From Monocercomonoides exilis PA203 (lineage: Eukaryota > Protista > Preaxostyla), in contig LSRY02000040.1 in NCBI GenBank assembly GCA_001643675.2, positions 682,001 to 746,000 of the forward strand: a DNA stretch of 64,000 nucleotides, written 5' to 3'. The notes beneath the pieces are model-generated. The model was not told where the DNA came from. It made no database searches and saw only the letters and a program-made list of their open reading frames with translations. The position numbers and the translations under genes are program-made. Shown here piece by piece: positions 1 to 64,000 of this stretch. Numbering within the stretch: position 1 is the stretch's first letter; every line of letters starts with the position of its first letter.

Positions 1-10
1 ATTAGACAAA

Positions 11-322
11 CAGATTATTTCGACCGACTGATCTTCCGACAGACTGATCTTTCGTCCGACTGATCTTTCGACAGATTGATCTCGACAAAGATCTGTCGAT
101 TTCCCATAAAAGAATGATGTTTTGTTTAATAAAGTTTGATGCACCACAAATAAAGTTTTCGTCTATCAGATTATCATTCATTTAAACTGAAAAAATAGAA
201 TATTACTCATTTTTTTGCTAATGTTTTTGTCCAAATAAAAAAGATGAAAATAAACTTATTGTCATTGTCGGTCGACTTGTCGAGGTCTTTGGTGAAAAGT
301 CGGTCTGTCGCAAAGGCCTAAT
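11..322. repeat. 16-bp tandem array with an inverted degenerate arm; probable MITE or transposon-terminus relic, possibly cut by the window edge
   Basis: Units are CGACCGACTGATCTTC (21-36), CGACAGACTGATCTTT (37-52), CGTCCGACTGATCTTT (53-68) and CGACAGATTGATCT (69-82). The reverse complement of 294-310 reads CGACAGACCGACTTTTC. Confidence 0.55.
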
Positions 323-1136
323 CAATATCATGAAGTACTTTTTGTTTATTTATGTCATTTTGATTGATGAACGATTGTTAATTTTTAACGTATTTTTTTC
401 ATTTCATTGATAATTTTTCCATTTCGATTTTGACTCAGATTCGAAAATATTAAATTTTTTTATCTTGAATTCAACTTCAGTTTCTTCCATATTACTAAAA
501 TTAACGTTAAAAGCAATATATATTTATTTAAAAGAAATGAATTTTTTCAAACAGATCAACAAAAAATTTTTAGCATTAAAAAAGATCTCAATGATCATGA
601 AAACTTTTTTATAACGTGGAAATTTGCAGAAATGGTTATGGACCTCATGAAATACTTCGACAACATATAAATATTATCTAGGTGTATAAAAAAAGCATTT
701 CTGCAAATTGCAGATCAATAAAAAAATTGAAAATTGAAATGGGATTTCAATTAAGAAAAATGTTTGAAATTTCGTGTTGATACTTAATTTTCGGAATTTT
801 TCTTAATTTGCCAAAGATTCTATTATACATTTTTGAATATTTCTTTCGCTTTTCTTTGTGGAGATTCTGTGGCTCTTTCTCGACTGAAGTCATAGTTGAA
901 TTTTGTTGTTTCACGTTTCTTATGGAGAGAAGCAAATTATTCTATGTTTGTCCTTCAAGGCATTTTGTTTGTTTATTTATTTTTTAATTTTAATTTTATT
1001 TTCAAGTCTTTTATTTTCTTCTTCTTCTGCCTCATTGAATGTTGGTTTTCCAGCTGCATCTTTCCCGATTTCAAGTGATCAAACCAAGAATCCCTCTTCA
1101 TCATAATTTTCTTCTTCTTCTGTTTCACTGCTGAGC

Positions 1137-3500
1137 ATGCCATCAATTGCATTCGGAAGAGCACTCAAACGAAGCGGAGGGAGAAAAGCGCTTGCTGCCT
1201 TCAAGCGGACAGTTCGTATGAAGACATACACAAACTCAAGAATTGCTCCACCAGAGTTCAAATCAGAAGTGCTAGGGCTGACAAATAAGATGGGAGGAGG
1301 TGGAAGTAACATCAATAATAAAAATAATAATAGCAGTAAGGAGAAGAAGCTATTACGTGTGGTGATGGAACAAGTGCCGCTGGCTATTCTAAGAGGAAGA
1401 CCACCGAAGATGAAGAGGAAGCGAATGATGACTGCAATGAGGTTGAATCAGCAGGGGAAGAAGAGCGAAGGATGAACAAATGCAAATGCGACAGCGCAGA
1501 ATGCGAGGTGTTTGGAGAAAGCTACTGTGGCATTGGAGAGTTAGAGGAAGCTTGGAAACAAAGAGAAAGTGAAAGAAGAGGAGAAAGGAGAAAGGAGAAA
1601 GATAAGGAAAGAATTATTTCTGTGTTTGATGAGTTTCCATCAGTTGAATTGGAGTGTGGCAGGCAAAAAGGTGAAAAGAGGAGAGTGAAAGAGGGTGTTA
1701 AACGGAAGAAAAAGGGAAAGGAAAAGCATTCAGATCAAAGATAAGTCCGATGATGCGTTCATAAGCTGTCCTGAGTGAGCTGCTTTCGAAAAAGTTGGAG
1801 CTGCTTTGTGTGGCAGATGGCAGCATCACATTTGACTCTTCTGAATCTGACACTCGTGAGACAAGTGGAAGAAGCAGAAGTGACATTGAGTGGAATGGCT
1901 ATGACGAGGGAGTGGATGATAAGGAGGAAGAAGAAGAAGAAGAAGACGTGGAGTTAGACAGGATTCTTAGTGCAAAGATATCCATGACAAGCACACGGGC
2001 AAATCGGCAGACACCGAAAAAGATCAGATTTGTTTTTGAATATGGCACCTCTACCACATTCAACTCAGCAAAAATAAGAGAAAACAGCTCAATCGAAGCA
2101 ACATTAATAACAACTGAGATGAAGGACAGGGAGAAAAGAGATTCACTTAAGAAATTGATGAAGAACACACTGAAGCAGATACATGGAAGGATCATTCCAA
2201 CAATCAATCCAACCGATATTAGACTTTATGCAAATCTCGTTCAGGAAGAGGAAAGCAAGGGAAAGAAGCAAAAAAGAAAGTTCTTGCCGAGAGGGAAAGG
2301 GAAGAACATGAACTATTTGATTCGAAATGAAGAGAGGAAAGAGTGAGTGAACGGAGCAGGTACAACAGACACTGAAGAAGCAGAAGAAGACAGTGAAGAT
2401 GATGACAACGACGATAGCGATGATAGTGACGTTAGTGATGATGAAGACAGTTTGTATTTAACACGATCTGCTGACGCATTAAATGCCAATAAAGCAGACA
2501 AGGCAGCGGAAAGAAAAGAAGACTCATACACACTCCATGCCTTGCGCTTCACTCCAAAGCAGCGAAAGACGCTTTCATCTGAATCCAAAAAGAGAAATCA
2601 GAAGAAGTCGCATGTCACTTTCTCACACACCTCAACCATCTCCAGCGGAGAGCTCAGTTCGACCCCTCTGCAGTTTACCTTTCCTTCACCCAAGTCCACA
2701 AGGAAAATGGAGAGAAAGAAGAATACAAGAACACAATTGGCTCAGACGGAGACAGAGAAGCCAGACAGCACCCACCAGAAGACACAGCAACCACAGCTTG
2801 GCGGCTGTTTCTGTGTCACGAAGACATCTTGTCCTGTCTGCCATCAGAGCAGCACTCGGCAGAGAATTGCAGGCACATCTCAGAGCAGCTGCGGAAAACG
2901 GGTTTGCGATAGCTTCTTCTTCTGCAAGTGTGTCTTGTTAGACGGCATGCCAATGCAAATGGAGAAGATAGAGGAGGAGGAGTAGATGACCTTGGGAACA
3001 ATTCTGTGTTTGGGGAGAAAAACAAACAGAAGACAGGGCCGAAGAAGCTGTTTGTGAGGTTGATGAACAGATTGGGCAGGATGAAGGCGCTTCTTTGCTT
3101 CACTCTCTCGGAAAGGCACTCTTCCATCTTTTCAACCAGCTTTGGTCACCTCAGCTTCCAAAGCAAACAACCATTCCTTCTTCGCATGCCGGGACAACAG
3201 GGGGAATATTGGCAAATGATGCGAACTCGTTTCTGAGCCTGTTGTGTGGAACGAGGCTGTTCAGCTTGGGAGGAGAAGATACTGTGAGAGATATGCAACT
3301 GGTGGAGAACATGAGAAAGTAGATGAGTTTGTGGAGAGGAGAAGGAAGGGCAGCTGTGGAAGGAGTGCACGAGGCGAGAGACACAGCTGAGCTGTTCTGC
3401 GAAGAGAGGTGAATCTACAGCAACGAGTTTGAAGTGCATAAAAAGATCAATAGGAAGAATGACGACAATAACTTCTCTTTGGATGCAATGGAAAGAGAGT
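1137..3500 (+). pseudogene. Fragmented gene with acidic tracts and Cys clusters weakly resembling CHY-type zinc fingers
   Basis: Chain of short same-strand ORFs broken by stops and frameshifts. Cys clusters CDSAECEVFGESYCGI (~1490) and CPVCHQ...CGKRVCDSFFFCKCVLLDG (~2830-2945). Confidence 0.35.
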
Positions 3501-4900
3501 TATATGCAATCAATGCGAATATTCTGCTTGACCCACTATTGTTTGCTTCGTCTGTCTTTTTCAAAAACCAACAACTTCTGCTGTCTGCCTCAGAAAATAC
3601 AATTTTAGTTCCTCCTCAAAGAACGGCATATATCCCATCCATCGGAGAAAGTCTACTCGAACTGACAAATCCATCTTTTCAGTTTGCTCTGCTGCGTATT
3701 GAACGGACACAGAAAGAAGAGCAATATTCGACTCTGCCTTCTTCTCTCAAGTTTTCATGGGTGTCTCTTGTCAACATGTTCCCTCTCCCGCTTTTTCATT
3801 TGCTCACTTCAATCGTCCGCACTCTGCCTTCAAAGATTCTTTCAGTATCTTTCACTTCATCTTCCGTGTTCTCCATCCCTTCTTTATTCACATCCTGCGT
3901 CACTTCTTTTTCTATTTCTCAGTCCATGTCATCCTCCATCACAACACCTGCTATCATCTCATTCTCCACTCAGCCCATTAGCCCTTCTGCCGCCTAGTCC
4001 AATCGCCTGCTGCTTTGTCTGCTACCCATGCGCACTGCACTCACTGCTGTTGCAACCGCTGCTCACAGGCTGATGGTGAAGGATGTCTTGTTCCACAAAA
4101 TATCAGCCATATTCGAGATGCACCAAAACCAGAAACATTCTTCTTCTCCTTCGATGTCCATTTCTTCCTTTCTCACTCAGCGGTTAAAGGCCGTTGGTGC
4201 TTCATTCACACAACAAGTCACACCTTCCGCTTTTGCATCTTCTCAGCAAACATCTGAGTCTCAGTCAACTTCATTGGCATCGAATATTGCAACAGATGCA
4301 CTGGACCTGAGTGGATCTTCAAATTCTGCTGCTGATGAAGCTAATACAACTTCTGTTGGCATGCGATAAATGCATCAGGAACAGCAAGTGGATGAGGAGG
4401 AGAACTTCCCTATCAGATAAAGAAAGACTAATTCTCAGCAATTCTTCCACATCAGCTTCAGACAAGCGTCACCTCCTCTCAGTTTCCTCTCTTTTTGCTT
4501 TCGCAATCTCCTTCTCCTTCTCCCTCTTCTCCGTCATTCACATCAATAAATTCTCCATCCTCAGTTTCCCTCCCTTTTCCTTCGACTCATTCTCTTCCAC
4601 TTCAGAGTCGTGAACGGGTATCTTTTTCTTTTTCTTTTCTCCCCCATCTGGAGCAATTCCTGAGAATTCTACGACGCGAAGTCTATTTTTTCAAAATTCT
4701 TTCTTTTTTTCAAAGGATATTCTTTTATCTTCACCTGCAACTGTCCTACTTGCTCTGCTTATCTCACAGCTACAATCTAATTCATAATCTTCTTCTTCTT
4801 CTTCTTCTTCACCTCCTCCTCCTCCTTCTTCTTCAATAACAGAAATTTCACCTTTATCATCATCATCTTCTTCTTCTTCTCCTTTCAATAGAAGGTGATT
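3500..4900 (-). pseudogene. Decayed Glu/Lys-rich coding fragment
   Basis: The minus strand is purine-rich and coding-like but has no long ORF. The plus-strand Ser/Phe-rich ORFs look like antisense shadows. Confidence 0.3.
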
Positions 4901-4902
4901 CA

Positions 4903-7341
4903 ATGAAAGAATTTGGCACAGCCGAAGACTCAGAAGCAGCTCTTCTGCAGCGTCTGGCATTGAACGAACTTGATTCCCGTCTCTCAGACGCAGAGCGAAG
5001 GTGGATTTATCACTCCAACTTATCCTATTCATTTGGGTGTTCTGCACTTCCTATTGTGTCGCCATCTTCTCTTCTCACACCAGGCACGCAAATTCACTCG
5101 TTTCCTGCGCCTTCTGTCTCCTCTCTATTTCCCCCGCCGCCTCCCCCGCGCGTGTGCGAAAGATGACCCTGTCAGAAAGAGAAAGATTAAAACAGTTTGT
5201 GACCCTCCACGTGCGCAACTGCCTCTTCCTCATCTGCACATTCTGTGGGAACAGCAACTGCCACCTCAGCTCTGCTTCCACAGACGTCCTCGCCTCTTTC
5301 TTCAGCGGCGGCGACAGCATCGACGACCCTGACATCACAGGAGCCAAATGGGCAAAAGAATGCCTGCGCATCAGTTCCCCCACTGTCCAGCACGCTGCTT
5401 TGCTCGCCCTCAACCGCCTGGCTGAAACTCACCTGCCATCAAAGTACTTCGACTTGTGGAACCCGATCTTTCCTGAGCTACTGAATGCAGAGCAGATGAA
5501 GAGGTACTGCGAGGTCGACCGCTCCCTCTCCGCCTCGCTTGTCGCGCTGTTTGCATCGTCTGCTGTCAGCTTTGAGCACATTTCAGTTGCAATGCCTCGC
5601 ATGCTCCTTTTATTGGGTATCCCAAACACACCTCTTCAGACAACCGTCCTGCAGATCCTGTTGGAGGCAGCGAAGAGGGGAGAAAGCGAGCGTCTGTCGC
5701 TGGATTCCCTCAGAGCCATCGAGTGGGCGTCTGCAGGGCTGAGATCAGTTCCAGATGAGCTTATCTTTGGCGCCCTGCAGTTCTTTGTGGTGATGCTGGG
5801 CACGATACACAACCGGCCTGACGCTGACAGCGCCATCACTTCTATCACACGAAGGAGGGAATATAATGGAGAGCGGTTTGGCTGCCCCTGCGAAATGCTG
5901 GCAGTGAAGATGTGCTCGTTCACGTTCGAGTCGATGCTGAAGTTGATCAACCCGCTCACGCACACGCCACGCACAGTCTCTTTGGCTGTTGCTTGCATTT
6001 CGGCCTTTGCTGAACTGGGATTTGGAGCAGAAGATGTGATGGAAGACAGGATTGCGCTGCAGCTGTACCAGAAACCGGAGGAAAGGGCGTCGTTTTTCTT
6101 TTCTCTGGCTTCTTCTCCTGGTGGGAGTGGGAGCGGAAGAATAGCATCAGCAGCAAATGCGACGGAGGCAATGTATTCTTCTTCTTCCTCTCCCTTTTAC
6201 TCTCCCTCTTCATATTCCTCTTCCGACCAAAAACTTCACTTCGACTCCGGCACCTGCTTCATCCGCCTTCTCATTTCCCTCTTTTTCACCAAGTTCCCTT
6301 CCCTCACCTCTCTCTCTTCCCTCTCCTCCACCAGCCCCAACGCCTACCTCCGCCTCTACCCAACTCCTCCTCTCGTCTACGCCGCCCGCGCCTTAACCCA
6401 CTTTGCCAAGCAAGACAGACGCATAGCACATTCTTTGTCTTCTATCAGAATCAGTTTCCCCTCCTGGCCTTCCACACATATCTTGCTCTCTTCTGTTGTT
6501 CCGCAGCTGCTGGAGACGATGGAGGGAATTAACTTGGCGAATGTGCTGAGGTTTGTGGCGGTTGTGTGTGAGATTAGCAGGGCTTTTAGAAAGCAGCTGG
6601 TGGAGATGGATATCTTTGGGATCGTGCTGAAGATGACAAGAATGGGAGGGGAGGCGTATGCGAAGAAGAGGAAAGAGGAAGGAGAAGAAGAAGGAAGTAA
6701 CAAAGAAGTGGATGATAATAATAAAGAAGGTGATATAAGAGAAACTTCCATAGATTCAGATAGAAAGCACGTATTCAGCCCAAGTCCGCTATCTCCTTCG
6801 AATTTTGCTCAAAACAATGCAACTTCAGAAAATAATCCCTTCATCGCCCCGATCGCTTCCCCAACCCCTCCAGAACTAATTCCTGCAGACATCAAAAGCA
6901 GCTTAAATAGAAAGCATATAACACCGCTGGATTCAGAAGAAGCTGAAAATGAAGAGAATGAAGAAGATAATGACAACGATAATGATGAAGGAAGTTCAAA
7001 CGAAAGAGAAGAAAGAGACGATATTGAAATTGAAAATGAGGGAGAAAGAGAAAGAAGTTATGAAGAAGAAGAAGTTGAGAATATCAGCAGACAAAGCAGA
7101 AGATGAGAAAGAAGAGAGGAAAGAAGAGCGATCACTGCCGCATCGCGGAATTCTCGTCGGAGTGTGCAGACAGCTAGCCGTTCAGTCGATGCTTTCTCAA
7201 CAGCCTCAGCTGCTGCTGGCACACTCAATGCCTCATTCTCTGCTTCTTCTTCTTCTGCTTCAACTTCATTATCATCATCATCATCTTCCTCTTCCTCTTC
7301 TTCTTCTTCTTCTTCTTCTTCTTCTTCTTCTTCTTCTTCTT

Positions 7342-7372
<31 letters not shown>

Positions 7373-7557
7373 TTCTTCACCTTCTTCTTCTTCCTTTTCT
7401 TCTTCTTCACCTTCTTCTTCACCTTCTTCTTCTTCTCCTCCTTCTTTCTCCTTCTTGGATATTTCTTTTTCTACGCTTCTTCTTCTTCTTCTTCTTCTTC
7501 TTATCGTATTTCTTCATTTTTTGCATCTTCATAATGGATAACAGCAGAAATTAAAAA
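4903..7557 (+). CDS. Hypothetical alpha-helical (ARM/HEAT-like) protein with an acidic/Ser-rich tail; possibly frameshifted near 7100
   Basis: The ORF 5001-7106 (ATG at 5163) has amphipathic helical segments such as VQHAALLALNRLAE and LQTTVLQILLEAAK. A poly-Ser frame continues at 7164-7541. The 5' structure is uncertain. Confidence 0.45.
7245..7500. repeat. (TCT)n trinucleotide tract
   Basis: Directly visible run of TCT/TCA/TCC triplets. Confidence 0.9.
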
Positions 7558-7559
7558 GA

Positions 7560-9520
7560 ATGGAATTTATGAAGAAATCAACTTCTTTGAAAAAAATGAA
7601 AAGAAGATGATAAGTGAATAAAGAGAATGAAGATAAAGAGAAGAAGAATTTGATTTGTCAATAAATGATGATTGGAAATTTGAAAGAAAAAAATGAAGAT
7701 ATTGATAAATGTTAAAGTTAAAAAGAAATGGAGAGAAGTTTGAAGAGAAGACGTCGACGAACAGTAACAGTACGCGACAATGAAGCAAGAAGAGTTCGTT
7801 GAATGTCAGAACCATTCCGTCCGTTTCTTCTTTTTCATTTGCTCTTTGGAGCATTGCAACAATCATCATGGAAGGGAATTGATAGGCGAAGCAGAGGAAA
7901 GAATATCCACCGTTTCGTTTTTATGTGAGTAAATGAAAGAGCATTCAGGAGCCTTTCCAGGGTTAGGCAATGAGGAGTACACAAAAGTTAGAGCAGTTGC
8001 TGTTGTGAAAGGTGGAGGGGTAATTCAGGATGGAGAGGCTGTCGTTGGAGAGTTGAAAGTGGCCTTCGAGCATGCTTCGACAGAGCTGGCCGAGAAAAAT
8101 GATAGTAAAGATAAAGCGCATCATGATGAAGGAGATTTCTGACATTTTTATTCCAGAAAGATAAAGAAAAACTATGCTTTTGCTAACAATGGCGAGGACT
8201 GTTATAAAAAGATGTTCAAAGATGCTTATTGATTCATCGTCAAGCATAAGCAAAGTTGAAGCAACTTTGAGAACTGAGAGGTTGATGTGGAAAAGATTAA
8301 GGGAGTAAGCAGTGAGAGTACAAGAAGCATAAGGAAAGAGGCGAAAGTGATGAACAGGTGCGTTGGAGAGGTGAGTGGTGTTTTTGCAGGCACAAAGCAG
8401 CTTAGAGTTGAAGCAGACACGTTGGTTGGAAGGAGAAAAAAGGGATAATTCGAAGGAACAATTGAAGCAGAGGTGGCTTAAAGGATGATGCAGCCATTGA
8501 GAAACACAACGGAAGCCAACTGATGGTGTTCAAATGAACAAGATCAAGACTTCTGGAGATAAACCAGAATCGGATTATGGAAAGAGAGATATGGGCTTCG
8601 AAAGAGAAGGAGGAGATCCAGAAGATATTGACGAGTGTTATCGATTCAGAGGATTAATGGGCAAGCGAATGATCTGGTGGCTTTATCGACGAATATCTGT
8701 TGGGCGCAGTAGAAGAAGAAGAGGATGAGATCGTGACCGGCATAGAAGTTGAGGCCGGGACGGGAGGAGTTGATGTCGCAAAAGGAGGCTTCTGTGACGA
8801 GAGAGAGTTGGAAAAAGTGAAGGAAAAAGAGGAACTCGTTGTTTGGGCTTGGATGCTGCAGCACTGGAGAAAGATGCACTTGCCAGCAAAGGCGTTATTC
8901 AAGGATTAGCGGAGAGCGAGGATGGAAACGGGGTTGGCAGATGCGACAGCTTTGTGGGAGCAGTCGAGAAAGAGGCAGTCGCTGTTTGTTGAGCAAGTGA
9001 TGATGCACTGGATGAGGATGCAAATCAATGCGAGCAACTTGTGAACACTCACGCCTAGGCAGCACAGTCTTCTGCACATCTCCTCTCCGCTTTCCCGCTA
9101 GAACTGTCCCGTTGCATGACAGCACGATGTTGGTGATGTTGGCAAAGTCCAAAGCGAAGACTTTTCTGATGTCTGTGGCCGCCAACCTCGAGACAGTCTT
9201 TCCGGCCAGTGTGGGTGGGCTGACAACATCGAGGGCAGCGACAGTGATCAAAGAAAACGAGACTGAGAGGGATTTGAGTTCAGAGGAAGTGGATGCAGAA
9301 ACTGACACAATATACATGAAAAGGAGAGGGCGCAGTTGTTATAAGACACACGCACTTCAGCAGCTTCCACAGTTGCATATGAAAAAGGTGTTTGTGGAGT
9401 CTGCATATAAAAAGAGCAGCCTGCAAAAGCCGAGCAACTGAGGAGGTAGTATCAGGATGAAGGATGAAAGACGAGGAAGATGATGAAGGATTGAGAAAGG
9501 GGAAAAAGAAAATGTTCAAG
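7560..9520 (-). pseudogene. Decayed multi-pass membrane protein gene fragment
   Basis: Successive short minus-strand ORFs with hydrophobic segments (IFEHLFITVLAIVSKSIVFLYLSG; FIMMRFIFTIIFLG), interrupted by stops and frameshifts. Confidence 0.4.
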
Positions 9521-10199
9521 TGAAGATTTTCGTTCTGTGGAAGATTAAAAAGTGTCTGAATGAGAAATTCTTAAATATCATATTGTTTCTTTTGTAATTT
9601 TTTTCAATAGCTTAGATCAATTAATTGAAATAACTAATTTAAAGAATTATTAATTTAAATACAATTATTAACAATGAACAATTGTTTATTCGACAAATAT
9701 TATGTGCTTCCATCATATTTTTCTATATGTGTTAATGAAAATTATTCGTTTTCTATAAATAGATGAATTGTGAATAGATTTTTTTCATTTGAATAGATTC
9801 AACTTATTTGAATGAACTGGGTTTTTCTTAAATGAAGTCATGTTATTTTCAATGGTTGAAGTGACACTTGAATAAAGTGCGATACACTTAAATAAAGTTT
9901 TTGTGAAAAAGTAGTGAACACTTATTATAATATTTTCACGTTTTATCTTTCACTTTATCAACAAAAAAAATGAAAAATTCAAAAAATCTGAGATTTTTCT
10001 GTATTCTTAATCAATATTTGATATATGTTTAAAGAAGATTTTATTTGACAAAAAGAGAGAGAAATGAATGCAAATATCATTTTGTTATCGTTATTCAATT
10101 CCATTCCAACTTTTAACTTTTTTTGATCACTGTATAATTAAATATAAAAAACAAAATTTTGTTTTTATTGAAGTTCGTGGAGTGATCTGCATCCAACAA

Positions 10200-13100
10200 A
10201 GCATATAATTTCGAAGCTCTCAGTCACGTCGACAGGTTGAAGCTGCTTTCATCTTTGCAACTTTCTTCGTTGACTGAATAGATTACACATTCATTTATCG
10301 GCTTTTTTTCACAAAGCCTCTCAATATTCCGCTTTTCTTCATTCTTCTCCGCTTTCTTCCATTGATAGTCTGGCGATTTCTCTCTTGTCAACTTTCATAT
10401 GCCTTAGTTTCCTTCTTTATTGCATCATCAACTATCTGTCTCGAATCTTACGCTTCATTCGAAACATTCTTCCAACGAGCAATAAACATTATCAATCCAA
10501 TCAAATGGATCTTAAGAATTATCGATGTCATAACAGTTGCAATCGGTGGTCGAGACAGTTATCTTTCTCTTCTTCCTTCAGTAATTCTTTCATCGTTTTA
10601 AATTAAACTTCGCTGTTGTTCTTCAAAAGAAATTGTACTGTAGATGCACTGGATTCGAGCATTTTAACATGATGCTTGTGGCCAATTCTGTGGTGTCAGG
10701 CACTGAAGTTACAATTGAGGCTGAGATGACAACATGGATTACAGTTTCATTTTCATTAAGTTCTACTTGCAACGGATATTTCTGAGTTTGTGAAGGGATT
10801 CATTGACAAAATCAATCTGGAGGAGCTAGTGCCAGGGAATGAACGAAGAGCCAATGAGATCCAGGGAAAAGACATTGCCTTCTTAACAAGATATCACTGA
10901 ATTTAGCTGCGGAATAAAGAACGGGATGCTCTTTCCGAAGCCATTTTTTCCAATGTTCTCAACTGGAAGAAATTCACGTCGAGATGTTCGGAAGAAAGCC
11001 ATCACCGACTTTCATGCAATGAATATTCAAAAGGACATGATCAGAGCAGGCGATGTAGTTCCTTATGGATGAATAGCCTACTGCATTTGGGCTGTTGCTA
11101 GAAAACAGCACAAACTGAATTTGTATGTTTCCTCCAGAGATCGACAGCCTTCACTTGGATGAATTGGAGATTGTGGTGTCTGATATTCTTCCTGAGCAAT
11201 CCTGAAGATCAACCATTAATCCACTCCACTGGCACAGCTCTTCTGATCGATCATCGCTCGCTCTCAACTCTGGTGCGCTTGTTGCTCCATCAAATGAATA
11301 TGAAGATAAGTTTACATCCGTCAAATCTTCCAACGCTTCAATGCTCCCTTTTTCAGATGTGGAAACACACTTTTTGTTCGAGTAGTTTTCCAATTCCAGC
11401 AAAAAAGATGAAGATGAAACAGCCAAGCAGCACGGGCCAAGCGAATCTCGGGTTATGTTTTGAAATGATGACTGCTTCAAATGGAATGCCGAAGCATTTG
11501 ATGCAACGCTCCCTGCACATCCTTCTCCAAGAATTGTGTTTGAAATAGCCAAGAAATTCATCTGAATATCTGAATCTTGGCATTCTATAGAAAGCAAAGA
11601 ACCAGACAGCACAGATATGGCATCGAATTCCGAATGATAGTATTGGACGTTTGAATGGCCTCCTGAACCGTCTGAGGAAAGCACAATCAAGCTTGCTTTG
11701 CTCTCTGCATTTCTGATTTGAACCTTCTGCAGCTGAGAGTCTTTGCAATTGTAAAGGATAAGGGTGGATTGTTCAAGTGTGCAACTGGAAATTAGCACTT
11801 GCTGCGTTGAAATGTTTACCAGATTGCGGAAGTCCAACAACACAACAGAATTCGCATCAGAATATTCAAGTTCATATATGAGCAATATTGTCCGCCTCTT
11901 GCTCCCACGCACGAAGAACTGAGATGAATACAAGTAAAAGTGCACCCGTTTGTTGATAGTCTTCCATTCTCGTGGAGAATGATGGAGCAATTCAATTTGT
12001 GTTCGGTGTTTCCACTCCAATCTTTTTGAGCAAATATTGTGTCTGCAATCAACAAGTTGCCATCAGTCAGTGATTACAAACTTGAATGAGAAGAAGAAAA
12101 AGCGCTTCCAAACAAAAACGTGAGAAATTCCATTTTCACTCTCAGCAAGCACGAAACGAGACTGCTCCTCTTGTTTCCAATGCTGATGTTCAGCAGAATA
12201 ATCCCTCTTACGCCTTCCACATCCAGCGACTTGATCCAAACATCTCAAGCGCTTGCTTCCCCTGACACCACAGCGCTTTTGCCGATCAGCAAATTGCTGT
12301 AAACAAAAAGAATGATGTGGGGCAGAGCAACATTCAAGGAAATGCAAGGTTGACTTATTCCACCACACTGGCGTGAATCGGAGGAGTTGTCGGATGAAGA
12401 AGATGCAAATATAGTCTCGCTCCGATACACAACAACAAGTAGCAGCAGATCTTGTTCATCAGCATAGTCTTGTGCGGTGCATTCCCACATAGCAAACTCC
12501 CGAACAAACGGTGCTCTGAAATCGAGCTGGAACGGTTTGTTGCCAATTTGAATTTTTTCATTCGCTCATTTTTCATATAAGTCTCTTCCAACAAATGCTT
12601 TGTTCTCCATGAATGCGATGTTTTTAAACAGGAAAGGAAGCAGGCCATCTCTTGTGATCAAAGAACAATCCAGGAATGTAACGCCTCCTCTTCCAGTTGC
12701 AGAGCAGAAACATCCAGAGATAGCTGAAAAACTGCACTCAAAAAAACCTCCTTCGCTTAGACTCATAATCATTCCTCCACCGCTTTCACTTTGACTGCTT
12801 CCACAGTTCTTCATCGATGTGTTTTGCACAGACACGCTACAAGGCTCGCTACCAATGCAGCTGATAAGGAAGATTCAGATGACGGACTTTGGAGAAGCGA
12901 AAAAAGCGCGTAACATTTCAACTGAACTATTTCACTGTTAACTTCAATTAATCCTATCAACTCGCCTCTCCACACAACCTGTGAAAACATGACAACAATT
13001 CTTCTGATCATCAACTCCATATTGTTCATGGAAACATTTGTCAAATCAATGCTGCTCTCATGTGATGCAGTTCGAACGTGGCCTCAACATTCGATGGATT

Positions 13101-13262
13101 GAAACTGTTAGAATAACATTTCGCATATTTTAAACAGGAAACCTCTAACGCAAAATGGAATGTCACTGGAGAAGCGCAGATAAATAGCAAGAGAAAAGCG
13201 GCTGAACTCTGTTCATTATTCAATAAAATAATGATGACAAATAAGTTTGTTTTTGAATCCAT
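10200..13262 (-). pseudogene. Pseudogene of an expanded Ser/Cys-rich repeat (beta-helix-like) type-I surface-protein family
   Basis: Fragmented ORFs with a hydrophobic N-terminus, motifs DLLLLVVVYRSETIFASS..DSRQCGGISQPCISL and ESGGGMIMSL..GRGGVTFLDC, and a hydrophobic segment near 10480-10550. Many stops and frameshifts. Confidence 0.7.
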
Positions 13263-13744
13263 TTTTTTAGAAAAATCGATCACAATTATTTGTTAATGAT
13301 TATTTCCGGTCTTTAAATGCTATTGAGCAGATCTAAGTGTAAATACCAGTTGTTTGCATATATATTGATGCAATCCAACACATAATTCAGCATTATTTTA
13401 ATTATCTTTATTTGCTCAATAGAAAAAATACATATTTCTTGAAATAAAATACGAAATTCTTCTTTCATCAATTTTTAAAAATGTTAAAACGTGTGAATAA
13501 CATAGTTTGAAGGTCCAACAATCAAAGGATGCAATATTGATGCGTTTTGAATCGTTTATTGGGGCAAAAGAATTTAATCAGTTTTATTAACTTTTTGATC
13601 CTTTTGATCTTTGAAAGATTTTGACGAAAACAACAAAAATCATTCGCAAAACAACATCATTATGAAACAAATAATATATGTATGTTTTTGCAATCAATTT
13701 TATATACATAAAAAATACTTGTTTTTTATCAAAATTTTCGTAAC

Positions 13745-13862
13745 TCAAATAAACTCAGTCTATCTTAAATGAACTCGGTTCATTCAAATGAACCCGATCT
13801 ATTTGAATAAACATGAGTTCATTTGAATAAACCTAGTTTATTTGAATCAAAAAAATCTATTC
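13745..13862. repeat. Tandem array of about six 19-20 bp quasi-palindromic units
   Basis: Units include TTAAATGAACTCGGTTCAT, TCAAATGAACCCGATCTAT, TTGAATAAACATGAGTTCAT and TTGAATAAACCTAGTTTAT. Confidence 0.8.
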
Positions 13863-14254
13863 AAAATTCATCTAATGTTTCAAGATCTTCAAAGTCAATT
13901 TATAAATTACTTTGCATTAACATCATAAAACTAGTTTTTTAAATAAAAAATTGATTGATTTCATATTGTTATTATTGTTTTCACGTTAAAAATACCAGTG
14001 AACATTTGTATCGTTCTGTTTATTGAATTATCGATATTTTCTATTAATTTTTTATGTTTTCTTCAAATTTTGTAATAAAAACAATGAAAATCAAATTAAA
14101 ATCAACAAATTAATAATTATAATAATATATTAATGCATATTTTCGCAAATTTTTTTCTGAAATATTTTCTTATAAACCAAACCCTTAATAAAATAATTTT
14201 TTGATCAAACTTCGTAATTTTTTATGATATCAAAAAAAAATCACCCATATATCC

Positions 14255-15570
14255 ATATCTTTCACATCACTCATCTGATGAAACACTCCACTTGAAAGAT
14301 TCGTATTTGATAGATTCTCAATAAATCTTGCCAGAATTCACTTGGCATCTTTCTCAATAAGGTGTCTGTTTCATCTATTCTTTCTCTATCCAAAAATTAC
14401 TTTAATTTTTACAGCGCTATCCACGTATCCCTTTCGTTCTTTTGATTAGTCAATATTGCTACTGATATATCCTTCACTCCAACGTCTTCTCCCCATGTTT
14501 GAAAGAGGACACTTTTTGGATATTATCCTCTCCAGTCTATCACTTATGACTTTTAATGGGCGTAACTTCTAGTCATTATTTCTCATCTCCTTAAAGGTCA
14601 ATCCGATGTTTCTCAATAACGGACTAGCACTATTTCGTCTTCTTGCATATCTCTCTCTCTCTCTTCCTTCTCAGAGAGGACTGTTTTTAAGTACTTCCAA
14701 AGGGCACACGCACAATCAGGTCTAAAATTGTATCAAGTCTTCTCGGTGCGATTGTTTGAAATATCTTTGCGACCTTTTCCCACTCTCGGTGCATAGTCCG
14801 GTTTTTTCAAAGTCAAACTGAGTATGTCTAGCAGCATTTCAGCTGAGATATGTGGAGTCTTCTTCTTATTTCATCAATCCACAATATGCGACTTCTTTCT
14901 GTATCCGCATCTCGCGGTCTTCCGCGGTCTCATGCTCTATCTTCTCCTCGCGATTCTTCGCAGATTACACATCTTCAGTCTTCTCGAAAAGTTTCGCGGT
15001 ATCAATATCTGCACGTTTCTCTCGAGCATGCACTTTTTCTTATCGTTCGATCGATTTGCATTTTCTCTCAATTTCTTTCACTATTCTTATCTCACAGCAA
15101 ACTTTGCTCTCTCTTCATATTAACTCTTAGGATCTTCAGTGGTTTGTTACTCCACAATAATCTCGCGACAATTCACGGCTCTCTTATATCTCTCAGTCCC
15201 GTTTTATTTAGCTGTTTCATTTTTGTTATTATGACTCAAAAAATGAATCATATCATTTCCAATTATAAATTAATGATATTTCACTTTTTCAGTTTTGATA
15301 TTGTGTCTTTATGCAGCTTGTCTATATTTCCTTTGTTAAAGCCTATCGATTTACTGAGCTTTCAATATCCATAATAATCTCGCTGCAAAGTACGGTTCTC
15401 TGCTCTATCTCCTCTCATGGTCTCGGCATTGAACGCGGTTTCTCTCTTTCATCTCTTGGTCTGGTGGCAAAGCGCGGTTTCATTTTCTCTCTCTATTCTC
15501 ATGATCTCAAAACTTAACGTTGTTTTGTTCTTTGTTACAATCTCTTGAATATGCGCAGCTTCATTTAAAT
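14255..15570 (-). other. Old, highly decayed coding-like relic (left part)
   Basis: No real ORF. Rich in TCTCGC/CGCG motifs, and shares ATCTCGCTGCAA and CAAAGCGCGG with 20590-21910. Confidence 0.35.
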
Positions 15571-16099
15571 TATATATATATGGGTATTTTTTTATGAAAA
15601 GTCACCACAGATCAGAAATCTGACCCATGGATGTTAATTATAAAGCACTCCGTTTCCATTATACTAATGAAATTTTGCAACTTTCACAATAATGTTTGTT
15701 GGAACAATTCAAACCTCAAAACAAGAAAAAGTATTCAGAAACAAAATATTATATATCCAACAATTTGATCAAAAACAAAAATTTCTGTTTTTGAATATGA
15801 AAAGGTTTTATTTGATTGGACTAATTTGCAATTGTTAACTAATGAAATGTTCATGGTTTGTTTAGATTCTTTTTCATGAAAAATTTGAGATTCGTTGATT
15901 AATCACATTCTTATTTGAATTTAATTTTTCATTGCACAGAATGTGCCTGGAATTTTAATAATTGCATTAATTACCCCCACAAGTTTGATAAAGATGTGAA
16001 ACATACATATCAAAAGGTTTGCATTCAGCTTTTATATGAATGTTATATTTCATAATTGATAAAAAATTTTTTATTTTTCAAGCTAGACAAACTCGCAGC

Positions 16100-17290
16100 A
16101 TATAACAGAGAGCCTTAAGTGAAAGAGATAGCAATGCAGGGCTGCACTTCAGACTCATTTGTGGGAAAAGAAGATCTGTTATTTAAGGTTATGAAATACC
16201 TGAGCGAGACGATATTTGTATCTTCTGTTGTAAAAAAACCACGAAGATAGCAAGCAACGTGGAGAGTTCAGCATGCCTTGCGTATAATTGAATGTTGGAG
16301 TGAATCACATTATTCCGTCACATTATTCTCAGCTGTTAATATCAGAGCAAACAGTCATCAATGGAGAATGTTGTATTCGGGATGTGAGCATTCACTCACT
16401 TGAATCTCAGTCATCTGCTTTGGTGCATCTGAACTCAACAATAACCAACGATGGCAGTATTATCACAACGTCTGGGAAGGTTCATATTGAGGGAGTTTGA
16501 TTCAACTTTGATCAATCATTTTCGAATTCAGGCAGCTCTATTATCCATGAGGCAAGTGGCCAGCTTTCTCTTTTATTTGTTGACTTCTCTTCTGTTGGAG
16601 GATTAAATATCGATCAGCCTGTTGTTGTTCTCAACTCGACCTTGCTGAGCATTGCAAAAGGTATTCTGCATGTTGACAACTGCTCAGTGTCGATCCTTTC
16701 GTTCAAGAAGCCTTCATTTCTGTTAAATGGAGTTGAGATAAATATTACAAATATGAAGCTGGAACAGATTGAATCAACAAGAAATGTTGTTGAGATTGGA
16801 AATTGTGGAAGTATTGTGCTGAATGGAATTGATGCAGATGGAGTGAAGTTGTCTGAAGGTTGCATCATTTCGATTGGCAGTTCATCTTTAGGAACAATTT
16901 CTGTTGGAAGCTCATCATTCGACAACTGCTCAAGGAATTCTGAAGAAGCTTCTTCATTTTGTGTCTCCTCCTTCTTCAACGCCTTCTTCACCTTCTTATT
17001 TATTATTATTTACGCAGAAATAAGCAAAAAGAAGACAAAACATTCTCAATATTGACTATATATTTGTTTCTATCAAAAAATTCTTTGAAAAAATGAATGT
17101 CAAAAGAAACAAGTGATGGAAGGAGAATGAGGTTAATAGATGAAACAAAATTATATTTTGAAGAAAAATTGAGAAAATAAAAATCGATAAGTGAAAAACA
17201 GAAGAGAAAGAGGAGAAAGAGGAGTTGGAGGAAGAATAAGAATAAGGAGAAGAATAACACGATAAGAAGGATGTCAATTCCAATGAAGAA
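16100..17290 (+). pseudogene. Internally deleted fragment of the same repeat surface-protein family as 10200-13262
   Basis: LNVGVNHIIPSHYSQLLISEQTVINGEC parallels LNVALPHIILFVYSNLLIGKSAVVSGEA. It then jumps to a hydrophobic segment and charged tail, with stops. Confidence 0.65.
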
Positions 17291-17299
17291 CATGGCAAG

Positions 17300-19800
17300 G
17301 CCTCGCTATTTACTCCCTCCGCTATTCCACCGTCTTTGGAAACTGCGCCAATCACTTTCCATTATACAAAGGAAGATCAAAGCAGATCGCTTTTTTTTGA
17401 ATCGTTCCTCCACAGCTTCAGCCGCACCATCTGGAACGACGCCTTCAGCCATTCTTTCTTCTCCGCCACCGACTGTATAATCTCCACTGGTAGCTTCAGC
17501 CCAATTCATTCCCCCGCCACCTTCGATTCTGTATAAAGCTCCAGCTTTAAGTTGTTCAGCGCATCTCTGTCTTTTCAATCGCATTATTCAAAGACTGCTG
17601 ATGAGTATTTCGCAGATCAGCTTCATCACAAACATCCAAAAGCTGTTCTGCTCGGAAGTTGTTCAGTACAAACGATGGAAACACAGATATTTCGGTAAAT
17701 CTCATTTCCGACTTTATTCCCTCAAACAACGAAAAAACACTTTCATCTTTTTTCTGATCCAACTTCAAACTCCGTCAAGATGTAATGAAAACTGCATTTC
17801 ACCTCCTATTTCCTCCTTTCGCACAAATTCACCAAATAGCCACATCCCTGCAAAGACCTTCCGGAATAGCTCTTCTTCAAACATCCTCGTCAACCTCACC
17901 ACCTCGTTGTTCTTCTGCTCCGTGTGCTTCTCCCCCAGCCACATACACAAAAAGCTTCGAAAATCCAGCCTTGGAACCTTCACTTCTCCCGCACAAAACT
18001 CCCCATTCAAAGCTTTGATGCAATATTGTCTCCGCATCACCCCCGGATCATCAACAGCATCAACACAAGCAATGGCTGCAGCTCTGTCTTCAGCCGCATC
18101 AGCGACCGCTCCATCGGCACAGACGACCACCGCATGGGTGGCATCCGAAGCACATGCGCCGTTTCGTACGCAACCTACCACTGCATCTCAGACACTGCGC
18201 TCATCAACCGCTCCATCGCTGTCGACCCCGCCAGAAAAGGTCCCTCTTCAACCACTATCTCTTCTGCTCCTCCTTCCCTTCACCTGCCCAACCAGCCGCT
18301 CCACATTCTCTTCATACGGAGCCTTCATTTTCTTCTGCTCCTACTTCTTTTGCGCAAGCGCAGTCTGCTGCTTCTCAATCACCTCCTTGAACAGCGCCTT
18401 CTGCTCGCGTATCATCTTCTCATGCGCTTTCGACTGCTCCATCAGCATCTTCGTTTCCTTCTCCATCTAGTTTCTCTTCTGCCACACATTTGCACACCCC
18501 ACTTCTCCATACTGAAACTCTCTCCTCCACAGCTATTTGCTTCACCCACAACACTCACCCCGCCCCCCACTTTCACAACAACCCCCTTCCCGCTCGTGTC
18601 TGGCCCAAGCATAGAAATGCCACCATTGGTTATGCTTAAGATAAACTACTCCTGGCACTTTTCACACAGCTCCGAAGGAAGAATCATCGAAATCAAAGAT
18701 GGAACCACTCCACCTCCCGCAGTCGACAACGAAGAAGGCGTGACAAGCTGCACCCTTGCCCCTTCTCCTGACCCTGACCCTGCTCCCTCGCTGTCTACAC
18801 TCACCAACTCATCCTGATATCTTCAGAGCTTCTTCTCCTCAATCTCCACATCAATCAGTTCCACCTTCTCCTTCACCATTTCCAACTATTCCTGAGTCAC
18901 TTTCACCTTCTCATTGAACTTTTCGTTCAGCCCCAAAAACTTCCTCTGATTCATTCTGACGATCTTGTCCTTCTCCTGCTGCATCTCTGCAAAGTCCACT
19001 CACTTAATTTGAAATCTGCTCATCATACTGGTTCTTATGCAAGTTCATGTTAAACTCCGAATGCCTTTTCTCCACCTCATACTTTCCCTCTTTCTTCCTC
19101 TATTTCTTTGCTCCTCCAATACAACCAGTGCAATCGCTGCTTGCGAAAGGATCACATCCTCCATTCTCCGCCCCGCAGCATCCAACACCTTTTCCATAAT
19201 CTCTTCCTTTCTTCGCGCACTGTGGGCACGCGTTATATCGCTTCCTTACCCAGCTTCACCACCACACGCCTCCACTGCGGCAATCGCCATTTTTGCAGCG
19301 ACGGGTCAAACAGATCGTTGATCGACGAGAAAGCATTCACATCCGCATCCGAAAAGATCTGTTTGCTCCCCAACTTTGTGCACACCGCGTTGCGAACGAT
19401 GGAAGCGGAGCCACCGGTGGAACCGAAAGCATCTTCGAAAGCGCCACATCGTATGCACATACGACACCCCCATTCAGCACCTCAAGTCACGCTGCGATAT
19501 ATCCCCTCAGCATCTGCTGTTCTTTTAGAAAGCTTCTAGTGATTTGCATAAACTTCAGCTGCATCTCGATGTAGTCCATCGCTGCTCCAGGCGCTTATGA
19601 CGCTTCGACTGTCAAGGCATCTGAAAGGTCAATCGATTGCGTAGATGAAGATGATGACTGCTCATCCCTTCCGCCTTCTTCTCTTCTCTTTTGCGTTTCA
19701 CAAACAGCGATGAAGCAGACAAAGAAGACAAAAGCGCTAAGTGAAGAGAAGAACTGCTACGCAGCTCTGGTCATAAGATTCTTTCCATGCAAGCCTTAAA
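17300..19800 (-). pseudogene. Decayed gene fragment with weak resemblance to the myotubularin C-terminal region
   Basis: Broken minus-strand ORFs. The segments TRMFEEELFRKVFAGMWLFGEF and MQFSLHLDGV loosely recall myotubularin motifs. The family call is tentative. Confidence 0.35.
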
Positions 19801-20589
19801 GTCTACCAGCAGACTTACCGATCGCACAAATATTTCATCTTCATACAAAAAGAAAGGTTGATCATACCGTTAAGCTCACATTTTTAACTCGAAAAGAAAA
19901 GAAAGAGCAGAGTCTATTCGAGCAAGTTAAGGAGAAAAAATGAAAAGGATCATTAAAAGATATATAGCAGCAAAAGAGACTTGGAACGCGATTTATTATT
20001 TGAATCAGAAAAAAGAAACAAGTGTTTTTATTTTGTTTTTAGCATGAGAACGCTTCCAATGAAAAGTTTCTATTGAATATCACTTTTTACAAAAATATCT
20101 GTTATTATTCGATAAGAACAACCATTTTTTTAAAAAAAATACACACTCTTTATGATTTATTAAAAGCAAACTATTAAAAAATGAAAATTATCAAAAAAAT
20201 TACAAAGATATTGAACATTTTATCTATTCGATTTTCTATTAATGAATGTGTTAAAAAAAGAAGTACCCTCGCGAATAATCAAAATGAATATTCAAACGGA
20301 TGAAATGAAAACAAAGAAAACAATAAATTATCACAGTCTTACTCATGCAATAAGAAAAACAGGATTATCCTTCACAAATATGATTAAACAGAGAAAGTTT
20401 TATTTAAAAACCGTCTAAGTGAAATGTGATATTTGTTATTAACTGCTTAAAAAACAAATGTTAAACAATATGTTCTATATTATGGTAACGGAAAGATCAA
20501 CATTTCTGATCACTAGTGATCAAATTTTCAGATCAATTAATATTTTGTGACTTTTCAAAAAAAAATACCCATATATATATATATATATT

Positions 20590-21910
20590 GTGACAAAATT
20601 CTCCTTCTATATATATCTCGCTGCAATATATGAATCGATTCTCACTAATGTCCCTGCGATATATATATGAATATGTTTTGTTGCTGCATTTATCAATTTC
20701 TCGCGAAGCTGCGCATCTTATTCCCTAATAAAGTTCTATTTTTTCAAGTTGATTTTCTTCTAATCCCAATCTCGCTGCAATGCTTATCTATTCTATCTTT
20801 AAGACGAATTATAATCTTGCTGCAAATCTCAGCTCTCTCTTCTCTCTCTATATCGCGTCAAAGCGCGGCTTGCTTTATATTCTGTGTTATAATCTTGCAA
20901 TAGAATTAAAATATATATAAATGAATATATTTATGATTATCTCGTATTATCAAAATTTTGTATTTATGCCATTATTTTTTGGAAAGTCACAGCTTCATAA
21001 TAAGTAATAATCATTTTATAGTAATTATATTCTTCCTCAATAATAATCTCGAAGCGATGTGTGCATTTATCCTCCTTATTTCTATCAATATCAAGCGATT
21101 TATTATTATTATTTTTTTAAATTTAACTGCATCTCGCGATTCTTCGCTGCTCTTGTTCCTAATAAATTCTGTCAATATTCAGTAGATTCAATGCGATATT
21201 ATTTCTCGCTTCTATGCTCGGATCATTTTTTCAAACTCACACAATTTTTCGTCAAATTTTGTTTTAATTTGTCTCTCACTCCAATGTGCTGCTCTTCATC
21301 CTTTGTTCGGTGTATATATGTTATATGATTTTGTAATTTCATTCTCTGAAGAAATCTCTTGAGAATGCATGTCTTCATTTCAATTAATTGTATCTTTATT
21401 TAAAGGGGATTCTTTCTCTATTATCATCTCTCTTCAATTAGTGGATATATTTTCCAAAATTTTTAAGATATCAAGCGAATTTTAAATTTATCTGTATCTC
21501 GCAATTGCATGCTTCTCTTTTCCTTATAAATAAACAAGATATAATGTAGTTTTATTTTTTTTTAAAGTCTGAAAAAATATCATATCTTCATTTTGTTTAA
21601 ATATCTCACGATTTCTCGTGATTTCAGTTTCTGAAATTGTCTTTTGGCACAACGCCTCACTAATTCAAATAATTATCTCACTCTGTTTTGCAGCTTCTGT
21701 TATTGATATTATCTCTTCAAAATGCGCGGCTCTCTTTTCGATTCTATCATCTGTGTACTATCTTCTATTCCGGATGATGTCTAACATGCTCAGATCCTGA
21801 AAATTCTTCAATAATAATTTTCACTCTTTCCAGTTTCAAAAATAGATCTTATTCTTTTCCATCGCCTTCTCTGTGTTTTATAATAACAGGTTGTTGCTTC
21901 ATTTTCATTG
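20590..21910 (-). other. Old, highly decayed coding-like relic (right part) with internal duplications
   Basis: One minus-strand frame reads as Glu/Ile/Lys-rich protein with frequent stops. Motif composition matches 14255-15570. Confidence 0.35.
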
Positions 21911-22059
21911 CGGACTATTAGGATCAACTTTGAATTTGAGTATTGACGAAGTTTGATCTATAACCACCCATTGATTGTGATCAATGCTCATTGTTGAGGA
22001 GCAAACCTGCTCCTTACGTTCGTTGATTCGCTCTATTGCGAATTGTTGAGGGATTAACT

Positions 22060-22158
22060 GGAATAAACTTGGACTTTTCGGGAATCAAAATATTTTGTTC
22101 GAATTAACTGGTGTTTTCAGGAATAAACTTTGGTTTTTCGAATTATTATTTTTATTTC
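22060..22158. repeat. Degenerate ~20-bp tandem repeat (about 5 units)
   Basis: Units include GGAATAAACTTGGACTTTTCG, GAATTAACTGGTGTTTTCA and GGAATAAACTTTGGTTTTTC. Confidence 0.5.
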
Positions 22159-22571
22159 AATAAAAATTTCTTATACAAATTCCATATTATGGATATTTTT
22201 CGATAACTTTGAATTGTTTCATAAAAATAAAATTTTCTGATAACAAACAACTTATTACGAATAACAAAAGCTATTTATTGAAACATCAATGTTGTTCCAA
22301 TAATTACTCATTCTTTCAATAAAAATATTTATTTTACTGATCAACCATGAAAAACACGTAACAAGTCTGTCCTTTTCAGAATAACACTGTATTTTTTTGA
22401 AATAAATAAAATGATATTGTTGTGTGTTAATGAAAAAGACTTCCAAATCACTCAGTCAGCGAAGCCTTTTCATTATTTTATGGATTATATTTGTTTATAA
22501 TGTTGTGAACATCCATTCTCCATGATATTCTTTTCAAAATCTGGTCTGTTCAAATAAGAAACAATCAAATA

Positions 22572-22969
22572 CAGATATCGCATACAATACAGGACATCGC
22601 ACAAAATACAGGACAAGATCGATTTCTCAATTACAGCAAGAAGAAAAATTCTGCTTAATTTCCTCAAAATATATCTCATCAATACAAACTCAATTGATAA
22701 ACGATACTTTCACAAAGGTTTCATTTGTGCTCAGAAAAAATAATTTTTTTAAAATCAAGGAGAAACTCAAAATCCAATTTTTACGAGATTTCAATATATA
22801 TTTTTTCCGAGCTCAAGCGAAGCTGTCCTGAAAGTCTTGTATATCACGTGAGTTTGCATTGATGAGATATATTTTGAGGAAATTAAGCAGAATTTTTCTT
22901 CTTGCTGTTATTGAGAAATCGATCTTGTCCGGTATTTTGTGCGATGTCCGGTATTTTATGCGATATCTG
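22572..22969. mobile_element. MITE (398 bp), Tc1/mariner-like, with 121-bp TIRs and a TA target-site duplication
   Basis: 22572-22692 matches the reverse complement of 22849-22969 at 116/121. Termini are TA|CAG...CTG|TA. Each TIR contains a 19-bp internal direct repeat. Confidence 0.92.
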
Positions 22970-23473
22970 TATAAATATATTTTCTCCATCGTTCTTTGCT
23001 GATGTGTGAATATTTTTTTGTTGTTTTTTTGAAAGTCAAAAAATCTCCCGAAACGTCTTGATTTCTCAATGTAACAATGGTTTCCATTAAATGAATTAGA
23101 CTTTGACAGATATTGTGAGTTATTCTTAAAACAAAAGCTTATTATCCTAATAACTGCAACTTTTTCGTAATAAGTTCATTTTTTCAGAAAGAATCACACT
23201 CTCCGAAGAATATCTATTAGATATTTTTGGTTTTTTCATGATCAATGACCCAGATTTATTTCTTTCATTTTTGATTGAGTAAATTGGGATTTGATTTTTT
23301 AATCTACTTGAACAATTGCTTGCTTTTTTGCAAAGTCCAAATTTAGTATGATATTGCATTGCACATTCATTTTATGTATTGCTTCTTTTTTTCAAGTTTC
23401 TGAACTCATATTTACGTTGTTATAACAAATAATTATTTCTGAGAGATTAAAAAAAGAAAATAATTTGGAAAAT

Positions 23474-24633
23474 ATGCATATTGAAACTGATTTTCATAAT
23501 GATATTTCAAGTAATTTAAATCCCGAATTTAAAGTTAAACACAGAAGATCTCAAAGCACTCCTCATGCAAACAAAGATAAACGTTGCAAAAAATATGTTA
23601 ACAGGCATAAAAAACCGAAAATACCACCAGTTTTCAATTTGATTGATCCGGAATTTCAGAAAATTAATGAAAAGGTAAGGTTACTAAACGTTGATTTTCT
23701 TTTTTAATACAAAATTTTACAAGTTTTTGTCTCGTTTCAAGGGAAATTTTTCTTTGTTGCACAACCAAAAGCATGACGAACAGACAAAATTTTTTTGGAG
23801 CGAGCCGTTAATAACCAAAGTTCCAACTATTTCTGTTTCAAGAAGAAAGTATTTGTCTTTTTGTAACTTTATTATCTTCCATAAAACAAAATTATAACTC
23901 ATATTTTAACAAAATGCCTTTTTTCAAATAGAATTGAGCCTTCTGAACCACATTCTGAAAGTTTGATCAGCGAAAATGAGAATTCAAGTGAAGCAATGGA
24001 ATCAAATGATTATTATGATCTTTCTTCACTGGATAAAACAAACTCACCTTCCCCATTGTTATCGGGATATGAATTTGGAATTCAAGGTGAGGATGAAACC
24101 AGATTAATGGTATGCCAAAAATTGTATTTTCCTCTTTTTTTATTAAATTTTTTATTTCACGTTTTTTGTTTTATAAACAGGATCTGCTTTATGATTTATC
24201 ATTGTCAAAAAAAGACAGAAATATTGTTCGATGTGCAGTTGCTCAGGAATTGATTTCGAGATGTTGCAAGGAACTTGATAACGATGAGGACGAAGCAGAT
24301 AGGGCTATGGACCATTTGACTGACATTCTTGAAGAAGAAATAGCTGCAAATGAAGAGCAACAAATAATTGAAGAAAGCCTTGAGAATCCTTCAGCACAGA
24401 ATTCTTGCTGCACTTCTGTCAAAAATGAAAGTTCAAGTTTCCAAACAGCCAACAACAAGCTTTCCAATATGATCAAAGTTATTTTCGCTTTCTTGCTTCT
24501 TGCTTGCATTTTCCTAACTGTTCTTCTTATTGGAAAAAAAGCTTCAAGGCACATCAATTCATTTTCATCTGATCCAATTTTCGAAGTATTTCAATCGTCA
24601 AGCATTAAGAAGTCAAATTCACATCCTTCTTGA
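23474..24633 (+). CDS. Hypothetical protein with one C-terminal transmembrane helix; about 4 exons
   Basis: ATG at 23474. Short GT-AG introns near 23675-23740, 23849-23931 and 24110-24180 join the ORF pieces. TM segment VIFAFLLLACIFLTVLLIG. Confidence 0.7.
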
Positions 24634-24884
24634 TTTTCTTTCAAATAGATAACACAAATCTTCTTCACTTTTGAATGAAATAGATGTATTTATTTTTTCT
24701 TAATTCTGTTTTTCTTTTGCTTTCTTTTTTAAAAATCGAAGAATCAATAACAAGTGGAATGTGCTTTTAGTAATTGAACTTTGCTTTTCTTTAATAAAAA
24801 ACCTTTCAGAATAATCAAATATTTCTCTGAAATAATTATTGTTCCATTTTATGATTAATTATATTGTGGAAACAGATCAAAAAG

Positions 24885-27145
24885 ATGATTTCAAAAATCA
24901 TCCCTGTTTCTCAGAAAAGGATATCTATTCTCCTTCCTAGTATGTTGCATTATTTATTAAAAGTTTTGAGCAGTTTTGTGCAAATAACTCATCCAGCTTT
25001 CTATGGAGATGGATCATCTATTCTCATATTTCATTTTCTTTTGTATTTCTTTTGTTTGCTCCTTTCATTTCAACAACTTATCGAAAACATATGGAAAATT
25101 CCTGTGAAAAAGAATCTAATTAAGAAAATGTTCTTGCTTTTGATCACGCTATTTTTGCTTTTGCGCTCAATTTTTCTAATCGTTCCATTTCCATTTAAAA
25201 ATGCTACACTGCTCATAATTGTTACTCAACAAATTCCACGTTTCACTTTATTTCTTGGATGGCAATTTTTAGCTCTTTGGATTGGGAATGCAGTTTCAAA
25301 TGAACGATCTTCAAAATCATGCAGAGTATTTACCGGAATAACATTCTTTATTTTGTTTCTAACTGCATTTGTTGTAATGGTGATTGCCATGCCTATTTAT
25401 GATCTAACCCAAGGAAATAAGGAGGTTTGAAAGTTTTTTTAAAAGAATAGTTACAATTAACAGTAACAAAAGAAATTTGATGAATTTCTACCAATTTTTA
25501 ACTGGTTTCCTTACTTGCTAGTAGTGATTTCTATGGGATTGTATGGGGGCAGGCTGATATATGTTTTGCTTTCATCTTCGTATCGGCTTCGGAAACTGCA
25601 CTGGAGAGTTGTCTTGCTATGCCTGATGGTTGCAATATCTTTTTGCTGTTTTTTGTTTCGATTCTGTTGGGCTATTTTTTCAGCATTTGAAATAAATAAG
25701 CTTCACGACCATATGAACAAACACAGAGATGATTGCGTGAATAATGAGGATACATGGTTTGAAATTCTTCACACAATTTTTTGTCAATAATTTTGAAATG
25801 CCTTTTTCCAATAATATTTTGATGTCTCTTTGCTAATATCTTTATTAACGCATCCAACAAATACAAAAAAATATGATCTTATATGATAATAAAATTTCAA
25901 AAATAATGTGCTTTTCTTTCTTTCTTTTTTTGAAGCGAAAAATATTACTTTGAACATTTTATGTTTTATTTTTTCTCTGAGACTCTCCCTCCCTTCACTC
26001 TCTTGATCACATTTGTTCTTCTTGGAATTCGGACGCGTTCCAACAGCGGAGACGGGCAAGCCTATTCAGCAAGCTCTGGTTCTTCTTCTTTGGCTTCGTC
26101 TTCTTTATCTTCTTCTTCTTCTTGTGGAAGTAACACCATGTCAGACAGTTCCTCACTCCGTCGCTCTTCAAAGAGAACAAAGAGCAGAGCCGACAAAGAA
26201 AAACGGCTGCTGGAGGAGCACAGCCTGCAGGCGCGGGAAGAAATGGGGAGGAACTCACTGAACCTGTCAAAGCGAGGCAGCACGAAGAAGAAGAAGAAGA
26301 AGAAGAAAGACAAAACGAGTGCTGTGAGCAAGATCGAAGGGTACGATAACATCACAGACACAGATAGCTACGTCGACAGCAGCCACAGCGGAGCGAAAGC
26401 GAATGCTGTAATTGCAGTGGAGAAAACAGGGAAAGCGAGTCAAGCGAGTAAAGCAGGAAAAGCAGGAAAAGCAGGAAAAACAGGGAAATATGGAGAAAGG
26501 CAGAGAGCGGGAGAGGACCGAGCGGGGAGGAGTGGAAGTGGAGCGTCAGTGAATGTGGCGGAGACAGGGTGGGTGCCAGAGGCAGAGACAATCACGAGCG
26601 AAGTGCTGTCGAAGGGAAGTGCAGTGCACAAAAGCAGCAGCAGTCAGAAGGGAAGTGCAAAACGGAGGCAAAGTCAGGTGGAGAAGGAGGTGTCGAATCA
26701 GGAAGGAAACATAAGAAGGAGCAGGAGGCGAGGCGAAGGGCACGAGATTTGGAGAGAAAGCAGAGAAGGCTGTGTGGTAGATGAGAGGAGGGAAAGGTTT
26801 GAGATTGAAAGAGCAGGAGAAGACGAGAGGGGAGTGGCAAGGAGGAGTGAAAGGGCAGCGTTGCAGGGGTATCAGGCGAATTACATGGAGGCTGCCCAGC
26901 TGAGTGTGAGTGGGTATACACCCGATGATTACTATCAGGAGCAAGCAATGCGGATGAGAGGAGAAGAGCATTGCTACTATGCAGCAACTGAGCCACCAGT
27001 AGAAAGAGAAAGAGACAGAGACAGAGAAAGAGAAAGAGAGAGGGAAAGGGAAAGTGAATGTTTACTTTCTGACAGAGGAGATCAGCTACCGTTTAGGGGA
27101 TATCCAGCATATCTGAGCAATGCAGGCAATTTGTGGACGGAGTGA
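24885..27145 (+). CDS. THH1/TOM1/TOM3-domain (GPR137-like) multi-pass membrane protein with a long low-complexity C-tail; 2 introns
   Basis: About 7 hydrophobic segments. Motifs LLLRSIF, IPRFTLFLGWQFLALW, LFRFCW and FFSETLP follow the TOM1/GPR137 pattern. Introns near 25425-25471 and 25758-25935. Confidence 0.65.
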
Positions 27146-28067
27146 AAGAATTCAAAAAAAAGAAAAGAAAAGAAAAGAAAAGAAAAGAAACATAAATTAA
27201 TATTTTTCGAAGTGAAAAGAACAGAATTTCAATTATTGCTTGTGAAATGAGTGAAAGATATTTGGGTTTATCGAAAGCTCCGAAGGAGGAGATTGTTTGT
27301 GATAAGCTCTGTCTGTTCGCTTTCTATGTTTCATTGCAAAAAATGAAAAAAATAAAAGGCGAATGAGTTTCCTTTTAAAAATGTGATGTTGTTCGAATGA
27401 TTGTTCTCTGTTTCATGTAATTTAAAAATGGATTGTTATTGATGATGCTGATGCTGCTGCTGATGATGATGATGATGAATTTCTTTTGAAAGAGATTGAA
27501 TAAAAATTTCCGTTTATTGAGAGTTATTTTCGAGAGAAATAATTTTTATGTTTATCATCTTCATGCTGTTGCTTTGTTTACCAATTCTTTGTCTCCTTCA
27601 AACTGTGTTTTTTTTATTGAAATAAGCTGTTTTTCCTTTTTACAATGGGTGTTCCTTCTCGATTCTTTGTTTTATCAAAAATTATTATAACTGAATACTC
27701 TCTTTTTCAGTAATTCTTCAGACCTTGAACTTCTTCACTTTGATAATTATTAAGATTTTAAAGATTTGTTCAATTTGATTTAATTTTAAGATATTTGTTA
27801 ATGCTAACATTTTCGTTTATCAAACCAGATTTTATTTGCGATTTGAACTTTTAATGTTTTATTTTTAATATGTGTGAATGCTTCTTTCATTTTTTTCTGT
27901 TCGATTCACGAAAAATCAAAAAGAATTATAATCATTGAAGAATCGCATGTTTTTATAAGTTGTGCATCAAACAATTTAATTATGAATCAAAATGCAATTA
28001 TGATACGAAGTCCTTTTGTGAAATCTTTGTTCTGAATGATCGTTGTAACCATCATAGTTCTCTTCAA

Positions 28068-29744
28068 ATGAATGTTGACAGATTATGCTCTATCTCCGAG
28101 GAAGACTATCGTTTTGAGCCATTTCGAACGGTTCAAACAGGAACAAAAAATTATATAAAATGTGCCAACAGATGTGAGTTATTTCCCCCATCATCTCAGC
28201 CTTACAGAAGACTTGTTGGAATTTCTGGAGATATTTCTCTTGTCGCAACATGGAATCCAGCTACAAATGTGCGTATTTTTTTATACAGATATTTGTAGAA
28301 CACATTATTTTAATTTTTTTCACAGGATGGGTACACAATGATTTGGATGCATGACTCAACGAATTGGGTCTGCTCTCCAATTCTACGAACTCCTCATTGC
28401 GATATCATAGCTGCTTCACTGAGCCCAGACTTCTCTTTTCTGATTTTTACCACTTTAGGAACTAATCCAAAAACTCAAGGCATTGTCTTTCCCGAAAACT
28501 ATGAAACTATTCTTGTTGACCTTAGAGCAACAAATGAAGCTTTACAACATGTAATACAAACAGGAAAAGATTATCAAAGAGCACACGTTTGGAATAATTA
28601 ATTTATTTAACGACACTGTCATTTTTTTAAATGATTTTCATTCAGTTCTTTCCCGATTATTCAGCAGACAAAATTCATTTTGTATTGTACACAGAGAAAA
28701 TACGAATTCAATATTATGTTTTAAAAAGATATAAAGTGTGAAATTTAATTATTTAACACTTCTTTCATTTTTAATGCGTTTTGTAAATGAAAATGTTTTC
28801 TATCAAATGAATTTTCAACTTATGCAATTTCAAATTAAAAAACTCACAATTTTTTTCCCCCTCCATCTTCTGCAGACCGAAAGCACTTTGGACATCAAGC
28901 AGCAGCAGCGGCATTTTGTGGAGCCCAAAAGCGAGATTGTGGTAGAAGAGCCGATTTGGATGACTGCAGATGAAGATAGAATATTCTGTGTGGCGACGAA
29001 GGACAACTCGAAGTCGTTTGCGTTGCTCGGATTTCGCTTTCTGCTCAACCAGGAGCCAATTGCAATGCTTAGCAGACCTCTGGCTAAGGTTTGTGTGTCG
29101 TTTTTGTGAGTTATTGTTAATTTTTTGTTTTTTTTTATATTAACTTCACAAAAATTTTGCTTTTTTTTTTAATTAATTTATTTGTTCGCATTGAATCTTT
29201 TAATAATATAAATATCTATTTCTTTTTCTCTCTCCTTTCCTCTCTCTTTTATTTTCTCTTCTCTTCCTTCCCCCTCCCTCACCACCCCCCCCCCTTCCCT
29301 TCCCCTCCCCCGCCTCACTTCTTTTCCCAGTTCTTCTACCCTCCACCTCCATTCCCCCCCACCGCTCTTCCTCCCTCCTTCTCCTATCTGCAAGGCTGCA
29401 GAAACACCCACCTCCATCTGCATCTTGTGCGTCTGAGAGGAGATATTCACGTGCTTGTCCAGCAGCATTTGATTAAACCTCCCTTTTTCCCTCCTTCCTC
29501 TTTGTTGGACTCAGCAGAATACAGAGTGAAGGCGAAGAGAAAGGCAGTGGCGAGGCTGGAGAGGGAGAAGTTGCAGAGATTGAGAGAGGAGGAGGAGGAG
29601 GAGGAAGAAGAAGAAGAAGAAGAAGGAAAAGAAGAGGGAGAAGAGGATGAAGGGAAAAGATCTAAGAACAATAGTGGTTTGTGTTAAAGTCTTCCATTGT
29701 ATTTCTTTTAATTAATTAATTATTTATTTATTTTCATTTTCATT

Positions 29745-29800
<56 letters not shown>

Positions 29801-29907
29801 TTTTCCTTCCTTTTTTTTATTCGCCATCCATTTTCTTTCTCTTTTTCATATTTGCATTTTATTTGTGATAATATTTTTGATGTTTGCATCGAAATAATAA
29901 TATCTTT

Positions 29908-30003
<96 letters not shown>

Positions 30004-30661
30004 ATTTATTTATTTATTTATTTATTTATTCTCAACAACATCAAAATTTTTAACATTTTTATCCCTTTCCCCCTCTCTCAATAGCATTGCATCCCTCTCT
30101 TCGCATGATCCATTCATCCAAACACACAAAACATTCTTCTTCTTCAAATTTTTCCTCTTTTTCCTCCTCCTCCTCTTTTTCTCCTTCCTCTTCCTCTTCC
30201 TCTTCTTCCTTCCACATTCCCTTCCGCCCTTCTTCTTCTTTCCTCTCCTCTTGTTTGCCTTTAGAAACCTCTCTTTTAACTCCCATGAAGAGCAGATATT
30301 TAACCAATTGCATTGTTCTTGACTTGTACTTGCTGAAAAAGGAAGAAACGGGGAAATATCAGTTTTATCTTCCTCTGCAGAAGATGAGGAAGAATAAACT
30401 GGAGGAGAAAAGAGGGGAAAGAGAGGAAAGAGAGGAAAGAGAAGAAATGAGGCAGAGGTGGAATGCCAAAGTAGCTGAGGAAATTAGAAGGAGGAGGGAG
30501 AAGAGGGAGAAGAGGGAGAAGGAGAAGGAAGAGAAAGAGAAAGAGAAAGAGAAAGAGAAGAAGAAGAATATGAATGACAGTAAAGATAATAATAATAATA
30601 ATAATAATAACAATGCAGATACAACCATGAATAACAATGAAGAAGGAACAAGAAATAATAT

Positions 30662-30694
<33 letters not shown>

Positions 30695-32478
30695 TTCTTC
30701 TTCCTCCTCCTCCTCCTCTTCCTCTTCTTCCTCTTCCTCTTCCTCTTCCTCTTCCTCTTCTTCTTCCTCTTCCTCCTCTTCTTTGTATGATCGATTTCCT
30801 CAACACATTTATTCAGCCACTTCAGTCAGCGCTCAGCCTTCTCTTCGACCTTACACTTCACTCTCTTCTTCTCGTTCTCCTTCTCCTCCTTTCTCTTCTC
30901 CTTCTCCTTCTCCTTCTCCTTCTCCTTCTTCTTTTAATTCTTCTTCTTCTTCTTCGTCTTCTCTTTCTTCCTCTTCTAACAAACAATTCCATTCTCGCAA
31001 TATGTCAACACCATTGCAATCATCATCATCATCATCATCTTCTTCTTCTTCCTTCTATTCTCATGCTTCCTCTTCCTCTTTCTCTTCCTCCTCTTCCTCT
31101 TCTTCCTCCTCTTCCACCTCCTCCTTCCTCTCCGCCTTCTCCCCTCTCCACTCCGTCCCTTCCCTCACCTCCTCCTCCCTCCATTCAAACCTCCTTCTTT
31201 CTTCTCTTCTCCGCCACAACCGCATCTTCTGCGGCTCCTTTGCTGATATGCTCCTCATCTTCCTGCCAAACGAGTTTCTTCAGTTTATTGACTGTTCTCC
31301 TCAGCATTTGCCGATGATTTCGCTGGCAGTGAAGGTGAAGGACAAAAGAAGCGAGGAGGAGTTGGAGAGGATGATGGAGGAGCTGGGGGAGAAGAGAGGG
31401 AGAGGGAGAAGAGAAGGAAATGCGAATGCTATTTCATCAGTTTCATCTTCATCATCATCATCATCATCTTCTTCTTCTTTTTCTCTCACCCCATACAATT
31501 CACCTTCTTCTTCCTCTTCTTTCTCCTCTTCCTCCTCCTCTTCCTTTTCTTCTTCTTCTCCTCTCCTCTCTGCCTCTTCCCTCTTCCCCTTCCACCTCCA
31601 CTCTATCCCTTCCCATCCTCCCCTGCTCCATTCCTCGGAGGGGCTTTCCCTTTCTGCCATTGACTCGCCTTTCTCTTCAAAGGAGGCGTTTTTCTCTTCT
31701 TTCATTGCGAAAAAATCTTCTCTGAAATCGCAGTCAACTTCGATGGCGTTTGCGAAGCTGGACATCAAACAGATGAAGCTGCCGACGCTGCTGCTGATGC
31801 AACAACAACAACAACAACAGAAACAACAACAAATGAAGGAGAAAGAGAAGGAGAAAGAGAAAACAAAGGAGAAAGAGAAGAAAGAGAGAGAAAGAGAAAG
31901 AGAGAGGGAGAAAGAGAAAGAAAAAGAGAAATCAGAAAAACCAGAGAAGAAGAAAGGCTTTTTTGCGTCTCTTTTCTCACGCAGCAAAGGAGAAAGCCAG
32001 CCTGCTTATTCACACAGCGGAGAAGGGAGTGGGAAATTCGAGATGTCAGCGATAATTCGCTATGCTAAAGCTATTTCTCTGCTTTCTTTAGGGGCGAATG
32101 GATTAAGTTCATCTTCTCTTTCTTCCTCCTCCTCTTCTTCTTCGAATAACACTCAAAATTCTGTTGGAAACACATCAGTTTCTGCCTTCGCTTCAGCTCT
32201 TCCTTCTCCTCTTCCTTCTCCTTCTTCTTCTACCTCTTCTTCATCTTCCTCCTCCTCCTCCTCTTCTTCTTCTTCTTCATTTAATTCTTCTTCCTCTTCT
32301 TCTTCTCTCTCTCTCTTCTATCGAGGCAGGCCAATCTCCTATCAGTTTGATTCTCTCAGAGAAACAGACAAATACGTCCATTTCTTTGTGGATGCTGCGT
32401 CTCCTGCTGTTTACTCGTATTCTGTCGATATATGGGCATTGGCAAGGTTGATACACCCGATGAAGTATGTGAGTGAGA

Positions 32479-32526
<48 letters not shown>

Positions 32527-35500
32527 TTATTTTTTATTTTATTTTATTTTATTTTTTTCATTTTTTATTTCAATTTGTTATTTTATTTTATCATTAATGA
32601 ATTAATTTTTTCATATTTATAATAATGATTTTTAATTCTTCATCCTTCCTTCTCTTTCTCTTCCTCCTCTCTCCTTCCTTCTCTTCTCTCTCCTCCTCTC
32701 TCTTTCTCTTTCTCTTTCTCTTTCTCTTTCTCTCTCTCCTCCTCTCCTTCTCCTCCTCTCCTTCTCCTCAGATCCTCCGATGTCCTCACCCTCATCCACA
32801 TCTCTCTCCTCCATCTCAACGAAATCCCCTTCACCCGCGTCCTTCTCCAGCACTTGTTCATCCATTCTCCTCACTTGCTCTCCATCTCCCTCTTCACTGA
32901 AATCCTCTTAGCTTTGCCTTTTGCTTGTCTATTGCAGAATAATAAACTGCCTCAAAATGTTCATTTTGATGGAAGTAATGGAGTGATGGCTGGTTCTTAT
33001 GGATTGATTTCTTCATCATCATCTTCTTCTTCAAATTCTTCTTCGTCTTCTTCGTCTTCTTCTTCATTTGGTCATTTGAGTGGAGATATATCTCTTATTA
33101 CTAGAGGCATTACAGCAGCTACTGGAAGCGGAATAATTAGTAGTGCGAATGGAGGAGGTATAATTTCTCCGAACTTTATTTCTCCGTTGAAAGAACTGAG
33201 AAAAGTGAAGTTGTCAACAACAGCGTTTATTCCCCCTCTGCCTCTGCTTGTGATGATAATGCGAAGGGGAATGCTGGGAAAATGTGGGATGGGAGGAGAA
33301 AGCGGGGAAATTATGGGTAAAAAACGAAATAATAATTATGGAAATATTGGTTATGGTTATAAAAATAAAAAATATTATAAAAGTTGTAAAAGTCAAAAAA
33401 CAAATAGGAATAAAAATAATGGTTATTATGATTATAACAATGATGGGAAAATTGAGAAGTATGGAAGAGTTGGAAGACAAGAAGGAAAAGAAGGAAAAGA
33501 AGGAAAAGAAGGAAAAGAGATGGTTGTTAGAAGGCAGAAAAGTGTGGGAAGGGAAAATGAAATATTTGAAGAACTGATGAATGAGATGAGAAGCAGGAGA
33601 AAAGGAAGAAAAGGAGGAAAAGTGAGAGGAAAAGAAAGAGAAGATGAAAGAGAAGGGGAGGAAGAAGAAGATAACGTTGATGAGTTTGAAGAAGAAGAAG
33701 AATATGAAGAAGAAGAGGAAGAAGAAGGAGAAGAAGAGGAAATATTTGATATTGAGAGTATGTTGAATGAAGGAGAAGAGGAAGCGATGAGAAGGAGAAG
33801 GATAATGGAGAGGAAGAAGAAGAGGAAGAAGAAGCAAGAGAAGATGAAGACGAAGAGGGGAAAGAAGAATGTTTCATTTGGAAGAGGAGATAAAAAGGAA
33901 GAAGAAGAAGTGATTATGAGACAGAAAGATGGAGATTCTTTGAAGGAAAATGGGGTAAATAATGAAACTAACTACAATGTTGATGATGAAAAGATGAAGA
34001 AAGAGAAAGAGAAGGAGAAGGAGAAGGAGAGGGAGAAAGAGAAGGAGAAAGAAATAAAAAAAAATAATATTTCTAAACAAAACATTTCATATTCTTCTTC
34101 TTTTTCTTCTTCTTCTTCCTCTTCTTCCTCTTATCCATATCCAATCAAATTGAAAGGTCTGTTCAGAAATAGAGGAGAAAGAGGTTTAACAGCTGCTACA
34201 TCGATCATTGAATTCTGGAAGAAGAAAGAGAAAGAGAAGAAGAAAGAGAAGGAAAAGAAACAATTAGAAGAGGAAAAGAAAGAAGGAGAAAGAGAAGGAG
34301 AAGGAGAAAGAGAAGAAAGAAAGAGAAGGAGAAAGAAAAATGAGCAAGAGAATGAAGAAAACAGAGAAAACAAAATAGAAAAAGAAGAAAAAGAAAAAGA
34401 AGAGGAAGAAGAAGATGAGAAGGAAGAAGAAAGGTTATATAATATTCGTAATTTTGGTGAAGAATTCAACAGATGGAATGACTCTATGCCTGCAGAAAAG
34501 AAAGTGAAGAGGAAGAAGGAGAAGGAGAAGGAGAAAGAGAAGGAGAAGGAGAAAGAGAAAGAAAGAGAAAGAGATAAAATAAAAGAAAGAGAAGAAGAAA
34601 GAGAAGGAGAAGGAGAAAGAGAAGGAGAAAATTCAAAAATAACAGAAAATGAAGAAATAAATCATCCTAATCATGTTTCATCATCATCATCATCATCATC
34701 AACAGGTCTTTCATTCACACACAGCAACATTTCTTCGGCACCTGTTAGATTGCTTCCTCAAACAAAAGAGGAAAAGGAGAAGAAGGAGAAGGAGAAAGAA
34801 AAAGAAAAAGAGAAAGAGAAAGAAGAGATTGAAAATGATACTAATGAAGCTATTGATACTGATATTACAGCTTCATCTTCCTCTTCTGTTTCTTCATCTT
34901 CCTCTTCATCTTCTCATTCTTCTTCTTCTTCTTCTTCTTCTTCTTCTTCTTCTTCTTCTGTTTCTTCTTCTTCTTCTTCTTCTTCTTCTTCTTCTTCTTC
35001 TTCTTCTTCTTCTTCTTCTTCTTCTTCTTCTTCTTCTTCTTCTTCTTTTTCTTCCTCTTCATCTTCCTCTTCATCTTCTCATTCTTCTTCTTCTTCTTCT
35101 TCTTCTGTTTCTTCTTCTTCTTCTTCTTCCATTTCTTCTTCATCTTTACAAACTCCTCTTTCTTCTGATAGAAAACATGCTCTAATCACTCCAATCAAAG
35201 ATGACGAAGAAAAAGAAGCAATGCATCATTCGCTCAAAGAAGAAGAGGAAGAAAACAAAGAAAACGAAGAAGAAGAAGGAAAAGGAAAAGGAAAAGGAAA
35301 AGAGGAAAAAGAAGGAAAATTAAAAGAAGAAGAAGAAGGAAAAGAAGAAGGAAATGAAGAAAAAGAAGAAGAAGAAGATGATGATGATGAAGAAAGCAAT
35401 GCAGATTCCTCCAGTGAAGAACTGCAGTGTCTCTTTCTTCATTCCCCTCCTCCTCCTCCTTCTCCCCCTCCTTCTTCTCTTCCATTCTCTTTGCCCATCT

Positions 35501-38500
35501 CAAACAACAGCAACATCAGCAGCAGCAGCAGCAGTAGCTCTTCATTCACTCCTTCTCTTAGTTCTCTTTCTCCTTCTTCTTATGGCGAAAATTATTCGGA
35601 TTCGGCTTATTTCTTTTCTTCTTCTTCCTCTTCCTCTTCTTCTTCTTCTTCCTCTGCTTCTTCCTCTTCTTCTCTTCTCAATTCACGTGTTATTCTTCCT
35701 TTCTCTCTCTCTTCTAAAATAAGAAAACTTTCTTCTTCTTCTTCTTCTTCTTCTTCTTCTTCTTCTTCTTCTTCTTCTTCTCCATCTCCTTCTCTTCCTT
35801 ATCTTCTCTATAAAGCTGTTGATACTTCTTCTCTTGCTCCTCAATCTATTTCTTCAACTGCTTCTTCTTCTTCTTCCTCTTCTTCTTCTTCTTCCTCTTC
35901 CTCTTCCTCTCCTCTTTCTTCTCCTTCTCCTTCTACTTCTTCCTATTCTTCTTCTTCAAATGCAATGAAAAGAGGGTATTATAGAGAAAGAAGTGAAGAA
36001 GAAGAAGAGGAAGATTATGAAGAAGAAGAAGAAGAAGGGGAAGAAGAAGAAGATGATGATGAAGATGCTATTTATCAAAGAAGGAGAATGAGAAGAAATA
36101 AAGAAAGCGAAAGAGAAAGGAGGAGGAGGAGGAGAAGAGAAAGAGAGAAGAAAAGAGATAAAAGATTGGAGGTGATGATGAGAAATGTTAATGAAAGAAG
36201 AGGAAGTAGAGAAGAAGGAGAAGGAGAAGGAGAAGATAAAATAAGAGGAAGAGGAAGGGGAAGGGGAAGAGAAGAAGAAGAAGAAGAAGAAGAAAGTGAA
36301 ATGGAAGATGATGAAGATGAAGATGAAGAAGAAGAAGATGAAGAAGAAGAAGGATATTTCAGAAGAGGAAGAAGATATCGAAATAGGAACAGCAACACAG
36401 AGGAAGAAGAAGAAGATGATGATGATGAAGGGGAATATAGAACACATAATCAATCAGCAAACAGCTTCTCGGAAAGAGAAGAAGAAGAAGAAAGAGAAAG
36501 AGGAGAAGGAGAAGGAGAAGAAGAAGATTTTGAAGCAAACGAATTTTCCAATCCAATTTTTGTGGATTCAGATGAAGAGCTGTTTAACAATCCATATTTT
36601 GCGTTGCATTACAACCATCTTCAGAAGAGGCATCATATTCACAGCCATCATTCGTATTTAGGAGGAGGAGGAGAAGGAGGAAGAGAAAGAGAAGAAGGAA
36701 GAGAAAGAGGAGAAAGAGAAGGAAGAGGAAGAGGAAGAGGGGGAAGAGGGGGAAGAAGCAATGCTTATGACGTGATTGGTTCTGGAAGCTCTTCTTATCA
36801 GAATCAGAACATGAATGGAAGAAGTGAAGGAGATAGTGTTAAGTTGTATGGCACACACAAACATGGAAGAAATGTGCATAGCCATCACACACACCACAGT
36901 GGAGGTAATCAAAATCTTAATCCTAATTCTTCTTCTTCTTCTTCTTCTTCTTCTTCTTTGAGTGCTTCTTCAAATAGCGAAAGAGGAAAGATGCTGTCAT
37001 TCAACGAAACAGGAGAAGATTCTGATAATTCTTCAAAGGAAAGCGAAAGTTCTTCTTCTTCCTCCTCATCCTCCTCCTCTTCTTCCTCTTCTTCCTCTTC
37101 TTCATCTTCATTTGTTGCACCAATGAATAAACGCCCAGGGAATGTTGCATCTTCCAATTCAACTGCTTCTTCTTCTTCCTTTTCTTCTGTTGTTTCTGAT
37201 GGAAGAATAAATTCATCCATTTCATCATCATCTTCTTCTTCCTCCTCTTCCTCTTCTCATTCTTCTTCTTCTTCATTCCCTTATTCTTCTTCTCCTCCTC
37301 CTTCTTCTTCTTCATATCATCGCTCTCTTGTTGACAAACATCCATACGATGCAAGCGAAACGTCGAGTTCTTCTGAGGCAGAAGTCACTTTCATTGAGCA
37401 AGTGGCGAAGTTGAATGAGATTGAGCGAGAAGCGAAGAAAGAGATGGGGAGAAGAGGAAATGTTCATAACTTGTCGCTTTCACAGATAAGCTATGAGGAG
37501 AATAAAGGGGGGAATAAGTATGGGAGAGGAGGGAGAGGAGAGGGAGAGGGAGGAAGAGAAAGAGGAGAAAGAGAAGGAAGAGAAGGAAGAGGAGGAAATT
37601 ACGAAACTGAAGCAAGACAACACAGGAAAGACTCATCCATAAGCAAATCACAAAGATATCCAACTTCAATGAAAGCGCAAAGAAACCGATTTATTTCGCA
37701 GCAAGAGCTAATTCCCCGCCATTTGGGAACGCAGCAGCTGTTGGAGGAGATTCAGAAGGAGAACAAACGCAAGCAGAAACAGATCAAAAAATCGTCGTTG
37801 CATCTTCTTCCTCCTTCGCTGCAGGAGAACGAGGTGTATGCAGCAGAGCAGAGCTATCGTACTGAGCAGTTCTTCTATTATGTGGATCTGTTGACGACGA
37901 AGTATGATGAACAGCAGGGGAATAGAGAAAGAGAGAAGGAGAGGGAGAGAGGAAGAGAGAGAGAGAGAATGAGGATAAGAGGAAGAGAAGGAAGAGAAGG
38001 AAGAGAGAAGGGAAGAGAAGGAGGAAATGGAAGTGGAAGAGGAAGAGGAGAAAGAGGAGAAAGAGAAGAGGAGAAGGGAAGAAGAGAAAACAAAAGAATA
38101 AACACATATTTGGAATGGCTGGAGAAAGGAAACGGAGCCAAAATGAGTCAAAAAGAACAATATTCAGCATTCTTGTCATTCTACCGAAGAGAAGGAAGCA
38201 GAAGAAACAAGAACAATAAAAATTATGATTATAACTCAGAAGGAGAAGGAGAAGAAGAAGAAGAAGAAGAAGAAAGCTATCTGTCAGGAAATGGAGCTAA
38301 TAATAATACCAGTTTCAGTGCAAAGCAAGGCAATCGAAGTGCGTTTTCTCCCTTTTTGCCTCAGCCTCTTCTTTCTCATTCGCAGCAGGTTCTTCTGAGG
38401 AGGAAGATGTATCAGATATGCAAGTATTTCATAGCAGTGAACAATTTGAAGATCAAAATGAACAATTCGATGCAGGAAGAGATGCCGACAAGGATCCTGG

Positions 38501-39406
38501 AGTGGATGGAGCTGCCGAATTGGTGTGTGGAGGAGAGAGAGAAAGGAGAGAGAAAGAGAAAGAGAGAAAGAGAGAGAGAGAGAAAAGGAGAAAAAGAAAG
38601 AAAGAAATATTTTTTTTTTAATTTTTTATTTCAATTTGTAATTTGATTATCTTCTTTATCTTCTTTTCCATCTTTCTTTTTCACACAAATATATTTATTT
38701 AAATTTATTTCTTTATTTCTTTCTTTCTTTATTTGTTTATTTATTTTTTAAAATTCCCTTTTTTTCTTCATTCTCCAGCATTGTTCTCCAGCTTCTCCGT
38801 CGTTCCATCCTCACTTTGTCCCCTCCTTGTTACCTCAAATACATCCAGAGAGAATTTGAGAATGCTAAATCTTATCAATCTTGGGCGCAAACCACGCCAA
38901 ACACTGGAATTGCTGGCAATTTGCTTTCTTCCCCGATTTTCTCCTCGTTTTCTTCTTCTTTCTCTTCTTCTTCTTCCTTTTCTTCTTCCTCCTCCTCCTC
39001 CTCTTCTTCTTCTTCCCCGTTTTCTGATGAGCAATCGAAAATTCCTATGTTTGCGACTCCCTCATTCACTAAAGCCCTCTCAGCTACTCATCTCACACAC
39101 GACAAGGATCTGACTATGGCTGTGAGATTCATCACTAGATATGTATGTGTTGCAGATGTATTTTTCTGAGTTATTTTTTCTTTTTTCTTTTAACTTTTTT
39201 CTTTTTTCTTTTTTTCTTTTTAACTTTATTTATAATTTTTAATTTTCTTTATTTTTATCTTTCTCTCTCTCTATATATGTATATGTATATGTATATTGCA
39301 ATATATTCTTCTTATCTCTCTAAATGTCCTCTATATTTCAATTTATTTCTATTTATTTCTATTTATTATTTAATACTTCACATATGTTCATATATTCCTT
39401 TCCAAA

Positions 39407-39437
<31 letters not shown>

Positions 39438-39448
39438 AATAAAATAAA

Positions 39449-39539
<91 letters not shown>

Positions 39540-40159
39540 TTCAGGATAAAACGGGCCCTCCAGTTGACATGTCTTCCTGTCTGAAGACAACACAGCCACA
39601 TCCATTTGCTTTCCTCCCCATCGTCCCTTTCTCTGTCTTCAAACAAAACAGCAGCAGATTCACAAAGAGAAATATGAATATGAATTTGAATATGAATTTG
39701 AATTCTTCTTCTTATCCTTCTTCTTCTTCGTATTCTTCTTCTTCTTCTTCTTTCTGCCACAATCCCAATTCCACCCCTCTCTCTTCTTTTTCCTCTCCTC
39801 CTCCTTCTTCTCGTGGCTTTTCTTCTTCTCTTTCGCCTTTTTCGTGTTCTCCTCAAATCTCTGCTAATTCAACAACAATATCTTCTTCTTCTTCTTCTTC
39901 TTCTTCTTCTTCTTCCTCTTCATTTCCATCAACACCTTCATCAGTAGCTTCTTCTTCTTCTTCCTCTTCCTCTTCTTCCTCTCCAACTTGGTCTCTTGCA
40001 TCGTCTTCCTCCTCCTCCTCTTCTTCTTCTTTTGTTCCTTCTCCTCTCATTCGTCAGCCTTCACCTTCTCTTCCTGCACCTCCTCTTTCTTCTCCTTTGA
40101 CTCATAATTCTCAAAACTTAAAGTCTTCTCATGAAGCTGAGAGCATTTCGAAGAATTAA
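28068..40159 (+). CDS. GSAP/Pigeon (gamma-secretase activating protein)-like protein, expanded by low-complexity insertions; about 9 exons
   Basis: Collinear blocks resemble the GSAP family as I recall it: DIIAASLSPDFSFL, YETILVDL, VVEEPIWM, MLLIFLPNEFLQFIDC, FVDAASPAVY, LFTEILLA, IVLQLLRRSILTLS and FLPIVPF. ORF pieces are linked by GT-AG introns. The final exon is 39545-40159. Confidence 0.6.
29743..30030. repeat. (TTTC)n and (TTTA)n microsatellites in an intron
   Basis: Directly visible. Confidence 0.9.
32482..32523. repeat. (GA)n microsatellite in an intron
   Basis: Directly visible. Confidence 0.9.
39449..39538. repeat. (ATT)n microsatellite immediately upstream of a 3' splice site
   Basis: Directly visible; followed by TTTCAG at 39539-39544. 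Confidence 0.9.
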
Positions 40160-40686
40160 AAGAGAGAGAGAGAGAGAGAGAGAAGTTGTTAGAATTTCTA
40201 TTCCTTTTTGTCTTTTTCTTTCTTTCTTTTTTCATTTCTTTTATTTATTCTATTTTATTTTTTCCCCCCATTAAATGCTTATTTTTTTTGTGGGAAAAGA
40301 TGGGTCTTATTTATGAATATTAATTTATTCCGACATTTTGAATTACTATTTTTCTGTAATTGAATAAACAGAATAGTTTTTTTTATCTCTTCAGTTATAT
40401 ATTCATTTATTCGTTAAACAATCGAAGTGCTTATTTCTGAAAAATAAAAAAATTCTTTTTTTGTCAAGTTAAATGGAATTTCTGAATTATAATCCATATT
40501 CTCTGTCCATTGAAAAAAGAAGAGTTGAAAAAATGTTCAGAGTCAATTTGTTGAATGGTGAAGTTTATGATGAAATTGGTTGAAAATTTTAAATAAAGAA
40601 ACTGCTCCATATGACAACTTTCGATCATAACCAATTATAATTCTCATCAAATAAAATTGTTGCATTTAACTGCAAGCTCGCTGTAT

Positions 40687-42504
40687 ATGAGCGTCGACAA
40701 TTTAAGATGGGAAATTAGCAAATTACAAGCACTATCTGGAATTGCTGAGCCAAAGTCAAAACGCCTATTAAGCGTTGCAAAAAAGAAAAAATCAATTTCA
40801 CGCGAAAATGCAACAAAGAAATTATCTGAGCTATCACATTTGGCTGCAAAACGTTCTTTTTATCATGATGAGGTAAATCTAAAGCGGTTTTTACGAGATT
40901 CAAAGGTATTTTATTTTATTTGAAAGTTATTATTTTGTTCAATTTTTGGATTATTTATAAGACTTTAGTGATCAAAAATGCGAAGAAAAAATTCAACAAG
41001 AAAAGTAAGCAACAACAAGAAATCGAAAAAAATGATTTTGAATCGATTATCCAAAAGTTAAAGGTTTTCTTTTCATCCTTTGTGTTGTTTTTTTTTTTCA
41101 TCTTCAATTGAATTCAATATTTTAAAGGATTTTCAAGTTGATGATCTTTTGGAAAAATGTCTTCAACGCTTTAAACTTACGCACATCAGGGATACTCTCA
41201 CACCGCTGCAAGCTCCCAGAAATATTGATTATTTAAGCAATCCAATGACAACTGGATATGTTTCATCAATCATCAACTCAAAAAAAGTTAATGAGCAAGC
41301 AACTATGATGCAAAACAAAAAATATGGAATTGTGCTACCACGAGGGACAATTTTAAATCCACAAGAATCAAATTCCACTGAACAGCATCCAGATTTGAGT
41401 TCACATTTAGAGAATTCTTCTTCAACGCAACCCATTTCACACTTCACTTCAACAACAATTTCCAATGCGATCACGACATTTTCAGCTGATCCAACATTTA
41501 GTTCTTCTTCTGATGTTCATGTTCCTCCTTCTTCTTCCACATCAACTACAGATTCAGCACATTCATCTCAAGTTTCTCCATTTCTTCATACGTCTTTATC
41601 GAAAAAAGAGATTATAGCCCTTTCAAAGAAGTCAAAATTAGCTGCGCCTTTGCCTGCAATACGCCAGCGGATTTCTTTTGTTGATGGGAAAGTTGAGGAA
41701 TCAGAATATGCAAAGAGAAAGAAGGAGCAAAAAGAAAAGAGAAGAGAAGAATTGAGAAAAAGGAAGGAGGAGGAGAAAAAGAAAAAAAGTGCTTCAAAGA
41801 AAGTTGATGAAATAGACATTGGGGATGATGCTGAAAAAGCAAAAGTGGAAGGAGAAAAAGAAGTTGAAGACATGGAAGAAGCAGAAGAAGATGATGGTTT
41901 TAAAGATAAAAAGGATGAACCAAAGAAAGATGATTTTAAAGACATTTCAGAAACTGTCAATTTTGAAAAGAGATTATTCGTTGAAGAGCCGAAAAAGCCA
42001 AAACTTCCTTCGACTTTTGAGGAAGCAACAAAGCTCGCAAAAACACCAGAAGAACTACTGCAACTTTTATCCATGCCATTTGGGAAAGAAGAGAAGGAAA
42101 GAGGTGGAAGGGCAAAAAGAAAAGATGAAGAAGAAAAAGGTTTGTCTGTTGGAACACACAAAGCAAACAACAAACAAAGGAAGGATAAGAAAACGAACGG
42201 ATCAACAAAACGCATGAAGAATGAATCAGCTCATTCAAGAAAAGGAAAAGGTGATGTTATTTTTTACAAAAAGGGTTTAAAGAAAAGATATTTCAGTGAA
42301 AATGAAATGCTTCATGGAGGTGAAAATCGAGAAAAAAAATTAGAAGTCAAACCGCGGCTCGAAAATGATTCGCCTTCAATCACAAATCAATCAGTAGTTG
42401 GTAATGTACATCCTTCTTGGGCAGCCAAAAGAAAAGAAAGAGAAAACAATTCAATGAAGCAATCAAATGCCAAAGGCTCAAAATTGCTGTTCACAGAAGA
42501 TTAA
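40687..42504 (+). CDS. BUD22/SRFBP1-family ribosome-biogenesis protein; 2 introns
   Basis: The C-terminal signature VHPSWAAKRK...KGSKLLF matches the family motif HPSW..K..GKKI.F. Lys/Glu-rich body. Introns near 40873-40961 and 41064-41127. Confidence 0.75.
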
Positions 42505-43499
42505 ACATATAAAGTTGATTTTCTGAAATTATTATTCTCATCTTTTACGATTTTTTAATCGAGTGAATCCAATAAAGAATTCTTTTTGCAAAATAGATGT
42601 TGAATTTCATTTTCTTTTCAGGAATAATTTCAGTTTTTCAAATGAATAGTTCTTTTCAATAAATGAATTGAAAAATGTCTCAGAAATCGATTTTATCCTA
42701 TTAATTTATTGGTCCGTGATATCAAATATTTGATTCAGCTTCTTGTTAAAGTTTGAATTCAATTTTATTATTAAGGGTTTTCCAATTTGAAAAGATAACT
42801 TTTCCAACAGCAATTCATTAAATTTCATTTGAATAAATATTTTATATTAAAATTGCTTTTTTTCAACATTTGGGACAAAATTTTTTTAGCTTTCTGAATT
42901 TTGTTCCTTTCCACTCAAACAAATTTTTTTTTCAATTTTAGAATTTTTCTGCATTATTTTGAAATGAGAATGAAAGACTTATAATGATAAGGTTGGAGAA
43001 AAAGTTTGGAACAAATCGTTGATTTTTTCAAAAATGAAAGAATTTGCTCCCTTTTTTCACGAAATAAACAATATTAAATTTTTTGTATGTGTTTCTTTGA
43101 TGAGCTGTTTTCAATTTTGTGTTGTTATTATGTATTTTGAATTTCCTTTTTCACAAAAATTGACGTGCCGAAATAAAGATGATTTCTCAATAACCAAGTT
43201 GGATTTTATCATGTAGATAACCGATTAATATTTGTTGGAAAAAAACAAGAGAGAGAGAAAAAGAGAGAAAATTCATTTTTATTTCAGAATGACTGAAAGA
43301 ATGATATTTCTGTTTGAATTTGTCGTTTTTATTTTTTCACTTTCAATGATCATTTTGAATGTCAGCAAATCATAAAAAAAGGAAAAGAAAAGAAAGAAAA
43401 GGAACAAAACAGATACAGAAGCCGAAGCAGCGATGATCATTTAATTTCATAAAAATAAACTGGCAATGGTGAATATTGATAGCTGAAAGAAAACACAGA

Positions 43500-44400
43500 A
43501 AAGGAAAACATAAATTAAGTGAAGAAATCAAATGAAAATAGAAATTCCTGTTTGAGTTGGAATTGATTGATGAAAGATGGGCAGATTAACATGATGTTTG
43601 ACAAACTGAATTTATTTTCTGATCCCTCTATGTTTGAAAGATATCGTTGAAGATGAATGGAAAACATCCAAACTTGCAAACTGTTGATTGCAGCATACGA
43701 AATGATTTTCTGAGTATTGTTCAAAAAGGAAGCTGTTCTCTTCGTTCCAAAGATACCGATATTTGATTGGACAACTTTCTTTCCTCCAAAACTCCATTCT
43801 CCCTTTCATTTGCAGAGAAATAACCTTGCTGGAGTGTATCTCATGGAAAAGTCGTCTTCTTCCTTCTTTTCCAAATCTCAGTCCAACTGAAATGAAAACG
43901 GCTTTGAACGAACAAATCTTTTAACAGTATCCGAAGATATGAAAATATTTCCTTTTGATGTTTCACTCTCAATATACAGAAGAATCTCCATTTTTTCTAT
44001 TGGAGCTGGACTTCATCGTTTTTCTTCATGGCACAAGATTATTTGGCAACTGAAGCATTGGACCTTGATCTTCTCCCACTCAACAAGAATGTTCCCCATG
44101 TTCAAGAACTTTTCTTTTCTTTTCTTTTGTTCAGACGATTTGCGATGATTTTCTGAATTTCTTTTCTTTTCATCTTTCGCAACCCAATGGTCCATTGATA
44201 AATGAGCTCAAAATGACACAATACACAAAATATGTCAAACCGTCAACAATCATCTGTTCTTGTTTTCAAATTCATTCTTCTCCACAAAAAAAAACTAAAA
44301 TCATCTTCATTTCGCTCATTCTATCTGCCGAATTTCGTTTTCTCTTTGTCAAAGTATTTGCAATTTATTCCATTGGACAAAAAGATCTGATTCAAATAGT
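43500..44400 (-). pseudogene. Decayed gene ('partner X'), divergent from the 44674 gene
   Basis: Broken minus-strand ORFs. Short DNA matches to 61400-62100, e.g. GAAGATGA...TGCAAACTGTT and CTTTCATTTG. Confidence 0.35.
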
Positions 44401-44449
44401 TAATGATTTTTTATTTAATAAAAATCATTCTTTAAATAATTTATTGGTT

Positions 44450-44673
44450 TGATCAAAAAGAAACAAAAATTTTCCATTTTTATTCTCATACAGCCAATCC
44501 TTGGGGCTTCTTCGCAATATCTTTTGCACTTCTTTTTATAAACAAAAACACAACCATTTGTATTGCGATCATTTTAAGACTGCAAAATAATCAACGATGT
44601 TTGTATTTATCTTTTATTTTGTTATTTACCAGGCTTTGCACCTCTTTTTGTATATTTTTTTGCAAAAAACAGA
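44450..44673 (+). promoter_or_regulatory. Upstream region conserved between paralogues, containing a CCAAT-like box
   Basis: GATCAAAAAGAAACAAAAATTTTCCATTT...TCATACAGCCAATCCTTG is shared with the reverse complement of 59060-59281. Confidence 0.45.
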
Positions 44674-46111
44674 ATGAGTTTGCCAAATGATGATAAATGT
44701 GAAAAAGGAGTTCAGACTATGACCAGAACCAAGAAGTTTTCAAGTTTGTGCATTAATTTGGATTAAATAATTCTGAACATAATTTTTGTTTTTTTAAATG
44801 TTTTTTGAAGAATTGTTTTGTGAACTGGAAGGTTGCAGAGAAGTTGAACAAATGCAGAAAATCGAAGAGATGTATGGATTAATTGATGAAATGAATGAAA
44901 AAGAATTTCAAACAGTTTTCACAAAAGAACAATTCAATAAAATTCACCAAATGATTGAAAAAAATACATTGTCATTGGAAAATGCAATCTTGCTGTTGAA
45001 GCATGTTGGATATTGCAAAGAGCTGAAAATGATTTTCTTATATTCTTTTGATGATTCATCTTTGAGCAAAAAAATGAGAGAGATGATGATTGATGAAAAT
45101 AAGAAGAAAAATGATGAAAAGCATTTGATTGATCTCTTTGAATGCTATTTGCTGTTGAGCAGATGGCCTTCATCTGAAATGGATTCAATCATTGTGCCTT
45201 GCCTTCTGAAAGTTGCCTCAAAGAAAGAGGAAAACGAGAAATCACAAAATGAAGTGGAAATGGCTTTGCTGGCTTTAAGTAATGCTAACACATATTATGT
45301 ATGTTTGCTTCTATTTCCATTTTGGAGTTAATGATTTTTCCTTTTTTTTAAGGAAATTAAAAAAGAAATTTTCAAGAACGAAATCAAAGAGATAATGAAA
45401 TATCATCAGGAGCATCATAATCTGACACAGCTTGCGTATCAGTCTGCTTGGCAATTTTTGTTTTATCGATTAATCGGAGATAAAAGTCTGGAAGGAATGA
45501 TTGCGGTTGAGCTGCATTTTGCAAGAGAAGCAAGAAGAGAAATCGAAGAACTGGCAAGATGCATTGACTGGAAGAGAAAAGAAGAAAGAGGAAAAGAAGC
45601 GAAAGAAGTGATTGTGATCTGGAGATGGATTTATGCTATTGATAATTACTTGACATGGTGCACATTGTGGAGTGAGGAACTTTCTGGGCTTTTAGGGAGC
45701 ATCGTTCGAGTGATTCGAGCATCAAGAGATAACCACCCAGATATAAGTCATGAATGCATTTTTACTTTAAGAAATGCATCAGACAAGAAAAAAAAGGAAA
45801 TAGATGCTTTTGCGAAGAAAGGTATCATAGATGTATTTTTGGAGGAAATGAATCAATCAACTTTGGATGATGGTATTTTGTGGAATTGCTTGCTTTTCTT
45901 TTTGAATATTTCAGAAAGATTGAATGAAAAGAAGGATGATGAAGATGAAAAAGGAAAAAGGAAAGAAATGAAAAGAAAGATATTTGAAAAGATGGAGGAA
46001 GAAGGATACGAAGATATCATTTCAAGCCTTTTTAAATTCATTTGTTTTGTTTATGAAAGAATTAATGTATTTTCGAAATATTTAACAGATTATTTTGTTT
46101 ATATTTTATGA
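44674..46111 (+). CDS. Lineage-expanded alpha-helical hypothetical protein family, copy 1 (intact, 2 introns)
   Basis: Exons 44674-44743, 44811-45298 and 45353-46111 splice in frame. Shares QKIEEM, VPCLLKVA, YHQEH.NLT.LAYQSAWQFL and FEKMEEEGYED with copy 2; copy 3 shows close variants of the first three. Confidence 0.85.
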
Positions 46112-46424
46112 AATGAAACTCATTTTGCAATTCAAAAATCACACTTTCATTTTTTCAATTTTTCTATTTTTCAATTACTTTTTGTTTTTGTTTTTGTTTT
46201 AATTTTTGTTTTTGATTTTTGTATTTGGATTTGTATTTGATTTGTATTTGTTTTTATAACTCCAAAATTATATCTATTTCTTTTTCATCACTTCACAGAA
46301 TGGCCACAAACTCGGTCATTTGAAGTTTTTGTGAAAAAATACTTGTTTTGTTTAAAAGAGAAAATGTTCTTGCTTCCTTCTCTTCTATTATTGAGAGAAT
46401 ATAATAATTGGTAGAACGATTATC

Positions 46425-47830
46425 TCATATTGAACTTTCCTCGTTTCCTTCGCTTTTCTTCTCCAATTCCATCTTCATCTGTGCTCTTGTTCTGATAACA
46501 AATTTGATTTTTTGTTCTTTGACCCATTCGCAAGACTTCCAACCCTTCTCCTTCTTGGTAGCTTCATTCAATTCTTCACCTTCCTGCATTTCTTTGGTGT
46601 CTTCAGGCTCTTCGATCTTGTCTGGTTTTCTTCCAGGTGTTTCTCTTACTTCATCTATTGATTGAATGACAGTGTTATATTGGACTATCTGGGTACTTGT
46701 GTTCTGTTCATCTGGTGGTTTGTCCTTTATCAGTTCTAATGATTCCATTTCCTTCCTTTTTTCTTCTTCTTCTTGCTCTGAGCTTTCACTGTCTGACAGT
46801 TCATCTGAATCACTATGTTCGTCATATCCTTTGGATGTGTCTGGTGTCTGTCCTGCAATGACTTGGGCCAAGTTTGTTGCAAAATTCTTTCTAACGTAGT
46901 GTTTTGTTATTGTATTGCTGCTGGGTGAGAGTCTGGCAAACTTTGCAATCTGTCCAACTGGGATTCCGGCTGATGTCAACGTTGACAAAGATGCATGTTT
47001 CAGTGTGTATGGACTGTATATCTCTGGGATCCCTGCATCCCTCATAAGTTCTGCAGCGAGCGAACGGAGAACGCGAGCTGTGAGAGGCTTATGTGTGATT
47101 TCATCTACGAACAGACTCATCACTTTCTCTTGCTCCTCATCGGATCTTTTCCAGAGCTCTTTCACTGTAGAGGCCGGCCATATTAATGGTGTTTCATTCA
47201 AAAACGGGATGATAATGTCTGTTCTGTCTTGTCCAGTCTTCAAGGTTGTGTCGAGTTCAATTGCTTCCTCTTTTGTCGTGGAATGATTGACGTTTACTCT
47301 TTCCAACTCCGTGAATCTACAGGCTGAAAACAAAATACATAAGCAAATCGTCTTCTTCTGCAAATCTCGCACTTTCATTCTTTCATTATTTCCCATTCTT
47401 GTGATCCTGTCCAGCAGCACTCTCGGATTCCATATCTCTGGCTTCCTCTTTTTCTTCCGATTTTCTGTTCGTTTGAACGACTTGAACATTATTTGAATAA
47501 GCGGATAATCTCCCAGTATGCTATTATAGAACAATTGAGTTATCAATGATACCGCTGATCTTATCTGGCAGAGTGTTGACACTTTGACGCCTTTGTCTTT
47601 CAGGCTAAAGAAAATGTCAGGGCATCTTCACATCCATTCGCTCCATGAGACTGGTGGTGCTCCGAATCCATGTTGTTTCTATTCATCTCCAAAATGAACA
47701 AAGGAAAATACATATCCATTCCATGTTGTTTCAGATAAACTCTTTTTGCATAATTCAATATTTGTTTGTGAATAACCTCTTTTCTCGAGGAAAGATCTAA
47801 ACCATGTTTCTCCCTGCTGAGCTATGGGTT
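46425..47830 (-). pseudogene. Tyrosine recombinase of the DIRS element; two in-frame stops in the N-terminal part, catalytic domain open
   Basis: Motifs LFSACRFTEL, TLKT, SPYTLKHAS and ITKHY. It is in the same frame as the upstream piece FLEKRGYS...TWNGY. Stops at 47679 and ~47628. Confidence 0.88.
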
Positions 47831-48250
47831 GAGTAACAATACTCTCATTCTTCGAAGAGAAAAACTGGCTTCTATTCTCTTCATCCATTTCCCTTCTACA
47901 AGTATTTGATTCATCTTCTTCCACATCCATTCTTCGTGAGGCATCAGTTGTATCAAGGGCTCCCACACCTGTCCACACCAATCGGGAATCAACAATAGCA
48001 CTCGTGCTCTCTCCACAAAAGCCTTCATGATAACTGGCACAAACAAGGGGATCGGCGGATGGGCTAGGACAACGTCGTTTGACCATGATTGTTGAAGACC
48101 GTCTTCGTTGATTCTGCTTCCTGGTCCGCACCATCTTCGGCACTTGGCGTTTTCTTCTGTTGCAAACGCAACCAACGTTATGTTCAGGTTAAATACATCC
48201 AGCAGCTCGTTCAGCTCTTCTTTCCTCACTTCGTAGTCTCCCCCTCTTTC
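47822..48250 (-). pseudogene. Dam-like methyltransferase domain of DIRS pol
   Basis: AFATEENAKC..DGLQQSW..LAHPPIPL..LLIPDWCGQVW.PL matches the DIRS MT pattern DLFA..N.K..DAF..W..PP..L..P.W..Q.W. Confidence 0.85.
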
Positions 48251-48254
48251 AAAT

Positions 48255-49745
48255 CTGGATAGTGAATCCACTCTCATGTTCCATATCCCCGGGAAGTGTT
48301 GTGCCTTCATGTTCTGATTTCTGGCTTGAGTCTAAATCCATATTTTTCTGAGCAAACCTCTCAAGTTCAGCCCCGCATTCCATCTGTTTAGATTGAACAC
48401 TGCCGTTGTGTTGTCTGATCGCACCAGCAAATTCTGTATTTGAGCTTCTTCTAGCTTCGGAGCAAAATGCTCCAATGATTTCTTTATTGCATACAGTTCT
48501 CGATAATTTGAACGTTGTTTTCCTAAATAACTTGGTATTTGTTGGTGGTAAACTATCTTTCTGTTGTTTATCGTTAAATATGCTCCAAGTGCCCTTCCAG
48601 ATGCATCAGTTGTGAGAGTAGCCTATGGCTGAAATAGGGGGATTATTTGACGAGGAGTGTTCTCTGTCAATCTCCTTATCCATCGCTGAAGACTGGGAAC
48701 AATTGATGGGTTGATTCTCATACGCCCATTCCATCCCATTCTTTTCACCTTCTTGTTCAGAAGCTTGTGAAGCGTTGGAAGGAGTAAAGACGCTTCTTTG
48801 CAAATGTATCTTGTCGCGCTCAGCTTTCCTATCAATGATGTGAAATCTTCAATTTTTGTTTTTCTGCAGATCTGCGAGTATTATTTCCATCTTCTGCATT
48901 CTATTATTAATTCTTGTGATCTTTTTCTTTCAAAAGCGTCATTGAATTCTCTTGTGTTCCAAACGAAATTCAAGTATTGGAAATGTTGATCAGGCTCCAA
49001 CTGGCTTTTCTCTTTGTTTGTTAGAAGCCCCAGTTTCTGAAACAGATTCATCACTTCTCCAGTGATGTTTCTCAGTTCTCGTGGATCCTGATGGAGTTGC
49101 ACTACATCGTCAAGGAATGCAATCATTCTCACATTGTATCTTTCTCTGACATATGTTACCGCTTTCCTCATGACCTTCGTGAATATCCTTGGTGCATCTT
49201 TGAAACCAAACGACATACCTGTGAAGTGGAAATATCTTCCTTCGAATTCGAATGAGAGAAAAGGTACCAAATATTCTGTAACCTTTCTCAAGCAGTTCGC
49301 TTGGCTCAAATCCAATGTCACTTCATAATCTCCTTTGCACAATATTCTTTCTACCAAACGATTGTCTTCTTGTTTGAAATGAAGAGTCTTCATTGCGTCG
49401 TTGAGCCTTCTGCAATCTATAATTTGTCTTCATGTTCCGTTCTTCTTCCGGATTACAAACACTGGGCTTACATATTTGACGTGATGTTTGGGAATCTGCT
49501 TCACAATGCTCGAACGAAGTTGGTCCTCCACTCAGTCTCTCAGGGCTTGTGCAGCTTCTTGTGATTGTCCAGGGCTTTAAAGCTTTTGTTTGTTGAAGAT
49601 AAGTCCTTGTCGTGCTTTCTTGCTCCTCCACACAGGCTTTTCTCCTCTTCTTATCAAGTTTGCTCCCCCAATTTTTCCCATTCTTCCACATTAGAGGCTG
49701 TTCTTCCTCCAACCAATAATGTCTCCGTATCTTCGCTTGGCCCAT
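48255..49745 (-). pseudogene. Reverse transcriptase and RNase H of DIRS pol (frameshifted, with stops)
   Basis: RT motifs SPVFVIRKKNGT*RQIIDCRRLN, MSFGFKDAPRIFTK, FLDD and YLNF. RNase H motifs LTTDAS, SNYREL, SDNTTAV and HFPGIWNMRVDSLSR. Confidence 0.9.
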
Positions 49746-49749
49746 ACAC

Positions 49750-50626
49750 CTGAATCGTCCCTAGAAGGTTCTTCTGCTTGTCCTTGGAGTGAAAGTGCTT
49801 CTTCTTGTACCGAACGACCGGGGGCCTGTTCGAAAAAATGGCTTACTAATTGAGCTTCGATATCTTTCTCTGGCAGGCGTTCTTCCTTCGTAGCAAGCTG
49901 GTCTTGATAAATATCTGCCTATATTCTAACGTGGTTGTCTGGGTTCTGGGCTTGTTTTCTTTGATTCTTCCAGAGCTTCTTTCTGACTCTCTGTCAATAG
50001 CGTTGAAGCAAATTCTTCTCTCATCTTTGCTGTTTCCTTGAAACCAAACTTCGCCTGTATTCTTGCGTTCAGTGCTTCCTTCAATGCTTTGGCAACTAAA
50101 ATGCAGGAGTCTTCAATCATCTCTTTTCCCTTTCATCCTTTCCTTTTATTGAATGTGCTGCTAATAATAACTTCATTGTTGGGTATTAAAAAGTTTCCAC
50201 TTTTTCTCCCGCCTGATCTAATGCATCCTTAAATATATCCTTTGAACGACTGAACTGTGGAGGGGCATTTTATAAAAATGATGATAATTTTTCTTATTTC
50301 AATTCACAAACAATGTCATTTATTCTATTTTCTGGTAAATTCAAATCATATATCGATTCTTCTGGTTCCATTCCGAATATTTCCTTAAAACTTTTTTCAA
50401 TTCCATCTCCCATATCATTATCAGTCATTGTCTGAGTCGGATCAGCTGATGATGTTGGTAGCATTTGATAACTTGATTGGGAAGCGGAAAAACTCTCCTG
50501 AAACATGGGGAAAGCACTTGGAGGGCCACCAGACAGCGAAGCTGTGCTTGGTTCGGTCGCAAGTCCGGATCCAAATGGAGTGCTTGTCATCATCCTTTTT
50601 TGTGATCAGTGATCGTGACTACTCAT
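49750..50626 (-). pseudogene. ORF1 (gag-like) of the DIRS element, disrupted
   Basis: The ATG at 50626 is in frame with ORF 50294-50593 across one TGA. A further piece lies at 49926-50120. It sits 5' of pol. Confidence 0.6.
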
Positions 50627-50719
50627 AATGTGGCATTCTCTCAATAATAGAAGAGAAGGAAGCATGAAACGTTTTCTCACTAATCAAAATACTTGTATTA
50701 TTTGTCCAATCATTCAAAA

Positions 50720-51350
50720 TGAAGTGGAGCAGCAACAAAAGAAAAAAGAAGGAAAAAGAAGAAGTCAGCTGCTCTTATTTTGAGAAGATCATTTCAATGA
50801 AAGTGTTTTGAGAATGGAACGAAGGAATGCTCAAACGAAGAAGGAAGAATTTCATATGATAATTGAGGGAAGGAAGAGAATCATCAGAAGACATTCTTTT
50901 CTGACAAAAAACAAGTGAAATGATTGGGAGAGCTTTTGATGCTGATTGGAAGAATGGACAGCAAGGAGAATAAAAGGGAAAAAGAATTCATTTATGATTG
51001 ACTTCTTCAGAGAATATTTTCGTGAATCACATTGTCGCATTTCTTCTCCTTCTTCAAATACGTTGCTGCATAATTCTGTTATTTCAACATTTTCAACTTG
51101 TTTCTTCAACAAACATTTCTTTCTTCATTTCTTTTGTGTTCATCTCAACAATCACCATTTCATTCTTCTCCTTCGCCTTCTTTTGTTCATTGAAAATGCA
51201 GTTTGGAAGAGAATAAGCAAAGGAGACCAGAGGCTTCAAGAGGCAAAAACTGAACAATTGAATACAAAGCTCAAAATGAATCCTGTCGATGAAGATGGAG
51301 GGCAATAATCAATTCAACGAAGATTCTTGATGGAACAAATTGAAAAGAAA
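50720..51350 (-). pseudogene. Decayed gene fragment similar to 60950-61200
   Basis: TCTTTTGTGTTCATCTCAACAATCACCATTTCATTC (~51130) resembles TCTTTGTTCCATCCAAAACAACCATCTCCATTC (~61080). Confidence 0.3.
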
Positions 51351-51361
51351 AGAAATTCTAC

Positions 51362-51407
<46 letters not shown>

Positions 51408-52091
51408 AGATATTGATGAACAGTGTTATTTTCATTCACTTTGATTATTGACAGCTCATGAAAAACATGTTTTGAAGTCTGGAAAAAGAAAAAACTATTT
51501 GTTCAATGGGAATTATTTAACATTCAATTATTTTTTGAATTGTTCATCAAGTTGTGATGGGTCGAAAACATGAATATCAATTTGACATAATAATATCATT
51601 CTATTTACAAAAACGTTTCGATAAATTTGATAGAAATTTTGAGTTGTGAAAAAGAATGACTCATTTTCAAAAAACAAGGAATAGATAACAATTTTCATTG
51701 AAGCTATTATGCTTCGATGAACAATTATTACAAACTATTTTTTCCTTTCTTTCAACTTTTGTCAAATTTTCAAGAAAAAAACACTTTTCTTTTTGTAAAA
51801 AATCAGTCAACGCAATTTAAACTGACTCATCAAAGTGCGAAAGGTGCTATTCAAGTGTTAGCAAATCCAGTGCTAAATTCTTTTTGTCCCCTTCATTTTT
51901 TCATATTTATTATAATTATTTTTTCAATCAAAGTTTTGCAATTTTTATAAAAATCATTTGAATGCGATTATTTGCGAAATATCACTGCAAACAACAATAT
52001 TCGTTTGCAATAAAAACATTTATTTCATAAATAATAAAATTTCCAACAGAAATTCCAGAAAAAATATTCTAATAAATTCACATTTCCTGAT

Positions 52092-55000
52092 TTAATGAGC
52101 AGAAGAAGATATTCGCTTGATGAATGCAGAGGCGTAAGAAGTGACGGGATGTGGGTTCTGCATGCGAACAGGAATGGAAGGAGGAGAAGTCATATACGAA
52201 CTTTGGGAAGAGTAAGTACTCGACAAACAATTCAGCGAATCTTCTTTTAAAACAGAGTGAGATTGTCTGAGACGGAGAGAATTTGGAGGAGGTGTTATAT
52301 TTTCTGATGTCAAACATGAATTTCGCATTCTTTGCGGAGAAACAAGAGCAGAGGCCGAGGCAAAAGAAGAACGCGAAGAAGAAAGCCGAGAACTCAAAGA
52401 TGCATTCAATATGCTGTCAATTGCTTGACGATCATTTGCTTTCCCAATTGTTTCTGTTGTCAAATTGCTTTTCTTCTCCAACATTTCTCTCAACGAACCC
52501 AGCTGCCTTATCTTCTTTGGCACAAATTTTCTGAAACTCGATTTTGTTCGATTGGCATTTTCGCTTGTTTTTTCGGCTTCGTTGGGCTTTTGAACATCTT
52601 TTGCAATTTTGGGAGAAAGAGCTTTTCTTTGTTTGTTTTGGTTTTTTTCAGCATCAACTGGATGCAAATGAACATTCATTTCTTTTCTCGCATTTGATTC
52701 TGTTTGAGAAGGAGCAGAAAGATGGATAAACTTCTTGTCTGCAGCCGAAAGTGCTGTTTTCTTTGGAGTTGCTGTTGATTTATGTTGCTTTGAAGTCTGC
52801 TTTGTCATCTTTTTCTCCTCTTTCAATTCCTTCTTCAATGATTCTGCTTCTGCCTCCGAAACATGCTCCGATGGGTAAACATTATTTAACATTTCGTTTT
52901 CTTTTCCTTTTTTTGCAAAACTTCTTTTCGCTTCTTCTTTTTCTGCTTCAGAATCTTTCTGTTTCGCATCTTTTTCTTCTTCAGCAACTGATTCTTGTCT
53001 GCTCAAGAAATCTATTTCTTTTCTTTCGTCTTCTTTTTCATTCGTCTTTCCTATGCCACCTTCAAAAGAATCTGATGTAATTTTCTCATTCTCTTTCTTC
53101 ACTTGCTCCTTTTCCTTCTCTTTTTCATTATCCTTCTCTTTTTCTTTTTCTGTCTTCTTCTCTTTCTGAAAGAACACCGAAAACATTGCTGGCTTCTGCT
53201 TCAATTGCCTGCTGGCCGGATTGGCTGAACAGTTCCACCTTGGCTTGTTTTCGGTTGTTTCTTTCTGTTTAATTTGTGATTTTTGCTCATTTTGCGCTGA
53301 TTTTGCTCTGTTTTTTGGTTGAATTCTCGATGGAGCAGTTGCCAATGCCACAGACGATGATGCCTTTGTTGATTGCTTTCTTTGCGATACTTTTGGCTTT
53401 GATTGGATTTTGGTCCGTTTATCATTCAGCTTTTGTGATGATTTTGCTGATTGCAGAGAAGAAGAAACTGAAGAAGAAGAAGAAGAAGTTGATGATGTTG
53501 AAGGATTTCTGGCTTTATCAGAATTGTTTGATTTCGCTTGTTCGAAAATCTTTGAGGAAGGCGAGAGACGAGTTGAATTAACTTTGACTTGGCCATTTGA
53601 ACGCATTGAATGAATGCTCAAATTTTGTTTGGCTTTTGCTGCTTTTGCATTCTCTTCCTTTCTTATCTCATTCTTCAGCCCGTTGGTGTTGCTTTTCTTT
53701 CTTTTTTTCTGGACCAAAGATGTTTTCCTATCCAAACTCTTCATATCCTCCATATCCTCCTTCCCTTTCCCCTCTTTCTCTTTCTCTTTCTCTTTCGTTT
53801 TCTCTTCCTCCCTTTCCTTTTCCTCCTCATTCTTCCTCTTCCTCCTCCTCTTCTTCCTTTCCATCGACTCTTTCACAGAAAGCGAAAAAGAGGTCGAATC
53901 ATCCAGCGAATCATCCAGCGAACTGAATGAGGCTGATGTGTTTGTCCAGAAGAGGTCTGTTGCTTGTTCTCTTTCTCCTTCTCCTTCCCTCTCTGAAAGT
54001 TCCAATTCATCTTCTGCTTTAACTTTTTCATCTTCTTCTCTTTCTTCTTCTTCTTCTTCTGCTTCTTCCTCACATTCCTCAACCTCTTCCTCTTCTTTGC
54101 TGCTTATTGTTCTCTTTTCCTGTGTTAACAAATCCTTTCTGTCTGCTTCCTCTTCAAGTATTTCTGATTCATTGCACGCTTCCCACGCTTCTTCTCCTTC
54201 TTCCTCGTCTTCAAAAAGAAACCGATCATTTTCCTTCAGATGTGATTCTTCAATATCTTTGTCCTCTTTTCTTTCCTCCTTTGAATCGTCTGCCTTTATC
54301 TCACCCTTTTCTTCTTCGAATTTTTCTTCTTCTTCCTCTTCCTCCTCTTCCTCGTCTTCTTCCTCTTCCTCTTCCTCTTCCTCTTCCTCTCCGTCCACTT
54401 CATCTGAAACTTCATCATCCATTTCAGCTTCTCCGTCGTTTTTGAATTCATTTTGCTGCTCAAAAATAGATCTTCTATTGCTCTTATTCAATATCCCTTG
54501 ATGATGACTGCAGATTTCATCGGCATTTCCATCAAATTCTTCTTTTTCCTCCTTCTCTCCGTCCTCCTCCTCTTCATTATCTCCTTCTTCTCTTCCTCCT
54601 TTTCCCCCTCCTCTTTCATCAATTTCTGTCATTTCTTCTTCATTTCTTGCTTTTGAGTCAACGTTATTCGTATTAATGTATTCAATCTTCATTTCTTCTT
54701 CTTCTCTTTCTTCTCTAACATCACTCAAGTTGCTTTCACTGTCACTAACATCCATTATTGATTTTTCTTCTTTTTCTTCTTCTTCTTTTTCAATTGAATT
54801 GGTATTTTCATCTCCTTTTCCTTTTGCAATTTTCTCTTTATTCTTTTTATTCTTTTTATTCTCTTTATTTCTTCTCTCTTCTTTTTCTCCTTCTGTTTCT
54901 CTTCGATTCTCCTCTTCTTTCTTTTTCTCCTCTTCTTCGATCTCCTCTTTTCTGTCTGTTTTTCCTTCGATTTCTGAAAATATTTCCTGTTTTCTTTTGT

Positions 55001-56687
55001 TCTCTTCATCGTTGGCTTCTCCTTCATTCTTTTTCTGAGCCTTGCGAATATTCCCAATGAGCTCCTTCATTTTCCTCTCATTTTCTGCTTTTGTCTCCTT
55101 TTGGACATCGTGAGAAAGTCCGTCTTTTGCAGAAATTTCTGAAAATATTCCTTTTTCACTAAATTTCGAGTGTTCCAATAATTTTGTGCGTTTTGGTGTT
55201 TTCATTGCACTTGAATCAAATCCTTCATCATCATCATCATCATCATCTTCTTCTTCTTCTTCTTCTTCTTCAACTTTAATTTCTTTCTCTTCACTCTTCT
55301 TCTTCTCTTTCCTCTGTGTTGCATGCGAGAAAATAAAAATCGGAGAAAGAGGCGAATTTCCGACGCCTGCAGTGAAAAATGAGTGTTTGCGTTCCTCTTC
55401 TTTCTCTGCGACAGATTCTTCGATATCTTCCCTTCCATTTTTTACAGATTTTTCTTCTTCCTCGTCTTCCTCGTCTTCCTCGTATTCTTCCTCTTCCTCT
55501 TCCTCTTCTTTCTCTTCCTCTTTTAAATACTTGAAAGAATTGGTACCAGAATTATTTTGTTTGAATGACGTTGCAGGAGAAGAAGACGGTGAAGAAGAAA
55601 AAGAAGATGGCGAAGAAGAAGAAGCAGAAGCAGAAAGAAAATAAGGAGAAGGCGGTGATGGCGGAGGAGGCAGCTGGGAAAAGGCATCCGAAGAGCAGCT
55701 CTTGTTCAGACGCATGTGAAACGATTGCAGGCGCAATGGAGGAGGTGAAGGAAGGCGTGAAGACTTGGTGTAATAAGTCGAAGAAGGCGAAGAGGGAAGA
55801 GGAGGAAGGATTCCTGAAGGAAAATTGAAGGAAGAAGAAGAAGAAAGAGAAGAAGAAGAGGGAGAAGAAGAGGAAGAAGAAGCATTTGCAGTTGTGGAAA
55901 TTCTATCCTCTTCAGAGTGGCTAAATGAGGAAAGGTTTGATGAATGTGAAGAAAGATGTAGCTTGGCTGTTGCATGAATTACTGGTGAATGAAGAAGGTC
56001 TGTCAACGGCATTGCAGTGTAAAGAGAAGGCGCTTGAAGCTTCGAATGGCTTTTGGTATTTGATGATTGATTTTCACTTTGAAACAATTCTAAACTCTTA
56101 TTTTGAATTTTTGATTCAGAAATCTTGACATCGCATTGTTGGGCTGAATCAATCGAAGACGATTCGAAAAAAGATTCTCTGTGAAACATTTCAAAGCTCG
56201 AATATGGAGGTTTTTGTGCAGGGCGAGTCGGTGTGGAAATTCCCATGTCACGACTCTTTTTCAAGATAGAATGTATCTTTCTAATCAAATTAAGCGTTGA
56301 TTTTCCTTTTCCACATGAAGGTTGGCAAGGCCAAAGACTGTCATTTTTTTGTATGCACTCTTCGTCACGCTTTTTTCGTTGGCTCTCTTTCGAAGAAGTC
56401 GAAAAATTGTTTCCTTGTTTATTTTTGTCTTCATATCTCTTTAAATAGCAAATAAAATTTGTTAAAGGGCAATTTGTTGCAATGCAGAAGCAAGGACTTT
56501 CTGTTGAACCTGCGTTTGAAGTCTCACTTTTCAATTCAAACGAATTTGAACGCAATTTTGCATATTCAAAAGATTCATTAAGTTGCTCTGTACGATTTTT
56601 TTGAAATGAAAGGAGATCCGCAATTTTCCCATGCAAGTCATTTTTCAATTTGTCGAAGGTCAAAGAACATTGATCTTCATCGAACAA
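52092..56687 (-). CDS. Large intrinsically disordered hypothetical protein rich in Glu/Lys/Ser
   Basis: Uninterrupted 1531-codon ORF with no recognisable domain. The true start probably lies slightly upstream, across an intron. Confidence 0.75.
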   Translation of the reverse strand: MFDEDQCSLTFDKLKNDLHGKIADLLSFQKNRTEQLNESFEYAKLRSNSFELKSETSNAGSTESPCFCIATNCPLTNFICYLKRYEDKNKQGNNFSTSSKESQRKKRDEECIQKNDSLWPCQPSCGKGKSTLNLIRKIHSILKKSRDMGISTPTRPAQKPPYSSFEMFHRESFFESSSIDSAQQCDVKISESKIQNKSLELFQSENQSSNTKSHSKLQAPSLYTAMPLTDLLHSPVIHATAKLHLSSHSSNLSSFSHSEEDRISTTANASSSSSSPSSSSLSSSSSFNFPSGILPPLPSSPSSTYYTKSSRLPSPPPLRLQSFHMRLNKSCSSDAFSQLPPPPSPPSPYFLSASASSSSPSSFSSSPSSSPATSFKQNNSGTNSFKYLKEEEKEEEEEEEEYEEDEEDEEEEKSVKNGREDIEESVAEKEEERKHSFFTAGVGNSPLSPIFIFSHATQRKEKKKSEEKEIKVEEEEEEEEDDDDDDDEGFDSSAMKTPKRTKLLEHSKFSEKGIFSEISAKDGLSHDVQKETKAENERKMKELIGNIRKAQKKNEGEANDEENKRKQEIFSEIEGKTDRKEEIEEEEKKKEEENRRETEGEKEERRNKENKKNKKNKEKIAKGKGDENTNSIEKEEEEKEEKSIMDVSDSESNLSDVREEREEEEMKIEYINTNNVDSKARNEEEMTEIDERGGGKGGREEGDNEEEEDGEKEEKEEFDGNADEICSHHQGILNKSNRRSIFEQQNEFKNDGEAEMDDEVSDEVDGEEEEEEEEEEEDEEEEEEEEEEKFEEEKGEIKADDSKEERKEDKDIEESHLKENDRFLFEDEEEGEEAWEACNESEILEEEADRKDLLTQEKRTISSKEEEEVEECEEEAEEEEEEREEDEKVKAEDELELSEREGEGEREQATDLFWTNTSASFSSLDDSLDDSTSFSLSVKESMERKKRRRKRKNEEEKEREEEKTKEKEKEKEGKGKEDMEDMKSLDRKTSLVQKKRKKSNTNGLKNEIRKEENAKAAKAKQNLSIHSMRSNGQVKVNSTRLSPSSKIFEQAKSNNSDKARNPSTSSTSSSSSSVSSSLQSAKSSQKLNDKRTKIQSKPKVSQRKQSTKASSSVALATAPSRIQPKNRAKSAQNEQKSQIKQKETTENKPRWNCSANPASRQLKQKPAMFSVFFQKEKKTEKEKEKDNEKEKEKEQVKKENEKITSDSFEGGIGKTNEKEDERKEIDFLSRQESVAEEEKDAKQKDSEAEKEEAKRSFAKKGKENEMLNNVYPSEHVSEAEAESLKKELKEEKKMTKQTSKQHKSTATPKKTALSAADKKFIHLSAPSQTESNARKEMNVHLHPVDAEKNQNKQRKALSPKIAKDVQKPNEAEKTSENANRTKSSFRKFVPKKIRQLGSLREMLEKKSNLTTETIGKANDRQAIDSILNASLSSRLSSSRSSFASASALVSPQRMRNSCLTSENITPPPNSLRLRQSHSVLKEDSLNCLSSTYSSQSSYMTSPPSIPVRMQNPHPVTSYASAFIKRISSSAH

Positions 56688-56904
56688 TGAAAATTTGTTG
56701 ATAATTTAAAAATTTCCAAACCCTCGCTTCGTGAATTTATTTCATTGCTATAATGGACATATGAAGTCATATAACTTTTTTTAAAATTGTGTCAACTTTA
56801 TTAAACTCAAACTTGTTCAAAATAAAACAAAAAATAAAAATTCAAAAAGAAAAGAAATAAAATACAGCATTATTGATCAGAAAATCGGTTTTTTCTTTTT
56901 TTCA

Positions 56905-57387
56905 ATGTCTCGGAATATAGGAGAGAGTGAAGAAGAAAGAGAAGCATCCATTAAAAAAACAAAAGATTTTTCCAAAACTCTCTGGGGTAGAGTGTGCTGT
57001 TTTGTTTTCATGAAGATGAAAATAAACAATCTTTTTGGATGAAGTATAACTCTGGATTTATTGATGATACCAGTGATTGGAAATCAACTACAAAGGATAC
57101 ATATACAGCAGAGCAATTTACTATTTTGCATGATCCTGATGCTGAAGATCCAACGCATCGCAAGAAGAAAAGTGAAGAAAAGGTGTTTTTGCTGTGTTAA
57201 TTTGTTAAACATAAGTATATTTTGGCTTTGTTCATTTTCGTTTTTCTTAGTCATATATGGAAGCTTCTGTATGCGTTTCATAACGATTTTACAAAGAAAT
57301 ACTTGACATTAATTATTTTATTTAAATCTATAGATACGCCAAAGAAATATGATGAATTTAAAGCCCACTGGAAATGCAAAACAGTAA
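56905..57387 (+). CDS. Small 98-aa protein, 4 exons including an 18-nt micro-exon
   Basis: Exons 56905-56991, 57045-57182, 57251-57268 and 57334-57387 splice in phase 0 via GT-AG introns to give MSRNIGE...DWKSTTKDTY...SYMEASIRQRNMMNLKPTGNAKQ*. Confidence 0.65.
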
Positions 57388-57610
57388 TGTATTACAATTT
57401 TCGTGCTTTCTATTGTTGTTTTAAATGCATTCATTTCACATTTCTTTCTTTCTTTTTTTGGAAAAATGTCAATTTTTTTACAAATTGAAAACAAAACAAT
57501 TCAATGGTTTGCTTTCAATTTTGTGAAATGACAGCTTAAAAAATTAAAATTAAAATAAATATTTATAAATAAATATTTTTGAATTTCAATGCACAATTCG
57601 TTTCATTTCC

Positions 57611-59058
57611 TTAAGCATTCAAGAAATAATCAGAAATAATTATTGACAATTGATTCACGCTATATCTGTTAAGAAAATCAAACATTTCACGAAAACTTTC
57701 GATGAAATCTTCGTATCCTTCTTCTTCCATCTTTTCAAATATCTTCATTTTTGTTGCATTTCTTTTCACTTCAGATTCTTCGTCCTCCTCTTTCAATCTT
57801 TCTGAAATTATCAGAAAGAAAAGCAAGCCATTCCACATAATATCATCATTAATTGTTGGCTGCTGAATCTCCTCCAAAACAGCATCAATAGTTCCGCTTT
57901 TCAAAAAGTTATCAATTTCCACATTTCTCTTTTCTGCTGCACTTCTTAATGAATAAAGGCATTGATGGCTTATGTCTGGGTAATTATCTCTTGATGCTCT
58001 AAGCATCTGAGCAAAGCTATTGATAAGTCCAACAAGTTCTTCGTTCCACAATTTGCAGAAGCAAAAATAATTATCGATAACAAAGAACCATCTCCAAATA
58101 GCAAGAACTTCTTTAGCTTCCCTTTCTCCTTTTCTCTCTTCTTTTCTCTTCCAATCCACATACTTTGACAGATCTTTCAGTTCTTTTGCTTCTTTCGAAA
58201 AATGAAGTTCATTTGTAATCACTTCTTCCAGGGTTCTGTCGTTGTAAAATCTATTCATCAAAAACTGCCAAGCAGATTGATAGGCGAGTCGTGTCAGATT
58301 CTGATGCTCCTGGTGATATTCGATGATTTCTTTGATCTCATTCAAATACAGTTTTTGTTCGATTTCCTTTGCAAAAAAAGAGGAAAATGCAATTTAACAA
58401 TATCAAAATGGGAAAAAGGTTTTCAAACCCAAAATCCAATATTGCCCAAAGCCGGCAACGACATTTCCACTTCCTTCTGAGCTTCATCGGTCTCGTCTTT
58501 CTTCAATGCAACTTTCAGAAGGCAAGGCACAACAATTGAAAGCAATTTTTTTGGAATGCTTACTTCAATCAGCAAAGCATAACATTCACAGATATCTGTA
58601 AGAATTTTTTCGTTTCTTTCTTTCTTCTTCTCATTTTCATCAATCATCATCTCTTTCATTCTTTCGCTCAATAATGAATAATCAATAGATTCTAAGTAAA
58701 TTGTTTTCAGCTCTCTGAAATATCCAACATGCTTCAACAGCAAGATTGCACTTTCCAATGATAATATCTTTTTCTCAATCATTCTGTAGATTTTATCGAA
58801 CAGTTCTTTTGTGAAAATTGATTTGAATTCTATTTCATTCATTTCATCAATTAATCCATTCATCTCTTCGATTTTTTGCATTTGTTCAACTTCTCTGCAA
58901 TCTTCCTGTTCATGGAACAATACTGCAAAGGGTATTCAAAATACAAAAATTATGTTCAGAATGGTTCAATCCAAATAAAATGGCAAACTTGAAAACTGTT
59001 CTGTTCTGGTCATAGTCTGAACTCCTTTTTCACATTTATCAGCATCTGACAAACTCAT
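57611..59058 (-). CDS. Lineage-expanded alpha-helical protein family, copy 2 (intact, 2 introns)
   Basis: Starts MSLSDADKCEKGVQTMTRTEQFS. Intron positions and motifs match copy 1. Stop at 57611. Confidence 0.85.
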
Positions 59059-59569
59059 TCTGCTTGTTATAAAAAATATTCAAAATGATGCGTTAAGCCT
59101 GGTAAATAACAAAATAAAAGATAAATACAGACATTGTTGATAATCTTACAAAATTTTAAGGATTTCAATGCAAACTATTAAATTTTTGCTTTATAAAAAG
59201 AAGGGCAAAACGGAGTGCAAAGAAATCGCAAGGATTGGCTGTATGAAGCAAGAAATGGAAAATTTTTGTTTCTTTTTGATCTAACCAATAGTAATTCAAG
59301 ATGAAGAAATAGATTTCGAATTTCTTTTTTCGTTTTGCAAAGTGAGTTTGATTTTTATTGGTATGAAATTGGGTATGTCAATCACGCAGATATGTTTATT
59401 GTCAAAAAAAAAAAAGAAAAAGAAATGAAGCAATCAAATTTCAAAAAAGAAAATCCTTTTTCTGCAATTGACAAACAATGTTCAGATTGAAAATAATGAA
59501 AACAAATAATTGCATGCTCAATGAATTCTATTTGATAATTTTCTTGTATTTCAATTTTCAGTTTTCATT

Positions 59570-60350
59570 CAAGATGACTCATCAGATTATTGAAAGCGGA
59601 AAAAAAGACCAAAAATCAAAAAGGAATTGTCGATTCAATTCGAAAATCAGTCAAATAGGAGAAGAGTGTGGCAAAATGGTTTTGAAGCGAAATGAGCGAA
59701 TAATGAAAATTATTGAAGTTTCACCTTTAACATCAAGGATATCAGGACAAATGATTGATGGAACAGCTTTATTGAATGAAAATCACCTTTTTCTTTTGTT
59801 TTCATCATATGCTTTGTGAAATCAAAAATCCATATGACTTGGATTGAAAGGAGATCAGATGAGAAATGTTGTGAAGGCAGCTGTTCCATGAGAAGCATTC
59901 ATGAAGCATTTCAATTCAACAACACCTTCAATAGTTTATCAAAAACCCAGAAGAAATGAATCAGAGAGTTCTGCTGCTCAACCAAAAGAATGAAGAGAGC
60001 AAAAGGAAATTTGGATTCATTGTCCGAATTCCTTCCTTTTGCACACAATTTTCTCCTTTTTGAAACAAACCAAAAATTCGTCATTGGACTTCAATGGCGG
60101 ATAAGAATGAATGCACATCCCTTTTTGAATGTATTTTCAACCCTGCCTTTTTTCTCTTTTTCCTCAGCGAACAGCACACTCAGTGAAAGAAGAGACACCT
60201 GTCTCTTCACTCATTTCTCATCTGACACTCTCAGGATGTTTCATCTTCTGCATTGGTCTCTCTGCAAAGAGCATCTCTTGTCAAATCATCATCCTCCTTT
60301 GTGGTTGCTGAATATGCTGAAATGACACAATGAACAACAGAAACTTCAGT
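59570..60350 (+). pseudogene. Decayed gene divergent from copy 2 (possible partner X)
   Basis: Broken plus-strand ORFs. KFVIGLQW resembles FISVGLRF in 43500-44400. Confidence 0.25.
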
Positions 60351-60399
60351 GGTGATTGAACGAAAGTTGAGCAGGCTTTGGGTGAATCAAAAGAAAGAA

Positions 60400-62450
60400 G
60401 TCTTTTTTGATGTGTTTTTTGAATTCTGTTTGAAATGATGATGATTGTCCGAAGAATTTCTCCTCATCATCAATTTCTTTCTTTTTCTTTCTCTCCTTTC
60501 CAGACAATCTTCCTCATCACTTTCTCTTTCTTCGCTTGGATTTCTTGAAACCAATTGACCGATTTGTAATCAGAATTCTGTTGCCTTCCTGATTGGATTC
60601 TTCAAAGAAGGAGAAGAAGGAAAAGGAGAAGGAGAAGAACCTTTCGAAGCAATTGTTGTTGATGAAGAAGGAGAAAAGAAATATGAATTTCATCTGTTTT
60701 CAATGATCGGTTTGAATGAAGAAGAAGAAACAGAAAAGGATTTCCTTTGTCTTTTTTCTTTCTTATTCAAAGTTTGCTTTCAAACAGAAGGATAATATCC
60801 CATTTGAAGATTTTGGAAAGAATAACATTGTTCCCTCAAATTTCAGAGGAAGAAGAGGATATATTGATCATAATCTTTATGCTTTGTTTGATGAAGACGG
60901 TGATGCAAAAGAAGAGGAAGACGTTAATGTTAATGTTGAAGCCTGTGTCAATCTGTCTGAATGAAGTGCAAATATGACATTTTTTTCGAATAAATTTCTT
61001 CATTCATAACATTCTCTTATTTTTCTTCCTTCTTTCTCAGCTCGTTTCTGCCTTCATCTCAGAATTTCTCTCTTTCTCTTTGTTCCATCCAAAACAACCA
61101 TCTCCATTCATTCAACGTCCCGTTTTCTCTTTTCTTCAATTCAAACATTCCGCATTGTTTATCTCATCATCAAATTCATCTTTCCTCTTCCAAATGAGCA
61201 ATCGCACATTCAACATCCAACAACTCATCCATTTTGTGTGCTTTTGAGACATGGTTTTGTTCCATTCCGTTTGAAATATGGTTATCGTCTGTTGACTGAT
61301 CATGACTCATCAATGGCTTCGTTCTGTTGATTTTGCGCTTGCAATCTTTGAGGATGCTCAGATGAAAGGAATGAAGCCGTTTCTTCAAAGGAACAAGAAA
61401 CATCATTGAAGATGATTGTGTGTTATCTGATCGTGTGCAAACTGTTTTGTTTGATGAAGTGCATCAATTACCCAAATTGAACAGAAATGTGGAAGAAGAA
61501 GATGTTTGTCGCAAATAAAATGAAATGAGCCAGATGAACTCTTCAGAGGAAGACGAATGACAAAGGCGAGGAAGAAGTCTCATTGCGAACAAATGGTCTT
61601 TCATTTGACCACGCTGCATAAGGAAAAAGCAATGAGCGAAAGAACTGAAGATGATAAAGAAAAAAAAATGGCTTTCATTCAAGATGGTGAGTTAAAAAAG
61701 GGAGAGTTGCATTGTTGAGTAGGTGCAAATACGAAGCACTTTTTCATAAAAAACGCCCAATCCAATCAATCGAATTGAACAAAAAAGGGAAATGAGAAAC
61801 TTAACTTAACATCAAACATGTTATTTGAATCCCAATAAACAACAAAAAACATGTCAAACTCGCTCCATGTTGCAACATAAAAATATGATAGCGATTGTAT
61901 TCGGCTTTTTTGTGCAACTATTCCCTTTCACGAAGCAATTGTCCTTCCCTTCTGCCAAGATAATAAAAGATATCGTCAATGAATAATTCAAAAAAGAGTG
62001 AGAAAAAATCACATAATCTGCGAAAATGCAACATGAAACGGATTGTCCTTGCGAATGACGCACAACATTGAAAAATGCTGTTGTCTGGAATACTAACAAG
62101 ATTCAAAAGAATTTCTCTTTATTATCAGTTTTGCATTTTAAATGAAAACTCCTCAAAAATACAGACATGCCCTTTCAATCACAAATGCAGAGAATTGTTC
62201 AATCACTGACGCTTTCAATCTCCTTTTGCATTGTTTCCCATTGTTCCTTTCACCATCATCCTTTTTTCCCCTCACAAATATCCTGCTTCAGATATTGTCA
62301 ACAACTTTTTTTACTGAAAAAAAATATCTCTGAATTCAATTCATTCCAAGTGCTATCCAATTGTTTTCATTCTTTATTATCCTTTCAACAAAATGCTGTT
62401 TAATCGAATTTGTTTTCATCCACTGTTCCAAATGAAAACAAATTATATGC
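60400..62450 (-). pseudogene. Decayed gene divergent from copy 3 (partner X)
   Basis: Series of short minus-strand ORFs with patchy DNA similarity to 43500-44400. Confidence 0.35.
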
Positions 62451-63056
62451 ATTTCCCATCTGATGGTCGTTTCTCGCCATCAAACTCGCTTCTCATGTTC
62501 AGCTCAGAAAAATAAAGGAATGAACATTTATGTTGTTAATCAGATTCTTGGGCTCTGAAAAGTCCACAGATGGAGACATCAAAAAAAAGATCAAGAATGG
62601 TGAAAAAATAAAAACATTTTAATATTTTCATTCAACAACCAAATTGCTGCATTTCCTTCAATGATTTTTTTATTAAATCATCTCTCTCAATTCCAAAGTC
62701 AATTCCCAGCCGTCGCTGTCTCGTTCGACCAAGCAAAATAATATCCCACATACCAAAAGATATATTAATAAACAAACTCTCACCTTGGGCAAAAAAATTA
62801 TCATTCGTTTTCAAAGATCATTAATCGATCAAAGAATCCATAACAGCAAACAAACTGAGATTAAGCGTTCTTTTTCTCTGCAATTCCTTTCCAAAAGTGC
62901 TTGCACAAAAAGGGTGGTATGAGGAAAGGCATTTCCCTGATAGTTTTGAAAATATTATATTTGTTATTATTTCTCTGCCTCGATTATTCTTTTCATTTGG
63001 ATTGATAAAAATGTTGATGTTTTCCGAATGATGTGCTTTGCTAAAAGTCGAAGGAA

Positions 63057-64000
63057 ATGAGCGTCACCGAAAAGTTCACTGGTTTGCATACATTGCTGCA
63101 TTTGAATTTCTGGTAATTGCATTTCTTTCTTTCATTATAATTTAGAAGCATTGTTTGATGGACTTGAAGAGTGCTATGAGGAGGAACAAAAACAGAAAAT
63201 CGAAGAGATGAATGGATTAATTGAAGAAATGGATGAAGGAGAATTCATAACAGTTTTCACGAAAGATCTATTCAATAAAATTCACCAAATGATAGAAAAA
63301 GAGAAATTGTCATTGGAAGACGCAATCTTGTTGTTGAAGCAATCTGGATATTGCAAGGAATTGAAATGCTTTAATGATTATGCATTTAGTGAATCTTTAT
63401 TGAGTGATCGATTTCAGAAAATGATCTTTGATGAAAATGAGAAGAAGAAAGAAGAAAAGAACGAAAAGCGTCTGATTGACCTCTGTGAATGTTTTGCTTT
63501 GCTGTTTGAAGAACCCGTTTCAGAAGAATTGCTTTTTATCATTATGCCTTGCCTTCTGAAAGTTGCCTCGAAGAAAGAAGAAAACGAGGAAATTCAAAAA
63601 GAAGCGGAAATGGCTTTGCTGGCTTTAAGTAATGTTTACACATATTATGTATGTTCACTTCTATTTCATTTTTGAATTTATTTATTTTGTTTTTCTTGTA
63701 TTTTTATAAGGAAATAAGAAGAAAACTGTATCTGAATGAGATCAAAGCGATCATCAGATATCATCAGGAGCATCACAACCTCACTCGACTTGCCTTTCAA
63801 TCAGCTTGGCAATTTTTGATAAACAGATTTTTCACCAACATAAGCTTGGAAGAAGTGATTATGAATGAACTGCATTTTTCGAAAGAGGCAGCAAGAGAAC
63901 TGGAAGATCTGTCAAAGAGTGTTGACTGGAAGAGAAAAGAAGAGGGAAAAGGAGAAAATGAAGCAAAGGAAGTGCTTGTTATCGAGAGATGGCTTAATGT
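63057..64000 (+). CDS. Lineage-expanded alpha-helical protein family, copy 3 (runs off the window)
   Basis: MSVTEKFT, intron, ALFDGLEEC...QKIEEMNGLI; a second intron follows NVYTYY; then YHQEHHNLTRLAFQSAWQFL. Confidence 0.85.

Follow-up and report, generated by a model that had tools for sequence, protein, structure and literature searches.

A segment of about 5 kb in the genome of Monocercomonoides exilis PA203, holding two decayed gene pieces between inverted termini, raises the question of what kind of element it is and whether it captured the genes that it carries. The window, i.e. the whole stretch of DNA that was analysed, comprises 64,000 nucleotides. The first-pass annotation had described a segment bounded by terminal inverted repeats and abutting (TA)n, without a transposase, in which two decayed genes meet tail-to-tail near 17290, and had taken it for a non-autonomous transposon whose insertion within a TA-rich tract had split a single relic. 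All of this was borne out by the results given here. It had further placed the segment among Mutator-like, gene-capturing elements of the Pack-MULE kind.

The window copy (15582-20570) measures 4,989 bp between 24-bp inverted termini that are identical at 23 of 24 positions. The terminus pattern GGGTATTTTTTT[A/T]TGAAAAGTCAC was found at only these two sites in the window, with an expectation of 0.00 matches in shuffled sequence. As (TA)n adjoins both termini, the target duplication of the window copy itself is uninformative. A tblastn search of the window with the 887-aa transposase of the family as query gave 0 matches; the window copy encodes no transposase of its own and is not an autonomous transposon. 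Outside the element, 16 bp at 14235-14250 are similar to the right end of the family, and a partner terminus for them was looked for and not found. The features of the locus are as follows.

14700 to 15570, unstranded: left half of interrupted repeat F, which is dispersed over at least 119 candidate loci (46 matches, 68-84% identity).
15571 to 15581, unstranded: left (TA)n, including the presumed target-site duplication ATAT (15578-15581), as deduced from the family.
15582 to 15605, plus strand: left 24-bp terminal inverted repeat.
15606 to 16070, plus strand: left subterminal non-coding region ('L-type' end), common to the 5.8-8.7-kb members and to sister-family termini.
16071 to 16851, plus strand: gene A fragment, homologous to the first ~260 codons, which encode an N-terminal domain of right-handed beta-helix type (tblastn, 56-70% identity).
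17089 to 17648, minus strand: 3' part of the gene B remnant, three tblastn pieces in different frames with one in-frame stop (63-82% amino acid identity to L038:6583-7179).
17749 to 18216, minus strand: upstream part of the gene B remnant, with 7 in-frame stops (35% identity to L038:5928-6488).
18217 to 20254, unstranded: remaining interior without an intact frame, its left part 44-55% G+C, collinear with other members.
20255 to 20546, minus strand: right subterminal region ('R-type' end), common to essentially all family members.
20547 to 20570, minus strand: right 24-bp terminal inverted repeat.
20571 to 20588, unstranded: right (TA)n, its first four bases ATAT being the presumed target-site duplication.
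20590 to 21460, unstranded: right half of interrupted repeat F, including a 36-bp minisatellite motif (flank match search).

A single dispersed repeat supplies both flanks (14700-15570 and 20590-21460). Its halves are separated by only 15-27 bp in at least 10 further copies in the genome, and the empty-site copy L010 could be aligned straight through the junction; empty-site paralogs lie, for example, at C69:536797-537926, C29:289225-290351 and C34:275415-276579. The element thus interrupts an older dispersed repeat of which empty-site copies exist.

Searching the genome for the terminus and for its occurrence in inverted pairs had been proposed in the first pass, together with a search for a transposase between paired termini and for intact parent genes. 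With up to 2 mismatches allowed, 74 terminus matches (35 plus, 39 minus) were obtained, against 0 for the reversed control. These form about 24 inverted pairs spanning 0.24 to 14.9 kb, 17 of which were examined base by base while about 7 further pairs were read from coordinates. Identical 4-bp flanks were present in 13 of the 17 (ATAT ten times, AAAT twice, ATGT once), and no longer match was found. Matching flanks were missing in the remaining four; in C12 and in the miniature element of C14 they are inverted complements instead. Since the insertion target is 4 bp of AT-rich sequence, most often ATAT, (TA)n tracts are natural landing sites for this family.

A transposase of the DDD type is indeed encoded between such paired termini, namely in copies of 11.8-14.9 kb with the same 24-bp ends. 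Copies C6, C32, C12 and C23 contain its ORF (593-887 aa), which is missing from the window copy and from the 5-8.7-kb copies; intact ORFs lie at C6:849832, C32:45726 and C12:1192508. BLASTP of the 887-aa ORF (L048:2424-5084, minus strand) against P0086, the protein PPL_04538 of Heterostelium album, gave E = 2e-26 with 30% identity over 234 aa, which span the catalytic core. PPL_04538 includes strings of the published Sola2_PPa-1 transposase; the comparison with published Sola2 rests on inspection by eye and on this database protein. The Sola superfamily was reportedly defined by Bao et al. in 2009. An exhaustive search of a library of 1.84 billion proteins revealed 654 homologs of the family transposase, one of them PPL_04538 (phmmer 1.8e-18). 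A word-index protein search gave two relatives for the 593-aa ORF; with the core region of the 887-aa ORF it found none. No match was obtained in a sequence search of the PDB. When 20 ORFs of the window and of related copies were scanned against Pfam, no significant match and no MULE or Transposase_mut domain appeared; the transposase core matched DUF7869 below the threshold (E = 0.003). Zator and ISAzo13, raised by a hint from the protein atlas, were set aside after the direct match to Sola2.

Across 38 sequences, D112, D196, H233-G234-K235 and D239 are invariant, and D196 and D239 are separated by 43 residues without a zinc finger or long insertion between them. This conservation suggests D239, not E231, as the probable third catalytic residue. 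The AlphaFold model of the transposase (pLDDT 88.6) has a beta1-3/alpha/beta4/alpha/beta5/alpha topology in which the three D occupy the expected positions, and its best Foldseek matches were the IstA transposase, integrases and RNase H (RNase HI). The transposase is therefore predicted to have an RNase H-like fold.

On this evidence, the segment at 15582-20570 is very probably a decayed, non-autonomous copy from a family of Sola2-superfamily DNA transposons. Relatives of 11.8-14.9 kb with the same termini would supply the DDD transposase with its predicted RNase H-like fold; this enzyme would recognise the termini, excise the element and insert it at a 4-bp AT-rich target (usually ATAT), duplicating the target. 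The window copy would have been mobilised in trans by the transposase of its relatives. The copy would have inserted at a TA-rich spot of the older dispersed repeat and have decayed since. Its interior represents the right-hand module of the family, about 8 kb long, with internal deletions and joined to a different left end of ~190 bp; on this module sit a 5' fragment of a giant, surface-protein-like beta-helix gene family and another gene that has become a pseudogene.

The gene pieces themselves are convergent and meet at about 17056-17300. The reading frame of the gene A fragment breaks at 16229/16237, with an open frame continuing to 17055; structure prediction gives it a beta-helix fold. 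It corresponds to the first ~260-300 codons of a multigene family of ~2,500-2,600 aa, for which at least 2,261 candidate loci and more than 100 intact frames of ~2,600 aa were found; full-length paralogs lie, for example, at C52:270313 and C9:209070. Gene A is a genuine fragment of a cellular multigene family. Gene B is decayed and occurs mostly within members of the transposon family. The 5' beta-helix domain of the surface-protein-like ~2,600-aa family is included in family mosaics, as is a sequence usually situated ~2.6 kb upstream of the ~2,600-aa genes. Sola2 members carrying pieces of the giant beta-helix family may merit separate attention.

Among the other readings, true Pack-type capture within Sola2 survives best, and is still improbable. 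According to it, the lineage of the window copy took up both host-gene pieces after loss of the transposase. It would account for a gene A piece that spans just the first ~12% of the ~2,600-aa paralogs, and for non-autonomous members (C6:153540, C15:355106 and C69:1609312) whose interiors are quite different and mosaic, from which it follows that the family shuffles foreign DNA. However, the gene A fragment and gene B are collinear in the transposase-bearing 14.7-kb copies and in 8.45-kb copies, and the window copy has no unique part: 100% of its interior is matched by other terminus-bounded copies at 65-80% identity, and the transposase-bearing C6 copy covers 64% of it in the same order. Since every base is homologous to other copies, the cargo is family baggage and was not captured by the window copy. 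As the same gene pieces lie in the same order in transposase-bearing copies, their acquisition is placed by inference before the loss of the transposase and before the window copy arose. The claim of a gene-capturing element consequently holds for the cellular origin of gene A and fails for capture by this copy.

As a Sola2 member, the window copy still has its two termini and the larger part of the right-hand module, and is without the left module of ~6.3 kb, which contains the transposase and a large beta-helix gene. Its left ~190 bp ('L-type' end) are absent from the transposase-bearing copies past the 24-bp terminus, so that it is a recombinant of two related end types and not a simple deletion. 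This end resembles the termini of a sister family, the transposase of which is only ~58% identical, and the true mobilising partner is therefore uncertain.

A Mutator-superfamily, Pack-MULE-like non-autonomous element carrying fragments of two host genes would fit the short GGG-initial termini, the missing transposase, the gene fragments inside, the TA-rich target and the true origin of gene A in a large cellular gene family. Mutator elements produce target duplications of 8-11 bp. The duplication of this family is 4 bp, its partner transposase is a Sola2-type DDD enzyme and not MURA-like, and the tested family ORFs carry no MULE or Transposase_mut domain; assignment to the Mutator superfamily is refuted, and the Pack-MULE-like reading as a whole is very unlikely. 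An equally poor candidate is an element of the Kolobok or piggyBac type, i.e. of other superfamilies with 4-bp duplications. The 5'-GG...CC-3' termini would agree with the RR...YY rule of Kolobok termini (PMC9587614), but TTAA was seen in 0 of the 17 inspected pairs, where the duplications are ATAT, AAAT or ATGT; the 43-residue spacing of the second and third acidic residues, without zinc finger or long insertion, and the direct alignment to Sola2 also speak against this type. Least probable of all is a local rearrangement or segmental duplication with chance inverted ends and no mobile insertion, for which a partial copy 90% identical to the window copy and 71 kb away on the same contig could be cited, since the termini are paired on many contigs genome-wide, empty-site paralogs exist, and two 4.9-kb members that are 97% identical sit on different contigs.

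With membership in the Sola2 family as the preferred reading, the result for the window chiefly corrects the earlier view: the element exists, but it is old and dead and an ordinary one of its kind. Its gene pieces are common to the whole family, and it is therefore not a Mutator-like "Pack" element and fairly ordinary. For annotation, masking the window copy as non-autonomous DNA/Sola2 is preferable to recording two pseudogenes. The literature search gave no paper tying Sola elements to Monocercomonoides, in line with the earlier remark that such elements are not known to have been described in oxymonads, but this reflects a gap in annotation and not a new kind of element. Reported "unclassified repeats" account for about 35% of the M. 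exilis assembly (PMC8767320); part of these can now be named as a very large Sola2-like transposon superfamily, and one family is now defined in its termini and target site, in its autonomous forms and in its deletion derivatives. Whether the Sola2 elements of this oxymonad are habitual shufflers of gene fragments, as a Sola2 counterpart of Pack-MULEs, is doubtful at present; if true, promoters or N-terminal exons could be spread, diversifying or even amplifying the giant beta-helix family.

Of the known systems, the closest are the published Sola2 elements, such as DFa-1/2/3 of Dictyostelium fasciculatum and PPa-1/4/5 of Polysphondylium pallidum (Bao & Jurka 2013, PMC3627910). Their reported traits are 4-bp AWWT/ATAT/AAAT duplications, chimeric elements of 10-15 kb and transposase-deleted derivatives (PMC3627910). 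The likeness includes a homologous DDD transposase of ~890 aa with collinear motifs (TDxCxxC, conserved-H helix, DFKEN-like, WxDxxxHF, HGKSxxD), short termini of 12-24 bp, 4-bp AT-rich duplications (AWWT; ATAT, AAAT), and 10-15-kb autonomous copies with passenger genes, chimeric relatives and transposase-deleted derivatives. The terminal sequences, in contrast, are unrelated, and the host here belongs to the oxymonads. Where published Sola2 has Fanzor1 as a passenger, this family carries a beta-helix gene together with a fragment of a beta-helix gene and an unknown gene, and unlike in the published cases the superfamily is very large in the present genome, with at least 400 transposase-like loci in the assembly, many of them intact frames of ~1,000 aa. 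Plant Pack-MULEs are likewise non-autonomous, bounded by termini and carriers of cellular gene fragments (here gene A), but they differ in superfamily, transposase and duplication length; the fragment found here is family-wide and also present in autonomous copies, whereas Pack-MULEs capture per element. The window copy also resembles Ds/Ac-type internal-deletion derivatives in the parts kept and in the loss of the ~6.3-kb left module, and departs from them in its left ~190 bp, which mark it as a recombinant.

The segment 15582-20570 of the window very probably represents an old, non-autonomous Sola2 element of 4,989 bp. Its description in the first-pass annotation, as a segment with paired termini, (TA)n adjoining both of them and no transposase, was accurate, as was that of two decayed gene pieces fused tail-to-tail near 17290: the pieces are convergent and join at ~17056-17300. 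A degenerate-pattern search (up to 3 mismatches) located only these two terminus sites in 64 kb, with 0.00 expected in shuffled sequence, and an ORF scan revealed no long open frame in the element. Its central interior (~17200-19800) has a G+C content of 44-55%, the rest of the element 23-40% and the surrounding DNA mostly 18-35%.

Features of the window element and its site
14700-15570 and 20590-21460: parts of one other, older dispersed repeat (F), interrupted by the element
15582-15605: left terminus, GGGTATTTTTTTATGAAAAGTCAC
16071-16851 (+): gene A, decayed
17089-17648 and 17749-18216 (-): gene B, with many frameshifts and stops
20547-20570: inverted counterpart of the left terminus, 23/24 identical

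An ONT assembly of Monocercomonoides exilis has been published (PMC8767320); the genome searched comprised 82.3 Mb in 101 contigs. The 24-bp terminus gave 74 genomic matches when up to 2 mismatches were allowed (35 forward, 39 reverse; none for the reversed control). These sites fall into inverted pairs across the genome, with sizes of 240 bp (two miniature elements), 4.9-5.8, 6.5-7.6, 8.45-8.7, 11.8 and 14.7-14.9 kb. The flanks of 17 pairs were inspected base by base; 4-bp flanks were identical in 13 of them (ATAT in ten, AAAT in two, ATGT in one) and the fifth base never matched. The family therefore generates 4-bp target duplications, strongly favouring ATAT, and because of this preference the window copy and a copy on contig C45 (L027) are located in (TA)n. 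Since (TA)n lies on both sides of the window copy, its own duplication is masked and cannot be proven.

The miniature elements (L043, C7:673273-673512; L044, C14:1274317-1274556) have related termini, GGGTAATTC... and GGGTGATTT... In an 11.8-kb copy with transposase (L040 and L050, C12:1183627-1195398) the outer 12 bp are exact inverted complements and there is no direct 4-bp duplication; this may reflect a palindrome as insertion target, or a longer terminus. The 12 bp beyond each terminus of the C14 miniature element are likewise inverted complements. That element can be compared with a lookalike of an orphan right terminus from a related family at 14235-14250 of the window, CAAAAAAAAATCACCC followed by ATAT, for which no partner was found and whose resemblance covers 16 bp only.

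Repeat F, for which no fewer than 119 candidate loci were counted, has ten or more other copies (among them two on C69 and others on C41, C29, C21, C35, C7, C59, C25, C34 and C26) in which the left- and right-flank matches are separated by 15-27 bp, as assessed by coordinates. An F copy on C17 (L010, C17:66976-70087) was aligned and runs unbroken over the window junction; where the window has (TA)n and the element, it has a short AT-rich stretch. Empty-site copies of the flanking relic, on which the insertion proposed in the first-pass annotation depended, thus exist, and the window segment is therefore an insertion. At a point 85 bp downstream, again beside ATAT, L010 has itself been hit independently by a related element; this begins at ~L010:1490 with the terminus GGCTAAATTTTTTTGAAAAGTGAC, and the matching right flank is found ~9.7 kb away. 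The right half of F (window 20590-21460) contains a 36-bp unit that is expanded into long tandem arrays elsewhere, e.g. at C36:629137-629732.

Transposase is absent from the window and from every 5-8.7-kb copy. It is enclosed by other terminus pairs, a possibility the first-pass annotation had raised: four longer copies (C6:848801-863457, C32:33760-48693, the C12 copy and one within C23:750985-776249) contain an intact Sola2-like frame of 593-887 aa ~1 kb from one end, and C17 a broken copy. Pfam gave nothing above threshold for this frame; a word-index protein search retrieved two metagenomic relatives and an exhaustive search 654. All public homologs, M. exilis MONOS_18616 and a Blattamonas protein among them, are annotated as hypothetical; a UCH (deubiquitinase) domain is present in one public relative. 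Across 38 aligned relatives, D112, K114, D196, H200, F201, H233-G234-K235, D239 and F242 are invariant and an upstream TDxCxxC...H motif is nearly so. The AlphaFold model from this alignment (pLDDT 88.6) has the RNase H-like strand/helix order; of the three aspartates, one lies on strand 1, one follows strand 4 and one begins the helix after strand 5. Its top Foldseek matches in the PDB were IS21 IstA transposase, retroviral integrases and RNase HI. Sola2-like transposases are very numerous in M. exilis, with at least 403-435 candidate loci (e.g. C11:1559483, C59:404756, C41:687625, C43:149644), dozens of which have intact frames of ~1,000-1,400 aa just 33-42% identical to the enzyme of the window family.

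Element positions 191-4989 map, in the same order and with gaps, onto 6476-14657 of the 14.7-kb C6 copy, so the window copy lacks the left ~6.3 kb of the latter, where the transposase is encoded along with, on the opposite strand, a large beta-helix gene. With 98% of its length covered by the C6 copy, the 8.45-kb copy L021 is a simple derivative; the window copy has additional internal deletions. Its left ~190 bp ('L-type' end) are common to the 5.8-8.7-kb members and ~80% identical to termini near transposases only ~58% identical to the family's own, from which the L-type subfamily is probably a recombinant of two related Sola2 families. The first-pass annotation had proposed a Pack-type cassette of captured host-gene fragments. 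For the window copy this does not hold: 17 other terminus-bounded members together cover 100% of it (identity 65-80% in the interior, up to 93% at the termini), and it therefore contains no private cargo. Its nearest relative, a right-truncated copy 71 kb away, shows ~90% identity, which points to an old insertion.

Gene A corresponds to the N-terminal ~260 residues of a 323-aa frame that is intact in the C20 copy; a genome search with this frame gave no fewer than 2,261 candidate loci. Over 100 of them have an open frame without interruption, ~2,500-2,600 aa long and in some cases as long as 3,100 aa (e.g. C52:270313-271218, C9:209070-209957, C21:944654-945562), the match being always N-terminal; versions within elements end at 320-390 codons. 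In an Atlas model the fragment folds as a right-handed parallel beta-helix, matching Beta_helix and DUF1565 clusters with TM 0.63-0.71. Gene A thus genuinely derives from the 5' part of a gene in a giant, surface-protein-like family which, at ~7.8 kb per gene, could make up much of the 'unclassified repeats' of the assembly. Because the transposase-bearing copies contain it as well, it was presumably acquired once, by the ancestor of the transposon family. A degenerate paralog of its N-terminal domain (11939-12532, minus strand, 40% identity) sits in 9760-13874 of the window, between 74-nt imperfect inverted arms (9760-9833 and 13801-13874).

Gene B, without a Pfam match, has ~150 relatives, mostly decayed; the best-matching ones are mostly within family members, as are many of the rest, and the longest open one is a 1,391-aa frame at C41:10141. 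Two inverted copies occur in the 7.2-7.6-kb members, which have the look of two joined right arms. L031 (C6:1418445-1426053) and similar copies of this size (C18, C30, C35, C14, C21) have an 'R-type' end of ~98 bp on both sides.

A weaker, family-level version of the gene-capture idea may survive. Two 4.9-kb members (L028, C6:153540-158461; L045, C15:355106-360041), 97% identical to each other, and a third (C69:1609312-1614403; 73-82%) have only termini and ~180 bp in common with the autonomous copy, to which their mosaic interiors are unrelated. One ~700-bp piece is found elsewhere consistently ~2.6 kb upstream of ~2,600-aa genes, and another ~7 kb upstream of a Sola2 transposase of a different type. 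Foreign DNA is thus shuffled by the family; the constant 2.6-kb spacing suggests that the giant beta-helix genes lie within a larger repeated unit.

Concerning the superfamily, Kolobok and piggyBac, which also generate 4-bp duplications, were rejected, as there is no TTAA duplication and the second and third acidic residues are 43 aa apart with no zinc finger between them. The Mutator-like affinity implied in the first-pass annotation is contradicted by both duplication length and transposase type. No paper linking Sola elements with Monocercomonoides was found in a literature search. Dictyostelid Sola2 elements have termini of 12-22 bp, AT-rich 4-bp duplications (AWWT; ATAT, AAAT, ATTT), an 888-aa transposase, lengths of 10-15 kb with passenger genes, chimeric relatives and transposase-deleted derivatives (Bao and Jurka 2013, PMC3627910). 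The alignment to published Sola2 was made via a database protein, P0086 (Heterostelium album, i.e. Polysphondylium pallidum PN500, PPL_04538), which contains published PPa-1 sequence strings; BLASTP of the 887-aa ORF (L048:2424-5084, minus strand) gave E = 2e-26 and 30% identity over 234 residues, from TDxCxxC through HGKSxxD. Sola2_DFa-2 has Q in place of E231 and retains D239, a residue pattern that fits the DDD description of Sola. The motifs of the M. exilis ORF recur in identical order in both Sola2_DFa-2 and Sola2_PPa-1 (PMC3627910 supplement), and the M. exilis family shuffles foreign DNA as the Sola2 elements of dictyostelids do.
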